Under the pieces are notes generated by a model. It did not search any database. It was not told the DNA's origin and saw only the letters and a list, made by a program, of their open reading frames with translations. A stretch of 64,000 bases of DNA, from the sequence record NC_028881.1; one strand, 5' to 3'. Positions 1 to 64,000 of this stretch are shown here, in pieces; within the stretch, counting starts at the first letter, position 1, and every line of letters begins with the position of its first letter. The translations under genes and the position numbers were made by a program. Source of the stretch: Escherichia phage vb_EcoM-VR5.

Positions 1-1
1 G

Positions 2-2212
2 TTAAGCCGCTTCCACGGCTTTCATGAATTTAACGATTTGAGCTACAGAAGCCTCGGTAATGGATGTTCCACGACGATACATATAGTCTGAAACTAAATG
101 GTAATCAGATTCAAACTGTACAGTCATTTTATCATTGTTGTTTGAAGCATTATTGGATAACGTATTGAACGTTGTGTTACAGATTTTCTTGATAACAGAA
201 AGTTTGTCATCAGTGATATACCCATGGAAATTCATATAACGGAATATATCATAGAAATTACTCAGACGAGTATACGCTTCAGACACCGGCTTATCGCTGA
301 AATACTTAGTCATAAACCCAAGCTCAGGGAACTTAGCAATGATTTCAAGATAATACCGGGCACGGGTATTGCTACCGATATAATCATCAATATCTACAGC
401 ATCTAATGCTTCAGCATAAGCTTCTAATGTGGCTTCCATCAGGCATTCGCACTGGCCCAACTTTTTAATCTTTTTGGCAATCTGAGGACGAATGATATGG
501 AATTCGGTAATACCTAACAAATTAGCCATACGAGTCATTGTAGTGGTGTTGATATCAAAGATACCATAAGCTTCATCCATTCCTAGGATATCAGAACGAC
601 TACCGAACAGCACATAACCTGAAATCTCTTCAGCTTCAGCCGCAGTCAAATACATTGTCTCTGTTTGCCAGCGCCCGTCTTTAATGAACCAACGATAAGC
701 ACTTGGTGTTTTAGGACGAGGTTCGGATGAACGAACAGTAACCGGAATCCATGGCTTAGCAATTTTATTCAGTTCCGAGACTTTATAAAAATGAATTGTA
801 TCACCTTTAAAAAGGGCTTTAACTTTTTCAAGTTGCTGCATTTGCAGCATTGAATTCGGGTCAACAAAAATAAGGTCTGTCCCGTATTTAGGAATATTAT
901 GCTCTTTAACAATTTTCTTGGCCGAAGCGCTGTTGTCCATTGCTAGCGCCCATAGACCTCGAACCAGAGGCACACGACCCTTTTCGTCATCATAAACAAC
1001 ATGGATTTCTTTCTTATTAATGCCTAATAAGCCACTAAGTCCTGCCACAGAAGAAGTATTACCACTTGACTTAATTCGTTTTAAACGCGGGTCCATACAA
1101 ACTTCGTAAACAACACCCAAATTAATAAGGTCGTTTTGAAGCGTATAACGTTGGTACAATTTCTCGTATGTTAATTTTTCAGTTGTGAACTGTTTAGTAA
1201 CACCTCTTTTAGAAAGGTATTCACGAGCACTATAGCCTAGGTTTGAAAGGTCGCGATAAACATGACGCGGATTATCAGATTCGACCCATTCCTGTGTATC
1301 GTTTTTAAAGACCACTGCATCTAGGGCTTCAATACGGGTTGCAATATTTTCCATAGTACGCTTATCAAGCGACAACGCTTCACGAGATGGAGCAATATCT
1401 AATGAACCCATAGGGAACTTAATATAAACTACATCATGACGAGTACGCATCCATGTGCCTTTGTTATAGGCGGAATCTAATGGATAAACAATACCACCAT
1501 AAACAGCATAAAGTCCTGAACGTTCAAAATCACCGTAGCCTGTATCAGTTACTGAATGGTAGTCTTCGAACTCAGGAAAATAATTAACTTCGGCCCCATC
1601 GACATCACCCAGTCCAATGAAAGGACGCATGATATAACGAATTTCAGTTTCAAACTTACGGAAATCTTCTTCATCAACAGGAACAGTGATTTCAATACCT
1701 GTTTTATCACCTGGCTGCATCGGTTCAACGAATGTAGGTTTAATCTGGGGACCATCACCATCCATATAAGCTACATAACCACGGACTTCACCGTTATGCC
1801 ATGAAGTAATATTAAACGTTTCTGTATAACTGAATGGAGATTTCGAACCAAGACCAAAGCCACCAATGAAATCGTTAGAAGCTGTTTTGGATGAAGCGAA
1901 ATAAGAGTTATACAAACCGGTTTCGTTTTCATCACCGCGAATCTGGAAATCACTCATACCCGGACCGAAGTCACGGCATACGAAACGTGGGTCAAGCTTA
2001 CCAGGAACCTGTACTTTCCAACGTTCTTTATTACCATTCAGAATATGGGCATCAATCATGTTGGTGATTAGTTCACGAACTACAGCACGTACCTTATTAC
2101 TATAAAGGTCTGATGACAAAATTTTAAAGACCTTAGGAGACGCCTGGATAGTAAAGCCTGTGGACTTAGAGCCGTTACCGATGATTTGTTCTTTTTCAGT
2201 TTCAATAATCAT
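2..2212 (-). CDS. rIIA: rIIA protein (C-terminal end runs past window start)
   Basis: 736-aa ORF open to window edge; N-terminal GHKL-ATPase-like region; sits immediately downstream of the topo II gene as in T4. Confidence 0.85.
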   Translation of the reverse strand: MIIETEKEQIIGNGSKSTGFTIQASPKVFKILSSDLYSNKVRAVVRELITNMIDAHILNGNKERWKVQVPGKLDPRFVCRDFGPGMSDFQIRGDENETGLYNSYFASSKTASNDFIGGFGLGSKSPFSYTETFNITSWHNGEVRGYVAYMDGDGPQIKPTFVEPMQPGDKTGIEITVPVDEEDFRKFETEIRYIMRPFIGLGDVDGAEVNYFPEFEDYHSVTDTGYGDFERSGLYAVYGGIVYPLDSAYNKGTWMRTRHDVVYIKFPMGSLDIAPSREALSLDKRTMENIATRIEALDAVVFKNDTQEWVESDNPRHVYRDLSNLGYSAREYLSKRGVTKQFTTEKLTYEKLYQRYTLQNDLINLGVVYEVCMDPRLKRIKSSGNTSSVAGLSGLLGINKKEIHVVYDDEKGRVPLVRGLWALAMDNSASAKKIVKEHNIPKYGTDLIFVDPNSMLQMQQLEKVKALFKGDTIHFYKVSELNKIAKPWIPVTVRSSEPRPKTPSAYRWFIKDGRWQTETMYLTAAEAEEISGYVLFGSRSDILGMDEAYGIFDINTTTMTRMANLLGITEFHIIRPQIAKKIKKLGQCECLMEATLEAYAEALDAVDIDDYIGSNTRARYYLEIIAKFPELGFMTKYFSDKPVSEAYTRLSNFYDIFRYMNFHGYITDDKLSVIKKICNTTFNTLSNNASNNNDKMTVQFESDYHLVSDYMYRRGTSITEASVAQIVKFMKAVEAA

Positions 2213-2219
2213 ATTTTTC

Positions 2220-2423
2220 TCAATTCAGATTACGTTTAAAAATATCTGCTACTTCAAGGAGCTCGTCCTTAGTAGCGATGTCGTTGAGTATTTTATACCG
2301 TATTTCCTTAAAGCGTTCTTTAAAATCTTCAGCCGCATTGATATCAAAAAATCTCTGGATTAGCCGGAATTCTTTGTGGACTGCTTTATCAAACAAATCA
2401 ATATTGACTTTAAAGTTTGTCAT
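2220..2423 (-). CDS. hypothetical protein (67 aa)
   Basis: ORF in tight minus-strand operon between topo gene and rIIA. Confidence 0.45.
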   Translation of the reverse strand: MTNFKVNIDLFDKAVHKEFRLIQRFFDINAAEDFKERFKEIRYKILNDIATKDELLEVADIFKRNLN

Positions 2424-2733
2424 TTTTAACTACCTCATGTTGAACATATTCTCTGGTAGAACCTAGTTCAGCCAGAATTCTTCTCATAGAACCCATTGTG
2501 CTTTTGTGCTCTCTGTGGCGATACATTATCTCTAAAACCTTTTCCTGGACAACAGGAGAGAGCGCCTGGTTATCTTTAATCTTTAAGGCAATAGATTTTA
2601 CAGCCTTGAGATATTCGAGACCCTTGCCGCTTGTAATCACTATTCCTTCATCTCTACAATTGCGAATTGCAGTCTCCATAAAAGACAAGGCCAAGTTGTC
2701 GGTGTTCACTATACTATTATCTTGCATAATCAT
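2410..2733 (-). CDS. hypothetical protein (107 aa)
   Basis: ORF with RBS AAGAGGTGA upstream of ATG; preceded by promoter-like and terminator-like elements. Confidence 0.6.
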   Translation of the reverse strand: MIMQDNSIVNTDNLALSFMETAIRNCRDEGIVITSGKGLEYLKAVKSIALKIKDNQALSPVVQEKVLEIMYRHREHKSTMGSMRRILAELGSTREYVQHEVVKNDKL

Positions 2734-2751
2734 ATTATCACCTCTTAGAGA

Positions 2752-2781
2752 ATCATATCACACTTTTAATCGGTTGTAAAC
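2752..2781 (-). promoter_or_regulatory. early-type sigma70 promoter (-35 GTTTAC, -10 TATGAT)
   Basis: motif upstream of ORF 2410-2733. Confidence 0.4.
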
Positions 2782-2805
2782 CCCGAAAAGGGCCTTGCGG
2801 CCCTT
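2782..2805 (-). terminator. rho-independent terminator (GNRA-loop hairpin + U tract)
   Basis: aagggcc-gcaa-ggccctt followed by TTTT on minus strand. Confidence 0.5.
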
Positions 2806-3011
2806 AATTAGTTGCTTGAATCGACTCTATAAACTTGACCACTGGTTTGGTAAACTTCGCCGTCCCACGTTTCAACTGTGATAGTAACGTACTCTGCAAA
2901 AAGAGGACGTGTATCTGTCCAGAGATAACCATATTCACCTGTGACGAGCGTAACCCAGTACTTTCTCATAAAGTCTCCTTTTATACGGCACTCATGTACC
3001 GTACGTATTTA

Positions 3012-4829
3012 TTACGACATCCAAGCCTTACGAAGCTGTGGGTCGTTTCCAAGGAGCATTTCGAACTGGTCTTTCCAATCTTCAGGTAATTGGACTACAT
3101 CAAATTTAGGGTCTTGAATCATTCGGCGGTATTCAGCTTTCTCAAGAGAACCGAGACCTTTGATATAACGAATAGAATGTTTAGGCAACTTATCCTTAGC
3201 TTCATTATAAGACGGAACATCATAGAACCATTCCTGTTCTTTACCAACCTGCGCAATAATTACCGGAGTTTTACAGAAACGAATTCGTCCCTGTTCGAAC
3301 AATTCAGGCCATTGGCTAAAGAAGGCTAATAACGAAGGATAAATCGAACCAGTACCATCCACATCAGCGTCAGTCATGATAGCGATATTATGATAGTTGG
3401 TTTTATTTGCAGGTTCGCCAATAATTAATCCTGTGATTGCACAGATATCAAATAGTTCCTTGTTCTTCATGATATCAGCAGCAGTCATACCCCAGGTATT
3501 CATAACCTTACCGCGTAATGGATAACCACCTTGGAGGTCTTTATTACGAACTTCAATGAAAGGACCCATTGCAGAATCACCTTCGGTTAAGAACAGAGTC
3601 GTATCAGCATCTTTGCCGTACATATTGGCTTTAATATGCTTATGGACCTTGGCTTTAGAAGCTTTCTTAGCAGCTTTAGTTTCGGCTGCCTTTTCAGCTG
3701 CTAATTTACGTGCTAAAGCGGCTTCGATAATAGGCATAATCAACCCATCAACTTTAAGAATAGCTTGAGCAATTTTCTTAGCATCAATTTGGATATGATT
3801 ACGAATCTCGCCAAATGGAGAGGTCAAACGTTCTTTAGTCTGGGAATCAAAACGCATATTGCTCATATCACGAATGAACATAACCATAGTAAGGCATTCT
3901 TTAACACGGGCCTTGGTTACTTCGATTCCACGATATTTCTTTTTAATACCTGGCAGAAGGTGCTCACAAATATCATCGAATACACATTCAACATGGTGGC
4001 CGCCATTCTTAGTATGGATATTGTTTACATACGTCAGTTGACGGAACCCGTCCGGAGAAGGAGTAAATGCCATCGAAACGTTATCAGTTTCTTGGATTAC
4101 AAAGTCTTCACCAAATTGCTTAGCATACTTTTTAAAGTTACCATCTACTTTTTTACCGTTAAAAGTAAATTGGATATCCGGATAAATTACGGCCAGTGTT
4201 TGAAGTCGGTCTAATGTAATATCCAGATAAATTTGTGACAGACTATTTTCTTCAAAATGATTAAAGTCTGGGGTGAATACAACCGAAGTACCTTTACCTT
4301 TAGATTTCTTGGTAGACCAACCTTTGTTTTCCATTCCATTGGAACAGTTAACTGTAATCTCATTCTCGCCATCAGAGGTGATGCCTGTGAACAAAACAGA
4401 GAAGATATTAGTTAAACTACTACCGACACCATTCATGCCGCCTGTCTTACGCTCTGCGTCATCTCCAAAGTTACCACCAGCCTTTGGAATAGTCCACGCA
4501 GCTACAGGGCCCGGAATCTGTTCACCGTTTTGATCGGTAACCATTGCTTGAGGAATACCACGGCCATTATCAGAAACTGAAACCTGGTTATTCTTAATTT
4601 GGACATCAATTTTATTTGCGAATTTAAAGCTTGTACGAATAGCTTCATCCACAGAGTTATCGATGATTTCGTCAATCAGTTTTACCAGCCCAGGAACATA
4701 GTTGACCTGAGTAAAATTACCGAACAGAAAACGTCCGTGAGCTTCATTAGCACTTGAACCGATATACATCCCACTACGTTTTTTGATATGTTCAATGTCG
4801 GACAGTACTTTAATTTCATTCTTAATCAT
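3012..4829 (-). CDS. 39: DNA topoisomerase II large subunit (GyrB-like; fused gene 39+60 form)
   Basis: 605-aa ORF; GHKL ATPase and TOPRIM-type motifs; RBS GAGGAAA; length fits fused 39/60 as in phages lacking the gene 60 bypass. Confidence 0.9.
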   Translation of the reverse strand: MIKNEIKVLSDIEHIKKRSGMYIGSSANEAHGRFLFGNFTQVNYVPGLVKLIDEIIDNSVDEAIRTSFKFANKIDVQIKNNQVSVSDNGRGIPQAMVTDQNGEQIPGPVAAWTIPKAGGNFGDDAERKTGGMNGVGSSLTNIFSVLFTGITSDGENEITVNCSNGMENKGWSTKKSKGKGTSVVFTPDFNHFEENSLSQIYLDITLDRLQTLAVIYPDIQFTFNGKKVDGNFKKYAKQFGEDFVIQETDNVSMAFTPSPDGFRQLTYVNNIHTKNGGHHVECVFDDICEHLLPGIKKKYRGIEVTKARVKECLTMVMFIRDMSNMRFDSQTKERLTSPFGEIRNHIQIDAKKIAQAILKVDGLIMPIIEAALARKLAAEKAAETKAAKKASKAKVHKHIKANMYGKDADTTLFLTEGDSAMGPFIEVRNKDLQGGYPLRGKVMNTWGMTAADIMKNKELFDICAITGLIIGEPANKTNYHNIAIMTDADVDGTGSIYPSLLAFFSQWPELFEQGRIRFCKTPVIIAQVGKEQEWFYDVPSYNEAKDKLPKHSIRYIKGLGSLEKAEYRRMIQDPKFDVVQLPEDWKDQFEMLLGNDPQLRKAWMS

Positions 4830-4853
4830 GTTATTTCCTCATGTAGTGGAAGA

Positions 4854-4880
4854 ATTATATCCCAAGCTATTAAAAGCAAA
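4854..4880 (-). promoter_or_regulatory. MotA-box middle promoter upstream of gene 39
   Basis: TTTGCTTTTA box, 11-nt spacer, -10 TATAAT. Confidence 0.5.
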
Positions 4881-4896
4881 AAGGGCCGAAGCCCTT
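4872..4896 (-). terminator. rho-independent terminator (UUCG-loop hairpin + U tract)
   Basis: aagggc-ttcg-gccctt + TTTTTGCTTTT. Confidence 0.6.
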
Positions 4897-5164
4897 ATTC
4901 AAATCGAATGGTGGAGTTTTTGAACAGTAGCCCAGAGCACACGGTACCTTTAACAGTTTTACCTGTAGGACCGACAGCAATGAATCCTGTACGTTGGAAG
5001 TCATCTTCAGAACACCCAAACAAACTATAACCGGTGATTTGGATTTGCTCAAAACCATTGGCATTCAAAACCTTAGTAGCATTATCAGCGTCAGTACACC
5101 CGACCAGCGAAAAAGCAAGAACCAGTGCAGCAATAGTACGATTTACGTATTTCATATTTCTCAC
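4895..5164 (-). CDS. putative lipoprotein (89 aa)
   Basis: signal peptide with lipobox LVGC. Confidence 0.6.
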   Translation of the reverse strand: MRNMKYVNRTIAALVLAFSLVGCTDADNATKVLNANGFEQIQITGYSLFGCSEDDFQRTGFIAVGPTGKTVKGTVCSGLLFKNSTIRFE

Positions 5165-5334
5165 TTAAGCAGGTCGTAGAACCCGCCGTTAACATGTTTA
5201 GGAGCAGAGACTAGCCGAACAGCCAGCCGATGGCAATCAGGACAAACATCATTATCTCTTTCAGAGATTTTCTTGATTTTTTCGTATTCTTTCGCACAGT
5301 CTTCAGATTGGCATTTGTAATCATAAAGTGGCAT
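5161..5334 (-). CDS. FmdB-type zinc-ribbon protein (57 aa)
   Basis: hand-translated small ORF MPLYDYKCQSEDC...CPDCHRL with CxxC...CxxC; RBS AAGGAA; not in >=60 aa track. Confidence 0.5.
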   Translation of the reverse strand: MPLYDYKCQSEDCAKEYEKIKKISERDNDVCPDCHRLAVRLVSAPKHVNGGFYDLLK

Positions 5335-5335
5335 A

Positions 5336-5731
5336 TTATTCCTTAAAGTGTGCTTTCAACATCTGGAAAACTGACCAGGCTTCTTCATTATTACTAATGG
5401 TGATTTTAGTCAATGGGAATGCAGTGATTTCTGGAGCTTCAGTTTCTTCATCGTCAGGTACACCATCTTCAGCCCATTCTTCATCACAGTCAACTTCGAC
5501 CATTTCGGTAAAGAATTTACGCTCAGTGGGATATAAAATCATGTCTTTATTATCGCCATAAGCTAGGTCTACGTTAGTCACATTACCTGCTGTGATAGTC
5601 CTTGGACAAAAACCTTCAGCTTCAATAATAGCATCCGCTATACCGCTATTGTTGATAACTCTACGACGGAATTCCGCTTCAGACACCTCATCTTTAAAAT
5701 AATACCACTTACCAACTTCAAATTTAGACAT
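5336..5731 (-). CDS. hypothetical protein (131 aa; start trimmed to ATG with RBS GGAAGGAGA)
   Basis: ORF; track N-terminus overlaps upstream gene, internal ATG at 5731 has strong RBS. Confidence 0.6.
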   Translation of the reverse strand: MSKFEVGKWYYFKDEVSEAEFRRRVINNSGIADAIIEAEGFCPRTITAGNVTNVDLAYGDNKDMILYPTERKFFTEMVEVDCDEEWAEDGVPDDEETEAPEITAFPLTKITISNNEEAWSVFQMLKAHFKE

Positions 5732-5942
5732 TGTAAGTCTCCTTCCAGAAGTCTGGACCAATTGAACTGATTTCACGGAACACACCGTAAATAGGATTTT
5801 TATCATCTTGATTTTCGTACACATAAACTGAAGTCAAGTGAGAGCGAGCATCAGAGTGTTCTTTCTGTACTACAACCAAATCTGGATTGAACAGAACGTC
5901 TTCAAATTCTTCACGGGTCGAGTTCACGGTAACTTTAGCCAT
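5724..5942 (-). CDS. hypothetical protein (72 aa)
   Basis: ORF with RBS GAGGAAA; promoter motif upstream. Confidence 0.55.
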   Translation of the reverse strand: MAKVTVNSTREEFEDVLFNPDLVVVQKEHSDARSHLTSVYVYENQDDKNPIYGVFREISSIGPDFWKETYNV

Positions 5943-5967
5943 TTTATTTTCCTCATCTACACTTGTT

Positions 5968-6009
5968 TTTGATAGGGTAATCTTATCACTACCCTATCTT
6001 GTTGTACAC
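5968..6009 (-). promoter_or_regulatory. early-promoter family member (variant)
   Basis: GTGTAC ... TAAGAT with gatagggta/taccctatc inverted repeat. Confidence 0.4.
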
Positions 6010-6022
6010 TACTTTTTAAACT

Positions 6023-6589
6023 TTACGCACGATGAATATTAGCATACTCAACAATAAAGCTTTCAGGAACTACCTTAAAGGTTCCAGTGAATACGATGTT
6101 ATAAAGCTTAACACCTTCTTCAACCCACTGGTCGGTGATGTAGCCAGACATGCTAGTAGTTTCGTAAGTACCAAACGGTTCATCAGTGTATTCAAAAGGC
6201 TTAGGAGAAACGAAAAAGACACCAGCACCTAATTTCCATTTAAAATCAACACCAACATGAGACAGGTCAATGGTTTCAACTTCTTGAGCCACTACACCAC
6301 GAATATCATTGCTTTCGCACACATACCCATCGTGTGATTCAACTTCTTCAACCACAGGAGCGACACGTCCAGTAAATTCAGTTGATTCTAGGAATTTAGC
6401 ACGAACGTAAGCAAATTGTGTTTCTGTCTGACCATTTTTAGGAATAATACGTACTTTTACTTCAGCGTTTTCAAGTCTGACACCTTCTTTAAGTTGAATA
6501 CTAACAACTTCAACTAAACAGCCTGCGGCTTTTGAACGAGATTGTTTGGATACGCGAACGATACCGCCGATATCTGAAATAGTAATCAT
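6023..6589 (-). CDS. hypothetical protein (188 aa), C-terminal domain paralogous to next gene
   Basis: ORF; C-terminus ITDQWVEEGVKLYNIVFTGTFKVVPESF resembles C-terminus of ORF 6663-7412. Confidence 0.65.
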   Translation of the reverse strand: MITISDIGGIVRVSKQSRSKAAGCLVEVVSIQLKEGVRLENAEVKVRIIPKNGQTETQFAYVRAKFLESTEFTGRVAPVVEEVESHDGYVCESNDIRGVVAQEVETIDLSHVGVDFKWKLGAGVFFVSPKPFEYTDEPFGTYETTSMSGYITDQWVEEGVKLYNIVFTGTFKVVPESFIVEYANIHRA

Positions 6590-6620
6590 AATTTTTCTCT
6601 CTTGGTTAAAGGTTTATTCT

Positions 6621-6660
6621 CCATGAGAGCCATTATAACATGGCTCTCGATAAAGTAAAC
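6621..6660 (-). promoter_or_regulatory. early promoter (-35 GTTTAC, 17 nt, -10 TATAAT)
   Basis: consensus hexamers; gagagccat/atggctctc inverted repeat around -10. Confidence 0.55.
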
Positions 6661-6662
6661 TA

Positions 6663-7412
6663 TTAGTTCAAAACATTCACAACTGCACTACGAGGTACTA
6701 CACTAAAATCACCAGCATGGACAACATTCAGAAGCTCAACGCCATCTTCAATCCATTGGTCTGTTACCCACCCACAGATAGGATTATCAAAAGGACGACG
6801 GACGCTTACTGGCTTACACAACAAATCGGTAGGGTCTTGTTCGACTTCGACTTCACGGAAAAGGCCGAATTCAGCTTCGTAAACCAGGATTTTCTCTATT
6901 TTGTTATTGTCTAAACGACGGCCGTGGATGACGTAAGATTTAGTAAACCAGTTACTTTTTGTAAAGTCTTCAACAATAAATTCGCCTTCGCCAAAAACAT
7001 CAGTCAGAGTTTTATGACCGGAAATCAAGGCATTAGTTTTAATTTCAGGTTCAACCAGTTTGTAGGTTTTGCCGATTTCAATAGCGATAGTCATAGTTGT
7101 TTCCTTAATTTCCAGTGGTTTAACAGGGCATACATAAGTGCTTACAACATCAAAATCGATAAGCTGCTTTGGAGCTAAACGAATAAAGGCAGCCATTTCT
7201 CGTTGCGACAATCGAATAGTATGTATATCCGGAACACCACATTCTTGAACTGTTACAGATTTAATATTATCAAGCTCATCAGGTCCAATAGAAAGAATAC
7301 GGAACTCGTTGCCTTTAGTCATCTTTTTAAGGAGGTCATAAGCTTGGTTGTAGAGCTTAAGTTCAGAGTACGGGGTAACGATGTATTTGGCATTCAGATC
7401 GAAAGTATTCAT
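6663..7412 (-). CDS. hypothetical protein (249 aa), C-terminal domain paralogous to previous gene
   Basis: ORF; C-terminus VTDQWIEDGVELLNVVHAGDFSVVPRSA. Confidence 0.65.
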   Translation of the reverse strand: MNTFDLNAKYIVTPYSELKLYNQAYDLLKKMTKGNEFRILSIGPDELDNIKSVTVQECGVPDIHTIRLSQREMAAFIRLAPKQLIDFDVVSTYVCPVKPLEIKETTMTIAIEIGKTYKLVEPEIKTNALISGHKTLTDVFGEGEFIVEDFTKSNWFTKSYVIHGRRLDNNKIEKILVYEAEFGLFREVEVEQDPTDLLCKPVSVRRPFDNPICGWVTDQWIEDGVELLNVVHAGDFSVVPRSAVVNVLN

Positions 7413-7918
7413 AATTGTCTCATTTCAATAAAATCTACGAGTTCAGCATGGGATTTGCGGAACATTACTTGGTGGTCACCAATGACAACCTCATCTTCAG
7501 GTATTTCGTAAACGGCAAGATAGAATCCTTTAGAAGATAATTCTTCTCGCTCTTCACGACTGAACCAGCGCATCATATCATACTCGCTGGCAAAAGCAAA
7601 ATGATAGAGATGAACAAACCAACTAGGTATATAGTTATCTACACCATTATAATCAGGGCGACCCCACTTAGTATTAATTGCTCTATTAGAATTCGCAACC
7701 AACAATTTATCTTGGGATGGTACCGGGATATTTTTAGTATTGCTATGGTGGTGTCTAAAATCAGGTTTATTATAACCCGCTTCTAATAACCATCCTTCAC
7801 TCCACTCGTCGAATAATCCGCTATATGGTGTTAACTGACGACTCGCCTGTCGGGTGATTGTGATACCGTTTCTGTCATCTAAAACACTGAATGATGATTC
7901 AACTCTATAAATTTTCAT
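7409..7918 (-). CDS. hypothetical protein (169 aa)
   Basis: ORF with promoter motif and RBS GAGGAGAA upstream; ATGA overlap with downstream gene. Confidence 0.65.
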   Translation of the reverse strand: MKIYRVESSFSVLDDRNGITITRQASRQLTPYSGLFDEWSEGWLLEAGYNKPDFRHHHSNTKNIPVPSQDKLLVANSNRAINTKWGRPDYNGVDNYIPSWFVHLYHFAFASEYDMMRWFSREEREELSSKGFYLAVYEIPEDEVVIGDHQVMFRKSHAELVDFIEMRQL

Positions 7919-7931
7919 TTTGTTCTCCTCA

Positions 7932-7972
7932 TGTTGATAGGGCTATAGTATCATGTCATGAGGAGAAGTAAA
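7932..7972 (-). promoter_or_regulatory. early promoter family member with SD/anti-SD inverted repeat
   Basis: GTTTAC...TGATACTATAGCCCTATCAAC; ttctcctcatg / catgaggagaa. Confidence 0.55.
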
Positions 7973-7977
7973 CACTT

Positions 7978-8652
7978 TTATCGATTTTTTACACTCAAAG
8001 GGTCTGGATTCTCAGGGACATCTTCCAGGCTTAAAGCGTATCGTTGGGCGTATTTAAGCATCAAGATATCCTTGGCACAGTCATGGATAGAGTCGTGAGC
8101 TACGAATCCTTTCAATGTTCCATTAGGCAGAGGACACATGCTTAATCCACGAGTCAACGAGTACGCTTCAATAGCAGTACGGATATCACGTTGGTTCCAG
8201 AATTTAACAGGTTCTAACTTAGAGGTATCGATTTCATTCTCAGGAACACCTTCAGAACGGTACGCATCACGGATTAGGTCGACCAAGATTGGAAAATCAA
8301 AGGACATTCCACGACACCACATCTGGGATTTCCATTGGTCTACTTCGTTTTTGCGACAGTATTCTAAGAAGTTACCAAGCCCAATAGAAGTAGACACATC
8401 AATTTCAGACGGAGCCAGGTTTTTACGTGCTTCAGGCCCTTGCTCTTTCCACCATTGGAGGGTGCTTTTAGAGAACAGACGTTTATCGCGCTGAGAAGCA
8501 AGGTCAAATTTAATACGAAGGCCGCGTTGAGTAAGCTCTTCAAATGATTCTACTACTTCTGGATTAGGGTCATAAGCAATTACGGCAAGGTCAATAACAG
8601 CTGCATTCTGGGTAGTAGCAAAGGTTTCAAAGTCAATAATTATATCTTTCAT
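7978..8652 (-). CDS. dexA: exonuclease A (DEDDh 3'-5' exonuclease)
   Basis: 224-aa ORF; N-terminal IIDFET motif; size and position as T4 dexA. Confidence 0.8.
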   Translation of the reverse strand: MKDIIIDFETFATTQNAAVIDLAVIAYDPNPEVVESFEELTQRGLRIKFDLASQRDKRLFSKSTLQWWKEQGPEARKNLAPSEIDVSTSIGLGNFLEYCRKNEVDQWKSQMWCRGMSFDFPILVDLIRDAYRSEGVPENEIDTSKLEPVKFWNQRDIRTAIEAYSLTRGLSMCPLPNGTLKGFVAHDSIHDCAKDILMLKYAQRYALSLEDVPENPDPLSVKNR

Positions 8653-8888
8653 TTAATGTACCTCATAAGGTCCCTGATTTGGCCAATGGTGTAGTCTTCA
8701 ATATAAACCGAAGAGATATTGTCGTCCATCAGATTTTGCACTGCAATAAAATCACTTTCAATCTCTTTAAGTGAATGCAAGACCTTATGGGCCTTGCCAC
8801 AGATATTTGTATCGTCCTGGTTGACCTTAATAATATATTCTGTTTCAAATTTCAACTTATAAAACTGGTCTTTAGTTACTTTAATCAT
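8649..8888 (-). CDS. hypothetical protein (79 aa; start at ATG with RBS GAGGAAA)
   Basis: ORF; trimmed start avoids overlap with dda. Confidence 0.5.
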   Translation of the reverse strand: MIKVTKDQFYKLKFETEYIIKVNQDDTNICGKAHKVLHSLKEIESDFIAVQNLMDDNISSVYIEDYTIGQIRDLMRYIK

Positions 8889-8895
8889 ATTTTCC

Positions 8896-10227
8896 TCAAA
8901 CGTAATAGGCATCAGTACGAGCACGAGTAATACTAACATAAGCTAGCTGTGAAGCTAAATTAACATCAGCCATGTGCATACATGGGGTATAGATGAAACT
9001 ATTCTGGACTGTGAGCCCCTGTGATTTATGAACAGTGCTCACTGGAAGAGCTCGAACCTTAGTAAACATTCTCTTAGCTTTCCAGAAATCAGCCCACTTA
9101 GGTTTCTTACCAGTTCCACGCATAGCCTTATACTCAGTAGCAACCTTAGCCAAGAAATAATGGAACTTCTCAACTGAAGCCTCATCGATAACCTTGATAT
9201 GCTCTACGTAATACTCGTCGTCTTCATCAATAGATTCAACCTGGAGGTCCCAGTAATTAACCATTTGGCGAGTGCCTACGTCCTTAGCAGACAAGAACAG
9301 TGAGGTGTGGTTCACATCCAGAATACGAACCATTTGACCGTTATTAAAAATGGTTTCAGAGAATTTCTTACCATCGTATTCAAGTTCCTTCATAAAAGGC
9401 TCTTGCATCACAAGGATTTCACCCTTGATATAAGGTACATCAGTTTCGTAAAGCTTTTTACGGATAATGCTATTAAGCTTTTCAACCGATTTATTTGTAT
9501 AAGCAAACATCCTGTTCTCAAACAGTGCATCTGCATCTTTTACGATGGAAAAATAATTCATCATAAAATCTTTTAAAGCGGTTTGGGATTTAAAACCATG
9601 AACACCATGACCTTCGAATACACAATCTCTAAACCAGCCGCCATTACGGATTTCGGTAGCAACCTCAATGATAGGAGCATTACTACGCATCACTTCAGTC
9701 AGATGTAGCTGTTTAATTTTAGGATGTGTAAAGAATGGAGACAACTGAGGGCTTCCATCACTTCCGGGTTCTACAGGTTGTAACTGTGCTCGGTCACCAA
9801 TTCCTAGTACAGTGCACCATGGTGGAACCGAAGCTTCAATAATCTTAAACAACTTACCGTCAATCATTGAGCCTTCATCAACAACTAGAACATTACATTT
9901 GCTCAAGTCAGGAGCTTCGCGTTGTTCGAAGATATCCTGGTCTTCATATGTAGTCGGGTTAATCTTTAAGATTCGATGAATTGTCGATGCTTCTTGGCCT
10001 GCGAGTTTAGACAATACCTTTTTGGCTGCATGTGTAGGCGCAGTCAAAATAACTCCGAGTTCGCCATTCTTGACCAGGTGGTCAAGAATAAATTTAGTAA
10101 GGGTTGTTTTACCTGTACCGGCAGGACCATTCAATGTAATCCATTCACCCTTACGTCGTTTAATAGCTTCAATGATTTCTTTAAAGGCCGTCCTCTGGCC
10201 AATGTTCAAGTCTTCAAATGTAATCAT
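8896..10227 (-). CDS. dda: Dda DNA helicase (SF1B)
   Basis: 443-aa ORF; Walker A GPAGTGKTT; N-terminus matches my recollection of T4 Dda. Confidence 0.9.
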   Translation of the reverse strand: MITFEDLNIGQRTAFKEIIEAIKRRKGEWITLNGPAGTGKTTLTKFILDHLVKNGELGVILTAPTHAAKKVLSKLAGQEASTIHRILKINPTTYEDQDIFEQREAPDLSKCNVLVVDEGSMIDGKLFKIIEASVPPWCTVLGIGDRAQLQPVEPGSDGSPQLSPFFTHPKIKQLHLTEVMRSNAPIIEVATEIRNGGWFRDCVFEGHGVHGFKSQTALKDFMMNYFSIVKDADALFENRMFAYTNKSVEKLNSIIRKKLYETDVPYIKGEILVMQEPFMKELEYDGKKFSETIFNNGQMVRILDVNHTSLFLSAKDVGTRQMVNYWDLQVESIDEDDEYYVEHIKVIDEASVEKFHYFLAKVATEYKAMRGTGKKPKWADFWKAKRMFTKVRALPVSTVHKSQGLTVQNSFIYTPCMHMADVNLASQLAYVSITRARTDAYYV

Positions 10228-10523
10228 GCCAATTTTACTCGCTTAACATTAACAGTATCTAAAACCAATTTAAGTTCTCTTGCGCGGTCTTCTGTAGGGA
10301 ACACCGTTTTGGATTCACGCTTATCAAACCACCATTTTCTTGGAATGTACAAAGTTTCAATACGTCCCATACTTAAATATCTTTTTGTAGTGTATGAATA
10401 GTTGGCAAGTTCATAATCCGCGGCAGCCTTTGTGGTATACAAGGTAACCTTCCCATCATACTCCAATGGATGTTCAAATCCATCCTTATCTTTGTAAACC
10501 AATACATAAGCGTAGTACATCAC
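10224..10523 (-). CDS. hypothetical protein (99 aa)
   Basis: ORF, ATGA-coupled to dda. Confidence 0.6.
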   Translation of the reverse strand: MMYYAYVLVYKDKDGFEHPLEYDGKVTLYTTKAAADYELANYSYTTKRYLSMGRIETLYIPRKWWFDKRESKTVFPTEDRARELKLVLDTVNVKRVKLA

Positions 10524-10524
10524 A

Positions 10525-11268
10525 TTAACCTCTAATCAGTTTAAAAATTGACGCGTTCAGTGGAAGACCTTTTTTCAACTTCAATTTGTCAATAAAAGAA
10601 AGGTGTTCTAAACGCTCCAGACCTTGAATAATTTTATCATACATATCGTAACGCGTTTCTGCTTCAGACAATTTAAACTTGGCACGCCAATCAGGCCCAC
10701 CAATTAAAGATTTAAGACCTTTTTCCATTATACCGATCGAAGCGTTAGAACCATGGATACGAGCTTTAACTGCGATAACAGAAGGAGTTTTATCGGTAGC
10801 TCCTGATTTAATAAGTTCCTTAAGACGATTTTCACGTTTCTTAAGACCTTTTTGAGTATCTTTGATATTTTTAATGATTTTACGAATTTTATAATAATTA
10901 TCAGGAGTAACTTTAAAACTATTTGGCATTTTAGAACCGCCTGAAATACGAACTGCTAAACGGGTCTGAGCACGTTTCAATTCATCAAGAGATAAATCGG
11001 CCCGTAAGCCGTTATACTTAACTTTAACCGGGATTACATTACCCTCGACATACCCTAGGTCATTATTGAATCGTTCGAACGAGACTTTATCAAGAGTTGA
11101 GTTCTCATCAAAACGTTCCCCGGAATAAGCACAGAATTCCTGTCTCAAAAGATTAGCGATATACTTGCTAGTCAGATTGAAATCCTTACCTCGGCGCTTA
11201 GCAGAAGTTTTGGTGTGCTCGCGGCGTTTGTAAACTTTTAACGCAAACTCTTCTTTTGATAAGTTCAT
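10525..11268 (-). CDS. hypothetical protein (247 aa), in the position of T4 srd
   Basis: ORF; size and synteny (dda ... modA) match T4 srd; no motif check possible. Confidence 0.6.
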   Translation of the reverse strand: MNLSKEEFALKVYKRREHTKTSAKRRGKDFNLTSKYIANLLRQEFCAYSGERFDENSTLDKVSFERFNNDLGYVEGNVIPVKVKYNGLRADLSLDELKRAQTRLAVRISGGSKMPNSFKVTPDNYYKIRKIIKNIKDTQKGLKKRENRLKELIKSGATDKTPSVIAVKARIHGSNASIGIMEKGLKSLIGGPDWRAKFKLSEAETRYDMYDKIIQGLERLEHLSFIDKLKLKKGLPLNASIFKLIRG

Positions 11269-11300
11269 GATATTTTTCTCATCTTACGGACGATTAGCTG

Positions 11301-11337
11301 ACAGGTCTATAGTATCACGTTACTCTATAAAGTAAAT
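11301..11337 (-). promoter_or_regulatory. early promoter family member
   Basis: TGATACTATAGACCTGTCAGC core. Confidence 0.45.
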
Positions 11338-11406
11338 ACTTTTTTGCTTTAAATTTTCAATGGTATAATGAATCAAGGACTTTGCCTTTCAATTAAACCA
11401 GGTAGT

Positions 11407-12021
11407 TCAGTAAGAAAGAACGGAAAGATTCCATAATGTATAATCCTGCCATCCATAAACACTCTCAATAGAGTCTACGCGTAGCGTAGTTCCCGCAGGG
11501 AACATCATCTCATCTTCATCGTTTACTAATTGTAAGTTTGTAGCGCGTGTTATTTCAGGAAATAATCCGTTGAACTCTTCAGGTGGGGCAGCACAAATCA
11601 TTTTAAAGATTGCTTCCTGGTAATCGAATGCAAAAGGTGCATCATTAATACAGAAAATATTTTTAGTTCCGTAAAAATTATATGAAGCAAAGTTACGGGC
11701 CACCTTAAAATCCTTTGAAAAGCTCATTACTCGGTCGAATTCAATTGTAGCACCAACACATCCTACCGATTCAAGGTATTTCAGCGTTTTCTTTGAAATA
11801 CCGCGATACAACTTATCAGGCACTACAGAAGTCAGATTCTTACGAATAATTTTGTTCAAAGTTTCTTGAATAGAATCCGGTTTATTTTCCATGCACTGCC
11901 ACAGGACGCTTTGTTCTTCGTCAGTAAAACGCTCATTAATTTCACCCTGAGCATTATCACGAAAATCATCACATACAATATTATCGTAGAACTCGTTCAT
12001 TTTATAAGTGGTGTATAACAT
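11407..12021 (-). CDS. modA: ADP-ribosyltransferase, ModA-like
   Basis: 204-aa ORF; R-S-ExE motifs (LYRGI, SFS, EDE); tandem paralog of next gene; RBS GAGGAG. Confidence 0.7.
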   Translation of the reverse strand: MLYTTYKMNEFYDNIVCDDFRDNAQGEINERFTDEEQSVLWQCMENKPDSIQETLNKIIRKNLTSVVPDKLYRGISKKTLKYLESVGCVGATIEFDRVMSFSKDFKVARNFASYNFYGTKNIFCINDAPFAFDYQEAIFKMICAAPPEEFNGLFPEITRATNLQLVNDEDEMMFPAGTTLRVDSIESVYGWQDYTLWNLSVLSY

Positions 12022-12034
12022 ATTATTCTCCTCA

Positions 12035-12076
12035 GTTGATAGAAAGATAGTAACACGAGCCTCCTTTCTCGTAAAC
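12035..12076 (-). promoter_or_regulatory. early promoter family member upstream of modA
   Basis: GTTTAC...TTACTATCTTTCTATCAAC. Confidence 0.5.
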
Positions 12077-12645
12077 TAAAAATCCAACATTTTTAAATGA
12101 ATTGTTTTGTACTCGATTTCGTATGGGTCTCTTTTGATAGTTTCGATTTCTACAATCTCGAACCGTGATAGACTAGAGACCATGAATTCACATTCAGTTT
12201 CAACCATATCATAGAGGTCAATACGGGTTTCATCTATTTCAAGCCCATCCACGTTCCCTGCAAGAACAAGGTCAATAGCGTGATTATAGTAGTCAAAAAT
12301 GAAAGGTGCATTCCTGAGACTTAAGATGGTTTTGGTCCCGTACTCCCAAGCCCCTGCGAACTGACGAGCTTGGGAATATTGAGTACTAAAAGAAGTGACC
12401 CGACCTGGAGACCACTGACACCCAACAGAAAGAACTTCAAGTTGTTCAAGTTCTCTAGGGGTAATCCCACGATAAAGCTCTACCGGAACTGCTGAAGTAA
12501 CATGCTTACGAACTAGTTTGTCTAGGTCGTAATGGAAGTTAGGGTCTTTTTTGGCATCTAGACATTTTTCTAAGATGGCCTGTTCTGATTTTGAGAATTT
12601 GGAATTGATTCTGTCTTGATAAAGACATTTTTGCTCGATGTTCAT
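12076..12645 (-). CDS. modB: ADP-ribosyltransferase, ModB-like
   Basis: 189-aa ORF; LYRGI, SFS, ETECE motifs; RBS GGAGG. Confidence 0.7.
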   Translation of the reverse strand: MNIEQKCLYQDRINSKFSKSEQAILEKCLDAKKDPNFHYDLDKLVRKHVTSAVPVELYRGITPRELEQLEVLSVGCQWSPGRVTSFSTQYSQARQFAGAWEYGTKTILSLRNAPFIFDYYNHAIDLVLAGNVDGLEIDETRIDLYDMVETECEFMVSSLSRFEIVEIETIKRDPYEIEYKTIHLKMLDF

Positions 12646-12654
12646 ATGACCTCC

Positions 12655-12699
12655 GGTGATTTAGAGGTCATTATAACATGAAGAGAAGGGATGTAAAAC
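12655..12699 (-). promoter_or_regulatory. early promoter variant upstream of modB
   Basis: -10 TATAAT followed by GACCTCTAAATCAC. Confidence 0.45.
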
Positions 12700-12888
12700 T
12701 TATTTTACCCAAGGTGCCCAGGGTGGAGGGTCTTGATAGTAAGAAGCAAGGTCGCTCAGGACCTCTTTAGGCAACTTAAAACCGTGCTTCTGTATAATCA
12801 TATCAAGTTCATTAACAAGGTCAATAGGCGGCTCCTGAGTTGTTTCAGGCTCAGGGTCCGGGATGACAAACATATCAAATAAATCCAT
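12700..12888 (-). CDS. hypothetical protein (62 aa)
   Basis: ORF in operon. Confidence 0.5.
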   Translation of the reverse strand: MDLFDMFVIPDPEPETTQEPPIDLVNELDMIIQKHGFKLPKEVLSDLASYYQDPPPWAPWVK

Positions 12889-13379
12889 TAGTAACCACCG
12901 ATAGGACCATAACCGTACATACGACCTCGTAGCTTAGCATCGCGAATAGCTTCTTCAGTAGGTGTAAAGCGCAAACCTATATCAAAGTGTTTCCAAATCT
13001 GACATTCTACTTCCGTAAGGTCTTCGATGGTAGAAATCAAATACGTACGGCCTTTAAGTCGTTCATTAGACATTCTATCAGTATCTTTATAGAAAATATC
13101 CATTGTTCCTTCGGCAAACGCGTCTGCTGGATAACGATACCCTTTGATATGCAACGCTTGAGACACACTAAAAGGACAGCCCTCAGCTACAGCAACGTTT
13201 TTGTTATGATACGCCTTCATCATGATGTTTTCTGGTAGCTTAATAGCCTTTAACCTTTTTTCCAAATCAGCAATAGAATTCATACCGTTGTCAACAAAGA
13301 TAAGACACGCCGTAGCATCATAAGGTCGTGTTTGGCCTGATGAATCACGTACATGGAATTCGAGTTCATAGACTTTCAT
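12888..13379 (-). CDS. hypothetical protein (163 aa; T4 mrh region)
   Basis: ORF with RBS GAGGAAA. Confidence 0.6.
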
Positions 13380-13533
13380 TATGTTTTCCTCTTCTTAGTT
13401 TACCTACTAAAGGGCCATCCGGAATTTTATTTTCCTGGATGTATTTCTCGTTTTCTTCCATCATTTTACTGCCAATTTTAAGAAGCAAATCCAGCGCCTC
13501 TTTAGCATGTGCTTCAGCTTCTTCAGTAGTCAT
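13366..13533 (-). CDS. small hypothetical protein (55 aa)
   Basis: hand-translated [18 protein letters not shown]...; ATGA overlap with upstream ORF stop; SD GGGGA. Confidence 0.4.
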
Positions 13534-13733
13534 GATTTATCCCCATAGATATCACGCATCAACTTAAGGGTGGAACGTTCAATACGTTTTTCGCGTTCAG
13601 CTTGAATACCATTAGCAGCCCATTCTTCAGCTTCGTTCTGCATTTCTTTGTTTACTTGGTCAACCCAACCATCGTCGATATACATACCACTCGGACGGTC
13701 TAACCAATCTTTAAGCCATGATAAAGGTTTCAT
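13530..13733 (-). CDS. hypothetical protein (67 aa)
   Basis: ORF. Confidence 0.5.
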
Positions 13734-14074
13734 TAATCACACGAGCCTGACGAAGAGTCACAGCTTCCTGAATCGTAAGAGGAATAAGATGAATCACCGG
13801 TCCATGAACTAGCGACAATTGCCGTAGTCACGATGGTAGAAGTATCCAAATCACTTCGGTTTCGCCGTTCATCTAAACGCATCCGTTCTAGACGCTCTTT
13901 TAATTTTTCTGAATTCAATGGAAGAGCATCATGCCCACGAACCCAGTCAGTAGGGCGAATAACTTCTTCCATCATACCATCGCCCATATAGACGTATTCC
14001 TTTTTAGGCGTGTTGATAGGAACCATACCTTGACCTGGGCTGGAAGCAAATAACTCTTTGAGCCACTTAAACAT
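13733..14074 (-). CDS. hypothetical protein (113 aa)
   Basis: ORF. Confidence 0.55.
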   Translation of the reverse strand: MFKWLKELFASSPGQGMVPINTPKKEYVYMGDGMMEEVIRPTDWVRGHDALPLNSEKLKERLERMRLDERRNRSDLDTSTIVTTAIVASSWTGDSSYSSYDSGSCDSSSGSCD

Positions 14075-14292
14075 TATAAGAACCCTCTTACAAATGCAAC
14101 TTTAAGATGTGGTTCGTCTTCGAAATCACTACGGATTTCAGCATTAAACTCAACAGAACCGTCAGCGTGCATCATGAACGAATGCACAACAACTTCAGCA
14201 TACCATAGTTGAAGACCATATTTCTGTATAACCTGACGAGCAATAACTTCATCTAGACCTTTATTAGGTTTAATCCAACGATTTAACATCAT
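14074..14292 (-). CDS. hypothetical protein (72 aa; ATG start with RBS GAGGAG)
   Basis: ORF; track start is a GTG extension. Confidence 0.5.
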   Translation of the reverse strand: MMLNRWIKPNKGLDEVIARQVIQKYGLQLWYAEVVVHSFMMHADGSVEFNAEIRSDFEDEPHLKVAFVRGFL

Positions 14293-14300
14293 GTTCTCCT

Positions 14301-14345
14301 CTATAAGATAAGACCATCTTAACACAGTCTACTAAGAAAGTAAAC
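14301..14345 (-). promoter_or_regulatory. early promoter family member
   Basis: GTTTAC, 18 nt, TAAGAT. Confidence 0.45.
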
Positions 14346-14349
14346 CAGT

Positions 14350-14380
14350 AAAACGAAAAAAGGAATCCCGAAGGATTCCT
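14350..14380 (-). terminator. rho-independent terminator downstream of soc
   Basis: aggaatcc-ttcg-ggattcct + TTTTTTCGTTTT. Confidence 0.65.
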
Positions 14381-14385
14381 TATAA

Positions 14386-14619
14386 TTAAACAATATCAGT
14401 AGGCGTAAACATTGCCTCGTTTTTGGTCTTCCAGTCAGCAGCATCAGTCACTACAGTTGAGTAGGCCGCTACCGCCGAAGGGAAAGTCTGATAATGAGCA
14501 TTAGCAATACGATGTGCATTAGAATAGATTTCAAACGGAACAGAAACCTCGGTACCTTTAACTTCTTTACCTACACCAGCTGCATGCGTGAAGGTTTTAA
14601 TATTAACGAAACCACCCAT
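14386..14619 (-). CDS. soc: small outer capsid protein
   Basis: 77-aa ORF; GFVNIKTF...HYQTFPS..AAYSTV matches my recollection of T4 Soc; TATAAATA late promoter upstream; terminator downstream. Confidence 0.85.
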   Translation of the reverse strand: MGGFVNIKTFTHAAGVGKEVKGTEVSVPFEIYSNAHRIANAHYQTFPSAVAAYSTVVTDAADWKTKNEAMFTPTDIV

Positions 14620-14650
14620 AATAAACTCCTTTGTTGTTTAATTACAGGTG

Positions 14651-14658
14651 TATTTATA
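14651..14658 (-). promoter_or_regulatory. late promoter TATAAATA upstream of soc
   Basis: exact TATAAATA on minus strand about 30 nt before soc ATG. Confidence 0.5.
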
Positions 14659-14661
14659 TCA

Positions 14662-15183
14662 TTAATAACCTCGGTCCTGACGAGCAAAGTTCTCGGCATT
14701 TTTCAGGTAATACAGTTTAAAGATTTCTTCAGCAGTAAGTCCAAGACCCTGGAACATGTTCAGAACGAAATGGAGAATATCAATCATTTCAAATTTAATT
14801 TCGAGCTGGTCTTCAGGAGAGAGTTCGTCGATACGACGATTACGGAATTCAGCATGCTGAGCTTTCCAAGGCTTCCAGCAACTTGAAGCAGCTTTCTCAC
14901 CATTGCTCATACCACCAAGAGAAGTCAGAAGTTCACGGAATTCATCATCAATATAATCTTTCTGATTACGCAGCCAATCAACAACTTCACCTGCAGTAGC
15001 CAAATCATCAGGGTGACGGTTATATTCAGGTTTATCTTTAGCCAAACGGACCTGTAAAGATTTCTGCATATCAAGCATAACCTGCAGTGGGTCTTTATCT
15101 TCGTGAATCAAGGCATTAAAATAAGCTTCCTCAGCTTTATCAACGCCAGCAATCAAACCACTACACTCATTAAAATGTGCCAT
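14662..15183 (-). CDS. 56: dCTP pyrophosphatase (gp56, MazG-like)
   Basis: 173-aa ORF; size and position as T4 gene 56; RBS AGGAAA. Confidence 0.8.
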   Translation of the reverse strand: MAHFNECSGLIAGVDKAEEAYFNALIHEDKDPLQVMLDMQKSLQVRLAKDKPEYNRHPDDLATAGEVVDWLRNQKDYIDDEFRELLTSLGGMSNGEKAASSCWKPWKAQHAEFRNRRIDELSPEDQLEIKFEMIDILHFVLNMFQGLGLTAEEIFKLYYLKNAENFARQDRGY

Positions 15184-15187
15184 TATA

Positions 15188-15844
15188 TTATTTCCTATTA
15201 AAGTTTTCTATCATTCGTCGATAACAAATATCAGGATATCCATTATCGACAGCTATTTTATTAAATTTGGTGCGTTTAGGTTTATTATTATAAACCCATA
15301 ATTCATAAAGCGCATCATAACTATCCCATATTTCTCCTCGCCTAGGATTTGGTAAACCGTATCGAGGTGAATTTTTACCGCTAAATCTTCCTTTTCGAGC
15401 TTTACTCATATTAGCCTTGGCTTCATCGGATATAATTTTATCTTTATGAGCTAGACGCATTTTGGCTTTAGTTTCTTCTGGGGTCTTTTTGCCTTTAATC
15501 CATGACGGCTTGCCATATCTAGGATTATTTTCACCTGTAACTAATAGTGAATTATTTTCCCTTAATGATGCTATAGTTCTGCTAGTTAATTTAACTCCTT
15601 TATTATATCTCATTAAATTAACGGCATGATGCAGACCTTTTACTTCAGGATACATTTTTGTTAAAAGCCTATGGGCTATAAAGTGCTCTCTTGGTAATAA
15701 AGCCACCAAATTATTTTTATCATCGGAACCATTCATACATTTGGGTACAATATGGTGTTCTTCTGTATAATATGGTAAGGACCGCTTGGTACCTCTTAAT
15801 TTTCCATTAGATATTAATTCATTGTATATTTTTTCATAGTTCAT
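15188..15844 (-). CDS. HNH homing endonuclease (freestanding, Mob-like) with NUMOD-type C-terminal DNA-binding repeats
   Basis: 218-aa ORF; HNH motif EEHHIVPKCMNG...NLVALLPREHFIAH; AT-rich; no SD upstream. Confidence 0.8.
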   Translation of the reverse strand: MNYEKIYNELISNGKLRGTKRSLPYYTEEHHIVPKCMNGSDDKNNLVALLPREHFIAHRLLTKMYPEVKGLHHAVNLMRYNKGVKLTSRTIASLRENNSLLVTGENNPRYGKPSWIKGKKTPEETKAKMRLAHKDKIISDEAKANMSKARKGRFSGKNSPRYGLPNPRRGEIWDSYDALYELWVYNNKPKRTKFNKIAVDNGYPDICYRRMIENFNRK

Positions 15845-15904
15845 GGGATAATTATAAACTGTTTAGATTAAAGCGAATAAATATTAATTTAACAGGAGGA
15901 TAAC

Positions 15905-16105
15905 ATGGGCAGTATTTTTTATCAAATCTGGAAATTGGCCGAAAAGAAAGACAAGAAAATGATGTTAGGTTTTCTTGCGCTAGACGTATTCCTTTGGAAT
16001 CTTTTAGTAGTCCCTGTAGCCGCTAGCCAAGGTGTAGTTTTACCAGCGGTTACAATGGAGCACGTGTTAAGCATAATTGGATTCTTTAGCGGAATTCCTG
16101 CCTAA
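15905..16105 (+). CDS. small hydrophobic membrane protein (66 aa), only plus-strand gene with expression signals
   Basis: ORF with strong SD AGGAGG 5 nt before ATG; late-promoter-like GAATAAATA upstream; convergent with gene 61. Confidence 0.5.
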   Translation: MGSIFYQIWKLAEKKDKKMMLGFLALDVFLWNLLVVPVAASQGVVLPAVTMEHVLSIIGFFSGIPA

Positions 16106-17130
16106 ATCTTGGAATATTTTGAAAGTCGCATTTTTGCCATTAAACCTTGTGCGATATTCTCTTTCATATAAGAAAGGACATCGTTTATATTGGCTTTATC
16201 TTTCATAACCATATCATTTATATCTTTAGAAGGCCATGGAGCCTTGTCCCAGAATAGAACCCTTTCACCGGCATCAACTAGACGTTGCATACGCTTAATT
16301 GTGTCAGGATGACGGGGTTCATTGTCCATTACCCATGCTCTTGTTTCTTTACATGGAACTATTGATAAGTCTAACGACCCACCAGTAATTGCTATTGCAT
16401 TAGGTACAAATAATGAATCTATAGGACCTTCCATTACCCACACCAACTGGCGTTCATCTATCGTATCCATTCCATATATTTTTGTAGCTTGGTCGTGAGC
16501 TTTAATTGTAATATATTTTTGCGGGGCATCTTTACGTAAAGCTCGACCCTGAAAGCTTTCAATTTGTTTATCCTTATTAAAAATAGGAATAACCAAACGA
16601 GGCTCAGGTATTTCTTTAGAATAGGTTCCTGGATTCACTGAGTTAACCAGCGCCGGCCACTCTTTCGTAAACCATAGTCTATTCCATTTGTTTTCGGGGA
16701 TGCATCGCAGAGTTACATATTTGATAATAGGATGGTCTTTAGGCATTCTATCTAATCGTTCACAGAAATTAAGCTTTTCGATGACAGGCATCTTAGCTTT
16801 AATTTTTTCAGATATCTCCACCTTAGGTGTAGCTTGTCTCCCGAACGATTGCTCTTTATGTTTCTCAAGAATATATTCTCGATATAAATCTGGCTCATAT
16901 TCGTATAGATACTTCTTAATTCCTGCTGAATAGTCACAATTAAAACAATGCAACATAATAGAACCATCGTTAGCCGGGTAAGCCCAAAATCGAGCTTTGT
17001 TCTCATCTTTTTGTGAGTCACCACATACACGACAACGACAGTTTAATTTAAAATCACTACCGGTTACTTGTCTGAATTTAGGTTGGTAATTCAAGGCACG
17101 TACAGCAAATTCTTTATCGACATATGACAT
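16102..17130 (-). CDS. 61: DNA primase (gp61)
   Basis: 342-aa ORF; zinc-binding CxxC...CxxC and TOPRIM region; length as T4 gp61. Confidence 0.9.
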   Translation of the reverse strand: MSYVDKEFAVRALNYQPKFRQVTGSDFKLNCRCRVCGDSQKDENKARFWAYPANDGSIMLHCFNCDYSAGIKKYLYEYEPDLYREYILEKHKEQSFGRQATPKVEISEKIKAKMPVIEKLNFCERLDRMPKDHPIIKYVTLRCIPENKWNRLWFTKEWPALVNSVNPGTYSKEIPEPRLVIPIFNKDKQIESFQGRALRKDAPQKYITIKAHDQATKIYGMDTIDERQLVWVMEGPIDSLFVPNAIAITGGSLDLSIVPCKETRAWVMDNEPRHPDTIKRMQRLVDAGERVLFWDKAPWPSKDINDMVMKDKANINDVLSYMKENIAQGLMAKMRLSKYSKI

Positions 17131-17141
17131 TATTTTTCCTT

Positions 17142-17168
17142 GGGCTCTAAATTAATAGAGCCATTATA
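17142..17168 (-). promoter_or_regulatory. extended -10 promoter (TGATATAAT) with adjacent hairpin upstream of gene 61
   Basis: -10 plus ggctcta/tagagcc stem. Confidence 0.4.
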
Positions 17169-17330
17169 TCATTCGTTTTTGGATTTTTCTTTACGCTTTT
17201 TAGATGGGATTTGTTCAGGCCCTTTGTTGACGACTGCGCCTGAGGTAGTTCCGGAGGCAATATTAGATGGATTTCCACCCGCATCACCGGCGACCATATC
17301 TTCGTTCACGAACTCTTTATATGTTTTCAT
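17169..17330 (-). CDS. small late protein with internal-protein-like capsid targeting sequence (53 aa)
   Basis: hand-translated MKTYKEFVNEDMVAGDAGGNPSN...KKRKEKSKNE; N-terminus like ipII/ipIII MKTY(Q/K)EFI; perfect TATAAATA plus SD AGGAG upstream. Confidence 0.55.
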   Translation of the reverse strand: MKTYKEFVNEDMVAGDAGGNPSNIASGTTSGAVVNKGPEQIPSKKRKEKSKNE

Positions 17331-17343
17331 AGGCTCCTGGCCT

Positions 17344-17351
17344 TATTTATA
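17344..17351 (-). promoter_or_regulatory. late promoter TATAAATA upstream of CTS small ORF
   Basis: exact TATAAATA followed by SD AGGAG and ATG. Confidence 0.5.
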
Positions 17352-17538
17352 TTACAAAGATTGCTTTGTCACCATTTGCATCAGTGACTTCATAAGTATC
17401 TTCGTGGTACAGTGGGATAATCCAAGTTACACCGTCACAGGCTATAACATGGATAGCTTCTTGGTCTTTTGATACGATTTCATATTCTTCGAACAGTTCG
17501 AATACAGAAATCTTAGAGCCCGTACACATTGCAGTCAT
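17347..17538 (-). CDS. hypothetical protein (63 aa)
   Basis: ORF. Confidence 0.45.
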   Translation of the reverse strand: MTAMCTGSKISVFELFEEYEIVSKDQEAIHVIACDGVTWIIPLYHEDTYEVTDANGDKAIFVI

Positions 17539-17734
17539 ATTGTTCCCTTCTTTTAATCAGATGACGGTGGGCCTTTTTAAGCTTACGAATCTGTCTTTTA
17601 GTAGGACGCGCAACGTAAGCTTGTGTAGTTACTCGTCCGAAAACTCCATACTTGGGAGACGGAGTATCAATGAAGACTTCCCATTGACAAGAGTAACCGT
17701 ATATTGCTTTAGAGAATTGAGTTAAGACAAACAT
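17513..17734 (-). CDS. hypothetical protein (73 aa)
   Basis: ORF. Confidence 0.5.
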   Translation of the reverse strand: MFVLTQFSKAIYGYSCQWEVFIDTPSPKYGVFGRVTTQAYVARPTKRQIRKLKKAHRHLIKRREQYDCNVYGL

Positions 17735-17735
17735 A

Positions 17736-18182
17736 TCAACCTCGGTTCATAAAGGCATTAAAAATCTGGTCGTCAATTGAATAAACTGGAGCTTCAAGAA
17801 TTTTCAAAAGACTGTTTTTGATGTACTTGCTAGGGATACCCATATTAACGACATCATTATTCAATTTATTGTCTGGATTGATGTCTTTAAATTCAAACCC
17901 TTCAAACTCAACCTTGTCAGGAATACCATCAGCGAAAAAATAAACCAATTGATGCATTGTATTGCATGAAAATAATTTAGACCTCACTGCAATAAGTTCT
18001 TGCCAGTGGTTTAATTCTCTATTAAGAAGTTTATGAGCAAATACAATCCTATCATCGCTATCAACAATAAAATAGCCTAGGTATTGATGGTCGTCGCTCC
18101 AATACATCCTGTATGCCTGGGCATTTGGATTTTTACAACGAAGCTTTTTAATAATCAAAGTTCTGTTAATCATTTTATTCAC
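17736..18182 (-). CDS. hypothetical protein (148 aa)
   Basis: ORF. Confidence 0.6.
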   Translation of the reverse strand: MNKMINRTLIIKKLRCKNPNAQAYRMYWSDDHQYLGYFIVDSDDRIVFAHKLLNRELNHWQELIAVRSKLFSCNTMHQLVYFFADGIPDKVEFEGFEFKDINPDNKLNNDVVNMGIPSKYIKNSLLKILEAPVYSIDDQIFNAFMNRG

Positions 18183-18468
18183 CTGTCACCTCTTTAACAA
18201 TATTTTTGTTATCGAAATTGGCATCGCAGTACAGAACATAGTTATACTGCATAACACCACCGGATGCCAATTGGTCGGATACTTCTTTAACCATATCAGG
18301 ACGGTCGCGTTTAGTGATATTCATGATATCAGCGTAAATCTGATGTTCAACTGATTCTTGGTCTGCAGTCATTGACCATTCACAAAGGTCTTTATCCATT
18401 CCAGCCGTAACTGGAGCCGTACCACATGATGCTACTGTAAGGATTGCTGCGATTAATAACTTTTTCAT
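18175..18468 (-). CDS. sp: periplasmic protein, Spackle-like
   Basis: 97-aa ORF with signal peptide/lipobox ASCG; size and position between 61 and 41 as T4 sp. Confidence 0.5.
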   Translation of the reverse strand: MKKLLIAAILTVASCGTAPVTAGMDKDLCEWSMTADQESVEHQIYADIMNITKRDRPDMVKEVSDQLASGGVMQYNYVLYCDANFDNKNIVKEVTGE

Positions 18469-18484
18469 TTTTAACTCCTCATGT

Positions 18485-18526
18485 TTTGATAGGTCTATAG
18501 TATCTCAACCATAGACCGTTGTAAAC
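18485..18526 (-). promoter_or_regulatory. early promoter family member
   Basis: GTTTAC...GATACTATAGACCTATCAAAAC. Confidence 0.55.
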
Positions 18527-18527
18527 C

Positions 18528-18767
18528 TTATTTTAAAGAATCTTCCAAATAAATTTTACGGAATTTACGTTTTGTCTGACGAATCTGACGCTTAGTAGGC
18601 TTCACAGGAAATTCGAAGAACTCCACGTATTCTTGTTCATAATCACCATTGCTGACTGAAAGAACCAGTTCCCAGTTGTTTACGGTACGTTGGATAAATT
18701 CCTGGTGCTTACCGAAAGATTTATTCCAAAAAGAACTAGGAGTCGGTTTCATTAATACAATATTCAT
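18528..18767 (-). CDS. hypothetical protein (79 aa)
   Basis: ORF. Confidence 0.5.
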   Translation of the reverse strand: MNIVLMKPTPSSFWNKSFGKHQEFIQRTVNNWELVLSVSNGDYEQEYVEFFEFPVKPTKRQIRQTKRKFRKIYLEDSLK

Positions 18768-18768
18768 T

Positions 18769-18888
18769 TTATTCCTCGTCTTCGTATTCGCTGTCGCAGT
18801 CTAAACAGGTTGCGTTGTCCCAAGCATCAAATACTGCCTGTTCTTCACATACAGAACAACCACATACTACACATTCAAACTCTTCCAT
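18769..18888 (-). CDS. small Cys-rich protein (39 aa)
   Basis: hand-translated MEEFECVVCGCSVCEEQ...CLDCDSEYEDEE; RBS GAGGAAA. Confidence 0.4.
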   Translation of the reverse strand: MEEFECVVCGCSVCEEQAVFDAWDNATCLDCDSEYEDEE

Positions 18889-19092
18889 TTAGATTTCCTC
18901 AATGCGGGCATCATATTCAAAAACTTTATTGTCATTAACAAAGGCTTTCACCAGCGCATTATTCACTTCTGCATACTGCACTGTAACCCATTCAATCATA
19001 TTTTTGTCACTAACATCCAGCGCAGTTTCTTTGGTAAACATATTACCATTTTCAAACCAACCAATAAACACTACGTTCTCTAATTTATACAT
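18889..19092 (-). CDS. hypothetical protein (67 aa; in the position of T4 dmd/61.x)
   Basis: ORF immediately upstream-region of gene 41 cluster. Confidence 0.5.
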   Translation of the reverse strand: MYKLENVVFIGWFENGNMFTKETALDVSDKNMIEWVTVQYAEVNNALVKAFVNDNKVFEYDARIEEI

Positions 19093-19410
19093 TTAGATTT
19101 CCTCACAGAAGGCCCATTCAGCGTGGTAAACCGTAGCGCCTTTAGTATCATTTAAACAAACCACATCTACCGGAGCAATTACACGATAAAGACGAGGTTC
19201 TCCTCCCACTGAACGAGCAGCTCGTCCAGCATAAATCTTAGCCAAACCAATATCTTCAGTAAAGAACACACGATTCAGGTTTTTCTTACGACCAGTTTCA
19301 GACAGAACTCCTGTTTCCTCAGGAGGACAAAGCACATTACCAATATTAGCAACACTACAACTTCCGTGATAATACACTTTATATTCTGCTTTACAGTCGA
19401 TGGTTTTCAT
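19093..19410 (-). CDS. hypothetical protein (105 aa; ATG start)
   Basis: ORF; RBS GGAGAA; promoter motif upstream. Confidence 0.55.
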   Translation of the reverse strand: MKTIDCKAEYKVYYHGSCSVANIGNVLCPPEETGVLSETGRKKNLNRVFFTEDIGLAKIYAGRAARSVGGEPRLYRVIAPVDVVCLNDTKGATVYHAEWAFCEEI

Positions 19411-19422
19411 TTTGTTCTCCAA

Positions 19423-19463
19423 GTTGATAGGTCTATAGTATCATGCTTACAGGAGAAGTAAAC
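19423..19463 (-). promoter_or_regulatory. early promoter family member
   Basis: GTTTAC...TGATACTATAGACCTATCAAC. Confidence 0.55.
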
Positions 19464-19466
19464 CCT

Positions 19467-19494
19467 TAAAACAAAAAAGGAGCCGAAGCTCCTT
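19467..19494 (-). terminator. rho-independent terminator downstream of gene 41
   Basis: aaggagc-ttcg-gctcctt + TTTTTTGTTTT. Confidence 0.6.
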
Positions 19495-20923
19495 AAAATT
19501 TGATAGATGCTGCTAAATCGTCCAAATCACTTCTATTAACACGCGTCTGCCGATTGACCTCGGCTTGGCGATTCATTTCACCTGTAGCCTCACGAACGGT
19601 GTTCACTGGACCTGGATTGCTATCGTCTTCAACTTCATACCAACGTTGGTTACCTTTCTTAACACCAATCTTAAATTTGTTGTAGTAGCTCTTATCGCCA
19701 TAACGAGATTTAAGCTGTTTGACCATCTGCATACCCATCTGAGCAAACTCTTCTGTCTCGACTACGCCTAACATAAAGTCAGCAGTATGAGCAATACCAA
19801 AGGATTCAGCAATATCAGCCATATCAATTTCGGCTGCAACGTTAGCACCGCGAGTAGTCTGGGCTGCAGTCCACAACAATAATTTCTTCTCTACTGCAAG
19901 GCCACGTAGTTCTTCTGCAACCATCTTAATTAAACCATAACTGTTTTCAGAGAAAACTTTCGTACGGGATGAAGCACAGATAGCCAAGTAGTCAACGATA
20001 ACGACCTGCGGAACAAAGTTTTGTTTCAGTTTGTATTCGTTTAATAATGCACGGAATGTATCAGCATTCGCGCCGCCAGTAGGATACTGTTTAATCTTTA
20101 AACGACCTAAAGTAGCAGTTGAACGCCACTTATCCATCTTAGCTTTATATTCAGGCCATGAGACATGTCCATCATCAATATCATCCAGTGATACATCTAG
20201 AAGGTTGGCATCGATACGCTTAGCACATACTTCCTCAGCCATCTCCATGGAGATATAAAGAACATCGTAACCGGATTGAAGGTAATCAGCAGCCAATGAA
20301 CATAGCCCAAGAGACTTACCTACGTTTGTTCCTGCCAACAATACGTTTTCAGTACCAAACTCTGCTCCACCCTTAGTAATCTTATTCAGAATATTAAGTC
20401 GGAATGGAATTTTACGGGCTTTGTCTGAATAACTTTTAAAACGTTCTTCATAGTCATCCATCCAATCATGGCCCAACTCTGAATCGAAACAAATCGATAA
20501 TGCATCACGCATGATATCTGGGATAGCACCAATACCTGGGAGTTTTCTATTTTGTTGCTCAACCGGAAGGTCGGCATTAGTTTGGATTTCAATGATTTTT
20601 GAAGTAGCATTATACATCGCTGCCTTCTGAACATATTTCTCTGTCTCTTTAACCAACCATTCTTGGTCTTCAGGGCCAGCGTTCAGTGAACTTAAAAGCT
20701 CTTTAGCTCCTTGGTGTTCAACTTCAGAAATTGTACTGTTATCTAATGCAATACCTAAGGCATTCTTAGAAGGCACTGCATTATATTCGGTAACATGTTT
20801 TTTGATTTCTTTGAAAAGGGTCTTTGCAGGACCCTGGTCAAAATAAGAATCATTCATATAAGGCCAGACCTTAGTGAAATAATCACTATTGCCTAGCAGT
20901 TGAGCCAAAATAGTTTCTACCAC
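19493..20923 (-). CDS. 41: replicative DNA helicase (gp41, DnaB-like); GTG start
   Basis: DnaB-family Walker motifs; N-terminus MVETIL aligns with recalled T4 MVEIIL when third GTG is used; SD AAGAGG 8 nt upstream. Confidence 0.88.
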   Translation of the reverse strand: MVETILAQLLGNSDYFTKVWPYMNDSYFDQGPAKTLFKEIKKHVTEYNAVPSKNALGIALDNSTISEVEHQGAKELLSSLNAGPEDQEWLVKETEKYVQKAAMYNATSKIIEIQTNADLPVEQQNRKLPGIGAIPDIMRDALSICFDSELGHDWMDDYEERFKSYSDKARKIPFRLNILNKITKGGAEFGTENVLLAGTNVGKSLGLCSLAADYLQSGYDVLYISMEMAEEVCAKRIDANLLDVSLDDIDDGHVSWPEYKAKMDKWRSTATLGRLKIKQYPTGGANADTFRALLNEYKLKQNFVPQVVIVDYLAICASSRTKVFSENSYGLIKMVAEELRGLAVEKKLLLWTAAQTTRGANVAAEIDMADIAESFGIAHTADFMLGVVETEEFAQMGMQMVKQLKSRYGDKSYYNKFKIGVKKGNQRWYEVEDDSNPGPVNTVREATGEMNRQAEVNRQTRVNRSDLDDLAASIKF

Positions 20924-21246
20924 TTCCACCACCTCTTAGATTTAATTTTATCCAGTTCTTCTTGTATTTGCATTGTAACACATTTTTCTACATGAAGCGC
21001 TAGCTCTTCTTTTCGGTCTTCGGAAGGTGTTCCGAAATCAACCGACACTTTTCCATCTTTCTCAATAACAATATTCATCACATAAACGATGTGAGCAGTG
21101 CCATCGGGTAAAGTAAGCATAATTTCCTGCTTAACAGAACCCATTGACTTACGGATTATATCTAATGATTTCTCATAATACAGAGGGTCATAGTGACCCT
21201 CTTCAGTATCTTTAACAAAATTATCTAAATCAGATAAATCAGTCAT
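20917..21246 (-). CDS. hypothetical protein in the position of T4 gene 40
   Basis: 109-aa ORF between uvsX and 41. Confidence 0.55.
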   Translation of the reverse strand: MTDLSDLDNFVKDTEEGHYDPLYYEKSLDIIRKSMGSVKQEIMLTLPDGTAHIVYVMNIVIEKDGKVSVDFGTPSEDRKEELALHVEKCVTMQIQEELDKIKSKRWWKW

Positions 21247-22411
21247 TTAAATCCATCTCTTCTAAATCGTTTTCGATATCAGCAGCGCTTTGAGCGTCCC
21301 CACTCAATTTAACTGCAACGTTCTTAGAGACTCGAGAGTTAATAAGGTCGTTCACCGCATCGTCAACTTCTTTAATAGAATTAATTGCACCAAGCTTATA
21401 CTTATTCTCGATTGCTGCACGGAACGGAGCATGTTTAAACAGTGGTCCCCAGAACTCGACACAATCAGTAGCTTTAGCGCGCCATGATTTTTCTTCTTGA
21501 ACCATTTCACCTGTGGTTTCGTCAAGAAATGCACGATTATACCAGCCAGCTTTAGGTTTGACGACAAAACCAATTTCAGTGGCCATTTCAAGCAGACCAC
21601 TAAACGGATCGATACCACCTTCAAAGTTCACGGTAATTGGGAACGTTGATTTCTCTTTAACCGTACGAGATTTCTCTGCTTTCAAGGTGAAGTCATAACC
21701 GGTGAGCTCAGTACCATCTTTAACCTGGCGTTTAGAAATAAAGAACACGGTAGAAGCAGAATACAGAATACCAGTACCACCACCCATAATCTCTTTAGGA
21801 TACATTCCACCAATTTCCATAGCCGTGTGGTTAATTGCTACGCAAGGGATATCCTTGATGGTCAGATATGGGGTAACGATACGGAACAAAGATTTCAGAG
21901 ACTTAGCACGAGTCATATCACCTACAACTTTCTCGTTCAAAGCATCTTCGGTTTCTTTCTTAGAAGCTGTGTTACCAATGGAGTCGATAAATATAATAAC
22001 CTTTTCGCCACGGGTAATTTCTTCTAATTGGTTAGTCATGTCAACCTTCAGTTGTTCGACTGACTGGATTGGTGTGTGGACCACACGTTCCAGGTCAACA
22101 CCCATTGAACGGAAATAAGATTCTGAAGCACCAAACTCAGAGTCATAGAACAAACAAATTGCGTCTGGATATTTCTTCATATACGCCGCGACCATAGTTA
22201 ATCCAAACAGAGTTTTAAAGTGTTTAGATGGAGCAGCAAAGATTGTCAAACCTGATTGCAAGCCTGCATTCAACGCACCGCCTAATGCAATATTAAGCAT
22301 AGGAATACGAGTAGGAACTTCATCACGCCCATTAAACAATTTGGATTTGGTCAGGTCGGCGGTCATTTTAGAAGTAGAAGCTTTAATCAAACGGGATTTT
22401 AAATCAGACAT
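21239..22411 (-). CDS. uvsX: UvsX recombinase (RecA-like)
   Basis: 390-aa ORF; RecA fold; T4 UvsX is 391 aa. Confidence 0.9.
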   Translation of the reverse strand: MSDLKSRLIKASTSKMTADLTKSKLFNGRDEVPTRIPMLNIALGGALNAGLQSGLTIFAAPSKHFKTLFGLTMVAAYMKKYPDAICLFYDSEFGASESYFRSMGVDLERVVHTPIQSVEQLKVDMTNQLEEITRGEKVIIFIDSIGNTASKKETEDALNEKVVGDMTRAKSLKSLFRIVTPYLTIKDIPCVAINHTAMEIGGMYPKEIMGGGTGILYSASTVFFISKRQVKDGTELTGYDFTLKAEKSRTVKEKSTFPITVNFEGGIDPFSGLLEMATEIGFVVKPKAGWYNRAFLDETTGEMVQEEKSWRAKATDCVEFWGPLFKHAPFRAAIENKYKLGAINSIKEVDDAVNDLINSRVSKNVAVKLSGDAQSAADIENDLEEMDLND

Positions 22412-22454
22412 TATATTTTTCCATAGGCATCATTATATTTTACTCACGTTTTAA

Positions 22455-22480
22455 GATAGGGTAATTATATCACTTCACAA
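22455..22480 (-). promoter_or_regulatory. extended -10 promoter upstream of uvsX
   Basis: TGATATAAT followed by TACCCTATC. Confidence 0.4.
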
Positions 22481-22488
22481 TTACAGCA

Positions 22489-23382
22489 TTAAAGGACCAC
22501 GTCCTCATAACGTGGCATTTCGTACTCGGAATGAATATGGGCACCAAAATAAATGAATTCAGCCAAACCAGGATGGAATACTAAACCCGGGTTCTCATGA
22601 TAAATGATATGTGGTCTTGATTTCAGAATCTGGTAATATTCAACCTTACTCGGTTTGAATTTAATAATCTCTACATCAGGACGATAGTCTCCACGTTTAA
22701 ATGAATCGTTGGGGTCGGTGATATAGAGTCGAGCACCTTCAGCCGCAGCTCGGTCTACAACTCGTTCGAATTGATAGCATTTATCAGAGATACGAAATGG
22801 GTGAAAAATACCATCAATTTTAATAGGCGCTAGACCATCAGAGTAACGCTCAATTACTGCCGGATTAATTACCTTTTGGTCTACAAAAATCTTATCAGAG
22901 GATGCACCTCGTGACACCAGGACGTCTTTCTGGCATTGATTCAGGACTGTAGTATAAATCGAACGTTCGACTGAAGAAACATCAATATCAATAAACTCGT
23001 CGATATAATAACGAGGAACTTCAGGGTCCATTGTGATATTAAAGTTGAATTGTACAGTCTGGGCACCATCATAACCTGTGATATCAGTTACCAACCCTGA
23101 GCAGTCGTAGTATTCGATTAATGAATCGACTACGAACTCGTTTTCAGACCAGAAATGTTTACGGGTTTCATAAGCATTTTCTTTATACCAAAGTGGCACA
23201 AAATTCAGTTCAGGGAATAACTCGATGCACTGATTGATATCGCTCGAATTTCTAGGATAAGCCAGATAATCACCTGGCCGAGCACGGTTTAAATGGAGTT
23301 GAAAATTGCCGTCCTTAAGGACAGCATATTCACCCGTTTCGTAACTACGCATACTGAAAATAGGAACGATAAACAGACTCAT
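22489..23382 (-). CDS. unknown protein occupying the T4 beta-glucosyltransferase slot; candidate DNA-sugar transferase
   Basis: 297-aa ORF; no resemblance to recalled T4 beta-gt; ATGA-coupled to hydroxymethylase gene. Confidence 0.7.
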   Translation of the reverse strand: MSLFIVPIFSMRSYETGEYAVLKDGNFQLHLNRARPGDYLAYPRNSSDINQCIELFPELNFVPLWYKENAYETRKHFWSENEFVVDSLIEYYDCSGLVTDITGYDGAQTVQFNFNITMDPEVPRYYIDEFIDIDVSSVERSIYTTVLNQCQKDVLVSRGASSDKIFVDQKVINPAVIERYSDGLAPIKIDGIFHPFRISDKCYQFERVVDRAAAEGARLYITDPNDSFKRGDYRPDVEIIKFKPSKVEYYQILKSRPHIIYHENPGLVFHPGLAEFIYFGAHIHSEYEMPRYEDVVL

Positions 23383-24077
23383 TTCAGAAAACCTCGGACG
23401 TAGTCAAAATCACGTTCAAATACGTGTGCACTAACCATGGTGTGAGAATACGTACCCAAACCAACACCACACTGCTCTGCAATAAAGGCCATCAGTTTAC
23501 CCTGCAGATAGAAATCAAGCTGCATAACAACGGCACAGTTCTGTGAACGCATATGGGTATGTGCATACAAACGACCGTCACGAATGTAATACGTCACCGA
23601 ATCAGTACAAGGATATTCTAGGGATTCGTCAGAATCAAGGAGAGCTTGGTCTTGTTCTTGGAGAATCTGGAACACAACTCTTCGCGAGTTAGGCTTTTCT
23701 TTAAGCTCTTTAAGTAGGGCTGGGAGCTGGGCCACAATTCGAGGTCCATAGAAAGTGTTGAAGTTTGCAGGCAATACGTCACTTTTCGGCTTATCAATGA
23801 ACTTAGCAACATTAGGGTATTCCTTAAATGCTTCGGAGGCATCAGTACCACCGGAAATCATAAACTTCCAAAAGGATTCAGCGTATTCATAACTAATACG
23901 ATTGATGCGTGGGTCGGTGAACTTGAACGTGCTAGCATCAAGAACTTCTACTGAAGCCGAACCGACTTCATAACAACGGCCGATACGAGAATCTACTGCA
24001 AACTGCGGAGCTTCAAGGATTTCTTCGTTCATTTGTTTAAATGCATTTTCAAAACTAACAGCGGTAATGTGTTTCAT
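23379..24077 (-). CDS. 42: deoxycytidylate hydroxymethylase-like enzyme (thymidylate synthase fold)
   Basis: 232-aa ORF; PNSRR, PCTD nucleophile and Asp 31 residues after Cys align with T4 gp42 NPDSRR, MCTNT, D179; overall divergent. Confidence 0.7.
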   Translation of the reverse strand: MKHITAVSFENAFKQMNEEILEAPQFAVDSRIGRCYEVGSASVEVLDASTFKFTDPRINRISYEYAESFWKFMISGGTDASEAFKEYPNVAKFIDKPKSDVLPANFNTFYGPRIVAQLPALLKELKEKPNSRRVVFQILQEQDQALLDSDESLEYPCTDSVTYYIRDGRLYAHTHMRSQNCAVVMQLDFYLQGKLMAFIAEQCGVGLGTYSHTMVSAHVFERDFDYVRGFLK

Positions 24078-24610
24078 TTATTCACCTTATTTTCAATATA
24101 TTCATTCAGACGTTTTAATTCTACCATATCAACATTAAGCAAATTATTATGGCCGTCATGATTTAAGATTTTAAACACGTTTTCAAAACATGTTTCGTAT
24201 TGTCTGACAGTTAGGTTGAACTCATCTTTAGTTAATTTAATAAGGTCGTCTTCGAAGTCTTCGTCTAACGGATTACGAGTTAAAATAACCTCGATAATGT
24301 TAAATTCAGATTTGAACCCTTTCCAATCTTCCAGTTCTACATAAGGGTCCATTTCACCACGAAGGAATCCCGAGTAAACAATATTACTAGGATACCCACG
24401 GTCTAAGATATAGACAAAATTTGGGTCTAAAAACTTATACAGAGTTTCAACTAGAGCCTTATCATTATCAGTTCCTAATGAAATACATTTGCCATTAATC
24501 TTTTTAGGAAAATCAATAAGGCGGTATTTCTTATCGGATAACAGATTTTTAATTAAAGTAGACTTCCCGGAATTATCCGGGCCGTCTATAACAATGATTT
24601 TTGGATTCAT
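24074..24610 (-). CDS. P-loop nucleotide kinase, thymidylate-kinase-like
   Basis: 178-aa ORF; Walker A IVIDGPDNSGKST; DRGY-type motif YILDRGYPSNIVYSG. Confidence 0.7.
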   Translation of the reverse strand: MNPKIIVIDGPDNSGKSTLIKNLLSDKKYRLIDFPKKINGKCISLGTDNDKALVETLYKFLDPNFVYILDRGYPSNIVYSGFLRGEMDPYVELEDWKGFKSEFNIIEVILTRNPLDEDFEDDLIKLTKDEFNLTVRQYETCFENVFKILNHDGHNNLLNVDMVELKRLNEYIENKVNK

Positions 24611-24990
24611 GGATGATAGGCCTTATAACTATCAAGAGTTCCTTCACGAACCATTTCTTTAAAGTGGTCGGGCCGGATTGCTCGGTCATCGATGATAAAA
24701 GTATAACTCGGCTTGTGTGTAAGCAAATTGTGATATTTCAATCCAATTTTTTCAAGGTTCTTAACCAATGCCGGAACTACTTCAACCAATATTCGGCCAG
24801 GGCCACATGAAGTCATACCACGGGCGGTGAACAATGTAATCTCACACCCTTCATCATAAAGCTTGTTAATCATGGACACCATTTCAGTGTCCGGTTTAAA
24901 GTTTTCATAATCACGGTCATGATTCCAAATCGTGATTGTGTTATCGATATCAAAACATAAATGCGGCTTATTTTCTACTCGATGCGACAT
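24607..24990 (-). CDS. HAD-superfamily phosphatase
   Basis: motif I CFDIDNTIT, motif II TLFTAR, motif IV FIIDDRA; start set at ATG overlapping upstream stop (TAATG). Confidence 0.65.
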   Translation of the reverse strand: MSHRVENKPHLCFDIDNTITIWNHDRDYENFKPDTEMVSMINKLYDEGCEITLFTARGMTSCGPGRILVEVVPALVKNLEKIGLKYHNLLTHKPSYTFIIDDRAIRPDHFKEMVREGTLDSYKAYHP

Positions 24991-26663
24991 TAAATTTTCT
25001 TCCATTGTTTGTGGAGTTCAGTAGAACCTGTAGGTTTATATTTTACACCAGTTTCCTGGTCAAGCAAAACCCACTTATCAGGACAACGAGTAATAATTTG
25101 TGCCGTAATAGGGTCACGAACTTCATCAACGAATTCACCTGTAATAAGCTTACGCTTACGAGGGTGCCGCTTCAGCAGCACACTCAGTTGGTACAAACCG
25201 TTGTAATATGCGCCAAGAGCTTTCAGAGGATTATTCTTAAAGTAACCTGCTAGCGCCATCCAAATAACAGCAATCCAGAGCTTGTGCTTAAATGTACACA
25301 TCGGAATATCGTCTAAAGGCATGACCTTTTCAATATCAACGAATACACGAGTTCCATTACGGGTTAAGCCACCCCATAGAGGGTCTGAGTTAAATTTATC
25401 ATAGCCATCGATAGAATAAAGCACCTTAGCTTCGTCATAAATCGCGGGGCCTTTAGAACTATTACCGAAATAACCACGTGGGTCGATGATTTTAATATCA
25501 CCTTCGTCCGACAGCATAATATTACTGTAGTGCGGGTCGCCATGAATAAGTTGATACGGTTCTTTATGTTCAGACAGAATTTCTAGTGCATGACGAAGAA
25601 GTTTTTCAGGGTCTCCTACCTTGAAGTCGTTAACATGGGTGATGCCCTGTGGAGAAAAGCCTTCAATCAATCCAGCAATAGAAGCATTACGAATCAGGAC
25701 CTTGTCCAATACTTCTTTCTTAACATCAGAATACCATTGCTCATCAGATGGGTTATCGATAGTTCCACCAAATGAACGTAATGCACTAATGACCTTATAA
25801 ACCATGAGCACTTTAGTTTCTTTAGACATAAACCGGTAGGCATCTGCCATGGTGCGACCAAAGATACGTTCCATTTTAATGAATTCACCTGGCGCAAAGT
25901 CTACAATGCTCGGAACGAATTCAGAATCAATAGAATTATACCAATTGATTTCTTTAGATTGAATTTCTTTACCTAATTCGTTGGTTGGTACTTTAATAGC
26001 CAGATTCTCAGTGAATTCTAATTTATTAAATTCACGATTAATTTCAGAATCTTCATGGGCCTTGGCCAGCTTCAGTTTATCACCAACATCAACTACAAAG
26101 TCCAGCTTACGTTCAGACAAATAAACCATTGAATCCAGGTTATCCGCAAGGTCTTCACCATAATTAGAACGGTCGAATCCTGTCCAATTCGCCACCTGAT
26201 ACAAACCAACTACACCGCCACCTGTACCAATTTCACGTAAGTACGGTTCTTCAAATGTAAACCGACAATCGGTCCCATAGGTATAACAGTAGTCGTTATC
26301 CCACTCAACTTTATGGCCTTCAGGAATTATGTCACACCAGTTAAATAGAACGTTATGCCCAATAATATCTTCAGCAATGCAATCGATAGCATGGGCCGAA
26401 CCGTTAGCAACATCCACATTACGAATAGTGAACTTGGGCTTATCGCCTGTAATCATATTAATCGATTTAATATAGCCTTTAACGAGGTCGTTAAATTTAC
26501 TGTGAATAACCAGAATAATTTCATCTGATTGGTTACTATACAAATCATACAAATGCTTTAATACCGTATGTTGTTTATAGTTAACCAATACCTTAGGGAT
26601 TTCATTAGTAATTGGATACAACCGTGAGCCAAGACCTGCGCCTAAAATAACAACCTTTTTCAT
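24990..26663 (-). CDS. bifunctional sugar-phosphate nucleotidyltransferase / APH-ChoK-like kinase
   Basis: N-terminal GAGLGSRLYPIT (NTP-transferase signature); C-terminal HGDPHYSNIML and IIDPRG (Brenner-type kinase motifs); RBS GAGGAA before ATG 26663. Confidence 0.75.
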   Translation of the reverse strand: MKKVVILGAGLGSRLYPITNEIPKVLVNYKQHTVLKHLYDLYSNQSDEIILVIHSKFNDLVKGYIKSINMITGDKPKFTIRNVDVANGSAHAIDCIAEDIIGHNVLFNWCDIIPEGHKVEWDNDYCYTYGTDCRFTFEEPYLREIGTGGGVVGLYQVANWTGFDRSNYGEDLADNLDSMVYLSERKLDFVVDVGDKLKLAKAHEDSEINREFNKLEFTENLAIKVPTNELGKEIQSKEINWYNSIDSEFVPSIVDFAPGEFIKMERIFGRTMADAYRFMSKETKVLMVYKVISALRSFGGTIDNPSDEQWYSDVKKEVLDKVLIRNASIAGLIEGFSPQGITHVNDFKVGDPEKLLRHALEILSEHKEPYQLIHGDPHYSNIMLSDEGDIKIIDPRGYFGNSSKGPAIYDEAKVLYSIDGYDKFNSDPLWGGLTRNGTRVFVDIEKVMPLDDIPMCTFKHKLWIAVIWMALAGYFKNNPLKALGAYYNGLYQLSVLLKRHPRKRKLITGEFVDEVRDPITAQIITRCPDKWVLLDQETGVKYKPTGSTELHKQWKKI

Positions 26664-26723
26664 TATCTGTTCCTCAAGTGAATGTAGGTACATTATACAC
26701 TATTTTTAATAAATTTCTATTGC

Positions 26724-27224
26724 TTAAATCTTATCTTTACCGTATTCCATGCATTGTTCTACTGCAGCGGGCACTTTGGTCTTAAGCTTATTGATTTGTT
26801 TCTTATAATCACGGGCCTTATCAAAGCTTTCGGTTTCTAGCATTTCGTAATAACGAGCTTCATGGATAGAAACCTGCAGATTGATATGGTTTACACACAT
26901 AGCATACAGTTTCTGCTTTTTGTACAAATCATCTTGTCGCTTCATTTCTGCCTGGTGTTTGGCTAGTACCGCTTCTCGCTTAGACTCTTGTTCACGTTGG
27001 AATTCTATTTCACGAGCCGCATATTTACCGCAGTTATTTCCGCATTGGTTGTTAGCACGAGTATAAGTAATGCCTGAACCTGCACGGAACTTAACTTCAC
27101 CATCATACTGCTTCTGTTCAGCAGCAATACGAGCTTTACCTACTTCATCAGCCGTAACAACTTCACCGTATTGGACCGCACAACCAGAGAGTAATAATGA
27201 CGCTGCGATAATTAGCTTTTTCAT
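26724..27224 (-). CDS. putative lipoprotein (166 aa)
   Basis: signal peptide with lipobox LLSGC. Confidence 0.6.
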   Translation of the reverse strand: MKKLIIAASLLLSGCAVQYGEVVTADEVGKARIAAEQKQYDGEVKFRAGSGITYTRANNQCGNNCGKYAAREIEFQREQESKREAVLAKHQAEMKRQDDLYKKQKLYAMCVNHINLQVSIHEARYYEMLETESFDKARDYKKQINKLKTKVPAAVEQCMEYGKDKI

Positions 27225-27370
27225 GATGGTTCCTTAATTAAAACATTCAAATTTGATTTGTAAGATTAACATTACCCAAGCCAAGATAAGAGTTGGAATC
27301 ATTGGTGGGACTGTCACTGCAAAATAAACAGTCATTAACACAAATATGAGTAAGAGTAAACCGGTTATAA

Positions 27371-27607
27371 TCATTGTTTAACCACGATAATCTGTGCGTT
27401 TGTTTTACGTTCGGCTGCGATAGACCAAATCAGTGCAACCACCCACCCAATCATCGTCCAACCTAACAGAAGGTTAAGCACAAAAATTCCACCATTGCTT
27501 CGAGTACCACGTAGTAATGCGATAATCCATGGTAAGAAATAACCGATGAACATAACAGCAAGAGAACCAATACCAAACACACCAGCACCGACGATTAAAG
27601 CTTCCAT
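27371..27607 (-). CDS. two-TM membrane protein, Imm-like
   Basis: 78-aa hydrophobic ORF adjacent to gene 43 as T4 imm. Confidence 0.5.
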   Translation of the reverse strand: MEALIVGAGVFGIGSLAVMFIGYFLPWIIALLRGTRSNGGIFVLNLLLGWTMIGWVVALIWSIAAERKTNAQIIVVKQ

Positions 27608-27671
27608 TGTAATTTCCTCTTAAGTAGTTGATAGGAAGGATAATACCACGTTCCATGTGGTATGTAAACAA

Positions 27672-30383
27672 TTAAAAGTCGAACATGTCAAATAACGTTG
27701 CTTTTTTCTCGTAGTCGATTTTAGCAGACTCAGTAAAACCGGTCAGAGGTTTGATAAAGGTCTTTTGGAACAATACGTTGTAGTCCATCCAACGGAGAAC
27801 TTGGTCGCGAATCTGAACTGGAAGCTCAATACCTGACGGCCAGGCCATACAAGCTTCACCAAACGGGTTACCTTCTTTAAGTGGCAGTACATATACCTTT
27901 TCACCATCAACGATACGAGGCATAGTCAAATCACCTGCAGATGCACGCATGTAAGCTAAGCAACCTTTGATGTGGTATGGACATTTAGAACCAGGGAACC
28001 CGCCTTCATTATATTTCTCAATGTTGTTAGCACTTGATACTGCAGCAATGCTTACATAGTCCAGTTCGTTGAATTCTTTATTAAACTGTTTGAAATATTC
28101 TTGCAAAGAAGCCTCGCCTTCTTGAAGCATACGACGGATACATTCTTTCAGAGCTTTCTGAACAGCTTTAGGTGTACTTGATTTCTGGGTTTCGAGACCC
28201 ATGATTTTCAAGTGAGGTTCGGCATAACGGGTGCCTTCCATGTCCCAAACGTTCAGTGCATAACGTTTCTTACCAGTCCAGAATCCACCAAGACCTTTAG
28301 AACCGAGTGGTGGGCCTGCGATAGCTTCTCGGTCCATGAACATCAAGTGTTCTTTATTATTAAGGTATTCAGCTAATTCGCGGAAGGCCTTATCTATAGC
28401 AGGTTCCATACGTTCAGATGCAAACTTACTTAAGAAGTCGACCCAATGGTTGGTATCACGGAATTTATCTTCACCTACTTTATCGATGATTGCATCAGCT
28501 TTAACATAGATGGAGTCCGTATCTCCATAGAGCACGAATTTCTGGTTTTCAGTCTTACACACTCTATTCAGATATTCGTTAACCTTACGTTCAATCCATT
28601 GGAGGGCCATTTGACCAAACAATGTGATTGCTGTAGCGTTACGCAAGTCATAGTAACGGAACCATACGTTACCAAGTGCACCATAAAGGGAGTTGATAAG
28701 CAACTTACGGTTAATCTGAGCGGTGTTACCTGCTACTTCAGTACGTTCGGCTTTGAACAACATTTCTCTTAAAGAAGGCGCTGACAACGATTTAATCTGA
28801 GATTTGATTTCTTCAGAGAAGTCAAATCGATAGTCGATATCCAGTGGACTATCAACAGACAGATTAGGATTTTCTAATGCTTCTTTAATTAACTCACCGT
28901 TACGTTGGGCTGCAAGCATATAACCTTTATGTTCTTTACGTTGTAAGAACACCTTCGTGATTTCTGTAGGAATCACACCATCGCGGTCTTTAAAATACAT
29001 CATGCCGTTAGGAGAGCAACTGTAGGTATCGCTAGGACGCGGAGCAGTTCCGGCAATATATTCATGTATCGGCGCATTAGCGAATGTCCCTGCGATGGTC
29101 TCTGGGCTAATATTCACTTGTCGAATGATACTCGGGTATAGAGATGTAAGGTCGAAACTCATTACATATTTGTAGGCATTAGGAATCGGTTCCTTAACGA
29201 AAGCACCAGGATAAGGTTGAACCATATGCGACCTAGCCTGAGGAATTACCTTACCCTGTTCTTTAAGACTGTTAAAAATGATAGCGTCCCAAGTCTTAAT
29301 AGGGCTGAACACCGACTGAATCTGCATCTTGGCATAGTAACCCATGTCTAGACTCAGAAGAATGAACTGGCGCTTCATATCAATCTGCACAACACGATAT
29401 ACGTCGATAATGTTATAGGAAATATATCGTTGGTGGTTAGTCTCACGTAATTTAGAGATCGGACCATCGTATTTCAACTTACCTACTTTCAATTCATATT
29501 CAGAAACATAATCCAGAGAATAAGATGGTTGGTTGGTAAAGCTGAATTTTTTATAAAGGTCGATATAGTCCAGAACCGAGATACCGAACAGTGTAATGAT
29601 TTCACGAGCACCATACATGTTCTCGATAACTTTAACACGAGTCTTACGATGTGGGCTTAATCGCTTAGCGGTGTTCTCACCAAACAGATTTTTCAGACGG
29701 TTATAAACGTACGGCACGTCAAATGATTCAACGTTCCAACCAGTCAAAATCACAGGAGTTTTCTGTTGCCAGAAGTTTAGGTATTCAAGCATCATTTCTT
29801 CTTCAGAATTAAACGGAAGATAAACGATTTTGTCAATGATTTCCTGTGGAACTTCGTCGCCGCCTTCGTCTTGGAGTTTCTCAGCGATTTTAATCGACCA
29901 CTCTTCGACCGTACCATAAGGTGAAACTAAAAGGTCAAATACATAGAATTTATCGTCAATCGAGTCGTAGTGAGTAATGGCATCGATAGGATGTTTAGCC
30001 TGGGCTGGTTCAGGGAATCCGTCAGGAGATGTTACCTCGATGTCGAAGTTAGCAATACGAATCTTAGAAGAATCATACTTGATTTCTTTACGATAGGTAT
30101 CAGACAAATATGCTAATTTATAGTCGTCCATACCAAGGGCTTCAAGTCCCATATCGTCCATGCGCTTCATCCACTGGGATGCATCCCGCATAGAATTAAA
30201 TTCTTTCTTAATACAACCTTTACCGTAGATGTCAATATATTTTACGGCTTGTTCTGGGTTGGCATGCATAAACATCGTAGGCTTGTAAGGAACTTCACGA
30301 CTACGTTCTTTGCCATTTTTATCGATGTATCGTTCGAGAATATTATCACCGATTTGTTCGACTGTCAAATAGAATTCTTGCAT
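27672..30383 (-). CDS. 43: DNA polymerase (family B, gp43)
   Basis: start at MQEFYLTVEQIG (track ORF has N-terminal extension); exo motif FDIEV, pol motif YGDTDS; strongly resembles RB69 gp43 from memory. Confidence 0.92.
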   Translation of the reverse strand: MQEFYLTVEQIGDNILERYIDKNGKERSREVPYKPTMFMHANPEQAVKYIDIYGKGCIKKEFNSMRDASQWMKRMDDMGLEALGMDDYKLAYLSDTYRKEIKYDSSKIRIANFDIEVTSPDGFPEPAQAKHPIDAITHYDSIDDKFYVFDLLVSPYGTVEEWSIKIAEKLQDEGGDEVPQEIIDKIVYLPFNSEEEMMLEYLNFWQQKTPVILTGWNVESFDVPYVYNRLKNLFGENTAKRLSPHRKTRVKVIENMYGAREIITLFGISVLDYIDLYKKFSFTNQPSYSLDYVSEYELKVGKLKYDGPISKLRETNHQRYISYNIIDVYRVVQIDMKRQFILLSLDMGYYAKMQIQSVFSPIKTWDAIIFNSLKEQGKVIPQARSHMVQPYPGAFVKEPIPNAYKYVMSFDLTSLYPSIIRQVNISPETIAGTFANAPIHEYIAGTAPRPSDTYSCSPNGMMYFKDRDGVIPTEITKVFLQRKEHKGYMLAAQRNGELIKEALENPNLSVDSPLDIDYRFDFSEEIKSQIKSLSAPSLREMLFKAERTEVAGNTAQINRKLLINSLYGALGNVWFRYYDLRNATAITLFGQMALQWIERKVNEYLNRVCKTENQKFVLYGDTDSIYVKADAIIDKVGEDKFRDTNHWVDFLSKFASERMEPAIDKAFRELAEYLNNKEHLMFMDREAIAGPPLGSKGLGGFWTGKKRYALNVWDMEGTRYAEPHLKIMGLETQKSSTPKAVQKALKECIRRMLQEGEASLQEYFKQFNKEFNELDYVSIAAVSSANNIEKYNEGGFPGSKCPYHIKGCLAYMRASAGDLTMPRIVDGEKVYVLPLKEGNPFGEACMAWPSGIELPVQIRDQVLRWMDYNVLFQKTFIKPLTGFTESAKIDYEKKATLFDMFDF

Positions 30384-30440
30384 TTCATTTCCTTTATAGA
30401 CGAGTGATTGTCTTTTGTTTGTTGGTGAATCATTATACTC

Positions 30441-30461
30441 CAAAAAGGGACCGAAGTCCCT
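30441..30461 (-). terminator. terminator-like hairpin between regA and gene 43
   Basis: gggac-ttcg-gtccc + TTTTT, followed by TATAAT. Confidence 0.45.
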
Positions 30462-30471
30462 TTGCTTTATC

Positions 30472-30834
30472 TCAATTACCAATCGTATATTTGGACAACA
30501 ATTCCCAGTCATTTTTCTGTTTAAAGGAAATGACACGGAAGTTATTAGTGATTTCAAACAATTCAGAATCGTCTACAATATCAATAAGTCCCCAATCCTT
30601 AAGAAGCTGGGCGATAGAATCGCGACGTTGGTAGTCTTCACCATCTATATCTACCTGGCGACCATCCATACGCAACATCTCTTTAAAGTGGACAATATAA
30701 TACCGTCCTTGCTTTTGCAAAATGTGACAGGATTGATATAGTTTCTTTTCTTTATTATTAGCGATACCCATACGAGTTAGGGTCTCTTTCACTTTCAAGA
30801 AGTCTTCAGGTTGCTTCAGAGTAATTTCAATCAT
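30472..30834 (-). CDS. regA: translational repressor RegA
   Basis: 120-aa ORF; near-identical to my recollection of T4 RegA (MIEITLK...NNFRVISFKQK). Confidence 0.9.
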   Translation of the reverse strand: MIEITLKQPEDFLKVKETLTRMGIANNKEKKLYQSCHILQKQGRYYIVHFKEMLRMDGRQVDIDGEDYQRRDSIAQLLKDWGLIDIVDDSELFEITNNFRVISFKQKNDWELLSKYTIGN

Positions 30835-30840
30835 TTTAAT

Positions 30841-31413
30841 TTACCATTCCAATGCTTTCTTTTTCAAGTCTTTTTGTTCTTTCACATTTTTGGTTACGGA
30901 TTTCAGGAACTCATCTGTAACCAACCCTTTCATCTTCTTAAGCATTGCCGGAAGATGGCCTTTAATTTTATAGGTCTCGAGATAACGATAAGCGTCATCA
31001 TTATTAATTGAATGGTATTTCATCAATAAACGAGTAATAAAAACTACGCTAACTTCATCATCATGGGCCTTAGCCCATTTACCAAATCTCTTACCCTTAG
31101 GAACCGCATGTAAAAGATAATTGAAGTGACTTTGGTCATCAAGTTTAAGACAGTTAACCATTGCGGCTTGCATAATACAATCTACATGTTGACTCAAACT
31201 ATTATTGAGCCAAAATTGATTATAGTTTTCTGATTGAGCCAAGTTACGTTGTTTCTTACCATACGTGATATCGTTCATAATGGCAAACAATTCGTTTTCA
31301 GCCTTTTCTTTAAATGAATCGGCTAAGGCTTGAATAGCAGCGTCGTTACGTTGTTTCCAAGCAACTTCATGTTCATTCAGTTCAACGTCATCATCAAAAA
31401 GACTTATAGCCAT
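30841..31413 (-). CDS. 62: clamp loader small subunit (gp62)
   Basis: 190-aa ORF between regA and 44. Confidence 0.8.
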   Translation of the reverse strand: MAISLFDDDVELNEHEVAWKQRNDAAIQALADSFKEKAENELFAIMNDITYGKKQRNLAQSENYNQFWLNNSLSQHVDCIMQAAMVNCLKLDDQSHFNYLLHAVPKGKRFGKWAKAHDDEVSVVFITRLLMKYHSINNDDAYRYLETYKIKGHLPAMLKKMKGLVTDEFLKSVTKNVKEQKDLKKKALEW

Positions 31414-32363
31414 TGGAGCTCCAGAGCAAGTTGGATGAACAGATAAGTCATGTGAATTTCCGGGTTAGCCGCAATACCGTGGTATTGGTTATTTTCACCG
31501 ACTATTTCATACATTCTAACAATGCTTGGCCCAGGCAATTTACCATAGAGTTCGTTAGCCAATGACATGATAAAGTTGGCGTAATCATTGACATGACGCG
31601 GAGCTAATGCACGGAGTTCTTTAAAGTTTTTATCTTTCAGTGCCGCCACTACTTCATCGATAGGCGAATTAGTATTCATTACAATACTCAAAATGCCTGT
31701 ATCGATTTTACCACTTGATGAATAACGGTCTAGTTGGTTAACTGTTTTACGGAAGTCAGGGAAGTTTTGTTTAACTAAAGCAGCAATAACTTTAAGGTCT
31801 TCGACTTCGATATTTTCATTTTTACAAATTGCTACGGCACGATGAATCATTTCTTTCATCATGGTCGTTTGGTCAGCTGGAGTGGCTTCACCAAATTTAA
31901 TTACACGACAACGGGATTGAAGTGGGCCGATGATACCATCAATATTGTTTGCTGTAATAATTACAGAACAGTTTGAGGAATAGGCCTCTAAGAACGAACG
32001 AAGGTGGCGTTGAGCTTCGGCAACACCTGCACGGTCAAATTCATCAATAACAATTACTTTACGCTTACCTTCGATAGATTTGGAAGATGCAAAACGAGTA
32101 AGTTCATTACGAACGAAATCAATACGGCAGTCAGAACCATTAACAAACAGCATGTCTGAATTTGTATCAGCACACAGTGCTTTAGCTACGGTAGTTTTAC
32201 CTGTACCCGGTGAAGCAGAGACTAGGATAATGTTAGGGATTAGGCCCTTATTAACAATAGCTTGGAGAGTTTCTTTATCATGGGCGGGTAGAATACATTC
32301 AGATAAAGTACCTGGACGATATTTCTGTTCCCACATGAATTCATTATTATTTACTGTAAGCAT
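31404..32363 (-). CDS. 44: clamp loader large subunit (gp44, AAA+)
   Basis: 319-aa ORF; Walker A SPGTGKTT; RBS GAGGAAA. Confidence 0.9.
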   Translation of the reverse strand: MLTVNNNEFMWEQKYRPGTLSECILPAHDKETLQAIVNKGLIPNIILVSASPGTGKTTVAKALCADTNSDMLFVNGSDCRIDFVRNELTRFASSKSIEGKRKVIVIDEFDRAGVAEAQRHLRSFLEAYSSNCSVIITANNIDGIIGPLQSRCRVIKFGEATPADQTTMMKEMIHRAVAICKNENIEVEDLKVIAALVKQNFPDFRKTVNQLDRYSSSGKIDTGILSIVMNTNSPIDEVVAALKDKNFKELRALAPRHVNDYANFIMSLANELYGKLPGPSIVRMYEIVGENNQYHGIAANPEIHMTYLFIQLALELQWL

Positions 32364-32389
32364 ATTAATTTCCTCAGGTTTGTTTTTAC

Positions 32390-32418
32390 ATTATACTCCA
32401 AGGGAGGAATTTCCTCCC
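32390..32418 (-). promoter_or_regulatory. hairpin plus -10 TATAAT upstream of gene 44
   Basis: gggagga/tcctccc stem then GGAGTATAAT. Confidence 0.35.
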
Positions 32419-32424
32419 TATGCT

Positions 32425-33123
32425 TTAGAACGAGTGGCTTGAGCCTGCTTCCATGGCTAATACATAAGAAGCCTGTGCGCCTTCAAATTTAGCGGCGAAT
32501 CGAGCATCTTGGCCTTCACCGCGCGCCCATAACAACACATGATAATCAGCTGGCATCATTTTCATATTAGTTTTGTTAATGATGAACTTAAAGTCAGGAC
32601 CGTCATGATCGGCTACTACCAAAGAATACAGTGGACGAGTTAATTCTTTATCGTCGACTTGTTTATAACCGTTGATAACAATTTTACCGTCGTCTACGGT
32701 GATTGCAAATGTATCAATACTCAATCCGGAAGATACTCGCATCAGTTGCTGATAATCTTCAGCTTTCAGATCGAAAATAACTTCAGCTACAGGGAACGGG
32801 ATAGCTTTGCTTGGGAATGCGATTGTGCTTGGGTCGGCAATAGGCCACTTAATTGTTGAACGTTGGTCTTTAATAATTAAGGTGGTTTGGTCTTCACTTA
32901 CCGAAACTTCAGCACTTTCTGACACCAAAGACAGAATACTTAAGAAGCCATTCAGGTCATAGATTGCAGCTTCGATATCAAAGGTATCACTTACAGTAGC
33001 TTCACCATAACTTGCACCGGTAACAGATCGAGTCAGAATGGTGTTGCCAGGTTTAAGCATAATGCCAGGGTTAATACCGGAGAAGTTTTTAAGAATGTTA
33101 AGAGTATCTTTAGAGAATTTCAT
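32425..33123 (-). CDS. 45: sliding clamp (gp45)
   Basis: 232-aa ORF; N-terminus similar to recalled T4 gp45. Confidence 0.88.
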   Translation of the reverse strand: MKFSKDTLNILKNFSGINPGIMLKPGNTILTRSVTGASYGEATVSDTFDIEAAIYDLNGFLSILSLVSESAEVSVSEDQTTLIIKDQRSTIKWPIADPSTIAFPSKAIPFPVAEVIFDLKAEDYQQLMRVSSGLSIDTFAITVDDGKIVINGYKQVDDKELTRPLYSLVVADHDGPDFKFIINKTNMKMMPADYHVLLWARGEGQDARFAAKFEGAQASYVLAMEAGSSHSF

Positions 33124-33146
33124 AATGTTTCCTTTTCAAGTCAAAA

Positions 33147-33560
33147 TTAAGCAATAACGATCATTTGTTTGCGAATGGATTCAGGCAGAGATTCAATATA
33201 CTCTGGAATTTGTGAAGCAACAATACCACCGGCTTCAAGCAGTTGTTCGTCAAAATCTACACAATAATCATCTTCGAGACGTTCAGAACCATCACGGTCG
33301 ATAACCAGTTTAGCACCTGCAGCCAGTGAGTCATTATAATGGCGGCGCATAATTTCTACCCACTTATCGGATACGTCGTTATCAATGATGCCGTAGAGCA
33401 TGAACTTAGTTTCTTGTGGAAGAGACTGCAGACGACGTGCAGAGTCGGTATCAATGTTCAGTACCCATGATTTGCGGATACGGTTTTGGTTATGCGGATT
33501 GGAATCGGTACGGATGGTTTTAACTTGGATATCTTTAACAGTAATAGTGTTAGCAAACAT
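33147..33560 (-). CDS. rpbA: RNA polymerase-binding protein RpbA-like (start uncertain)
   Basis: ORF in rpbA position; MotA-box middle promoter upstream; candidate starts at 33560 or 33575. Confidence 0.5.
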   Translation of the reverse strand: MFANTITVKDIQVKTIRTDSNPHNQNRIRKSWVLNIDTDSARRLQSLPQETKFMLYGIIDNDVSDKWVEIMRRHYNDSLAAGAKLVIDRDGSERLEDDYCVDFDEQLLEAGGIVASQIPEYIESLPESIRKQMIVIA

Positions 33561-33590
33561 AATATTTTCTCTCATTTGGTTGGTAGATGT

Positions 33591-33614
33591 ATTATAAATC
33601 AATATTTTAAAGCA
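33591..33614 (-). promoter_or_regulatory. MotA-box middle promoter upstream of rpbA
   Basis: TGCTTTA box, 11-nt spacer, TGATTTATAAT. Confidence 0.45.
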
Positions 33615-33622
33615 CTTAACGA

Positions 33623-33814
33623 TTAATCAAAGTATTCATAAACGAACCATGCCGGATTTCTATTTGACATGATTTTATCATATTCTGACTTAAAAGCATT
33701 TCGGAGATAATCTTCAGTAACAAGATGTTCGTCTCCAGAGAAGTTGTTAACTAAAACGTATCTCTTTATTTCTGGGACGGCCAACAAATGCTGGCCTGTT
33801 ATAAAATCACTCAT
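33623..33814 (-). CDS. hypothetical protein (63 aa)
   Basis: ORF, ATGA-coupled to gene 46. Confidence 0.5.
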   Translation of the reverse strand: MSDFITGQHLLAVPEIKRYVLVNNFSGDEHLVTEDYLRNAFKSEYDKIMSNRNPAWFVYEYFD

Positions 33815-35493
33815 TCCATCACCGTGAATCGTCCAACTTTCTTCATCTGAAGATGTTGGCCGTAAGCTTGTGGGTCATGGTCTCGGTGAGAGATAATGAA
33901 CACGTTCGTATCTTCAAGGCTATTCAAGATGGTTGCAATGCTCTTAACGCCTTCAGAGTCAGTTGCACTATCAAACACCTCATCAAGAATTAGTGTAGAT
34001 ATATTAACACCGGATACCTTAGAAGCAATATCACGCCATGTAAAAAGAAGTGCGATATCAATACGTGCTTTCTCACCCTGTGAAAATGAAGCGTAACTAA
34101 AGTCTTCACGTCCACGTGATTTAATCGTCTCATTGAACTCTTCGTCAAGTGTAAAGACGTAGTCGGCTTCCATAATCTTCAAATAAGAATTTATCTGCTT
34201 ATTAAAGATTGGAATGTATTTCTTAATAATGGAACCTTTAATACCGGTATCCTTCAACATTTCTGTTAGAATTCCACGATGATATTTTTCCATTACTAAG
34301 GATGATTTGGTAGAGACGATTTTATCAAGCTCTGCTTGAAGCGTAGCAATCTCTTCGGTATTACTTACGAACTCAGCTGCCGCTTGGTCAATTAATAGCT
34401 TAACCTTTTTAGCTTTCTCTACAGCAGTAACAGCTTGTTGTTTATGGGTAGCTATCTGGGATTTAATAGCCAACGCTTTATTGCGTTGTTCGGTTACTTG
34501 GTCTTTAATGAGCTTGAGTTCTTGGTATTGCTCATTAATCTTATCTAAAGATTTTTGAAGCTCAAAGTTTTTATCCTTAATTTTAGTAAGGATGTTTCCG
34601 TGCTCTTCTAACCCTTGCATACACGTAGGGCAGTGACCACCTGTTTCATAAAGCTTAACCACCTTTGTAAAGGTAGCCATATCATTTTTGATTGCAAATC
34701 CTTTATTACTCAGGTCACTCATGGAGTCGCTAGGGTCATCATCCACGATGACATTGAGTAATTCATCAGTTAGTTTTTCTATGTTGCTCTTGGCAGTCCT
34801 GGCTTCTTTAACTAGCTCGTCATACATTAACTGTAGCCGTGCTGCATTTTCGCCTGACAATTTACGTTGACGTTCTTCGTTGTCATTATAAATTTTAATT
34901 TGTTGGGTAATAGAATCTTGTTTAACGTCTATTACTTGGATTTGGCTATTGGTCTCGCGAATCAAAGATTTGTTCAACTTATCCATATCCGCTAATACGG
35001 AAACCTCTAAGAGATCTTCGACGAGTTTTCTTCTTGCAGGAGTGGATAGGCCCATAAAAGGGGTATATCCAGCTGTGCCGAGTACGACAATCTGTTTGAA
35101 GCTTGCATAGGACATTCCGATAAGCTGTTCAAATTCTGCTTGGAAGTCTTTACTGCTGGCAGATTCATTAAGACGTTCACCGCCACAAGAGATTTCAAAA
35201 ACATTGGGTTTTTGCCCACGTTTGATATAGTATTCTTTGCCATCGTATTCCATCCACAATTCGACCAAAAGGTCTTTTTTATTACTCGAGTTAATCAACT
35301 GGCCTTTCTTAACGTCACGAAAAGGCTTACCAAACAAAGCAAATGTAACGGCTTCAAGGAATGTTGATTTCCCTGCACCATTTTTACCAGTGACTAAGGT
35401 CTTTTGGACCTTGTCAAGTTCTACAGTAATAGCCTGCTGCCCTACCGACATAATATTTTTATACGTTACTTTCTTTAACTTAAAAGTCTTCAT
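33811..35493 (-). CDS. 46: recombination endonuclease subunit gp46 (Rad50/SbcC-like)
   Basis: 560 aa from MKTFKL; Walker A GKNGAGKST, Walker B LILDEVFD; near-identical to recalled T4 gp46. Confidence 0.9.
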   Translation of the reverse strand: MKTFKLKKVTYKNIMSVGQQAITVELDKVQKTLVTGKNGAGKSTFLEAVTFALFGKPFRDVKKGQLINSSNKKDLLVELWMEYDGKEYYIKRGQKPNVFEISCGGERLNESASSKDFQAEFEQLIGMSYASFKQIVVLGTAGYTPFMGLSTPARRKLVEDLLEVSVLADMDKLNKSLIRETNSQIQVIDVKQDSITQQIKIYNDNEERQRKLSGENAARLQLMYDELVKEARTAKSNIEKLTDELLNVIVDDDPSDSMSDLSNKGFAIKNDMATFTKVVKLYETGGHCPTCMQGLEEHGNILTKIKDKNFELQKSLDKINEQYQELKLIKDQVTEQRNKALAIKSQIATHKQQAVTAVEKAKKVKLLIDQAAAEFVSNTEEIATLQAELDKIVSTKSSLVMEKYHRGILTEMLKDTGIKGSIIKKYIPIFNKQINSYLKIMEADYVFTLDEEFNETIKSRGREDFSYASFSQGEKARIDIALLFTWRDIASKVSGVNISTLILDEVFDSATDSEGVKSIATILNSLEDTNVFIISHRDHDPQAYGQHLQMKKVGRFTVME

Positions 35494-35743
35494 CGTTATA
35501 AGCATCCTTGATGCATGATTCGGCCATGTGGATTAATGTTTCTGGAGTATCATCTTCCATTACATTAAAACTAAATTCTACAGCCCAATCGGTAGCAACA
35601 TAAACTTTAATAAGCTCGTTGGTATCACGAGTGCTCACAGCTTCAAACCAGAACTTAATAATGTTCGTTTGGTTATCGTCATCGACAACCAGGCAGTCAT
35701 GTTCAAGCTCAAGGCCTGATTTTTTGAATTCATCTAAAGTCAT
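35480..35743 (-). CDS. hypothetical protein (87 aa)
   Basis: ORF between 47 and 46. Confidence 0.5.
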   Translation of the reverse strand: MTLDEFKKSGLELEHDCLVVDDDNQTNIIKFWFEAVSTRDTNELIKVYVATDWAVEFSFNVMEDDTPETLIHMAESCIKDAYNDEDF

Positions 35744-36762
35744 CGTGTAACCTCATTATAAAGTTGGGCAGCCATAGTCTTAAGGGCTTTAAGGTCATCT
35801 TCAGTATGGCCATCAGGAAGAGCATCGATATAATCATACATCATATCCAAGAGCGACTTAACTTCGTCTTCCTCTTCAGAATCATCAATATCAACGCTGT
35901 TATCTACCTTAGACACAATACGTAAAGAGTGGACCACCTTTTCAAGTTCAGATTCAAACTTAGTAAGCCCGTCATCGATTTTATCGACTATAACACGAAC
36001 TGCAATATTTGTAAAATCTTTGTAATCGATGGTTGCATTAGGATAATGAATCTTACGATGCCAACAGGTTTCATTGATAACAAAATCCATTTTATGGGTT
36101 TCAGTATCGAAAATCCAGAAACCGCGAGGGTCGTTCTCATCGCCTGCAGTAAGGGTCCATGGAGTACCGATGTACTTAACGTTTGCGGCATCAGAAATAG
36201 TATGGAAGTGGCCAGACCAAACTTGCTTATACTTTTTAAGGAAATCAGGTTCTAAACCGTGAGATTTCATTCCTTTATAGAAATAGAACCCATTTAATTC
36301 CCAGTGACCAATACAGAAATCTGCTGTAGTATTTTTGATATGTTCCATGATATCAGTCGTGTTTTCTTCACACATCCACGGAATCAAATCAATTTCGGTG
36401 CCATCAAAGTTTACTGTTGTAGGTTTCTCGATAACCTTGATATGGTCATATTTACCGAGAACTTCAGAAGCGGCATTCGGCGTTAAGGTATTTTTGTAGT
36501 GCATATCATGATTACCAACAACGGTATACATGGTAATGCCATTAGCTTTAAGCAAATCAGAGATTTCGCGAGCGAATTCCATACACTTATGGGTAATTGC
36601 TTTACGAACGTCAAAGATATCACCGTATTGAATCCATACAGTAATGCCATTTGCTTTAGAATAATCAATAGCGTCTTGGATACCTTGGCGTTGGATATTT
36701 TGTACCCACACATCATCGGCTTTCACTCCAAGGTGCCAGTCACCTGTGTTTAATATTTTCAT
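35740..36762 (-). CDS. 47: recombination endonuclease subunit gp47 (Mre11/SbcD-like)
   Basis: start at MKILNTGDWHLG (phosphoesterase motif); track ORF has 66-aa upstream extension. Confidence 0.85.
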   Translation of the reverse strand: MKILNTGDWHLGVKADDVWVQNIQRQGIQDAIDYSKANGITVWIQYGDIFDVRKAITHKCMEFAREISDLLKANGITMYTVVGNHDMHYKNTLTPNAASEVLGKYDHIKVIEKPTTVNFDGTEIDLIPWMCEENTTDIMEHIKNTTADFCIGHWELNGFYFYKGMKSHGLEPDFLKKYKQVWSGHFHTISDAANVKYIGTPWTLTAGDENDPRGFWIFDTETHKMDFVINETCWHRKIHYPNATIDYKDFTNIAVRVIVDKIDDGLTKFESELEKVVHSLRIVSKVDNSVDIDDSEEEDEVKSLLDMMYDYIDALPDGHTEDDLKALKTMAAQLYNEVTR

Positions 36763-36902
36763 AAGCCAAGCACCGTTATCGCAATGCAAAATAAAATTAT
36801 TGAAATGAACCCGTCTGGAGTGGAAAAGAATCCTATCCAACAAGCTCGTGTGAATGTGTAGAATGCCATGAATAACACGACATATCCTAAAAATAATTCC
36901 AT
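36759..36902 (-). CDS. small hydrophobic peptide (47 aa), translationally coupled to gene 47
   Basis: hand-translated MELFLGYVVLFMAFYTF...; RBS GAGGAGAA; stop overlaps gene 47 ATG (ATGA). Confidence 0.45.
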   Translation of the reverse strand: MELFLGYVVLFMAFYTFTRACWIGFFSTPDGFISIILFCIAITVLGL

Positions 36903-36922
36903 ATGTTCTCCTCAGTTGGTTC

Positions 36923-36949
36923 ATTTTATCATCCCGAATATAAAGCAAA
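36923..36949 (-). promoter_or_regulatory. MotA-box middle promoter upstream of 47.1-like ORF / gene 47
   Basis: TTTGCTTTA box, 12 nt, -10 TAAAAT. Confidence 0.45.
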
Positions 36950-36970
36950 AAAGGAAGCACTAGGCTTCCT
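36941..36970 (-). terminator. rho-independent terminator upstream of gene 47 region
   Basis: aggaagc-ctag-tgcttcct + TTTTTTGCTTT. Confidence 0.55.
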
Positions 36971-37133
36971 TTCCAATTAATACACCGTACAGAGGTTCAC
37001 GATTAGACGTGAACTTGATGGGTTTATAGGTAATAGTACCTTCATTTTCTGCTTTAATACGAGCGGCTTCAAATTGAAGCATCATCTCATTTTTGTCAGA
37101 TTTAATCTTATCAAAATCCGTCGAACTCGTCAT
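36960..37133 (-). CDS. small hypothetical protein (57 aa)
   Basis: hand-translated MTSSTDFDKIKSDKNEMML...; SD AAGGGG; stop overlaps terminator hairpin. Confidence 0.35.
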   Translation of the reverse strand: MTSSTDFDKIKSDKNEMMLQFEAARIKAENEGTITYKPIKFTSNREPLYGVLIGKEA

Positions 37134-37375
37134 TCATATGACCCCTTAAAAATCTGGATGTTCGTCATTCATTAGCCAGCCGTCCATGTTATCATCGCTG
37201 CCACCACTTCTTAAGTTGATGAGAATCCACCCAAACCTTGGCTACAGGCTCAATCTGAAAAATTCCATCAGATAACCTGCCTACCATTTTGTATTCGGTT
37301 TCAGACTGCTTAATACAGATATTACCGTACGAACGAAGTCTGAAAGCGGCTCCAATAAGAAGCCGTTTAAAGGGT

Positions 37376-37687
37376 TTATTTACTAGCGCCATTGATAATT
37401 TCCCAAATCTGTTTACGTGTAGTTTCCCACATAACTCTAACGATTTCATCGGTAGTCGGTTGTCGGTAAATACCACGCAATTTAATTATAGCATATTTGT
37501 AAGCTTCGAAATTGTTTTCGAGAACAGCACCCTGTGCATGTTTATTAAGACGTGTAATTTCACGAGCATTCTTTTTAAGGATTTTAGCAGCCTGTGAATC
37601 GGCTTCTTTAGCATTGTTCTCTTCTAAACGCTTCTGAGCTTCTTCAATCTGCTTATCAGTCAATTGAGAAATGTCGGTGCTTTGCAT
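37376..37687 (-). CDS. hypothetical protein (103 aa)
   Basis: ORF with RBS AAGGA. Confidence 0.55.
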   Translation of the reverse strand: MQSTDISQLTDKQIEEAQKRLEENNAKEADSQAAKILKKNAREITRLNKHAQGAVLENNFEAYKYAIIKLRGIYRQPTTDEIVRVMWETTRKQIWEIINGASK

Positions 37688-37688
37688 A

Positions 37689-37952
37689 TTAATCCTTGTA
37701 ATTCAATTTTATATAAAAATCTTCGTCAGTAACGTGATAGTTATAAGTTAATGTTCCTTTTTCAGTTTTAATTTCTACCGAATCGGGGTGTTTTGGGTCT
37801 ATTACAATAGGAAGTTTGGCAATATCCTTAAGATACATTTTAAGAACATAAGGAATTGCCGAATACTCTCCATCTACTTCTTCTAAAAGGCCTACCAGGT
37901 TAATCTTGAGTTCCATATAAAAAATCCAGCTCACCAACTTTAGATTCAGCAC
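37689..37952 (-). CDS. hypothetical protein (87 aa)
   Basis: ORF. Confidence 0.5.
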
Positions 37953-38457
37953 TCTTATCAGACCCTGGCGCTTTAACTAAAGAGGTTTCATACTGAGTCA
38001 TTTTGTCGTAAATATCCTGGATAAAAGTTTCATCTGCGATACCTACCATGTCGTCGTCATTAGCGTCATAAACGTTATGGACGAAGTAGCTATATTTCTT
38101 TGCCATTTCTTTACGTTCTTTCTTGATACGCTGAACAAAGGCATTAAAACAAGCCATAGTGATATATGCATGTGGGTTGTCGTATTTTGTTTCGTCGAAG
38201 TTGTGAAGACCTTTAATAGAAGCTTCGATTCCATCAGCAATCATTTCTTGCTTCCAGGATTGGGTATATCCGGAGAAGTTAAAACGTTTACTTAGGCCTT
38301 CAGCAATGAGCATAATAGCCAAGCCGATAACGTCGTTCTGACGAACTATTTTATTAGGGTCGGTATTTTCTCGGAGCTCTGTTTTCCACTGGGTAATGGC
38401 TTTCAGAAGCTCCTTATTATTTACATAGTTATTTTTAGTCAGTTTAATTTCGGTCAT
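37900..38457 (-). CDS. 55: late sigma factor gp55
   Basis: 185-aa ORF; long stretches match my recollection of T4 gp55 ([44 protein letters not shown]). Confidence 0.9.
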
Positions 38458-38480
38458 TGTTACCTCAGATAACTCAAATC

Positions 38481-38520
38481 ATAGGTCTATTATATCATAG
38501 TATTTGGAGACCCGTTTAAA
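38481..38520 (-). promoter_or_regulatory. extended -10 promoter upstream of gene 55
   Basis: TGATATAAT followed by AGACCTATG. Confidence 0.4.
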
Positions 38521-38523
38521 GCA

Positions 38524-38787
38524 TCAACGGAGTAAGCAATAAGCCTGAAATACTGTTTCAAGGATTTGTGTGAACTCAGAATAAGAAATTGTATCAGTGC
38601 ATCCGTGTTCAGACATGTATCCGCAAAATTCTTTAAAAAGACCCGGATATTCACGATGGTTGTATTTGGAGATGTGAGACTTCCATACTAAAGAAGTCTC
38701 GCCACAAACAAACTCTACATCCATACAGTTATCTATTAAGAAAAATCCGAGACCTTCGTAAGCGAGGGTGCTAGATATAGGTTTCAT
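38524..38787 (-). CDS. hypothetical protein (87 aa)
   Basis: ORF. Confidence 0.55.
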   Translation of the reverse strand: MKPISSTLAYEGLGFFLIDNCMDVEFVCGETSLVWKSHISKYNHREYPGLFKEFCGYMSEHGCTDTISYSEFTQILETVFQAYCLLR

Positions 38788-39056
38788 TGTAGGAATCGGG
38801 CTCCTTCTAGTGCATCATCAAGGTTATCAAACTCATCAACGTAATCAATACCACCAACTTCATCCTTTGCATACAGCCAGTACTGTTTAAATTCATATTC
38901 GATAATAAAGTGGTCGCCTTCGATTTGAAGTACGCCAGCATCATTTTCACATACGGTATAACCAACCAGTCGAATGTCGTTCAAGAGTTCGTTTTTCATA
39001 GTAATTGTTTCCAGGTTCTTCTCGTAATTAGAGAGTTTAATTTTAGGTAAAGTCAT
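38784..39056 (-). CDS. hypothetical protein (90 aa)
   Basis: ORF, ATGA-coupled. Confidence 0.55.
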   Translation of the reverse strand: MTLPKIKLSNYEKNLETITMKNELLNDIRLVGYTVCENDAGVLQIEGDHFIIEYEFKQYWLYAKDEVGGIDYVDEFDNLDDALEGARFLQ

Positions 39057-39382
39057 TTCGCAGCCTTAACAATTTTCAGGTCAACGAATTTTTTCTTACG
39101 TTGGTTTTTCATACGTCGAATAGTTTTATCTGTGATTTCACCCGGGTGCCAAGCTTTAGATTCAACACCAAAGGCAGCAACATCAAACTCGTCAAGGATA
39201 TATTGAACCAGGATTTCACGAATACCGTTATGACCGATTTTTTGGTCTTTAGAGCGCATGATTGGTAACAGTTCAGCAACCCATTGGTCAAGAATCTGAG
39301 GAGTTACAAAGCCAGTTTTCATCAGTTCGTTAACTTTATCGAAAGCGAAAGAGTTCAGTACGTTTTTGATTGCTTGTGACAT
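39053..39382 (-). CDS. hypothetical protein (109 aa)
   Basis: ORF, RBS GAGGAAA. Confidence 0.55.
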   Translation of the reverse strand: MSQAIKNVLNSFAFDKVNELMKTGFVTPQILDQWVAELLPIMRSKDQKIGHNGIREILVQYILDEFDVAAFGVESKAWHPGEITDKTIRRMKNQRKKKFVDLKIVKAAK

Positions 39383-39453
39383 AATAATTTCCTCAGTTTA
39401 TTAAAATTTATAATCCGTAGGACCATTATACTCTGGTCCCAAGAGTTTGTAAA

Positions 39454-39654
39454 CTATTTTTGTGCTAATGCACCTTTCCAGCCTTCATACATCATTCCGG
39501 CTGAAAGTAACAAAGCGCCTGAACAGCTTGAGTGTTTGTGATTCCAAAACCAATTCAGAAAAACTTCGTCATCAATACCTTGAGCTATCATATTTTCAAA
39601 GAACTGACGACGAGCTTCGGCAATACGTTGTGACAGTAAAGATTGTGGATTCAT
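39454..39654 (-). CDS. hypothetical protein (66 aa; start at ATG with RBS GAGGAAA)
   Basis: ORF. Confidence 0.5.
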   Translation of the reverse strand: MNPQSLLSQRIAEARRQFFENMIAQGIDDEVFLNWFWNHKHSSCSGALLLSAGMMYEGWKGALAQK

Positions 39655-39661
39655 ATTTTCC

Positions 39662-39955
39662 TCAGCTATAACGATAACATTCGTTTGATTTACGTTTTGC
39701 AACTCGATGAGAAGTATTGTAATCAGGTTCATCGTCGTTGTAAACATCTTTTTTCAGCTTTCTCACTTCTTTACGAAGCTGACGATTCATTTCATTCTTA
39801 ACTTCGGAATCAACACCACCCATACGTTTCCACTTATCAGAACGGAAGATATTCTCTTCAACTTGTTCCTGACTTACACCGTCCGGTGCTTTACGACGTC
39901 CTGAATAACAAAAATCTTTTACAGACAATTCTTTACGACGAATAGTTTTACCCAT
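39662..39955 (-). CDS. hypothetical basic protein (97 aa)
   Basis: ORF. Confidence 0.5.
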   Translation of the reverse strand: MGKTIRRKELSVKDFCYSGRRKAPDGVSQEQVEENIFRSDKWKRMGGVDSEVKNEMNRQLRKEVRKLKKDVYNDDEPDYNTSHRVAKRKSNECYRYS

Positions 39956-39957
39956 AG

Positions 39958-40212
39958 TTACCTCAGCAGTTTGTATCCAATAAGATTTTTGATATACTGA
40001 ATATCTTTGATATCCAAATCCAACTTAAGGTCTTTCAGACGTTCAGCCAGAGTAAGAAATGTTACTCGCTTCCAATTTTTAACAGGGCAGCAATAAGTCT
40101 TAGGCCCATTTGCAATTTCAATATTTTTATCTGTGATGGTGAGAAAAATCAGGCGCTCATCATCAAGGTTCAGGGTGATGACATTTTTCATTGCATGTAA
40201 TTTCAGGCTCAT
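39958..40212 (-). CDS. hypothetical protein (84 aa)
   Basis: ORF. Confidence 0.5.
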   Translation of the reverse strand: MSLKLHAMKNVITLNLDDERLIFLTITDKNIEIANGPKTYCCPVKNWKRVTFLTLAERLKDLKLDLDIKDIQYIKNLIGYKLLR

Positions 40213-40391
40213 GATTTAATTTCCTTTGCTACTGAACAAAACACAGAGCGGTCACACACCATCAACGGGGCATCAGGCCAATTCAAAGGTTGATACCAGA
40301 CATCCAGACTTGATACTTTAGTTACTTGAACAGGATAGCCGTTTACTGAAAAATACTGGTCAACTTTAATTTCTTTATCTTGAATAGTCAT
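40209..40391 (-). CDS. hypothetical protein (60 aa)
   Basis: ORF with promoter motif upstream. Confidence 0.5.
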   Translation of the reverse strand: MTIQDKEIKVDQYFSVNGYPVQVTKVSSLDVWYQPLNWPDAPLMVCDRSVFCSVAKEIKS

Positions 40392-40407
40392 AATGTTCTC
40401 CTCATGT

Positions 40408-40449
40408 GTTGATAGGATAGACTATAACACACAAGGAGAGGAAGTAAAC
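40408..40449 (-). promoter_or_regulatory. early promoter family member
   Basis: GTTTAC ... TATAGTCTATCCTATCAAC. Confidence 0.5.
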
Positions 40450-40450
40450 A

Positions 40451-40768
40451 CTAATCTTCAATTAAATCTCGGTCATAACCAAGTTCAATCAAAAGTGTCT
40501 TAAAAGAAGGAATATTTTCTATTTTCTTATTATCAACAAAGATAACAGGATAACGTATAGCTAAGCTCTTGAAGCCGGCACGTTTGGCCAATGATACTAT
40601 AAGAGGCTTGTCATATACTGCACCTGACGGCGTCTGGTTAATCACAGGATAGAAAGTATATTGAATGGAAAGGGAATTTAGGAGCGATAGAACTGCAATG
40701 CACCCTGGACAGCGCATGACTGTCTCAGGGATACCGTAGATTTCGATTTTAGTTGACTTTTGGTCCAC
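40451..40768 (-). CDS. glutaredoxin-like redoxin (CPGC active site); GTG start
   Basis: IEIYG...CPGC...YPVIFVD glutaredoxin-fold motifs; SD AAGGAG 9 nt before GTG; track ORF N-terminus is an extension. Confidence 0.5.
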   Translation of the reverse strand: MDQKSTKIEIYGIPETVMRCPGCIAVLSLLNSLSIQYTFYPVINQTPSGAVYDKPLIVSLAKRAGFKSLAIRYPVIFVDNKKIENIPSFKTLLIELGYDRDLIED

Positions 40769-41048
40769 AGGAAATAACTCCTTGGTAGTCCCAAGTTTTG
40801 ATAACTTCTTCATCATCAATGGTTTTATACGGGACATAAACCTGAATAAGGAAACCGGTGTCATCGAAAGAGAAATAAACCGTTGGTTTGATTCCATGAA
40901 TCTCAGATAGAGCATAGATATCTTTAAGGTCTTCTTCTTTATCAGCAAAGAATTCCGGGTTAAGGTCGCAGTCATGGAAGTACCAGTCATCACCGAACTT
41001 GTCCCATTCGGTCCAATTGGTAGCTACATATTCTTCGAAACGTTTCAT
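40749..41048 (-). CDS. hypothetical acidic protein (99 aa)
   Basis: ORF, ATGA-coupled to upstream gene. Confidence 0.55.
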   Translation of the reverse strand: MKRFEEYVATNWTEWDKFGDDWYFHDCDLNPEFFADKEEDLKDIYALSEIHGIKPTVYFSFDDTGFLIQVYVPYKTIDDEEVIKTWDYQGVISCGPKVN

Positions 41049-41260
41049 TCTTTCACCTTCAGCATTTTTGCGATAACACTATGAATAGCCTGGATACGTT
41101 TGTTGAACTCAGACTCTTCAAGACCCTTTTCAGTACTCAGCCATCCGATGATAACAAACAGCAATCCGAACGGAATAGCCAGGATTAAAAGGCACACGAT
41201 AAACAAGACCAGTGTAATGTTAGCCAGAATATCAGAAGCAGCATTACGAAAATTATTCAT
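41045..41260 (-). CDS. small membrane protein (71 aa)
   Basis: hydrophobic ORF. Confidence 0.55.
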   Translation of the reverse strand: MNNFRNAASDILANITLVLFIVCLLILAIPFGLLFVIIGWLSTEKGLEESEFNKRIQAIHSVIAKMLKVKE

Positions 41261-41385
41261 AGGATAACCCAGGTATTATTGACAACAAATAACCATAGAG
41301 CTGGATACTCTACACCCATACGACGGATAATATCATTCATAGCTTCAGTTAGAGCATAGAACGTGTAACCATAAAAATTAATCAT
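41257..41385 (-). CDS. small hypothetical protein (42 aa)
   Basis: hand-translated MINFYGYTFYALTEAMNDIIRRMGVEYP...; ATGA overlaps with gene 49 stop and next ORF start. Confidence 0.35.
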   Translation of the reverse strand: MINFYGYTFYALTEAMNDIIRRMGVEYPALWLFVVNNTWVIL

Positions 41386-41855
41386 TTAAGCGATTTCCTC
41401 AGTTGTTTTTTAAATGAATCAACCATTTGTTTCTTAGTGTCGGATTCATTATAAGTCATTCCATGTGAAAGCATTTCAGCAATCATTTCTTCCTTACCTA
41501 ATCTACTGAACTCTTTGGTTTTATCAGGAACGAAATTCGGGTGGATATTATTTTCAGTGTAATCGGTTTTCAGATAGACTAGCAAATTCTCTAACCATTC
41601 GAGGTAGTCAACGTTTTGACCTTTCAAACCAGAACGGTTGAACTTATGCTTCATTTGTCCCTCTGCAGCATTGCACAGGTTACATAGTAAACCACGAACC
41701 TTACCAGCTTTTGGCCCGTTCAATTCATGGTCGTGGTCAAGGTGGTTACTTTGAACATCAGGGTTTAATTCACGTTTACAAATCAAACACTTACCATCCT
41801 GTGCATCATAAAGTTTTTGTTTTTCTTCTTTGTATAATTTGCCAGTCAACAACAT
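41382..41855 (-). CDS. 49: endonuclease VII (Holliday junction resolvase, gp49)
   Basis: 157-aa ORF near-identical to recalled T4 endo VII (MLLTGKLYKEEKQK...CLIC...HLDHDH). Confidence 0.92.
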   Translation of the reverse strand: MLLTGKLYKEEKQKLYDAQDGKCLICKRELNPDVQSNHLDHDHELNGPKAGKVRGLLCNLCNAAEGQMKHKFNRSGLKGQNVDYLEWLENLLVYLKTDYTENNIHPNFVPDKTKEFSRLGKEEMIAEMLSHGMTYNESDTKKQMVDSFKKQLRKSLK

Positions 41856-41860
41856 AATAA

Positions 41861-41885
41861 ACCCTTACCTGTATTAGATAAGGGT
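41861..41885 (-). promoter_or_regulatory. hairpin overlapping translation initiation region of gene 49
   Basis: accctta-(11 nt)-taagggt stem next to AATAAATA element. Confidence 0.4.
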
Positions 41886-42066
41886 ATTTATTAAATATTA
41901 TAAAACGAGCGATGCAACCGTTTAAATTGTCGAATCATCTTTTTAGTAGGATGAGTATATAATCCTACGCAGGTGACCATAAACCGGTCAGTAGGACTTC
42001 CTTTGATAAGAAGTTTCCAGACCTTACCACCATTTAACTTTTCGGTATAGACTAATACAGTTTTCA

Positions 42067-42240
42067 TTAGAACGCCTTATCAGAAAAGCGAAGTTGAGCT
42101 TCAAGCCAATGGATATAATCAGCCGCGGCAAAAATTAAATCAGATTCTTCATCAGATAACTTACGGGAATCCGACAGCTCGTAAAGAGAATGTTCAATCA
42201 GACGACCTTTATGTCGGCCAACTTCAATTTTGGTACTCAT
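42067..42240 (-). CDS. small hypothetical protein (57 aa)
   Basis: hand-translated ORF with SD ACGGAG; low certainty. Confidence 0.3.
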   Translation of the reverse strand: MSTKIEVGRHKGRLIEHSLYELSDSRKLSDEESDLIFAAADYIHWLEAQLRFSDKAF

Positions 42241-42356
42241 ACCCAAACTCCGTATCGATTAATTCATTGTTTGAAGGTTCATTATACTCTATTTCGGAAT
42301 CGTTGTAAACCGGTTCCTCTGGCTCGGTAGTTTCCCACCGAGCGACATACCATGGC

Positions 42357-42665
42357 TTAACGGTCACACCACCAACTACTTACTTCAAAATCGGGTTCAC
42401 CGTCTTCCCAGAACCAGGGGCCAACCGGATGCCAATCGCCATGCTTATCTTCTTCATATTCTTCAGATTCAAGTCCAACGTATTGCCATTGGACTTCATA
42501 AGCAATGTCGCCGATTACAACAGTGTTCTCGCCATACGGGTTAGCCACAACAAAGTCAATACCTTCTGCTTTAGCCAACCAAACCATGTATTCATATAGC
42601 TTATATTCTAGGTCATCTTCGGTACCGTCACCTAGAAAAATGGTCTGTTCGTTTAATTCAATCAT
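42357..42665 (-). CDS. hypothetical acidic protein (102 aa)
   Basis: ORF. Confidence 0.55.
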   Translation of the reverse strand: MIELNEQTIFLGDGTEDDLEYKLYEYMVWLAKAEGIDFVVANPYGENTVVIGDIAYEVQWQYVGLESEEYEEDKHGDWHPVGPWFWEDGEPDFEVSSWWCDR

Positions 42666-42850
42666 AATTCCACCATAAATTCAAATAGCTGGTCACGTAC
42701 ACAAGTATCAGTCCAACCCCATTCGTTGGCTTCTTCTTTTAACCAATCCGGGAGATTTGCCAATACGATTTCTTTACTAGGCGCAGGAGTATCAAACTCT
42801 CTTGCAAACTCTCTTGCGCAGGTTTCATAAGCTGTATCAAATTCGGTCAT
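42662..42850 (-). CDS. hypothetical protein (62 aa)
   Basis: ORF, ATGA-coupled. Confidence 0.5.
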   Translation of the reverse strand: MTEFDTAYETCAREFAREFDTPAPSKEIVLANLPDWLKEEANEWGWTDTCVRDQLFEFMVEL

Positions 42851-43014
42851 TTAAAGTTCCAGAATGAAGCACCAACCAGAAATAAAGGCCAACAAATCAT
42901 AGACGTCAGCCACCAACAAAAATCACCTACACCGAAATCATCTAATTTAGCTAGGGTCTTAGCATAACCAATACCGATGATAATATACAAAACACCCAAC
43001 ATTAATTCAATCAT
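42847..43014 (-). CDS. small membrane peptide (55 aa)
   Basis: hand-translated MIELMLGVLYIIIGIGYAK...; ATG overlaps nrdC stop, stop overlaps next ATG. Confidence 0.4.
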   Translation of the reverse strand: MIELMLGVLYIIIGIGYAKTLAKLDDFGVGDFCWWLTSMICWPLFLVGASFWNFK

Positions 43015-43274
43015 TTGAAATATTCTCGCAGTTCAGTGAATCCACCAATATGACTTCCGTCAGGAGCAAACACTTGTGGCATAGTCAAGCCAATTTGGGA
43101 TTCGCGACCAAGTTTAGCCAGGAGTTGAGCAATCTTCTCATCATCAAACACGCCTTTTTCTGGCATAACGTTCACGAACTCGTAAGGTTGTTTCTTAACA
43201 TCCAAAAAACGTTTAGCATTATCACAGAAAACACAACGATGAATATTTGAATCATAACCATAAATTTTAAACAT
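43011..43274 (-). CDS. nrdC: thioredoxin (NrdC)
   Basis: 87-aa ORF; CVFC active site; near-identical to recalled T4 NrdC. Confidence 0.88.
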   Translation of the reverse strand: MFKIYGYDSNIHRCVFCDNAKRFLDVKKQPYEFVNVMPEKGVFDDEKIAQLLAKLGRESQIGLTMPQVFAPDGSHIGGFTELREYFK

Positions 43275-43275
43275 T

Positions 43276-43512
43276 TTAAATTCCTAATACTTGTTTGAAG
43301 GTCTCAGTATAATCAGGGTATTGACCGGTTTGTTCTTTATGTTTGTCCATAATATCATAAACTTCTGAACGCACATTATTATACGAGCGAGTTAAAGCGG
43401 ATTTCAATACTGAATAACTATCCGGAAATTTACCGTGTTCTTTATAATAGGCCAGAGTTAATTCACGGACCGCCTTATCAGCAGTCTCAAGATATTCTTT
43501 ACGCTTTGCCAT
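43276..43512 (-). CDS. hypothetical protein (78 aa; trimmed start)
   Basis: ORF. Confidence 0.45.
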
Positions 43513-43810
43513 TTTCGTCTCGCTCAAATTTGTGTTTACAATGACGGCATTTATAACGAAGATTGCTAGTCTGCCAATGCACCAGTTGGACCTGTTCAGT
43601 TCCGCATTCCGGACAGTTAGGAACATTCTTGGAAGCTTGTTCACGACGACTAACCATAGCCATCACAGCATCCCAATTAACAGGGCTATAATCATCGCAC
43701 CCATGAATTTTTCCAATCAATTCAACTTCATCGTCCTCGGCTTCTTTAATAAATTTCAATAAACCTGTATTAGAGGCTGCAGCAATATCTTCTCTTAAAC
43801 GATTTTTCAT
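43499..43810 (-). CDS. zinc-ribbon protein (103 aa)
   Basis: CPECG...CRHCKH. Confidence 0.55.
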
Positions 43811-44814
43811 TTCAGCAGCTCCAGAGCGTGTTCAAGACGGTCTAAACGATTAGTGGACTCTTCCCAAAGTTTCTTAGCAGCAGTATATTGTCCAGTCAGT
43901 TTTTTGTTAATAGCAAGGGCGTCTTTATATGCTTTTTCCAGAGCAATTATTTCCGGCAACTTGGATTTAGTAATTGGTGTAGGGGCCATGATAGGGCTAT
44001 TCAAGTCATTAATCAAGTCTTCTAATGTAGCAGGCTCTTTATCAGTGTTCACAATTTCCTCACATTTTTCTTGGTAAATTTCGGCGTCAGTTTTTGGAAC
44101 AGCACATTTGATTTCGCGAACTTTTACTAGGACTTCATATCCTTTCCAGCCTAAGGTGCGTTTGATTTCTTGAGTCTCATATTTCTCTACCGTATCCATC
44201 AGGGCTAAAGCCTGTTCGACGGTATTCAGAGTTTCATAAGAAATATCTTGGTACTTTACAACTTCCGCTTCATCTTTAGGTTTCCGGTTTGGTGACCAGA
44301 TAATAGAAATAAGCACCCTTCCTTTATAAGCATTTGTTTTAATCATGCAATTCGCCAATGGGTGGATAGTACGACCGTCACCGGCAACTACAGTTTTAGT
44401 GGCTGCTTTGAGAATTAATGCAGAGTTAGCCTTAAATTCGGCGGCCCAACGTTGTGGAAATAGGGTACTAAGGTCCATACCTTTAATTTTGATATACCCT
44501 TTTAAAACATCACCAAACCATTTGTAGTTAACATGAGCCGGACTACGATATTTCTCTTTGCCAAAGTCGGAAAGGAGGTCCTTATTGACCAAGCGTGAAA
44601 GCAGTCGAGACCCTTTAAAAGTTTCAGTGATATCAGAAATAAACAAACGGCCCGCAATCTTTTCGATTTCAGATTTAAAACACCGTGACAAATCTTCATC
44701 AATTTGGTCAACCCATTTACTGATATTAGAAACTATTACCTCATACGGCGTTAATGGAGGCGTAGTGGTAGTAATATACGCAGTGAAGGCTTTGATATAT
44801 TCGTTACGTGACAT
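43807..44814 (-). CDS. hypothetical protein (335 aa)
   Basis: ORF from ATG with RBS GAGGAGAA; promoter motif upstream. Confidence 0.65.
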   Translation of the reverse strand: MSRNEYIKAFTAYITTTTPPLTPYEVIVSNISKWVDQIDEDLSRCFKSEIEKIAGRLFISDITETFKGSRLLSRLVNKDLLSDFGKEKYRSPAHVNYKWFGDVLKGYIKIKGMDLSTLFPQRWAAEFKANSALILKAATKTVVAGDGRTIHPLANCMIKTNAYKGRVLISIIWSPNRKPKDEAEVVKYQDISYETLNTVEQALALMDTVEKYETQEIKRTLGWKGYEVLVKVREIKCAVPKTDAEIYQEKCEEIVNTDKEPATLEDLINDLNSPIMAPTPITKSKLPEIIALEKAYKDALAINKKLTGQYTAAKKLWEESTNRLDRLEHALELLK

Positions 44815-44834
44815 GATATTCTCCTCAGTAGATT

Positions 44835-44871
44835 TAGAAAGATTATACTCCATCCGTCCTTGGATGTAAAC
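44835..44871 (-). promoter_or_regulatory. early promoter (-35 GTTTAC, -10 TATAAT)
   Basis: consensus hexamers 18 nt apart. Confidence 0.5.
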
Positions 44872-44872
44872 A

Positions 44873-45742
44873 CTATTTTAGAGCTTTTACTGCAGCGCGA
44901 AGCTTGTCACGCTGGATTTCCATATTCTTGATGCGAATCAATACGTCTTGAATACTCTTTTTCTCATCTTCGATCTGACCGTTTAAACGGTGGATTGATT
45001 CCTGGATGTAGTCCTCATGATACTTCTCGATAGGTTTCATCGTAGGGTTAGTAACAACCATAGAATTATCAGGTGTAATTTTCCAATGATACGGTTTGGA
45101 ATTGAATGGACTAGGCACCGCGGTGGTTTTGAATTTGTCATAGGCTGCATACTGGCCTACACTGTCACATGATACTGCAGAGATACGACGTTCCATTTGT
45201 GGTTCCTTTTGTTGGGATTGATAAGGGGCATAAGACAAAAGATATTGTCGAGTTAGTTTAACTCTGATATACACGGCATCGGCTCGCCCGGAACAATCAG
45301 CATATTCATCGGTTGTAACTTTATATGATTCTACTGCCTTAATACGAGTCATTGCCTCTCTGAATAAGGTTTCGAATGCTTCACGAAGGGCCTTATTACC
45401 TTTTGAGGTAGGACGGAAACGAACTTGGATACCGTCAGCCAGAATATTAATGACTAAGTTACGAGGGGTAAAATTAATATTCTTGATATTAACAGGAACC
45501 GTAACAATGCGCCCTGCTGTAGACAAAAGGTCTTTGATATTAGCTCGTAATGTTGCAGCAAATAAATGAGCAGGGCTACGGCAGTAATCATTCAAAGAAG
45601 AGATATAAGTTCCTTTACGACCTACGCCATAAGTATAACTACCATTACAAATATAGCCAAAGTCAGCTAGCCGGTCAATAGCGATACGACGAGTCGTGTC
45701 ATGGTCATATATAGAGTATTCTTTACGTGTTTTAATGTTCAT
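44873..45742 (-). CDS. hypothetical protein (289 aa) with C-terminal coiled coil
   Basis: ORF; start set at ATG adjacent to upstream stop. Confidence 0.6.
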   Translation of the reverse strand: MNIKTRKEYSIYDHDTTRRIAIDRLADFGYICNGSYTYGVGRKGTYISSLNDYCRSPAHLFAATLRANIKDLLSTAGRIVTVPVNIKNINFTPRNLVINILADGIQVRFRPTSKGNKALREAFETLFREAMTRIKAVESYKVTTDEYADCSGRADAVYIRVKLTRQYLLSYAPYQSQQKEPQMERRISAVSCDSVGQYAAYDKFKTTAVPSPFNSKPYHWKITPDNSMVVTNPTMKPIEKYHEDYIQESIHRLNGQIEDEKKSIQDVLIRIKNMEIQRDKLRAAVKALK

Positions 45743-45743
45743 A

Positions 45744-45959
45744 TTAAAGTCCAAATAATTTTTCATAGAGTTTAGCGAATGGCCACAGCACGACCATAAC
45801 TGCACAAACAAACCAAAGCAAAGGCCATACTAGTGTAATGAATACTGCATCATAACTTGACTCAATTTCGACCGGATTCCAATCACCGGATTTATGAATA
45901 AAGACGGCCGTTATGAATCCTAATACAAAATAAAGGAAAATAAAACCTAAGATTTCCAT
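45744..45959 (-). CDS. small membrane protein (71 aa)
   Basis: hydrophobic ORF. Confidence 0.55.
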   Translation of the reverse strand: MEILGFIFLYFVLGFITAVFIHKSGDWNPVEIESSYDAVFITLVWPLLWFVCAVMVVLWPFAKLYEKLFGL

Positions 45960-45961
45960 AA

Positions 45962-46807
45962 TTAATCCTTAAGAAGATTTAGAATATCAAGATATTTTTG
46001 ACGTTCGGCCTTGGCTTTAGCATTCAGACCGGAAAGTCGGAAAATCTCATCGTCTTGGCGCTGGATTTCAACATTCAAGCAAGTAATCAAATTAGTAAAA
46101 TACTCAAGCTGGGTTTGGTGTTTCTCATTGCTACGCACTGGTACAGGTTCCGCTTTAGGAGCTTGTTCTGAATGATTCTTAACTTCATTGCCTGGCCTAA
46201 TAAGTTTAATACGCCAACCTGTATTGGTATGAACATTATCGAAGGTAAGAATACCACTACGTTCAAGTTCGGTCAACGCCAATCGGAGATGGAATTTCCA
46301 GTTGTCGTATTGACATCCACTAAAAGTGGAAGTAAGATACTCGTTTTCATTACCTGGTTGGTTAACAATATTAAAGATAATCCAATCACCAGAGCCATTG
46401 GTCTTAAATGGCATTTGCTTATCTTGGCCTGAAGCCATACGAGCACCAAGTGCTAGTAAACGACGTTGGTTGGTACGAAGGTCTTTAACAACTTCATCAA
46501 ATGTCATCGCCGGGATTAAACGACCATAGAGGTCATAGCCTTTGTTATAATTTTTAAGAATAATTTTGGCGTTAGCACGAGACAACATACCTGCCCTGTG
46601 AAGAGATTTCATGACTCGGTCTTCTAACGTAAACAAACCTTTAGTCTTGTCAAAGATTTTAGTGAATTCATCTACAGCAATACAAACTTCAAACTTTTCC
46701 CACATCATGGCCAAAACCTTTTCAACCACTTCTTTATTCAGTGGAATACGACCAAATTTAATAACTTTTTTAACTTCAGAACGAATTTGATTAATTGCCT
46801 GTGACAT
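45962..46807 (-). CDS. hypothetical protein (281 aa)
   Basis: ORF with RBS GAGGAAA. Confidence 0.65.
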   Translation of the reverse strand: MSQAINQIRSEVKKVIKFGRIPLNKEVVEKVLAMMWEKFEVCIAVDEFTKIFDKTKGLFTLEDRVMKSLHRAGMLSRANAKIILKNYNKGYDLYGRLIPAMTFDEVVKDLRTNQRRLLALGARMASGQDKQMPFKTNGSGDWIIFNIVNQPGNENEYLTSTFSGCQYDNWKFHLRLALTELERSGILTFDNVHTNTGWRIKLIRPGNEVKNHSEQAPKAEPVPVRSNEKHQTQLEYFTNLITCLNVEIQRQDDEIFRLSGLNAKAKAERQKYLDILNLLKD

Positions 46808-46870
46808 AATAATTTCCTCAGTAAGTAATTAAGAACCTAGAACCATTATACCATCCTTGGTATAAAGCGT

Positions 46871-47395
46871 TTATGCGAGAACCGTCTTTAAACGCTCTTC
46901 AAATTTCTGAAGCAGAGCTTGGCGTTCAGCTCGTTGTGATTTGTACTGCTCGATACGTCCTGAAGTGAGGGCGTACTGTTCGTTTACTGATTCCCGCATA
47001 AATTCAGGAATTTCTTTACAAGCTTTGATTTCGTCAAACTTATCAATAACCGCTTGTTCCTCGGCAATCAGATTATCGAAATAAGCGATATCTGATTTAA
47101 CGTTTGCCAGGTCAGATTCGGTAGGCATTAAACGTTTGTTACGTTCAGATTGATAAGCTTGGTTGGTTTCACGACTCCAGTGAAGAGTACGTTTTTTGTT
47201 AGTATTTTTATAGAGCTCTACAATACCTACTGAATCGATGATAGCAATCCAGTTCCAACGGCTTTTGTAAATCTCTCCTCCAGATACGGTAATCTCATTT
47301 CCACAAGCAACATCGTTAAAGAACTTGCTTTGTTTTTCAGATTTAAAATTACCGTTATTAAAATTAATCAGTGAAAAAATATCTTTAGCGTTCAT
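46871..47395 (-). CDS. hypothetical protein (174 aa)
   Basis: ORF; promoter motif and RBS GGAGG upstream. Confidence 0.6.
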   Translation of the reverse strand: MNAKDIFSLINFNNGNFKSEKQSKFFNDVACGNEITVSGGEIYKSRWNWIAIIDSVGIVELYKNTNKKRTLHWSRETNQAYQSERNKRLMPTESDLANVKSDIAYFDNLIAEEQAVIDKFDEIKACKEIPEFMRESVNEQYALTSGRIEQYKSQRAERQALLQKFEERLKTVLA

Positions 47396-47409
47396 GTTAA
47401 CCTCCAGTA

Positions 47410-47450
47410 GTTGATAGGTCTATAGTATCATTCCTACTGGAGATGTAAAC
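47410..47450 (-). promoter_or_regulatory. early promoter family member with SD/anti-SD inverted repeat
   Basis: cctccagtag / ctactggag flanking TGATACTATAGACCTATCAAC. Confidence 0.55.
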
Positions 47451-47452
47451 AA

Positions 47453-47794
47453 CTAATAGAAACTTTTTTCGCCGGCTTGTCCACTAAACCAGGCTGATTG
47501 GGTATTAGGTTTCCGTTGTTGCTCAATACGGGTACGATATTCTTTTCTTATGGCACAGAGGTCATCCTGGAAGTCGGCTGCCAACTTTACCTGCTTGCGG
47601 TCTAGATTTATTAAGGCCTGAGTCTTAGCTGCCAAGGCCAGTCTCTTGTAGTCTCCTTCTTCACAATCGGTTTTATAAACTCTACTAGCGTATCCATCGA
47701 TAAATTCTTTATCATAGTCTTTGATAGACTGTTCCATGGCATTAGAGTACTTCAACTCTGCTTTTATAAGGTCATAACTAAATTGTTCAAACAT
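47453..47794 (-). CDS. hypothetical protein (113 aa)
   Basis: ORF. Confidence 0.55.
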   Translation of the reverse strand: MFEQFSYDLIKAELKYSNAMEQSIKDYDKEFIDGYASRVYKTDCEEGDYKRLALAAKTQALINLDRKQVKLAADFQDDLCAIRKEYRTRIEQQRKPNTQSAWFSGQAGEKSFY

Positions 47795-47803
47795 AATTTA
47801 CCT

Positions 47804-48784
47804 TTATTTCAGAAGTGTAACTTCGGCAATTTCAGACCAATCATTAGAATCAGTAGCAATGAAATCAGCCAAATAGAGGGCGGTACGCAATGAAACATTA
47901 CGCAAACGTAATACATTAGCCTTCATCCATGAGAGTGCCTGGTAAGTCTGAGCGTCAGTCAGACCACGTTTCTGCATCATATCTGTAGACAGAATAACAT
48001 CTTCAACACGAACCATAATCTCTTCGTTAGAGTGAACACCGAGGTCTAAGTAAACTGAACGTGATACTAAAGCCTGAAGGTGTGGAGCAAGTTTAGTACC
48101 ACGTTCCAATTCACGGTCAATATCAACGTTAGTGATGAATACGATGGTGCCTTCAAACTCGAATTCTTTATCGATATTTTTATCATCGAGATAAGAACTT
48201 GAAGTGCTCCAACATACCTTACGTTTCTCACCGGTGTCCAATGCCGCTTTCAGAAGATTCAGAATATCCATATCAGAGAATACATCAACATCATCGATAA
48301 GAAGAACACTATTAGGGCCGCGGTTATTCCAAAGCTGCTCGTAAAGACCGATTCCACTAATCTTTCCGTTGATTGATTTATATTCGATAGTTTCATTTTC
48401 GTGGGCATTCTGTAATGCTTTATCCAATGAATATGTTTTACCAATACCTGCGGCACCAGAGATGATAAGGGAACGAATTTTACCATCGATGATTCCATTA
48501 GTCATCATGTTCATTACTTTAAAACGTTTGTTGATGCGGTGTTTCATTTCGTCCTGGGATTCAGTTACGACTGCAGGGGTTTCAACACCTTCAGTTTCGA
48601 TATCAGATTTGAACACCCATACACCACGCTCTACACCATCAATCTGAACAAAGACCTTACCATCGCCGAGGTGGGCTTCTGATTCATGAATTTTATTAGG
48701 GAACCAGGTTTTACCTGAACTCATGAACGTACCGGAGATTTCGTTACCGCGGTAGATGCCTTTGTTGATTTTGATAGTTAACAT
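47804..48784 (-). CDS. P-loop ATPase (AAA-like)
   Basis: Walker A ISGAAGIGKTY, Walker B VLLIDDVDVF; ATG start with RBS AAGGA. Confidence 0.7.
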   Translation of the reverse strand: MLTIKINKGIYRGNEISGTFMSSGKTWFPNKIHESEAHLGDGKVFVQIDGVERGVWVFKSDIETEGVETPAVVTESQDEMKHRINKRFKVMNMMTNGIIDGKIRSLIISGAAGIGKTYSLDKALQNAHENETIEYKSINGKISGIGLYEQLWNNRGPNSVLLIDDVDVFSDMDILNLLKAALDTGEKRKVCWSTSSSYLDDKNIDKEFEFEGTIVFITNVDIDRELERGTKLAPHLQALVSRSVYLDLGVHSNEEIMVRVEDVILSTDMMQKRGLTDAQTYQALSWMKANVLRLRNVSLRTALYLADFIATDSNDWSEIAEVTLLK

Positions 48785-48806
48785 TTTATTATCCTTCACT
48801 CATTTG

Positions 48807-48848
48807 TTTTGATAGGTCTATCTTAACACGATTAATCAGGTTGTAAAC
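48807..48848 (-). promoter_or_regulatory. early promoter family member
   Basis: GTTTAC, 17 nt, TAAGAT, AGACCTATCAAAAC. Confidence 0.5.
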
Positions 48849-48865
48849 ATTTTTTTGCACTAAAC

Positions 48866-48891
48866 CCAAAAAAGGAACCCGAAGGTTCCTT
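48866..48891 (-). terminator. rho-independent terminator
   Basis: aaggaacc-ttcg-ggttcctt + TTTTTT. Confidence 0.6.
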
Positions 48892-48895
48892 AATA

Positions 48896-49906
48896 TTATC
48901 GATAATAGGCGTTGTGGTTTTCTAGATAAACCTCTTCAACAAATTTGTCCCAGAACTTCATATCTACCTTATCAGGCATACCGTTCTTGGCCGCCCAGAC
49001 GGCATTGGTTTCGACTTCATCGACGATTGCTTCAAGTTCAGCTTGTACATCTTTAAAAGCGTGTAGGCCTTGTTTGATTTCAAGGATAAATGGAGCCGTA
49101 CGTAAAGGATATTGGAGATCGCCTGTTTGATAGATTTCCTTTAACTGATATCCAGCGCGATAAGCATGACTCAGCGCTTTCCAATCAATACCTTCGTTAG
49201 CTTCAGCCTTACGAGCACGTTCGCCGTATTCAGCATCCAGTTTGTTCAGAGATTGCTTAAGCTCGATTAATGACAAAGTAGTTTGGTATTTACGTCCTAA
49301 GACAGTATAGAACGTTTGTGGGCCGGTTTTCTCATGGTTATGAAATACCCATTCACAGAATTCGTTCTCTGGAAGTCGATGCTTAATATCTTCAACTTTA
49401 GTACGACGATGTTTAGTCGAACCATCTTCTTGGTAGTCAACCCACTGTTCAGGAATCTGGTTAACAATTGACAGTACACCACGTAATGCAGCTAAACGAG
49501 AACCCTTAACACCATACTTAGAAGCTTGCTTACGGACGTACCCTAAATAGGCTTTCATGTTAGTCGTATAGAACCGAGAACGGTTGTCTTGGATAAATTT
49601 CCATACATCAGGTAAATCAGATTTGACCACTAGTTCAGGCGGGGTGTGGATCATATCCAGAGCTACAGTTTCACCTTCAGCAGCCAGTTTAAAGAAATAT
49701 TTCAGGCTGTAAAGCTCATGGTCAACATCGTCTTTAGTGTTTTTAGAAGCTGTGTTATTCGTGTTCAAGTTGGTATGGTTCATTGCCGTACCTAACAGAA
49801 TGTCACGCGCTGCAGGAACAAAGATTTCCTTAAAATCGACATCAGATTCCGGAGTACTTGTTCCATAAAGATGGCTACCGAAGTAGCCCTTCATAACTGT
49901 TCTCAT
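48896..49906 (-). CDS. nucleotidyltransferase-fold protein
   Basis: GS-x10-DxD signature (GSHLYGTSTPESDVD) typical of Pol-beta-type NTases. Confidence 0.6.
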   Translation of the reverse strand: MRTVMKGYFGSHLYGTSTPESDVDFKEIFVPAARDILLGTAMNHTNLNTNNTASKNTKDDVDHELYSLKYFFKLAAEGETVALDMIHTPPELVVKSDLPDVWKFIQDNRSRFYTTNMKAYLGYVRKQASKYGVKGSRLAALRGVLSIVNQIPEQWVDYQEDGSTKHRRTKVEDIKHRLPENEFCEWVFHNHEKTGPQTFYTVLGRKYQTTLSLIELKQSLNKLDAEYGERARKAEANEGIDWKALSHAYRAGYQLKEIYQTGDLQYPLRTAPFILEIKQGLHAFKDVQAELEAIVDEVETNAVWAAKNGMPDKVDMKFWDKFVEEVYLENHNAYYR

Positions 49907-50355
49907 TTCTTCGCCTCAAAATGGATTACCGGACACATCTTAGATTTACGAGCTTTGATATATTGAATGAAAACGTTTTCTTTAGTTTCTAGGCCTTCAC
50001 GCTCAGCTTTAATTCGTTCCCATTCCTTTTCTTCTTTATGTGTATCGTACCAGGACCATAAATTCATTAGACCATACATTAAACCAAATGCTACCGCCAG
50101 AATAAGAGATAATGTAGCTAGTCCTAAAATAAACCCTAACCCTAAACCAACAGGAATACTTAATACAAAGAACTGGTCCAATACACCAGCACCTGCAACA
50201 GTTAAGGCGAAGATTGTACTACCAATAAAAACTGCACAAACAAAACAAGCCCATACAATTTTCCAGAAGTAAGCACACAAAGAGTGTGGTCGAGAATGAC
50301 GGTCATAAAAACGGTCGTGGAAACGAGCGTGCCAAGAGTTCGTATTGATAATCAT
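49903..50355 (-). CDS. membrane protein (150 aa)
   Basis: multiple hydrophobic segments. Confidence 0.6.
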   Translation of the reverse strand: MIINTNSWHARFHDRFYDRHSRPHSLCAYFWKIVWACFVCAVFIGSTIFALTVAGAGVLDQFFVLSIPVGLGLGFILGLATLSLILAVAFGLMYGLMNLWSWYDTHKEEKEWERIKAEREGLETKENVFIQYIKARKSKMCPVIHFEAKK

Positions 50356-50365
50356 AATATTTTCC

Positions 50366-50920
50366 TTAAGGGTTCATAGTTGGGATAATAGTGTTCAGGT
50401 ATTTTACCAGAACTTTTAATTCGTCTTTAGTGAATACTACTTCAGCTTCACCATCGTGGGTCTGGATGATAGATAACATATCACGACCCTCGTGTTGATG
50501 GACACTGAATTCAGTATTATAATCGCCTTCTTCATCACCTTCAAAGGTTTCGCTTGAATGTATAATAGCATCACAACCAGGAATTTTCCACTCGAGCTCA
50601 GGTACACACTCTTCTTGGAACAGTTTAAAAATTTTCTCTAAAAATTCTGAACGGTTTTTAATGGATAAACAAGCCCATTCGGTTTCCAGATTAAAGCCAC
50701 TTTCACCTCGATACAACCAAGCCATAACTTCATCGTTAATTTTAAAGACACGATTATGAGTTTGAATATACTGCTCTGCATCAATAACAGACAACTCATA
50801 CAGGTTCTGAATATCTTGAATGGTCAAAACTACTGTATCATCTTCTTGTTTAAGCACGATTGCATTATCAATTACATCGGCAGTCAGGTCACCAAACAAT
50901 TCAGCTGTTTCAATAATCAT
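50366..50920 (-). CDS. hypothetical acidic protein (184 aa)
   Basis: ORF. Confidence 0.6.
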   Translation of the reverse strand: MIIETAELFGDLTADVIDNAIVLKQEDDTVVLTIQDIQNLYELSVIDAEQYIQTHNRVFKINDEVMAWLYRGESGFNLETEWACLSIKNRSEFLEKIFKLFQEECVPELEWKIPGCDAIIHSSETFEGDEEGDYNTEFSVHQHEGRDMLSIIQTHDGEAEVVFTKDELKVLVKYLNTIIPTMNP

Positions 50921-50930
50921 TTTCTGTTCC

Positions 50931-51113
50931 TCATTTCACATTTTGTTTAATAAATTTTAATAATTCTTTAAGAGCTTTATCTTCTTCTTTGGAAAGCCTA
51001 GTACAATCATCAACCGAGTAATGGCGGCAAAATGCTGTTTCGAATCTAGCAACTGTATCTGCATAGGCCTCGATAAGCTCTTCAAGCTTTAAGTGCTTTT
51101 CTTTAGTTTTCAT
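50931..51113 (-). CDS. hypothetical protein (60 aa)
   Basis: ORF. Confidence 0.45.
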   Translation of the reverse strand: MKTKEKHLKLEELIEAYADTVARFETAFCRHYSVDDCTRLSKEEDKALKELLKFIKQNVK

Positions 51114-51116
51114 AAA

Positions 51117-51326
51117 TCACCGGTTATGTTTTAAAATACTATAAAGCTCTTCAACTTGGCTCGCATCCAGATAAATGACCTCGTCATCTTGTTCCAGGAC
51201 AATCCCACCCTTAACAATATTCCACTCTACTACTTCAACAGTCATATCATCACCGGAACCTGCTAATGTTTCAGGCTCTAAAGCAATAACGCCATTTTCA
51301 GAATTACCACTTGGATCGTATAACAT
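51117..51326 (-). CDS. hypothetical protein (69 aa; trimmed start)
   Basis: ATG with RBS GAGGAAA. Confidence 0.5.
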   Translation of the reverse strand: MLYDPSGNSENGVIALEPETLAGSGDDMTVEVVEWNIVKGGIVLEQDDEVIYLDASQVEELYSILKHNR

Positions 51327-51417
51327 TACAGTTTCCTCGCTAACCATGAAAAGAATAAACCAATTAAAACAGGCCCTACAACCATTGTTAACCAAGCCCA
51401 AGGTTCAAGATAGTAAA

Positions 51418-51675
51418 TCATCTCATGCTCCTATGCCAACAGTTACGTGGCTCACGTTTAAAAATTTCATCATGCATCGCTTGACAACCAACACAATATA
51501 TCACACCCTTTATAGCTTGGCGTCGTGCTTCAGGAATTTTTTCATCGCAGTCAAAACAATATTCAGCGGATTCACGTTCAACAGCTACTTGCTTACGAGC
51601 GTGTACTATAGCGGCCTGGACGACCGCTTCCATTTCGAGCTGTTCGGCTCCGTCCTTAGCAAATCCAACAGCCAT
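51418..51675 (-). CDS. TraR/DksA-type C4 zinc-finger protein
   Basis: CFDC-x17-CVGC. Confidence 0.6.
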   Translation of the reverse strand: MAVGFAKDGAEQLEMEAVVQAAIVHARKQVAVERESAEYCFDCDEKIPEARRQAIKGVIYCVGCQAMHDEIFKREPRNCWHRSMR

Positions 51676-51857
51676 TATGCTTTCAACTCATTAAGATACT
51701 CAACCAAGGCTGCTTTAGAGTTAGCCAAATCTCGTTTACACTGTTCTATCCCAGAATATGAATAGCCTTCGCAATGTTCTACTGCAATATCATAAGAATC
51801 GCGTTCAATAGCAGTAGCGAGTTTAATAATTTTTTCAATCTGTTCAGCGGTTAACAT
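51675..51857 (-). CDS. hypothetical protein (60 aa)
   Basis: ORF. Confidence 0.45.
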   Translation of the reverse strand: MLTAEQIEKIIKLATAIERDSYDIAVEHCEGYSYSGIEQCKRDLANSKAALVEYLNELKA

Positions 51858-51861
51858 AATA

Positions 51862-52098
51862 TCACCAGTATTTGTTGATGGTAGAAATTAATTCTTGGGC
51901 CTGAGTAGTCTTCAGCTTGCACCCACATCCATTTAATGTATCTTTAAGGAGCCATGGCTCCTTGAGCTCGTCCTTTTCTAGGCGAATTCTGTATCCTCGG
52001 TAATCAGCAAAGATACTTCGGTCATCAAATATCTTAATCTCAAGGAGACGGTTATTGATTTCGTATTCCAACGAAACCGTAGTACTTGTAAGTTTCAT
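51862..52098 (-). CDS. hypothetical protein (78 aa)
   Basis: ORF with promoter motif and RBS upstream. Confidence 0.55.
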   Translation of the reverse strand: MKLTSTTVSLEYEINNRLLEIKIFDDRSIFADYRGYRIRLEKDELKEPWLLKDTLNGCGCKLKTTQAQELISTINKYW

Positions 52099-52115
52099 AA
52101 TGTTCTCCTCATTAG

Positions 52116-52155
52116 TTGATAAGTCTATAGTATCATGTTCCTAGAGGATGTAAAC
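52116..52155 (-). promoter_or_regulatory. early promoter family member
   Basis: GTTTAC...TGATACTATAGACTTATCAAC. Confidence 0.55.
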
Positions 52156-52162
52156 ACCTAAA

Positions 52163-52191
52163 CGAAAAAAGGTCCCACCGAAGTGAGACCT
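52163..52191 (-). terminator. rho-independent terminator
   Basis: ggtctcac-ttcg-gtgggacc (one mismatch) + TTTTTT. Confidence 0.5.
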
Positions 52192-52195
52192 TTGA

Positions 52196-52582
52196 TTATT
52201 CTAACGTTAACAAATACTTAGTTTGGTAAAAGACACCAGTGATGTCGTCCAAAGTCGATTGGATGGCCTTAGGAAGATTTTTGTAGATTTTATCAGATGC
52301 TTTAATAAGTTCATCAAGAAAATCTATAGGGTCTTTAGGCAGTTCTGAAGCAGACGGCAGTGATGCTTTATATTCTTTACCACTAAATCCTAGATACTGC
52401 TCACTGAACTGGTCTAGTGGTCCTTGAACTTCCGTATAATAGAAGTCGTATGCTTTGTGTCTTGCATAGCTTTTGGTTTCCAAATGGGCTGACTTAAAAT
52501 AGGCTAAAGAAACCAACAGCCAGCCAATATAAGAATCTACTTCAGTCCCTCGACTAAGTACGAAATCATTGAATTTCATCAT
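52196..52582 (-). CDS. hypothetical protein (128 aa)
   Basis: ORF followed by terminator. Confidence 0.55.
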   Translation of the reverse strand: MMKFNDFVLSRGTEVDSYIGWLLVSLAYFKSAHLETKSYARHKAYDFYYTEVQGPLDQFSEQYLGFSGKEYKASLPSASELPKDPIDFLDELIKASDKIYKNLPKAIQSTLDDITGVFYQTKYLLTLE

Positions 52583-52859
52583 CTACCTTCATTAGTTTAG
52601 CGTATCGTTCTCCGACCGCCCGACCTTCAATCGAGCAAGACTCTATTGTATTGCAATTTGAAAGTTTCCAAGAAGCAGTTACATAAGCCCAGTAGTCTTC
52701 AGAGGCCTTTACGCTAGGTTTACTCATTTGCGCATAAACTGGCATCGCACTACTAGCAAAGGCATCCATCAATTTAGGATCAGATTTGTTTGCTAGTGAA
52801 ACTGATGGGCTTAAACATCCGATCATAAGGATACAAGCCACTGTACGGAAAATACCCAT
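52566..52859 (-). CDS. secreted protein (97 aa)
   Basis: signal peptide. Confidence 0.5.
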   Translation of the reverse strand: MGIFRTVACILMIGCLSPSVSLANKSDPKLMDAFASSAMPVYAQMSKPSVKASEDYWAYVTASWKLSNCNTIESCSIEGRAVGERYAKLMKVDDEIQ

Positions 52860-52951
52860 ACAAAAGTCCTTTGTTATTTTATACGAATTTGCCTTTCGGC
52901 CTTAACCGATAGCGTTTCCAAAAGCAAAAGCTCTATGGTTAGTAATTGTAT

Positions 52952-53230
52952 TTATAGCTTTTTAAGCTTACTACAATAAGCATAAAATACATCGTTAAAA
53001 TTTTCAGAAACCCATCCACGCTGTATAGGCGAAGTAATTGAAAGCAGATAATGTGCTTTAATTAGCTCCATCCCATTTTTATTAGGGCATTCTTTATTAT
53101 TAGCATTATACGTCGCTGCTACAACCTCTATCTCTCTTTTGTAAGCCGTATCATCCATGATAGGCAAAAGAACAATATAAGAAATAGCCACAGCTACCGC
53201 TAGAATTAAAATCTTTGAATTTAGGCCCAT
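52952..53230 (-). CDS. membrane-anchored protein in the position of T4 rI
   Basis: 92-aa ORF with N-terminal hydrophobic anchor, adjacent to tk. Confidence 0.45.
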   Translation of the reverse strand: MGLNSKILILAVAVAISYIVLLPIMDDTAYKREIEVVAATYNANNKECPNKNGMELIKAHYLLSITSPIQRGWVSENFNDVFYAYCSKLKKL

Positions 53231-53237
53231 AGTACCC

Positions 53238-53810
53238 TCAACTCGTTATTTCTATCCAATGCTTCCTGCATAATGACACGTAAGAATCGTTGCCACCTAT
53301 AGAAACTTGGTCGCCATCCTTAATTGCGATACCATTTTGGATACGAGCTGTCATAGTAGCCTTACGTCCACAATGGCACACACCTTTGTACTCAACGAGT
53401 TTATCTGCTGTAGCTAATAATTCAGCAGAGCCAGGAAACAGTTTACCCTGAAAATCAGTTCTTAGACCGTAACACATGACCGGTATATTATAATTATCTA
53501 CTATCTTTGCCAATTGTTTTATTTGCAAAGGTTCTAAGAACTGTGCTTCATCCACAAATACGCAGTGGATATCTTTTTGAGATTCAGCCCAACGATAGAA
53601 CTCGTATAGGTCCATGTCTGGAGTCACTGCATTAGCCTCTTGGCTAATCCCTATACGAGACGAAATTCTATGGCTTGATTCTCTATTATCTATCGCAGGC
53701 TTTAAAAGGAGTACACCCATACCACGTTCTTTATAGTTATGGGCAGCCGTTAGCAATGAAGAGGTCTTCCCAGAATTCATCGCCGCATAGTGAAACATCA
53801 AACTTGCCAT
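53238..53810 (-). CDS. tk: thymidine kinase
   Basis: 190-aa ORF; P-loop AAMNSGKTS; C-terminal Cys cluster. Confidence 0.88.
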   Translation of the reverse strand: MASLMFHYAAMNSGKTSSLLTAAHNYKERGMGVLLLKPAIDNRESSHRISSRIGISQEANAVTPDMDLYEFYRWAESQKDIHCVFVDEAQFLEPLQIKQLAKIVDNYNIPVMCYGLRTDFQGKLFPGSAELLATADKLVEYKGVCHCGRKATMTARIQNGIAIKDGDQVSIGGNDSYVSLCRKHWIEITS

Positions 53811-54535
53811 TTAGATACAATTCCTCTATAAGAACAATCGGGATAACCTTTACTCAAGGCTATCTTTTTAAACATATACGCCGAGGGTTTATTAGATTCT
53901 TCCCATAGTATTTTCAATTCATCATAATATTTCCAAGTCTCATTTCTAATAGGAGAAGGTTTTCCTTTCATTGCGCCCTGTTTACCAAACATAGGATTCT
54001 TTTCACCCTTTTTAGAATCGCTCATGTTTTTAATAGTAGCACATGAATGCTTAAAGCCTTTTAATTTTTTAGAAGCGAGACCTATTTTAGCCTTATGTTC
54101 ATCCGTAAATCCTATTCTATTCGAATAGTGGTTTGCGCCTTTATTAGAAGTGGTATATTTAGAAGCTTCTATTCTCGCAGCACTCCATTTAACTCCTTTT
54201 TTGGACCTGGACATTTTACATTTAGTTAGCAATGATAACTTAGTTCCTTTCTTTTTGCCGCGTCCGCCATCGGCAAAATTTAAAGAATGCTTTCCATATT
54301 TTAATTTAGCTTTTTCTACTAAAGGAACTTCAGCATCGTAAGCTTCATCTTCAGTTTCAAAGAATTTTAATATACGGGTTTTATAAGGGTGCTTTTTGCA
54401 AATATTTTTAACAACAGTGCCACTTCCAAAATACCCATCAGAAAGATTATCAGTAGAATGTTTTCCTACGTAATAATATTTTGCCTTGAGGGTTTTTATT
54501 ACAGTTAAATAATTATAATGGAATTCCTTTACCAT
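53798..54535 (-). CDS. GIY-YIG homing endonuclease (Seg-like) with NUMOD-type C-terminal domain
   Basis: YYYVGKHS...GYFGSG N-terminal motif; C-terminus similar to HNH endonuclease at 15188-15844; RBS AAGAAGG. Confidence 0.75.
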   Translation of the reverse strand: MVKEFHYNYLTVIKTLKAKYYYVGKHSTDNLSDGYFGSGTVVKNICKKHPYKTRILKFFETEDEAYDAEVPLVEKAKLKYGKHSLNFADGGRGKKKGTKLSLLTKCKMSRSKKGVKWSAARIEASKYTTSNKGANHYSNRIGFTDEHKAKIGLASKKLKGFKHSCATIKNMSDSKKGEKNPMFGKQGAMKGKPSPIRNETWKYYDELKILWEESNKPSAYMFKKIALSKGYPDCSYRGIVSKWQV

Positions 54536-54544
54536 ATTACCTTC

Positions 54545-54727
54545 TTAAAGCGTATTCACGTAAGCAATTAATTCGTTTTCTTTCTCATCAAACTGTTCGG
54601 CGATTTTTTCGTAATCTTCAGCACTCACAGGACCCCATTCATCGTATGATTGCATTCCAGAATTCTCTTCTAGAAGCTCATGGATAAGCTCAAACAATTT
54701 ATCTTTTTGTTCTTTACTTAGGCTCAT
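54545..54727 (-). CDS. hypothetical acidic protein (60 aa)
   Basis: ORF. Confidence 0.45.
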   Translation of the reverse strand: MSLSKEQKDKLFELIHELLEENSGMQSYDEWGPVSAEDYEKIAEQFDEKENELIAYVNTL

Positions 54728-55169
54728 AATCTACCACCACTAAATTAATATCAGGAGTAAACAAATTAATCAATTGATAAACCTTGTCCCAATCACCGCC
54801 AGCAATACCACAGCCAATGCGAGGAATATAAATTCTCGGTTTAAACAAAAGACCCTTTGCAGTACGGTTTAATTCTATCATACAGTTTACTAAAGCACCA
54901 TAATCAAGATTAGGACCTGGTTCATATTGGGTATAAAGATTATAGCAAATTTGCCCATTATTGCCTGTGGCTTGAGTAAATGTTCCAAGTTTTGCAGAAT
55001 CACCCAAATAAGTGGCTTCTCTATCAATGGCAAGAATAGGTGAATAAGCCTTAGCCAATTGACCTGCTACGCCCGAACCCATAGTATGAAAACAGTTACA
55101 CCCATGAGCAACGTTATTACCTTGAAGAAACAGGGCGACGATATCGCCCTTAATATAATCAATAATCAT
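54714..55169 (-). CDS. macro-domain-like protein (putative ADP-ribose binding/hydrolase)
   Basis: GDI...GCNCFHTMGSGVAGQLA resembles macrodomain NAAN/GGGV region; tentative. Confidence 0.5.
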   Translation of the reverse strand: MIIDYIKGDIVALFLQGNNVAHGCNCFHTMGSGVAGQLAKAYSPILAIDREATYLGDSAKLGTFTQATGNNGQICYNLYTQYEPGPNLDYGALVNCMIELNRTAKGLLFKPRIYIPRIGCGIAGGDWDKVYQLINLFTPDINLVVVDYEPK

Positions 55170-55522
55170 TTAGAGTTTAGTCCTCGGTTGTAAGAGTCAA
55201 CGAGTCTGTCTACCATAGACGCGCACATTTCTTTATACTTTTTATCAGATGGAACACATTCAGTAACGTTTAGACGTTGCTCGTATCTTTTAGAAAGAGT
55301 TTTCTCTTTCATTCGACGATGCTCGACGTCATTCTGCCCATCTTTAAAAGCAGCTGTTATTTTTGAACTGAATTCAATAACACATTCAGTATTACTTGGA
55401 TGACAATAATCTTTTGCTGTACGGGTAGCATACTCGACAATTGAATTATTGGTATCATCAACCTGTGACGCTAATACTCCCGGAGCAATCAACATAAGCG
55501 CTATAGTCATCTGTTTAATCAT
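55166..55522 (-). CDS. secreted Cys-containing protein (118 aa)
   Basis: signal peptide. Confidence 0.55.
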   Translation of the reverse strand: MIKQMTIALMLIAPGVLASQVDDTNNSIVEYATRTAKDYCHPSNTECVIEFSSKITAAFKDGQNDVEHRRMKEKTLSKRYEQRLNVTECVPSDKKYKEMCASMVDRLVDSYNRGLNSK

Positions 55523-56062
55523 TTAATATACCGCCTCAAACATCTTTTTAGATTTTAGGTAATTGGCCTTTTCTAGAACTTCCGAAGCATATTTACTACC
55601 TGCTTTGGCATTCCAGCCCGCATTATAAGAAGCAATCGCTTTTCTCAGGTCACCTTTGTGAACATTAATCCAATACGACAGTTCAATGTAGGCCCAAGAG
55701 GCACTGTTCTGTCGGTTTTGGACCATACGAATTATTTCTTTATCCGACATCTTCCAACCTACCTGTTTAACACGACTTCTTAACGTAGGCAAGTAATTTT
55801 GGAACATGCCATAAGCATGGTGCTTATCTTTATTTAAACCTTGATTAATCCCAGCAGATGATTCCTGCCATAATAATCCGGCCATTATATATCCTAATCC
55901 TTTTTGATTAGGGGTTTCTTTGAACTTTCCCGACTTTTGGTATTGTTCACCGAAAGCATACGCGTAATGTAAATTATCGAGTTGTTCATTACTGAAAGTA
56001 GGCTCTACGCTATAGGCAGACATACTAACTGTCAATAGTAAAGTGGCTAATACTTTTTTCAT
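55523..56062 (-). CDS. periplasmic lytic transglycosylase (SLT domain)
   Basis: signal peptide; LWQESS, GMFQ, YNAG motifs. Confidence 0.65.
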   Translation of the reverse strand: MKKVLATLLLTVSMSAYSVEPTFSNEQLDNLHYAYAFGEQYQKSGKFKETPNQKGLGYIMAGLLWQESSAGINQGLNKDKHHAYGMFQNYLPTLRSRVKQVGWKMSDKEIIRMVQNRQNSASWAYIELSYWINVHKGDLRKAIASYNAGWNAKAGSKYASEVLEKANYLKSKKMFEAVY

Positions 56063-56074
56063 GAGACCTCATTA

Positions 56075-56533
56075 TTAAAGATAGATTACTTTCGTGCTAG
56101 TTTTACCTTCTAAACGTTTAGAGTTAACAAATGCCATACGACATTTTAATGAATATCCTTTATCAGGATGTTTACGATCTACAGTCATACCTAACCATAA
56201 GGTTTTATCGGTAATCTCGAGACGCAGTGGACGATACACTTTACCTGGGACAATTTCAGATTCTACATCAGGCAGAGGTTCCTGGATTAAAAATTCATGG
56301 ATTTCTTTAACATGGTTATGGAGTTGCTTGAATAAAGCAAAAACGTATTTTTCGTCAATTTCACGTTGGATAGCACGGTCCAATAGGTGATTAGAGTACT
56401 TAATAAAGAAAGCTGGGACTCCACTCTTAATGGCGGCTTTTTTGATGGATGTATTCAGTTCACGAAATTCGGTTTCGAACTGACGACGTAATTTGTTGCG
56501 GCGGATGAATACTTCTGAATTAATTTCTGACAT
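56075..56533 (-). CDS. regB: endoribonuclease RegB-like
   Basis: 152-aa ORF; N-terminus EVFIRRNKLRR resembles recalled T4 RegB; position relative to denV. Confidence 0.6.
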   Translation of the reverse strand: MSEINSEVFIRRNKLRRQFETEFRELNTSIKKAAIKSGVPAFFIKYSNHLLDRAIQREIDEKYVFALFKQLHNHVKEIHEFLIQEPLPDVESEIVPGKVYRPLRLEITDKTLWLGMTVDRKHPDKGYSLKCRMAFVNSKRLEGKTSTKVIYL

Positions 56534-56548
56534 TTTGTTTCTCCTGTA

Positions 56549-56589
56549 GTTGATAGGTTTATAGTATCATGCCTACAGGAGATGTAAAC
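56549..56589 (-). promoter_or_regulatory. early promoter family member with SD/anti-SD inverted repeat (upstream of regB)
   Basis: tctcctgtag / ctacaggaga flanking TGATACTATAAACCTATCAAC. Confidence 0.55.
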
Positions 56590-56593
56590 TGCT

Positions 56594-56803
56594 TTATTCT
56601 TGGAATGGTGTGAGTTTTCCAGCTATCGAACAAATTTCTACCATTGCAGGATAAAACTCTTTCACTTGTTCAAGGCGCTGGACAGCGTACCGCATTTCGC
56701 CTTCTTCAAGACAAGCCACTTGGTCATCGAGCAAATATTTGTGGTAACCAGTACAGGCTTCACTAATGATACGTTGGAATTCTTGCAAACTTTCAATTTT
56801 CAC
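56594..56803 (-). CDS. hypothetical protein (69 aa)
   Basis: ORF. Confidence 0.5.
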   Translation of the reverse strand: MKIESLQEFQRIISEACTGYHKYLLDDQVACLEEGEMRYAVQRLEQVKEFYPAMVEICSIAGKLTPFQE

Positions 56804-57066
56804 TAGTATTTTTCCTCAGGTCGAAATACTGCACGACATGCCCACATGCTGGCTTCTTTTAGATGTTGCTTAGCATACTTAAGAGCCTGCACTGCATCCA
56901 TATCTTCTTTGGTTTGTTGCTCGGTTTCATTTTCTTTAAAGATATATGCTTCTTCAATCAGAGCATCAAACATCAATCCAAGACGGACTTCTGCATCTTT
57001 AATAGCGTTCACTTTACCGATTTTATCGTCGGTATGTGGCTTGTAACCTTTGATATCTTCAATCAT
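56803..57066 (-). CDS. hypothetical protein (87 aa)
   Basis: ORF. Confidence 0.5.
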   Translation of the reverse strand: MIEDIKGYKPHTDDKIGKVNAIKDAEVRLGLMFDALIEEAYIFKENETEQQTKEDMDAVQALKYAKQHLKEASMWACRAVFRPEEKY

Positions 57067-57320
57067 TTCACTTCCTCACCTGTTGCAATATCATATTCAA
57101 CTAAACGAAGACCATCTGTCCACCCTTGAACAGAGATATAGGTGGTCGGGTAAACCAGTTCTTTACCATTCCACTGACCGCCGTCCCAAACTTCTAGAAA
57201 GCTTTGTTCGCCTGGTCCATTAAACCATTCAACGAATCTTTTCAAGGCTGCATCAGAGCCTTCGATCGTCAGTTTAGACATATTTTTTCCAGTCATTAAC
57301 CATACGAACCTCTTGGTCAT
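57063..57320 (-). CDS. hypothetical protein (85 aa)
   Basis: ORF. Confidence 0.5.
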   Translation of the reverse strand: MTKRFVWLMTGKNMSKLTIEGSDAALKRFVEWFNGPGEQSFLEVWDGGQWNGKELVYPTTYISVQGWTDGLRLVEYDIATGEEVK

Positions 57321-57570
57321 ATGTCAGGAGGCTACGAGTTATAATACCCTTACACGGTCCTGAGATGAACTCGAGAGTGAAGTAAGGAACCTGTTTCATT
57401 AATCGGATACTTGGAGCATGGCATCTAAAACGAGAGCCCGTAAAGGGCCCTGACATGAACACGTATTCTAATGGGTAGAAATAAGCATATTCAAAATTTA
57501 TAGTAAGGTCTTCTCTTCGAACCTTACGTGAGAAATAGCAGAACTCAAAAAGCTCTTCATCAGTCATCAT
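57274..57570 (-). CDS. hypothetical protein (98 aa)
   Basis: ORF. Confidence 0.5.
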   Translation of the reverse strand: MMTDEELFEFCYFSRKVRREDLTINFEYAYFYPLEYVFMSGPFTGSRFRCHAPSIRLMKQVPYFTLEFISGPCKGIITRSLLTYDQEVRMVNDWKKYV

Positions 57571-58094
57571 TGCATTCCTATCACAAAGAACAAGGGCAGA
57601 GGTTTATTACCTTGGCACATAAATTTATTCATCATTACCTGGTAAGCTTCATAGAACTTATCCATCGCTGGAAGTCGCATAGGCTCTTCGATAATAATCA
57701 ATAATCGAGTAACAGATAATCCACGATACTTATGGAAGTTATCTTCGTCTAAAAATGAACGAACGGTATCATAGGCGATAAATCCAGGGCGTTCTACTTG
57801 AAGATGTGGTTGTGCCTTAGAAACCTGTTTTATTACATTACAGATTTCTCGTGAGCGATGTGAAGAACTTGACATAACAATAACATCATTACCCTTAGAG
57901 ACCCAATCAGCTGCGAACTGGGCAAGGGCACTTGTTTTACCTGTTTGACGACCGCCATCAAGCCTAAGAGTACCAAACTCTTGCATTCTTGAAGTGGGTT
58001 CATACCAGGTGTATTGGTCTGAGTCTAAACGTTCAATGGCGCGTTCAGCGAAGGCGTGCATTAAGGTTAGATAAATTGGAGTTAAAAATTTCAT
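57567..58094 (-). CDS. P-loop NTPase (175 aa)
   Basis: Walker A GGRQTGKTS. Confidence 0.6.
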   Translation of the reverse strand: MKFLTPIYLTLMHAFAERAIERLDSDQYTWYEPTSRMQEFGTLRLDGGRQTGKTSALAQFAADWVSKGNDVIVMSSSSHRSREICNVIKQVSKAQPHLQVERPGFIAYDTVRSFLDEDNFHKYRGLSVTRLLIIIEEPMRLPAMDKFYEAYQVMMNKFMCQGNKPLPLFFVIGMQ

Positions 58095-58226
58095 AGTTGT
58101 CTCTTAGTAGGGGCCATTCCTTGGCACATAATTCATCCCTTTCTGCATTTACCCATTACCGCACTTGGGCTCGACCTTATTACAGGTTGGTGGGAGTCCC
58201 TCAGTATTGAGGTCCAGGTTGCTCCC

Positions 58227-58643
58227 TTATGCATAAATCGCCTTACTGTAATATTTATACCAGGTAGGGCGTTGTGCAATTTTTTCGTCTAAACGGGCCT
58301 GTGATATAACGATAGAAGCTTCATGGGGGATATAATCACCACGGAATTCCTGAGGAATATCACTAATATCCTGGACTGTAGTATCCTTGATATTAAACCC
58401 ACGTTTTAGACATTCGTCTATAAGCTCAATTTGACGTTTACGTAAGAACTCGAGCTTATCGTAAAAGAATGTAACATGACCTGTGCCAAGGATAAAAGTA
58501 GGACTGATTTTAAAATCACGAACCCGTTTACCATTAGCAACATGCTTACGAACTGCACCAAAAACACGTGGTAATTCACGATATTCGGCCATTAAGTGTT
58601 GGTCAGCCAATTCAGATACTAAAGTAAGGTTGATACGAGTCAT
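58227..58643 (-). CDS. denV: endonuclease V (pyrimidine dimer DNA glycosylase)
   Basis: 138-aa ORF, same length as T4 DenV; N-terminus MTRINLTLV. Confidence 0.88.
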
Positions 58644-58658
58644 TTTAATCTCCTGTAG

Positions 58659-58698
58659 TTGATAGGTCTATAGTATCATACCTACAGGAGATGTAAAC
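58659..58698 (-). promoter_or_regulatory. early promoter family member with SD/anti-SD inverted repeat (upstream of denV)
   Basis: atctcctgtag / ctacaggagat flanking TGATACTATAGACCTATCAAC. Confidence 0.55.
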
Positions 58699-58707
58699 TA
58701 CTATGAA

Positions 58708-59007
58708 CTAGAAAGAACCAGAGCCTTTAATTGTGTTCTGGCGTCCTTTATTTTCTACTTCAGAGTGGTCGATTTCGTAAGCTTGTGCTACACCAAAGGA
58801 TTTTTTAATTTTGGCCAACGACCCTTTAGAAATAACAATGTTAAAGGTATTGCCTTTAGAAAAATCTACCAAATCTACAGTAACGCCGTTATTGGTTAAA
58901 CTATTAACAATAGCATCAACATATTGTTGGTCTAAAGTTCCCTGAACGCCGATTTGAAAAGCTTTAGGTGCTTTAGCTTCAGTGATAAATTCTTGATATG
59001 TTTTCAT
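58708..59007 (-). CDS. ipII: internal protein II
   Basis: 99-aa ORF with N-terminal capsid targeting sequence MKTYQEFITEA. Confidence 0.7.
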   Translation of the reverse strand: MKTYQEFITEAKAPKAFQIGVQGTLDQQYVDAIVNSLTNNGVTVDLVDFSKGNTFNIVISKGSLAKIKKSFGVAQAYEIDHSEVENKGRQNTIKGSGSF

Positions 59008-59140
59008 TTCAAATCCTAGCTGGTTTTAATTAAAAGCCATTCCGTGGCTCATTAGTTAAGGTTAATCCCTTCCTGCAGTACCTGTTCGAGTGCTCGGGCC
59101 CTCCTCATAGAGGTTAGACCCTGTTAGACTTTATTAGGAA

Positions 59141-59710
59141 TTAACGGGCTGCATTAGCAACAGCGTAAGCGTACTGAATATTAGCGTCTTTAAACTTACC
59201 TTTAGAGGTATCTATTTCTGCCTTAAAGCCGCCTTTAGTCATAACATCGGCAAATTCTTTACGGAAAGCCATTGCATCAAGACCTTTCCATGATGATTTA
59301 TGCTTGGCAAATTCAAGACCTGCGAAGTTGACAGCTTTAGCCAATTTATTATCAATAGCCCATTTACCGGCTTTAGGCACAAACTTCGGGCCCTTCTGTT
59401 TAGAGAACAGTTTTAAATTCCAGCGGCGAAGGTCCGAATCAGCTTTAACAAATTCGGAGTCTAAATTACTAGCAACAACATCGTCAATATGAGCGAATTT
59501 AAGTCCGTCAACTTCAATATTTAGGTCGTTACGCCAGCGAAGTCCTTCCCAGGCGAAAGCTTTAAAGTCAGAAGCTTTTGTAGCTAAGTACCGTTCAATA
59601 GGAGCTGTTTTAGCGTCAAAACCGTTTCCTCGGTAGGTCCACTCATCTTTGTTAATGCCTTGGGCTTTTCCTACAGAAGCTTCGGCGATAAATTCTTTAT
59701 ATGTTTTCAT
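59141..59710 (-). CDS. ipIII: internal protein III
   Basis: 189-aa ORF with MKTYKEFIAEA capsid targeting sequence. Confidence 0.7.
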   Translation of the reverse strand: MKTYKEFIAEASVGKAQGINKDEWTYRGNGFDAKTAPIERYLATKASDFKAFAWEGLRWRNDLNIEVDGLKFAHIDDVVASNLDSEFVKADSDLRRWNLKLFSKQKGPKFVPKAGKWAIDNKLAKAVNFAGLEFAKHKSSWKGLDAMAFRKEFADVMTKGGFKAEIDTSKGKFKDANIQYAYAVANAAR

Positions 59711-59754
59711 GTGTTTCCTTTAAATATTTTAATTAGCGATTTGACTGTTTAAGT

Positions 59755-59794
59755 AACTGTGAATATAGTATCATGACCACAGATCAAAGTAAAC
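59755..59794 (-). promoter_or_regulatory. early promoter family member upstream of ipIII
   Basis: GTTTAC ... TGATACTATATTCAC. Confidence 0.5.
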
Positions 59795-59798
59795 AAAT

Positions 59799-60293
59799 TT
59801 ATAGATTTTTATACGCGTCCCAAGTGCCAGTTCTAAACGTTGCAATGACTCGCTTAGCTCGGTTGGGGGTCTGTTTGTACCAACGAGATTGCGCTAGGTT
59901 AACTGCGGCCTCATCCCAACGTTTTTGTTGGAGCATACGAAGAGAGTTAGTAAATCCTGCTACACCAGCTTCACCCATTTGGAAGACCATATTAATTAGT
60001 GCGCAACGACGAACTTCGTCAAGCACATCATAAACAGGTTTCAATTTAGGATTACGCAAAATAGCCCTACGAGCATTTTCCACTGAACGATTAAAGAGTT
60101 GTTCTGCTTCAGTCATTGTAATACGACCATTACAAACTCGACCCATAAGTTTATCAAGTTCAGCACGAGCAACATCTTTAGAAGGATTCTTGGTTATCAA
60201 TTGGCCGATGCCAATAGTCCAATAACCTTCGGTGTCTTTATAAAGATTTAAATCAAGACCTTCGTCTTGACGTAACATATCAAAAATATCCAT
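59799..60293 (-). CDS. e: lysozyme (endolysin, T4 e)
   Basis: 164-aa ORF; catalytic-region motifs of T4 lysozyme ([11 protein letters not shown], ...[10 protein letters not shown]...[10 protein letters not shown]). Confidence 0.92.
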
Positions 60294-60319
60294 AATACCT
60301 CCTGAGTATAGGAGGTATT
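60294..60319 (-). promoter_or_regulatory. SD-sequestering hairpin upstream of lysozyme gene e
   Basis: aatacctcc-(8 nt)-ggaggtatt perfect 9-bp stem containing GGAGG immediately before ATG; AATAAATA late-promoter-like element abuts it. Confidence 0.55.
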
Positions 60320-60327
60320 TATTATTC

Positions 60328-60777
60328 TTAGAACATTGAGCTCAGAACCTTATACATCGACTGGCCCATGACATATTCCCATTGTGGACGTTTAATCAAG
60401 GCGAAAGCATCGAACTCAGGAATACTACGACCGTCAGGGAACGTATGATAAGCCGTACATTTGCAATTCTTGAACTGCTCGTGTTCCACAGGCACAGTAT
60501 ATAAGAACAGGTGTAGATTCTTATTGCTGGAATATTTGAACTCACCTAGGTCTTTCAGGAACGCAGGGTCATATGCAGTGAATCCAATCTCTTCTTCGGT
60601 TTCACGCATAGCAGCTTGGATAGGCTCTTCACCTGATTCAACATGACCTTTAGGAATGTCCCATTTATGACGCATATTCTCTGGATTACGAGAACCTGTT
60701 ACACGACCCATGACTAGTTCTTTATCAACGGTCATGAACAAAATACCAGCGGATAATTCTTTAACTTTCTTACTCAT
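60328..60777 (-). CDS. nudE: Nudix hydrolase (NudE-like); start uncertain
   Basis: Nudix box [23 protein letters not shown]; start set at MSKKVKE. Confidence 0.65.
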
Positions 60778-61006
60778 AATCACGTTCCCAAGATTTTTTA
60801 AAGATTTCGGCCATAATAATTTCAATGCGTGTTTCTGTTGAAGGAGATTCACTATCAGAAGTTTGAACTCTGTATTCAGAAATCGGGCGTAACAAGTCCA
60901 GGTCAATTTCTAAATCATCTTTGATTTCAACTTCAGGCGTACCTTTATCATAGGAATACAGGTAAGAATCACATGACTCTGATTTAATATAAATTGCAAT
61001 ACTCAT
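60770..61006 (-). CDS. hypothetical protein (78 aa)
   Basis: ORF. Confidence 0.45.
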   Translation of the reverse strand: MSIAIYIKSESCDSYLYSYDKGTPEVEIKDDLEIDLDLLRPISEYRVQTSDSESPSTETRIEIIMAEIFKKSWERDYE

Positions 61007-61596
61007 TTACGACATTCCTCAATAAAATCATTTAAGTTCTTTTTAGTTTTACCTTCGTCATAAAGACGTTGTTGACGACGTAAACGCCATGGCATTTCAA
61101 TAGCCAGACACCAGATACTTAAGGCAACGCCTGCGGTAAAAAGGTTCATTAACCCGGCGCCAATAATGGTTCGTTCTAACGCATCATTCCAGTTTACATC
61201 AATTAAAAACGAGCTCAGCACTAGCATCGGAAGTAAAGTAATAAGATATGCCACTACATATCGTCCAAACGTAAGCCATTCGGTATCAATGAGCTTTGCC
61301 TTTCCATCTTGGAAGCAAATATACTTATCGTCAGTGCGAGTAATTTTCTTTGCAGGTTGCCAGCCATTTACAATATAACCCATTTTATATTCCTCAATTA
61401 AAAGCTCTTTCATATGACGGTTACAATGCGACCAATCTACTGTACTAGCTGCAATTCCTTCATCACCATCATCAAGATTTCGCCAGGACTTTTTAATAAC
61501 CATATTTTCACCGCTTGGTACAATGATTCCGGCGTTTTCAGAACGACGGACGAAGTTCACATCTAGGCCCATACATCCGGGTTCATAAAGAGCCAT
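61003..61596 (-). CDS. hypothetical membrane-associated protein (197 aa)
   Basis: ORF with hydrophobic segments. Confidence 0.55.
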   Translation of the reverse strand: MALYEPGCMGLDVNFVRRSENAGIIVPSGENMVIKKSWRNLDDGDEGIAASTVDWSHCNRHMKELLIEEYKMGYIVNGWQPAKKITRTDDKYICFQDGKAKLIDTEWLTFGRYVVAYLITLLPMLVLSSFLIDVNWNDALERTIIGAGLMNLFTAGVALSIWCLAIEMPWRLRRQQRLYDEGKTKKNLNDFIEECRK

Positions 61597-62282
61597 TACC
61601 AGCCCTCCATAGGGAATTCAAGATAAACTTGAGCATTGACACGGATTTCATTGGTAATATTTTTAACACGGTCAGTGTTACGAGATACACGTCCAAACCA
61701 GCGCCATCCATTACTTACCGTACGAGAACCGGTATGCCAGGTTTGCCAATCAAACTGCAAGAGTGTACGGTCTGGAGCTTCCCACTGTTCCAATTCACCT
61801 GATTCAATTTTAGCCAAGACTTCTTTGTGCCATTGGCGATAAATCAATTCACCTTCCGGGATTTCACTAAAGGTAGCTTCACCGGTAGCAAAATGGGTAG
61901 GACACACATCAGCGTTAACAAGACCAAGAATGTGTTCAGACAAATAGCGAGGATTGTCATAATCAGGTTGTCCTGCAGTAATAAAATGTTGGCCTGTTGG
62001 AATAGGTGGACGAGGAACATCGTCATGGTGATAACCTGGGATAGCCGGATACCAGCCTGGCATCAACATATGCACACGCGAATCAAACACTACTTGGTCA
62101 TTGTTCCAATCATCAGGCAAGTTCATAATAAAAGAGCGTGTAATACGGTCACCGTTATTATAAGCAAATTCTAAACTACAGTTGAAGAACATCGGTTCGT
62201 TCTTGATTTTATCATTAGAAATACCGCCAGCAAAACCACCTACTGCACGAGCTTGACTATTAAAAGTTTTAGGACCGTTCAT
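61596..62282 (-). CDS. hypothetical protein (228 aa; ATG with RBS GAGGAAA)
   Basis: ORF. Confidence 0.55.
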   Translation of the reverse strand: MNGPKTFNSQARAVGGFAGGISNDKIKNEPMFFNCSLEFAYNNGDRITRSFIMNLPDDWNNDQVVFDSRVHMLMPGWYPAIPGYHHDDVPRPPIPTGQHFITAGQPDYDNPRYLSEHILGLVNADVCPTHFATGEATFSEIPEGELIYRQWHKEVLAKIESGELEQWEAPDRTLLQFDWQTWHTGSRTVSNGWRWFGRVSRNTDRVKNITNEIRVNAQVYLEFPMEGW

Positions 62283-62295
62283 AATATTTTCCTCA

Positions 62296-62520
62296 TTACT
62301 TTTTATTGAAAAAGTACATTTTACCTTTAGGAGATAAAGATACACGAAGCGCGTTACCGATACCAACTGAACATTTAACCAGGTCAGCAGATTTCAATTC
62401 ACCAAACGCTTGACGAAGGTCACCATCACGAGTGTTAACCATCAGGCATTTAGCACCAGCTGCACGAACTTCGTTTAACATGTTGATTGCGTTAGTAGAA
62501 AGTTTCATTTTATTCTCCAT
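62296..62520 (-). CDS. hypothetical protein (74 aa)
   Basis: ORF downstream of promoter motif. Confidence 0.45.
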   Translation of the reverse strand: MENKMKLSTNAINMLNEVRAAGAKCLMVNTRDGDLRQAFGELKSADLVKCSVGIGNALRVSLSPKGKMYFFNKK

Positions 62521-62534
62521 TTCACTCTGTTGTT

Positions 62535-62574
62535 TTGATAGGTCTATAGTATCACACCTATAGACCTTGTACAC
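62535..62574 (-). promoter_or_regulatory. early promoter family member (variant -35 GTGTAC)
   Basis: ggtctatag / ctatagacc inverted repeat around TGATACTATAGACCTATCAAAAC. Confidence 0.5.
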
Positions 62575-62586
62575 TGTTTTATGCAA

Positions 62587-63546
62587 TTATTTTTCGAAAG
62601 GTCGAATTAAATGATGATTGTCTTGGAATCGCTTGATGTAATCATTTTCACCTAAAGCCTTATACATATTCACTACAGCTTGATAGTTTTCCCACGCGTA
62701 TTCGCGGAACCACCCGGAAGTGATAGAGGTGCACACTTTCTCAAGAGCCATATAGAAACTTGTGGCCGCTGGGATATTGAAGTCATTAGGAACCTGTGAA
62801 CGTTCTAGGGCCAGGACACAAGTTTCTTCGTATACGCCGGCCAGTTTAATAGCTTCAGGCAAAGCTTCAAACTTCTCACGAGAGGTCATGACTTCAGACC
62901 CATCTTTCATATAAAAGGTATACGCTGGACGTCCGGCCAGGGCCACAGCTTCATGGATAGAGTCGTGGTCTAATGTATAAATGATATCATTAAAGAATGA
63001 AGATTTGTTAACGTCTAGTTTAGGGTGAGAATAGCTCAACGTTTCTTTCTGACGTTGCAGCATGATTTCTCGGAGCTCTTCGTTCAGGGTTACACCCTTA
63101 TTACGAAGGTATTTGATATGGGACATCGTCTTCAAAAAGAACGGGTTGTTCTTCAAATAACGGTGGCTCATTTTGATAGCTAGACAGATATCAGGTGTAG
63201 CCCAATAGAAACCTGTCATACGATCTTTCTTAATATGATTTTCAGCATATTTCAGAAGACGATAGCTTGAGGTGAAGTCTTCATCTTGAAGCTCATCAGT
63301 GATTTCTCGTACGTTAGTCAAAGCGCGAACGATATAAGCTTCAAAATAGGTTTCTTTACCGTTGTGCATACATTTGAAAGCCTGAACATCAGGGTTATCT
63401 ACGTGTACATGGGCACCGAACATCTGCGCTTTAAAGTTATTCCATGAACCCTGGTCGGCAATGAAATCCCAATCAGAATTTTCGATATATTTACTTTCAA
63501 TTAATCCGGCATGGTGCAGGGCCCGAGAGCCAATAACTAACATCAT
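62587..63546 (-). CDS. hypothetical protein (319 aa; ATG with RBS GAGGAAA)
   Basis: ORF. Confidence 0.6.
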   Translation of the reverse strand: MMLVIGSRALHHAGLIESKYIENSDWDFIADQGSWNNFKAQMFGAHVHVDNPDVQAFKCMHNGKETYFEAYIVRALTNVREITDELQDEDFTSSYRLLKYAENHIKKDRMTGFYWATPDICLAIKMSHRYLKNNPFFLKTMSHIKYLRNKGVTLNEELREIMLQRQKETLSYSHPKLDVNKSSFFNDIIYTLDHDSIHEAVALAGRPAYTFYMKDGSEVMTSREKFEALPEAIKLAGVYEETCVLALERSQVPNDFNIPAATSFYMALEKVCTSITSGWFREYAWENYQAVVNMYKALGENDYIKRFQDNHHLIRPFEK

Positions 63547-63565
63547 AATATTTTCCTCAGTAAAC

Positions 63566-63805
63566 TTAAATTTCTGCAACGTAATCGTTATGCAATTCCC
63601 ACATATCGTCAGAATTACTCTTCACGATAGGAATTATCTCATTAGAGATTTCTTCTGCATAAGGGTCATTGATACAATGAGCCTCTTCAAAACGAACACC
63701 GTAATCAGACTTCTTATAGGCAAACCCATAAATCTTTTTAAACTTGGTCCGACTAATGCGCGCCGGCTCATCAGATTTATCAGACAACGGAGAGTAATAC
63801 CACAT
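63566..63805 (-). CDS. hypothetical protein (79 aa)
   Basis: ORF with promoter-like motif upstream. Confidence 0.5.
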   Translation of the reverse strand: MWYYSPLSDKSDEPARISRTKFKKIYGFAYKKSDYGVRFEEAHCINDPYAEEISNEIIPIVKSNSDDMWELHNDYVAEI

Positions 63806-63822
63806 AATGTTCTCCTCATGTT

Positions 63823-63862
63823 TGTGTATGGTAATAGTACCACAGTTTTCTAGAGTTGTACA
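63823..63862 (-). promoter_or_regulatory. early-type promoter (TGTACA, 17 nt, TGGTACTAT)
   Basis: hexamers at canonical spacing upstream of ORF 63566-63805. Confidence 0.4.
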
Positions 63863-64000
63863 TCACTTCTGCAATATTCTAAAAATAATTTATTGTTGTC
63901 AACTGTATCCCAACGTCGCCAAGATGGATTCCAGACCAAAGCGTTGTCACCACAATCATTGAGCTTAAAATGGTCATAGTACATAGCTATATGTCTAGTC

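What the first reader, a model, noticed from the sequence alone, without database searches (positions are those of the whole stretch)
58648..58698. Early-promoter family in which the spacer is the reverse complement of the downstream Shine-Dalgarno region
At least 20 minus-strand sites share -35 GTTTAC, a 17-nt spacer and an extended -10 core TGATACTATAGACCTATCAAC (for example 7932-7972, 18485-18526, 19423-19463, 40408-40449, 47410-47450, 52116-52155, 56549-56589, 58659-58698, 62535-62574). In several, the spacer just after -35 is a perfect 9-11 nt inverted repeat of the SD region just before the ATG, and the pairs co-vary (atctcctgtag/ctacaggagat at denV and regB, cctccagtag/ctactggag at 47410, ttctcctcatg/catgaggagaa at 7932). 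Co-variation implies selection for pairing: read-through transcripts from upstream would hide the SD in a hairpin, while transcripts starting at the local promoter would lack the anti-SD arm.
Basis: seen in the sequence. Interest (0 to 1): 0.7.

Follow-up and report, generated by a model that had tools for sequence, protein, structure and literature searches.

The report
Early promoters inside ribosome-site-masking hairpins
In this T4-like phage, several early genes (denV, regB and others) have their own promoter sitting inside an RNA hairpin that would hide the ribosome-binding site on transcripts arriving from upstream but not on transcripts started at that promoter; this looks like an early-gene mirror image of the known T4 lysozyme control, and it recurs across T4-like phages.

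Summary
The window comes from a JS98-like T-even phage. The promoter family is real: there are 19 minus-strand GTTTAC-N16-18-TAnnnT sites where 2.6 are expected. Only 9 of them share the extended core, not 20. A strong spacer/SD inverted repeat (-18 to -19.5 kcal/mol) occurs at five sites: denV, regB, 47450, 40449 and 7973. A sixth site (12698, modB-like) places the 5' arm over the -10/discriminator. Two further copies are degenerate.

Folding predicts that opening the SD..AUG region costs 9-16 kcal/mol more in read-through RNA than in promoter-proximal RNA, which is essentially unstructured.

Comparative data support selection for RNA pairing. All 33 T4-like denV loci with such a promoter mask the SD, using at least 10 different helices. 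alc, modB, motB.2 and regB also show helix turnover. Internal mismatches in the helices are 33 G.U against 5 A.C.

In T4 itself, 11 of 41 early-type promoter leaders behave this way.

The principle is known for late-promoter genes (e, soc, 49, I-TevI; e and soc are in this window). Promoter/stem-loop cassettes are known as PeSLs. The early-promoter, "early-only translation" version did not appear in the literature I could read.

No transcript-end or translation data were available, and a generic role for the hairpins is not excluded.

The parts
58648..58698 (-). denV promoter/hairpin cassette (the finding): the whole element from the -35 to the end of the 3' arm
   Evidence: RNA fold -19.4 kcal/mol, z = -3.6, 0/200 shuffles fold as well.
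58693..58698 (-). -35 hexamer GTTTAC of the denV early promoter
58682..58692 (-). 5' (anti-SD) arm ATCTCCTGTAG, the first 11 nt of the 17-nt spacer
   Evidence: Duplex with the leader -18.7 kcal/mol, 0/500 shuffled spacers reach it.
58670..58675 (-). -10 hexamer TACTAT, preceded by an extended -10 TG; lies in the hairpin loop
58663..58663 (-). Predicted transcription start (A, 7th nt after the -10). Inferred, not mapped.
   Evidence: Geometry of sigma-70 promoters is from established knowledge.
58648..58658 (-). 3' arm CTACAGGAGAT, containing the denV Shine-Dalgarno GGAG
58227..58643 (-). denV (endonuclease V) coding sequence
   Evidence: PHROG 1183, E = 8e-62.
56540..56589 (-). regB promoter/hairpin cassette. 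Arms TCTCCTGTAG (56573-56582) and CTACAGGAGA (56540-56549); regB CDS 56075-56533.
   Evidence: Opening cost +9.3 kcal/mol in read-through RNA.
47400..47450 (-). Cassette upstream of a 174-aa gene of unknown function (CDS 46871-47395). Arms ATCTCCAGTAG and CTACTGGAGGT.
   Evidence: Opening cost +15.0 kcal/mol.
40397..40449 (-). Cassette upstream of a 60-aa gene (CDS 40209-40391). Arms TCTCCTTGTGTGTT and AACACATGAGGAGA, with two G.U pairs.
   Evidence: Opening cost +15.8 kcal/mol; fold -22.3 kcal/mol.
7923..7973 (-). Cassette upstream of the motB.2 ortholog (CDS 7409-7918). Arms TTCTCCTCATG and CATGAGGAGAA.
   Evidence: Opening cost +12.0 kcal/mol.
12646..12698 (-). modB-like (ADP-ribosylase) promoter with a -10/discriminator-type mask. 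5' arm ATGACCTC (12664-12671) overlaps the -10; 3' arm GAGGTCAT (12646-12653) covers the SD up to the AUG. CDS 12076-12645.
   Evidence: Opening cost +13.4 kcal/mol.
52106..52155 (-). Degenerate copy (TCCTC/GAGGA only), directly downstream of an intrinsic terminator at 52168-52193
19415..19463 (-). Degenerate copy (TTCTCC/GGAGAA with a bulge), downstream of a terminator
60291..60319 (-). Gene e (lysozyme) leader hairpin AATACCTCCT..AGGAGGTATTATG: the known late-promoter version of the same device, in the same window
   Evidence: -17.2 kcal/mol; PF00959. Described in PMC3014915 section 29.

Best explanation
These are T4-type early (sigma-70) promoters built inside an RNA hairpin.

How it works:
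- The 5' arm is an anti-SD sequence. It lies in the promoter spacer, or in some genes over the -10 and discriminator.
- The 3' arm is the gene's own Shine-Dalgarno region.
- RNA that starts at an upstream promoter and reads through carries both arms. It folds into a hairpin of -18 to -22 kcal/mol that buries the SD, so the gene is poorly translated from such RNA.
- RNA that starts at the local promoter begins between the arms. It lacks the 5' arm and has an open SD.

The net effect is that translation of denV, regB, modB-like, motB.2 and some unknown genes is tied to the firing of their own early promoter. This gives 'early-only' translation and insulates the gene from transcription coming from upstream genes. 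It is the mirror image of T4 gene e, where a late promoter sits inside the hairpin.

What is shown: the sequences, the predicted thermodynamics, conservation with helix turnover, and the sense-RNA signature.

What is inferred: the start sites in this phage, that read-through RNA actually arrives, and the size and biological purpose of the translational block.

The cassettes also behave as copyable modules (PeSL-like), which explains the near-identical copies.
For: Energetics:
- Strong, non-random spacer/SD duplexes at 5 sites, plus one -10/discriminator-type site.
- Opening the SD..AUG region costs 12.4-19.6 kcal/mol in read-through RNA and 2.7-3.8 kcal/mol in local RNA.
- Local leaders are unstructured.
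- The hairpins are as stable as the gene e hairpin in the same window, a structure shown experimentally in T4 (-17.2 kcal/mol; PMC3014915).

Specificity within the window:
- SD occlusion of 8 kcal/mol or more occurs in 5 of 21 promoter-bearing genes and 1 of 61 others (Fisher p = 0.004).

Conservation:
- At denV, all 33 T4-like loci with a GTTTAC-type promoter pair the SD core with bases upstream of the predicted start (P = 0.6-1.0). They use at least 10 different helices and two arm positions.
- denV promoter regions pair better with their own leader than with other phages' leaders (p < 5e-5).
- This holds although the gene upstream of denV belongs to at least 8 unrelated IP families or is lysozyme.
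- Helix turnover with retained masking is also seen at alc (3 helices), modB (2), motB.2 (2) and regB.
- An unmasked control gene stays unmasked in all 6 orthologs.

Level of selection:
- 33 G.U against 5 A.C inside 37 distinct helices (p = 4e-6).
- A conservative formal count gives 85.9% of cells paired against 38-53% when partners are slid, with 9 double-sided changes (0/500 shuffles).

Generality:
- In T4, 11 of 41 early-type promoter leaders have ddG of 7.5 or more: alt.-3, alc, ndd.4, nrdC.8, regB, modB, 30.8, motB.2, denV, e.8 and gene 1.

Coupling unlikely:
- The upstream stop codon ends 1-9 nt before the -35, so the first paired base is at least 9 nt past the stop. That is at or beyond the reach of a terminating ribosome (plus established footprint sizes).
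Against: - No 5'-end, structure-probing or translation data could be consulted for this phage. A T4 dRNA-seq start-site table exists but is not held as text.
- Hairpins that enclose the -10 but not the SD show the same G.U excess (17 against 3) and are enriched about twofold over shuffled spacers. A more general RNA function for promoter-enclosing hairpins therefore exists.
- On the unbiased window + T4 set, full coverage of the SD by the 3' arm (11 full, 3 partial, 9 none) is not significantly above uniform placement (p = 0.16).
- Masking is not universal among orthologs. Some regB loci and the RB69-like loci of the 47450 gene have only the -10-enclosing hairpin.
- The expected negative association with upstream terminators is not significant (p = 0.71).
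- Part of the apparent covariation inside the window is cassette copying: the denV and regB cassettes are nearly identical.
Confidence: 0.6

Rival explanations
1. Generic intergenic RNA hairpin. The selected function is something other than SD masking, for example a 3' barrier that stabilises the upstream cistron, a processing site, or an attenuator of read-through (the PeSL reading). The 3' arm then reaches the SD only because leaders are about 22 nt long.
For: - Hairpins that enclose the -10 without touching the SD are enriched (36 against 17 of 156 sites) and show G.U well above A.C (17 against 3).
- Orthologous sites switch between SD-masking and non-masking hairpins.
- The positional test is not significant.
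- The PeSL papers report terminator-like activity of such stem-loops in phi1 (PMC2839356).
Against: - The SD-masking hairpins lack a U tract, so they are not intrinsic terminators.
- denV is masked in 33 of 33 loci by at least 10 helices and never by a non-masking hairpin alone.
- The compact -10/discriminator-type helices cover the SD and the AUG, like classical translational operators.
- Whatever else it does, a -18 to -22 kcal/mol helix over the SD must hinder initiation.
Confidence: 0.2
2. DNA-level element only. The inverted repeats are recombination linkers, cruciforms or protein-binding palindromes of mobile promoter cassettes (PeSL modular shuffling), kept perfect by copying or by quasipalindrome correction, with no RNA role.
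For: - Nine near-identical core copies are dispersed in the window.
- The JS98-group regB carries the denV-type cassette, whereas T4 regB carries a different one.
- The same CTCCGTTTG/CAAACGGAG cassette sits at denV in one phage group and at alc in another.
- The PeSL literature proposes this role.
Against: - The strand asymmetry of mismatches (33 G.U against 5 A.C) is not expected for a double-stranded DNA palindrome.
- Helices differ completely between orthologs while the pairing is kept.
- Arm position moves between the spacer and the -10/discriminator.
- Cassette mobility can coexist with an RNA function.
Confidence: 0.07
3. Translational coupling. The hairpin blocks independent initiation, but ribosomes finishing the upstream gene melt it. 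The downstream gene would then be translated from read-through RNA in proportion to upstream translation.
For: - Upstream ORFs end only 1-9 nt before the -35 at all six masked sites.
Against: - The first paired base lies 9-29 nt beyond the stop codon, and the AUG lies 54-64 nt beyond it.
- That is at or outside the reach of a terminating ribosome, and far for re-initiation (established ribosome footprint sizes; inference).
Confidence: 0.08
4. Protection from RegB. Pairing hides the GGAG of the SD from the phage RegB nuclease, stabilising long transcripts.
For: - RegB is inhibited by secondary structure.
- Sixteen RegB-resistant T4 GGAG sites lie in stable intergenic structures (PMC1702504).
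Against: - The hidden SD could not be used for translation anyway.
- The T4 denV SD is RegB-resistant for sequence reasons on the unstructured RNA.
- Masking is found in many phages and genes whether or not the RegB consensus is present.
Confidence: 0.05

Closest known systems
T4 genes e, soc, 49 and I-TevI: an SD/AUG-sequestering hairpin with a promoter inside its 5' arm (McPheeters et al. 1986 and later work; reviewed in PMC3014915 section 29)
   Same: The logic is the same. Long transcripts from upstream carry both arms and are poorly translated (about 100-fold for gene e). Transcripts from the promoter embedded in the hairpin lack the 5' arm and are translated. Hairpin stability is comparable. 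e and soc, with their hairpins, are in this window.
   Different: In the known cases the embedded promoter is a late one (TATAAATA, gp55), and the effect is 'late-only' translation of a gene in an early region. Here the embedded promoter is an early sigma-70-type promoter, the 5' arm sits in the spacer or over the -10/discriminator, and the predicted effect is 'early-only', own-promoter-only translation. The review lists no early-promoter example.
PeSLs (promoter-early stem-loops) of T4-type phages (Arbiol et al. 2010, PMC2839356; Comeau et al. 2014, PMC4122927) and the IP-locus elements of Repoila et al. 1994
   Same: Both are composite, repeated intergenic cassettes made of an early promoter, a stem-loop, and the SD and ATG of the next gene. 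The stem may lie between the -35 and -10 or overlap the -10. They are found in plastic regions, including the IP loci next to denV. There is evidence here of cassette exchange between genes.
   Different: PeSL stem-loops are interpreted as terminators/attenuators and recombination linkers. The word 'translation' does not occur in the 2010 paper. For PST/T4, the boxed stems are upstream of the promoter. The SD-masking helices here have no U tract, include the SD as one arm, and carry an RNA-level (G.U) signature.
T4 early promoter consensus (GTTTAC -35, extended -10, A/T-rich upstream region)
   Same: The -35 GTTTAC, the 17-18-nt spacer, the TG-extended TAnnnT -10, the A/T-rich upstream sequence, and the position before early genes all match (Nolan et al. 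2006).
   Different: The consensus descriptions I could read treat the spacer as non-informative. They do not mention complementarity to the SD.
Terminator-promoter composites of KVP40/nt-1-type phages (PeSL with an A3-4G3-loop-C3T3-4 stem)
   Same: They occupy the same position upstream of denV in jumbo relatives and deal with the same problem, transcription arriving from upstream.
   Different: There a true terminator hairpin overlaps the -35 and the SD stays free. The T-even type lets RNA through and blocks its translation instead.

Membership tests
T4-type early promoter | -35 GTTTAC, 16-18-nt spacer, -10 TAnnnT with an extended TG | tested here: met
   19 minus-strand sites against 2.6 expected. 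TG precedes the -10 at the focal sites.
T4-type early promoter | A/T-rich (UP-like) sequence upstream of the -35; located just 5' of an SD and ORF in the transcribed orientation | tested here: met
   The 12 nt upstream of the -35 are A/T-rich at the focal sites. Every curated site is followed by an SD and ATG.
T4-type early promoter | Primary 5' ends mapped at about +7 from the -10, early in infection | not testable with these tools
   No data for this phage. T4 denV mRNA was analysed by primer extension (PMC1702504). A T4 dRNA-seq start-site set exists but its table is not held.
Hairpin-with-promoter-inside translational control (T4 e / soc / 49 / I-TevI type) | SD and/or AUG lie in a stable helix in transcripts from upstream | tested here: met
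   Predicted only. Folds of -18 to -22 kcal/mol. Opening cost 12-20 kcal/mol in read-through RNA against about 3 in local RNA.
Hairpin-with-promoter-inside translational control (T4 e / soc / 49 / I-TevI type) | The proximal promoter starts RNA downstream of the 5' arm | tested here: met
   The 5' arm lies between the -35 and the predicted +1 at all six sites and in 33 of 33 denV loci. Start sites are predicted, not mapped.
Hairpin-with-promoter-inside translational control (T4 e / soc / 49 / I-TevI type) | The embedded promoter is a late promoter (TATAAATA) | tested here: not met
   The embedded promoter is of the early sigma-70 type. TATAAATA occurs 4 times in the window, none at these sites. 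Hence a variant, not a member of the described set.
Hairpin-with-promoter-inside translational control (T4 e / soc / 49 / I-TevI type) | Measured reduction of translation from long transcripts | not testable with these tools
   Needs reporter fusions or ribosome profiling.
PeSL (promoter-early stem-loop cassette) | Repeated composite of an early promoter plus a stem-loop in intergenic space, ending with the SD and ATG | tested here: met
   9 copies of the extended core. Stem-loops at 24 of 50 promoter contexts in the window + T4 set.
PeSL (promoter-early stem-loop cassette) | The stem-loop acts as a terminator/attenuator (G+C-rich stem, T run) | tested here: not met
   The SD-masking helices have no T run and are not picked up by the terminator scan. 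Separate UUCG-loop terminators precede other promoters.
PeSL (promoter-early stem-loop cassette) | Cassettes mediate exchange between loci and phages | tested here: inconclusive
   Consistent with it: regB carries the denV-type cassette in the JS98 group but not in T4, and the same cassette is found at denV and at alc in different phages. No recombination junctions were analysed.
Rfam RNA families | Match to a curated covariance model | tested here: not met
   0 hits at gathering thresholds across the window.

The most novel reading that the evidence does not exclude
About a quarter of T-even early promoters are not just promoters. They are RNA-level translational gates, conserved by function while their sequence turns over. 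The gates confine synthesis of a defined set of early proteins to transcripts from their own promoter, and several of those proteins are host-directed or nucleic-acid-modifying enzymes (RegB, Alc, ModB, DenV). More broadly, the stem-loops of T-even 'PeSL' cassettes would be selected as sense-strand RNA structures rather than as DNA recombination linkers. That would call for a re-reading of these elements, and it would help explain the reported decoupling of T4 transcript and protein timing.
Probability: 0.45. Interest if true: 0.65.

Novelty: new variant of a known kind. Interest (0 to 1): 0.55.

Why it matters
T4 is the reference system for temporal gene control in phages. The 2010 review of its post-transcriptional control lists only late-promoter examples of SD-sequestering leaders and notes little recent progress. 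A 2022 omics study reports that T4 transcripts and proteins are temporally decoupled and leaves the role of the SD and of RNA structure open.

If the early-promoter hairpins work as predicted, they would:
- give a simple, sequence-readable rule for which early genes are translated only from their own promoter;
- explain why compact T-even intergenic regions tolerate massive read-through;
- change how PeSL cassettes are interpreted;
- matter for phage engineering, because moving or deleting such a promoter would silence or deregulate the downstream gene.

The idea can be tested directly with existing T4 dRNA-seq data and with simple reporter fusions.

Tried and rejected
- **Whole-structure strand comparison.** Comparing G.U counts and folding energy between sense and antisense strands was uninformative (26 against 29 G.U; p = 0.93). 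I replaced it with a symmetric test restricted to the helices.
- **Terminator association.** I expected masking to be absent where a terminator precedes the promoter. Both degenerate copies fit this, but the association is not significant on the window + T4 set (p = 0.71).
- **Positional test for SD targeting.** The first run used a sample biased toward genes I had picked because they were masked, so I discarded it. The unbiased version is not significant (p = 0.16).
- **MAFFT alignment of the spacer-type cassettes (A1).** It could not hold the 3' arms in one register because the helices sit at different offsets. The formal pair count was therefore run only on the compact -10/discriminator-type denV hairpins (A2), and it is conservative.
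- **Late-promoter search.** I looked for TATAAATA upstream of the IP genes to support 'late read-through into denV'. There is no exact consensus there, so that part remains inference.
- **Papers I could not read.** Miller et al. 2003 (PMC150520) and Repoila et al. 1994 (PMC395341) are not held. The T4 start-site table is not held as text.
- **Explanations rejected.** An intrinsic terminator (no U tract), chance (shuffles), and known Rfam families.

Full report
**What the window is.** The ORF downstream of the finding is endonuclease V (denV), and the next cassette precedes the RegB endoribonuclease (PHROG hits). The DNA is about 88% identical to JS98/JS10/QL01-type T-even phages over this stretch. 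An IMG/VR genome of 170,473 bp encodes identical DenV and RegB. So this is a JS98-like relative of T4, not T4 itself. On the minus strand the gene order is e (60293-59799), a promoter at 59794, two internal-protein genes (59710-59141 and 59007-58708), the promoter at 58698, then denV (58643-58227).

**The observation.**
- GTTTAC-N16-18-TAnnnT occurs 20 times, 19 of them on the minus strand, against 2.6 expected.
- The extended core TGATACTATAGACCTATCAAC occurs only 9 times at 3 or fewer mismatches, not 20.
- I curated 23 minus-strand promoter/leader pairs and computed the duplex between each spacer and its leader.
- Five pairs are strong (-17.8 to -19.5 kcal/mol; 0 of 500 shuffled spacers reach them): 58698 denV, 56589 regB, 47450, 40449 and 7973.
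- Two pairs are weak remnants (52155, 19463). Sixteen are at chance level.
- Spacers pair better with their own leader than with the other sites' leaders (permutation p = 0.00125).
- A sixth masked site, 12698 (modB-like ADP-ribosylase), has its 5' arm over the -10 and discriminator instead of in the spacer.

**Predicted consequence for RNA.** I compared RNA starting 60 nt upstream of the -35 with RNA starting at the predicted +1. The energy needed to open the SD..AUG region is 12.4-19.6 kcal/mol in the long RNA and 2.7-3.8 kcal/mol in the short RNA at the six sites. At the other promoters the difference is -2.2 to +4.7 kcal/mol. The hairpins fold at -18 to -22.3 kcal/mol (z = -3.3 to -5.8), and the promoter-proximal leaders at 0 to -0.6. 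Among 82 crudely called minus-strand genes, occlusion of 8 kcal/mol or more by upstream sequence occurs in 5 of 21 promoter-bearing genes and 1 of 61 others (Fisher p = 0.004).

**Built-in positive controls.** The window contains gene e. Its leader hairpin (60319-60291, -17.2 kcal/mol) is the classical case of an SD hidden in early read-through RNA and exposed in RNA from an embedded late promoter. The window also contains soc, with TATAAATA at 14658-14651 (PMC3014915 section 29). The early-promoter hairpins are at least as stable as the e hairpin.

**Comparative evidence.**
- I fetched 37 myovirus denV loci and T4 itself. In all 33 with a GTTTAC-type promoter, the SD core is paired (probability 0.6-1.0) with bases upstream of the predicted start.
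- In 19 of them the 5' arm is in or at the start of the spacer. The arms differ between groups: CTCCTGTAG/CTACAGGAG, CCTCCAAG/CTTGGAGG, CTCCGTTTG/CAAACGGAG, CTCCTGTG/CACAGGAG.
- In the other 14 the arm is over the -10/discriminator, for example TATGATGTCTTCC/GGAGGACATCATG.
- denV promoter regions pair better with their own leader than with other phages' leaders (p < 5e-5).
- The gene upstream of denV is one of at least 8 unrelated IP families, or lysozyme, so masking follows denV.
- Four of the five jumbo-phage relatives (L023, L025, L026, L033) instead have a true terminator overlapping the -35 and a free SD; the fifth (L030) has no recognisable promoter and no hairpin.
- T4 denV has the same cassette as the window. 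T4 regB has different arms, TTTTCCTCTTGAC/GTTAAGAGGAGAA, giving 13 bp with 2 G.U.
- motB.2 (the window's 7973 gene), alc and modB also keep masking with different helices in different lineages. An unmasked control gene (44871) stays unmasked in all 6 orthologs.
- Masking is not universal. Some regB loci and the RB69-like loci of the 47450 gene have only a hairpin around the -10.
- A conservative formal count on the compact denV hairpins gives 85.9% of cells paired against 38-53% when partners are slid, with 9 double-sided changes (0 of 500 shuffles).

**At what level pairing is selected.** I searched for helices while allowing both G.U and A.C as internal mismatches, so the search is symmetric. 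It finds 37 distinct SD-containing helices with 33 G.U and 5 A.C (p = 4e-6). This argues for sense-strand RNA pairing and against a double-stranded DNA palindrome. One alc variant differs from its relatives only by a G.U to A-U switch.

**How general it is.** Across the whole T4 genome, 41 genes are preceded by an early-type promoter, and 11 of them have a read-through-minus-local opening cost of 7.5 kcal/mol or more. They are alt.-3, alc, ndd.4, nrdC.8, regB, modB, 30.8, motB.2, denV and e.8, plus gene 1, whose promoter has a MotA-box-like TGCTT.

**What weakens the SD-specific reading.**
- Hairpins that enclose the -10 without touching the SD are twice as frequent as with shuffled spacers (36 against 17 of 156 sites). 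Examples in the window are at 62566-62541, 18517-18492, 5997-5972, 6648-6625 and 39441-39418.
- Those hairpins show the same G.U excess, 17 against 3. There is therefore a wider RNA-level selection for promoter-enclosing hairpins.
- On the unbiased window + T4 set, 3' arms cover the SD fully in 11 helices, partly in 3 and not at all in 9. Uniform placement predicts 7.0, 5.6 and 10.4 (p = 0.16).
- The association with upstream terminators is not significant (p = 0.71), although both degenerate copies do sit behind terminators.
- Part of the within-window 'covariation' is cassette copying. The denV and regB cassettes are near-identical here but not in T4.

**Translational coupling.** The upstream stop codon ends 1-9 nt before the -35. 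The first paired base is therefore 9-29 nt past the stop, and the AUG is 54-64 nt past it. That is at or beyond the reach of a terminating ribosome, so coupling by melting seems unlikely. This is an inference from established ribosome footprint sizes.

**What the literature says.**
- Promoter-plus-stem-loop cassettes (PeSLs) are described for RB49/phi1 and for PST/T4, and similar elements at the T-even IP loci (Repoila 1994). They are read as terminators and recombination linkers. Translation is not discussed.
- The T4 post-transcriptional review lists e, soc, 49, I-TevI and homing-endonuclease genes as inhibitory leader structures. None has an early promoter.
- Durand et al. 2006 studied denV mRNA by primer extension and note that RegB-resistant GGAG sites often lie in intergenic stem-loops.
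- From memory, and not verified here, Valerie et al. 1986 (NAR 14:8637) remarked that sequences preceding ipIII, ipII, denV and tk can form stem-loops.
- I could not read Miller et al. 2003 or Repoila et al. 1994, so an earlier statement of the early-promoter version cannot be excluded.
- Rfam has no family here.

**Verdict.** It remains untested experimentally. It is best described as an early-promoter variant of the known T4 'promoter inside an SD-masking hairpin' device, carried on PeSL-like cassettes.

Noticed in passing
window 62541-62566, 18492-18517, 5972-5997, 6625-6648, 39418-39441 (minus strand): A second class of early-promoter hairpin. The -10-proximal spacer pairs with the bases just after the -10 (e.g. 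GGTCTATAGG/CTATAGACC, GAGAGCCAT/ATGGCTCTC), which puts the -10 in the loop and leaves the SD free. These fold at -14 to -22 kcal/mol. Across held sequences such helices are about twice as frequent as with shuffled spacers and show G.U 17 against A.C 3. Their function is unexplained.
   Followed up: partly
window 14600-14700 (minus strand): soc (Pfam PF16855, ATG 14619) is preceded by the late-promoter consensus TATAAATA (14658-14651). Read-through RNA has a 7.8 kcal/mol higher SD-opening cost. This is the known soc case, seen here in a JS98-like phage.
   Followed up: partly
window 52168-52193, 48872-48891, and upstream of the promoters at 19463, 14345 and 2781: Intrinsic terminators directly abut the next early promoter, 10-15 nt upstream of the -35, forming terminator-promoter composites. 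Four of the five have cUUCGg tetraloops; the one upstream of 2781 has a GCAA loop.
   Followed up: partly
L023, L025, L026, L033 (about 345-378-kb phage contigs), roughly 30-70 nt upstream of denV: In jumbo relatives the denV promoter's -35 (TTGAC) lies inside a terminator hairpin (GGGTTGACTTCGGTCAGCCC followed by a T run), and the SD is not masked. This is the nt-1/KVP40-type PeSL.
   Followed up: no
L008/L009/L019/L020/L036 (upstream of denV) and L140/L146 (upstream of alc): The same helix type (ATCTCCGTTTG / CAAACGGAGAT) precedes denV in one phage group and alc in another. This suggests that whole promoter/hairpin cassettes move between genes.
   Followed up: no
window about 17130-17220 (minus strand): A 342-aa ORF (ATG 17130) without a GTTTAC promoter has TGATATAAT followed by a GGCTCT/AGAGCC hairpin next to its SD, with 10.9 kcal/mol extra opening cost in longer RNA. 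It is possibly a middle-type promoter with the same design.
   Followed up: no
L111 (JS98 genome), upstream of the ortholog of the window's 47450 gene: JS98 itself has ATCTCCATTAG instead of ATCTCCAGTAG in the 5' arm. This is an uncompensated mismatch that weakens the hairpin to -12.8 kcal/mol.
   Followed up: no
L141, L142, L145 (RB69-like), upstream of alc: These loci combine a terminator-like hairpin that has the -35 (GTGTAC) in its loop with a -10/discriminator-type SD mask (ATGGTTCC/GAGGACCA).
   Followed up: no

Follow-up and report, generated by a model that had tools for sequence, protein, structure and literature searches.

Probable T4-type translational switches, with late-promoter-like boxes in start-site hairpins, precede lysozyme gene e and gene 49 of a JS98-like coliphage

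The DNA analyzed here, a stretch of 64,000 nucleotides from Escherichia phage vb_EcoM-VR5 (NC_028881.1; hereafter the window), derives from a T4-type, JS98-like phage (Dhakavirus), for which the nearest record is Escherichia phage ESCO10 (OM386655.1; L128 in our set), with ~94% identity across the e region. Crude gene calling over the whole window places 113 of 121 genes on the minus strand, including all of the genes and leaders described below. Gene e (59799..60293) encodes a T4-type lysozyme of 164 aa (PF00959, Phage_lysozyme) with 78.7% identity to the lysozyme of a T4 record, and is preceded by nudE (60328..60777), a NUDIX hydrolase gene (PF00293) whose transcripts would read into e and whose stop codon lies 34 nt before the e AUG; a NUDIX gene upstream of e is an arrangement shared with T4. 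In the ESCO10 record, the lysozyme and NUDIX genes (1511-2489) are both labeled "baseplate subunit," apparently a misannotation. Gene 49 (41382..41855) encodes endonuclease VII (157 aa; PF02945 and PF09124) and follows a 58-aa ORF (DUF7279; 41891..42067). The late transcription machinery is represented within the window by both gene 55 (37903..38457), the late sigma factor for boxes of the TATAAATA type (100% identity to JS98 gp55 and 78% to T4 gp55, near-identical to the latter at residues 37-130), and gene 45 (32428..33123), the sliding clamp that activates late transcription (99% identity to JS98 gp45). The gene for the gp33 coactivator presumably lies outside the window.

The intergenic RNA upstream of e (minus strand) reads uaaGAAUAAUAAAUACCUCCUAUACUCAGGAGGUAUUAUG and folds into a hairpin with a 10-bp stem (60294..60319; dG -14.1 kcal/mol, z -3.6). 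Its 5' arm, AAUACCUCC(U), or AAUACCUCCU when written in full (60319..60310), is separated by a 6-nt loop (60309..60304) from the 3' arm, (A)GGAGGUAUU, in full AGGAGGUAUU (60303..60294), which contains the Shine-Dalgarno sequence (SD) GGAGG (60302..60298) just ahead of the e AUG (60293..60291). A late-promoter-like octamer, AATAAATA (60316..60323), differs from the T4 TATAAATA box in having A at -13; its final 4 nt double as the start of the 5' arm, such that the AAUA/UAUU part of the stem is drawn from the box and from the spacer (UAUU) between SD and AUG. In a simple consensus scan, early-promoter matches upstream of e were weak (9 to 10 of 12 positions) and one weak terminator-like site was found at 62354, while the simple scan for sense-strand terminator-like sites between nudE and e returned none.

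The gene 49 leader RNA (minus strand), AAUAAAUACCCUUAUCUAAUACAGGUAAGGGUUUAUUAUG, folds into an inner stem enclosed by an outer helix (41855..41893; dG -14.7 kcal/mol, z -3.56). The inner stem pairs 41885..41876 with 41870..41861 over 10 bp (ACCCUUAUCU/AGGUAAGGGU) around a loop at 41875..41871, and the outer helix pairs 41893..41888 with 41860..41855 over 6 bp, extending to the A of the AUG, so that the structure sequesters both the SD (AAGGG) and the first base of the start codon. The octamer AATAAATA is again present (41885..41892), an identical box occupying the same place in T4, and it is overlapped by the UAA stop codon of the upstream ORF (41893..41891), which lies 5 nt from the inner stem. 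An early-type promoter at 42309..42281 (minus strand) scores 11 of 12, and the hairpin itself is the only terminator-like site that the scan found between this promoter and the gene. Two further elements lie nearby. A strong stem, GCUCGGUGG/CUACCGAGC (-21 kcal/mol, ~42310-42350, minus strand), just upstream of the 42309 promoter, is probably a terminator. The late box of gene 49 is preceded, at a distance of 5 nt, by a sigma-70-like element (TTTAAA-18-TATAAT; 41897-41926, minus strand) that falls near the 3' end of the coding sequence of the upstream ORF and may be fortuitous; RNA initiated from this element would carry the whole inner hairpin.

These structures agree closely with what an earlier note, made from the letters of the sequence, had described. 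The Pfam matches (Phage_lysozyme and Endonuclease VII) and the T4-like NUDIX neighbor of e bear out the identities it gave to the two genes; the perfect 9-bp stem that it drew between the e SD and an upstream complement is present at 60319..60294, lengthened by a tenth U-A pair; and its coordinates for the gene 49 hairpin (41861-41885) were right, with 10 inner base pairs where 7 had been named and an outer 6-bp helix in addition. The folding energies that it proposed as a check favor both hairpins. Its statement that an octamer abuts the e stem stands as to the presence of the box (60323..60316) and has to be corrected as to its position, which is one of overlap with the arm rather than mere abutment.

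With the boxes taken as spanning positions -13 to -6, late transcription of e is predicted to start at ~60310 +/- 2 nt (60308..60312), at the 3' end of the 5' arm, and that of gene 49 at ~41879 (41877..41881), inside the 5' arm. Because each 5' arm begins inside its AATAAATA box, a late start would remove the arm: the predicted +1 strips 9 of the 10 stem pairs from the e leader and 11 of 15 pairs from that of gene 49, leaving leaders of 17 and 24 nt, respectively. We modeled early RNA as read-through and late RNA as beginning at the predicted +1 +/- 2 nt. Over the two genes, the modeled probability that the SD is unpaired was 0.000 to 0.001 in early RNA (0.000 for e) versus 0.38 to 0.63 in late RNA, and the modeled cost of opening positions -15 to +6 was 14.6 to 20.9 kcal/mol in early versus 3.5 to 5.1 kcal/mol in late RNA (late e RNA, 3.8 to 5.1; gene 49, from ~20 down to 3.5 to 4.9). 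Sequestration of the SD or start in read-through RNA from both genes is thereby predicted by the folding models.

Both hairpins are exceptional within the window. None of 200 dinucleotide shuffles folded as stably as either hairpin (z = -3.6 each); the local folding energies of e and gene 49 (-15.0 and -15.6) are the two lowest among the 121 crudely called genes (median, -6.4), and gene 49 ranks first among them for the least accessible start region. The octamers TATAAATA and AATAAATA show no enrichment in the window (4 of each versus 7 to 9 expected) and if anything are depleted, so that the case rests on the placement of the boxes, not on their number. Since the ATAAATA heptamer occurs only 9 times in 64 kb, counting both strands, it is very unlikely that two boxes would fall by chance exactly on the 5' arms of both hairpins, an event to which we assign, as a rough estimate of our own, a probability of ~1e-6. 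A search with the models of Rfam 15 at the gathering threshold gave no match anywhere in the window.

The arrangement is that of a well-studied system. In T4, e, soc, 49, and I-TevI carry inhibitory helices at their start sites with late promoters inside them (Uzan and Miller, PMC3014915). Early read-through RNA of e forms such a structure and is translated ~100-fold less, an effect that the T4 experiments attribute to blocked 30S binding, and similar leaders have been predicted in close T4-type relatives (PMC3014915). The e hairpin with its internal late promoters goes back to McPheeters 1986, as summarized in PMC3014915, and the gene 49 leader to Barth et al. 1988, as cited in PMC2988021, gene 49 also being listed in PMC3014915. 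The same late-promoter-in-hairpin logic applies to homing endonuclease genes (Edgell et al., PMC2988022). As is proposed for e and gene 49 of the window, soc, I-TevI, I-TevII, I-TevIII, segB, and Aeh1 mobE combine a late gene in an early or middle unit, a buried start, and an internal late start (PMC3014915, PMC2988022), with the differences that the stem of soc covers the AUG rather than the SD, unlike in e, and that the homing endonuclease genes add operator-type autorepression to the hairpin logic (the class treated in PMC2988022). As to the boxes, 32 of 50 T4 late sites are perfect and 9 of 50 have A at -13 (Geiduschek and Kassavetis, PMC2988020), which makes AATAAATA the commonest variant of the T4 late box; the box spans -13 to -6, shows poor conservation of T(-13), and takes the form CTAAATA in Aeh1 (PMC1524935). 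Judged by their sequence, the AATAAATA boxes of e and gene 49 are candidate T4-type late promoters.

Set beside the T4 leader, TATAAATACCTTCTATAAATACTTAGGAGGTATTATG, the e leader of the window has the same design in an orthologous gene and position, with nudE upstream; the start region GGAGGUAUUAUG is common to both, and in both the anti-SD arm follows directly after the late box. The differences are of detail: the T4 stem contains a G-U pair (CCUUC), whereas that of the window is perfect (CCUCC), the stem energies are -13.3 and -14.1 kcal/mol, and the loops are 8 and 6 nt long, respectively. Where T4 carries one consensus TATAAATA box in the 5' arm and another in the loop, the window has a single box with A at -13. 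The second T4 promoter, in the loop, has decayed here to TATACTCA, and late expression of e would therefore rest on one variant box. The gene 49 leaders are closer still. That of T4, AATAAATACCCTTATCTATTTAAGGTAAGGGTTTATTATG, has the identical AATAAATA box, the same 10-bp inner stem (ACCCUUAUCU/AGGUAAGGGU), and the same UUUAUUAUG tail, and the loop bases alone differ. Upstream, T4 carries pin, with a stop codon 7 nt further from the stem, whereas the window carries the 58-aa ORF, with its stop on the box. The two phages also differ within the gene: codon 53 is GTT in the window (41697-41699, minus strand), whereas T4 has there an internal GTG start for a nested shorter product (NC_000866 annotation). 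Two nested T4 gene 49 proteins are named in the title of Barth 1988, cited in PMC2988021. With GTG replaced by GTT, the nested short product is probably not made in this phage. The short protein of T4 is reportedly made from early RNA, which would imply read-through.

We compared these leaders with those of relatives from IMG/VR that carry the octamer (12 distinct leaders for e and 31 for gene 49). A stem covering the SD was found in 12 of 12 e leaders and 31 of 31 gene 49 leaders, in each case beginning within or just after a NATAAATA or CTAAATA box, the latter variant marking an Aeh1-like clade. Across these leaders, the predicted +1 deletes ~8 of 10 to 12 pairs, and the folding energy rises from ~-13 to between -1 and -2 kcal/mol. 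At the site orthologous to the e octamer, T4, JS98, and IME341-type phages have TATAAATA, and others have AATAAATA or GATAAATA; the ESCO10 leader matches that of the window at every base of the box, hairpin, and start codon.

The gene 49 helix shows strong compensatory covariation and is under selection. CG, GC, AU, and UA alternatives occur at 4 of 9 pairs, 89.6% of alignment cells are paired versus ~40% in slid registers, and 51 cells are doubly changed versus 16.4 expected, a value reached by none of 500 shuffles. This comparative support is cleaner than any in the reviews that we consulted. Covariation in the e stem, on a MAFFT alignment, was not significant (one compensatory cell), and the test is uninformative, because the stem is an SD/anti-SD duplex that is not free to vary and because MAFFT misregisters the CUCC clades, whose register differs by one base from that of the CCUCC clades. 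The e stem is nonetheless kept where its bases change, as clades without the outer AAUA/UAUU pairs have acquired others, UAUC/GAUA or UAUA/UAUA, next to the loop.

SD-sequestering stems of 9 to 14 bp likewise accompany more distant T4-type lysozyme genes, in Cronobacter phage S13 (L020, 1140-1200) and in the contigs L031 and L033 to L036 (~1140-1203), where a CTAAATA, TTAAATA, or CATAAATA box lies in the 5' arm or loop. L031 and L034 are uncharacterized contigs whose best protein matches are T4-type lysozymes at no more than 56% identity; a nucleotide search with L031 gave no match.

A third instance of the design lies within the window, in the leader of soc (14613..14658; the gene, PF16855, spans 14386..14619 on the minus strand). 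There, TATAAATA (14658..14651) is followed by ACACCUGUAAU, which pairs across with AUUAUGGGUG (14650..14641 with 14622..14613) in a stem that covers the AUG (14619..14617), and the modeled opening cost is 14.3 kcal/mol for early versus ~5 kcal/mol for late RNA. The arrangement is kept in 13 relatives, with compensatory changes in one of them (L139). Other sites in the window share elements of the design. A AATAAATA octamer at 3013..3006 (minus strand) is followed by an 8-bp hairpin, UACGGUAC/GUGCCGUA (region 2965-3013), upstream of the SD of a 53-aa ORF, which it leaves uncovered; the predicted late start falls inside its 5' arm. A consensus TATAAATA at 58252-58259 (minus strand) has no ORF following it and lies within the 3' end of a denV-like ORF (58227..58643), where it forms part of codons for WYKYY; it may have arisen by chance or may serve the next gene as a late promoter. 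Spacer inverted repeats are found in 2 of 9 early-type promoters (CATCC..GGATG and ACTCT..AGAGT, in promoters at 44842-44870 and 39425-39453, minus strand).

Taken together, we consider that the e and gene 49 leaders are very probably orthologues, in a JS98-like phage, of the T4 translational switches in which a late promoter lies inside a hairpin. In the proposed mechanism, both genes would lie inside same-strand early or middle transcription units, and read-through RNA would carry the full inverted repeat, folding into a stem of ~-14 kcal/mol that would pair the SD (and, in gene 49, also the first AUG base) with its upstream complement and keep the 30S subunit from binding. Once replication has begun, polymerase modified by gp55, gp33, and gp45 would recognize the (T/A)ATAAATA box at the start of the 5' arm and initiate ~6 nt downstream of it, yielding RNA with most of the 5' arm missing, an open start, and late synthesis of the protein. 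The activity of the AATAAATA boxes, the exact 5' ends, and the silence of early RNA are inferred here from the T4 literature. The earlier note had likewise matched both leaders to the T4 mechanism, an interpretation that gains support from their orthology to the experimentally characterized T4 leaders (PMC3014915, PMC2988022), and it had placed the late starts inside the hairpins, where both predicted +1 positions (~60310 and ~41879) indeed fall, each removing the anti-SD arm. The parallel that it saw with inverted repeats at early promoters finds no support, as these repeats are heterogeneous, being either terminator-like stems or promoter-spacer repeats, and involve no SD.

Four other explanations deserve consideration. 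For gene 49, the hairpin might mainly be a translational-coupling device, with gp49 made early and in proportion to translation of the upstream 58-aa ORF. The UAA of that ORF falls on the octamer, 5 nt from the inner stem, and when a ribosome terminating there was modeled with a footprint reaching +12 or +15, the probability that the gene 49 SD is unpaired rose from 0.001 to 0.47 to 0.61; the replacement of the internal T4 GTG start by GTT at codon 53 is a further point in its favor. This explanation is built on modeling, however, and the same stem and box occur in T4 with the upstream stop 7 nt further off. The position of the box relative to the arm, conserved in 31 leaders, is explained by a promoter switch instead, and under the same model termination on nudE leaves the e hairpin shut (SD unpaired, 0.002 at +12). 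We regard coupling as the main function of the gene 49 hairpin as quite unlikely. Because a ribosome ending on the upstream ORF is modeled to open the stem, silencing of early gene 49 RNA may nevertheless be leaky rather than complete in this phage.

A second explanation, that the hairpins are mainly transcription terminators or attenuators rather than translational blocks, would have the gene 49 stem and its UUAUUAUGUU tract halt early sense transcription and the e repeat with TATTATTCTT halt antisense transcription on the plus strand, and a simple scan does score the gene 49 stem (sense strand) and the e repeat (plus strand) as terminator-like. Yet such sites are no commoner in the window than in shuffled sequence (2 versus 2.7 to 3.2, both scans), each stem has only 4 G-C pairs, and the T-rich tail of the e repeat is just the late box read on the complementary strand, in a place where no plus-strand gene ends. 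The U-tract directly after the gene 49 stem is confined to T4/JS98-type leaders, with most other clades going from the stem into AUG UUA UUG, whereas SD sequestration and the box are what all clades keep; the shorter nested gene 49 product annotated in NC_000866 also argues against termination ahead of the gene. Termination as the main role is in our judgment very unlikely. An intrinsic (Rho-independent) terminator as the main function was rejected for these hairpins, which may have a minor or secondary role of this kind at most.

It is less credible still that the stems serve mainly in RNA protection or processing, shielding the SD GGAG from RegB or RNase E or stabilizing upstream 3' ends, with translational control secondary. 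RegB does cut GGAG in early intergenic regions (PMC3014915), and the GGAGG of e is fully paired in read-through RNA, but the gene 49 SD of the window has no GGAG, the locking of the late box to the 5' arm in every relative would be left unexplained, and the T4 experiments point to blocked 30S binding as the source of the effect (PMC3014915). We can give next to no credence to a functionless by-product of sequence constraints, in which an A/T-rich spacer (UAUU) happens to complement the AAUA of the box beside a chance CCUCC: part of the e stem is indeed made of box and spacer, with almost no compensatory change, but no shuffle of 200 folds as well, the two folds rank first and second among 121 genes, other clades replace lost AAUA/UAUU pairs with UAUC/GAUA or UAUA/UAUA and keep the stem, the gene 49 helix covaries strongly, and soc is of the same design.

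Beyond the switch as known from T4, a bolder joint reading would hold that the gene 49 switch has been rewired in the Dhakavirus lineage and that the device is commoner, or has evolved on more occasions, than the T-even literature shows. We consider this doubtful. If true, the rewiring would consist in the loss of the nested T4 GTG start (now GTT) and a shift of the upstream stop codon, which now overlaps the late box at 5 nt from the stem, and early endonuclease VII would be obtained through termination-coupled melting of the hairpin, with a full-length early product replacing the nested short one. A wider distribution or more frequent origin of the device is hinted at by the occurrence of a box in the 5' arm in Cronobacter phage S13 and the contigs L031 and L033 to L036.

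The mechanism itself is already known, having been worked out in T4 during the 1980s and already predicted for close relatives as well, and hairpin switches of this kind are ordinary for a T4-type genome, so the value of the present finding lies mainly in annotation. It supplies the probable regulatory signals for e, 49, and soc, three late genes embedded in what is otherwise an early region of this therapeutic-type coliphage, and for these genes transcript abundance should not be taken as the timing of the protein.
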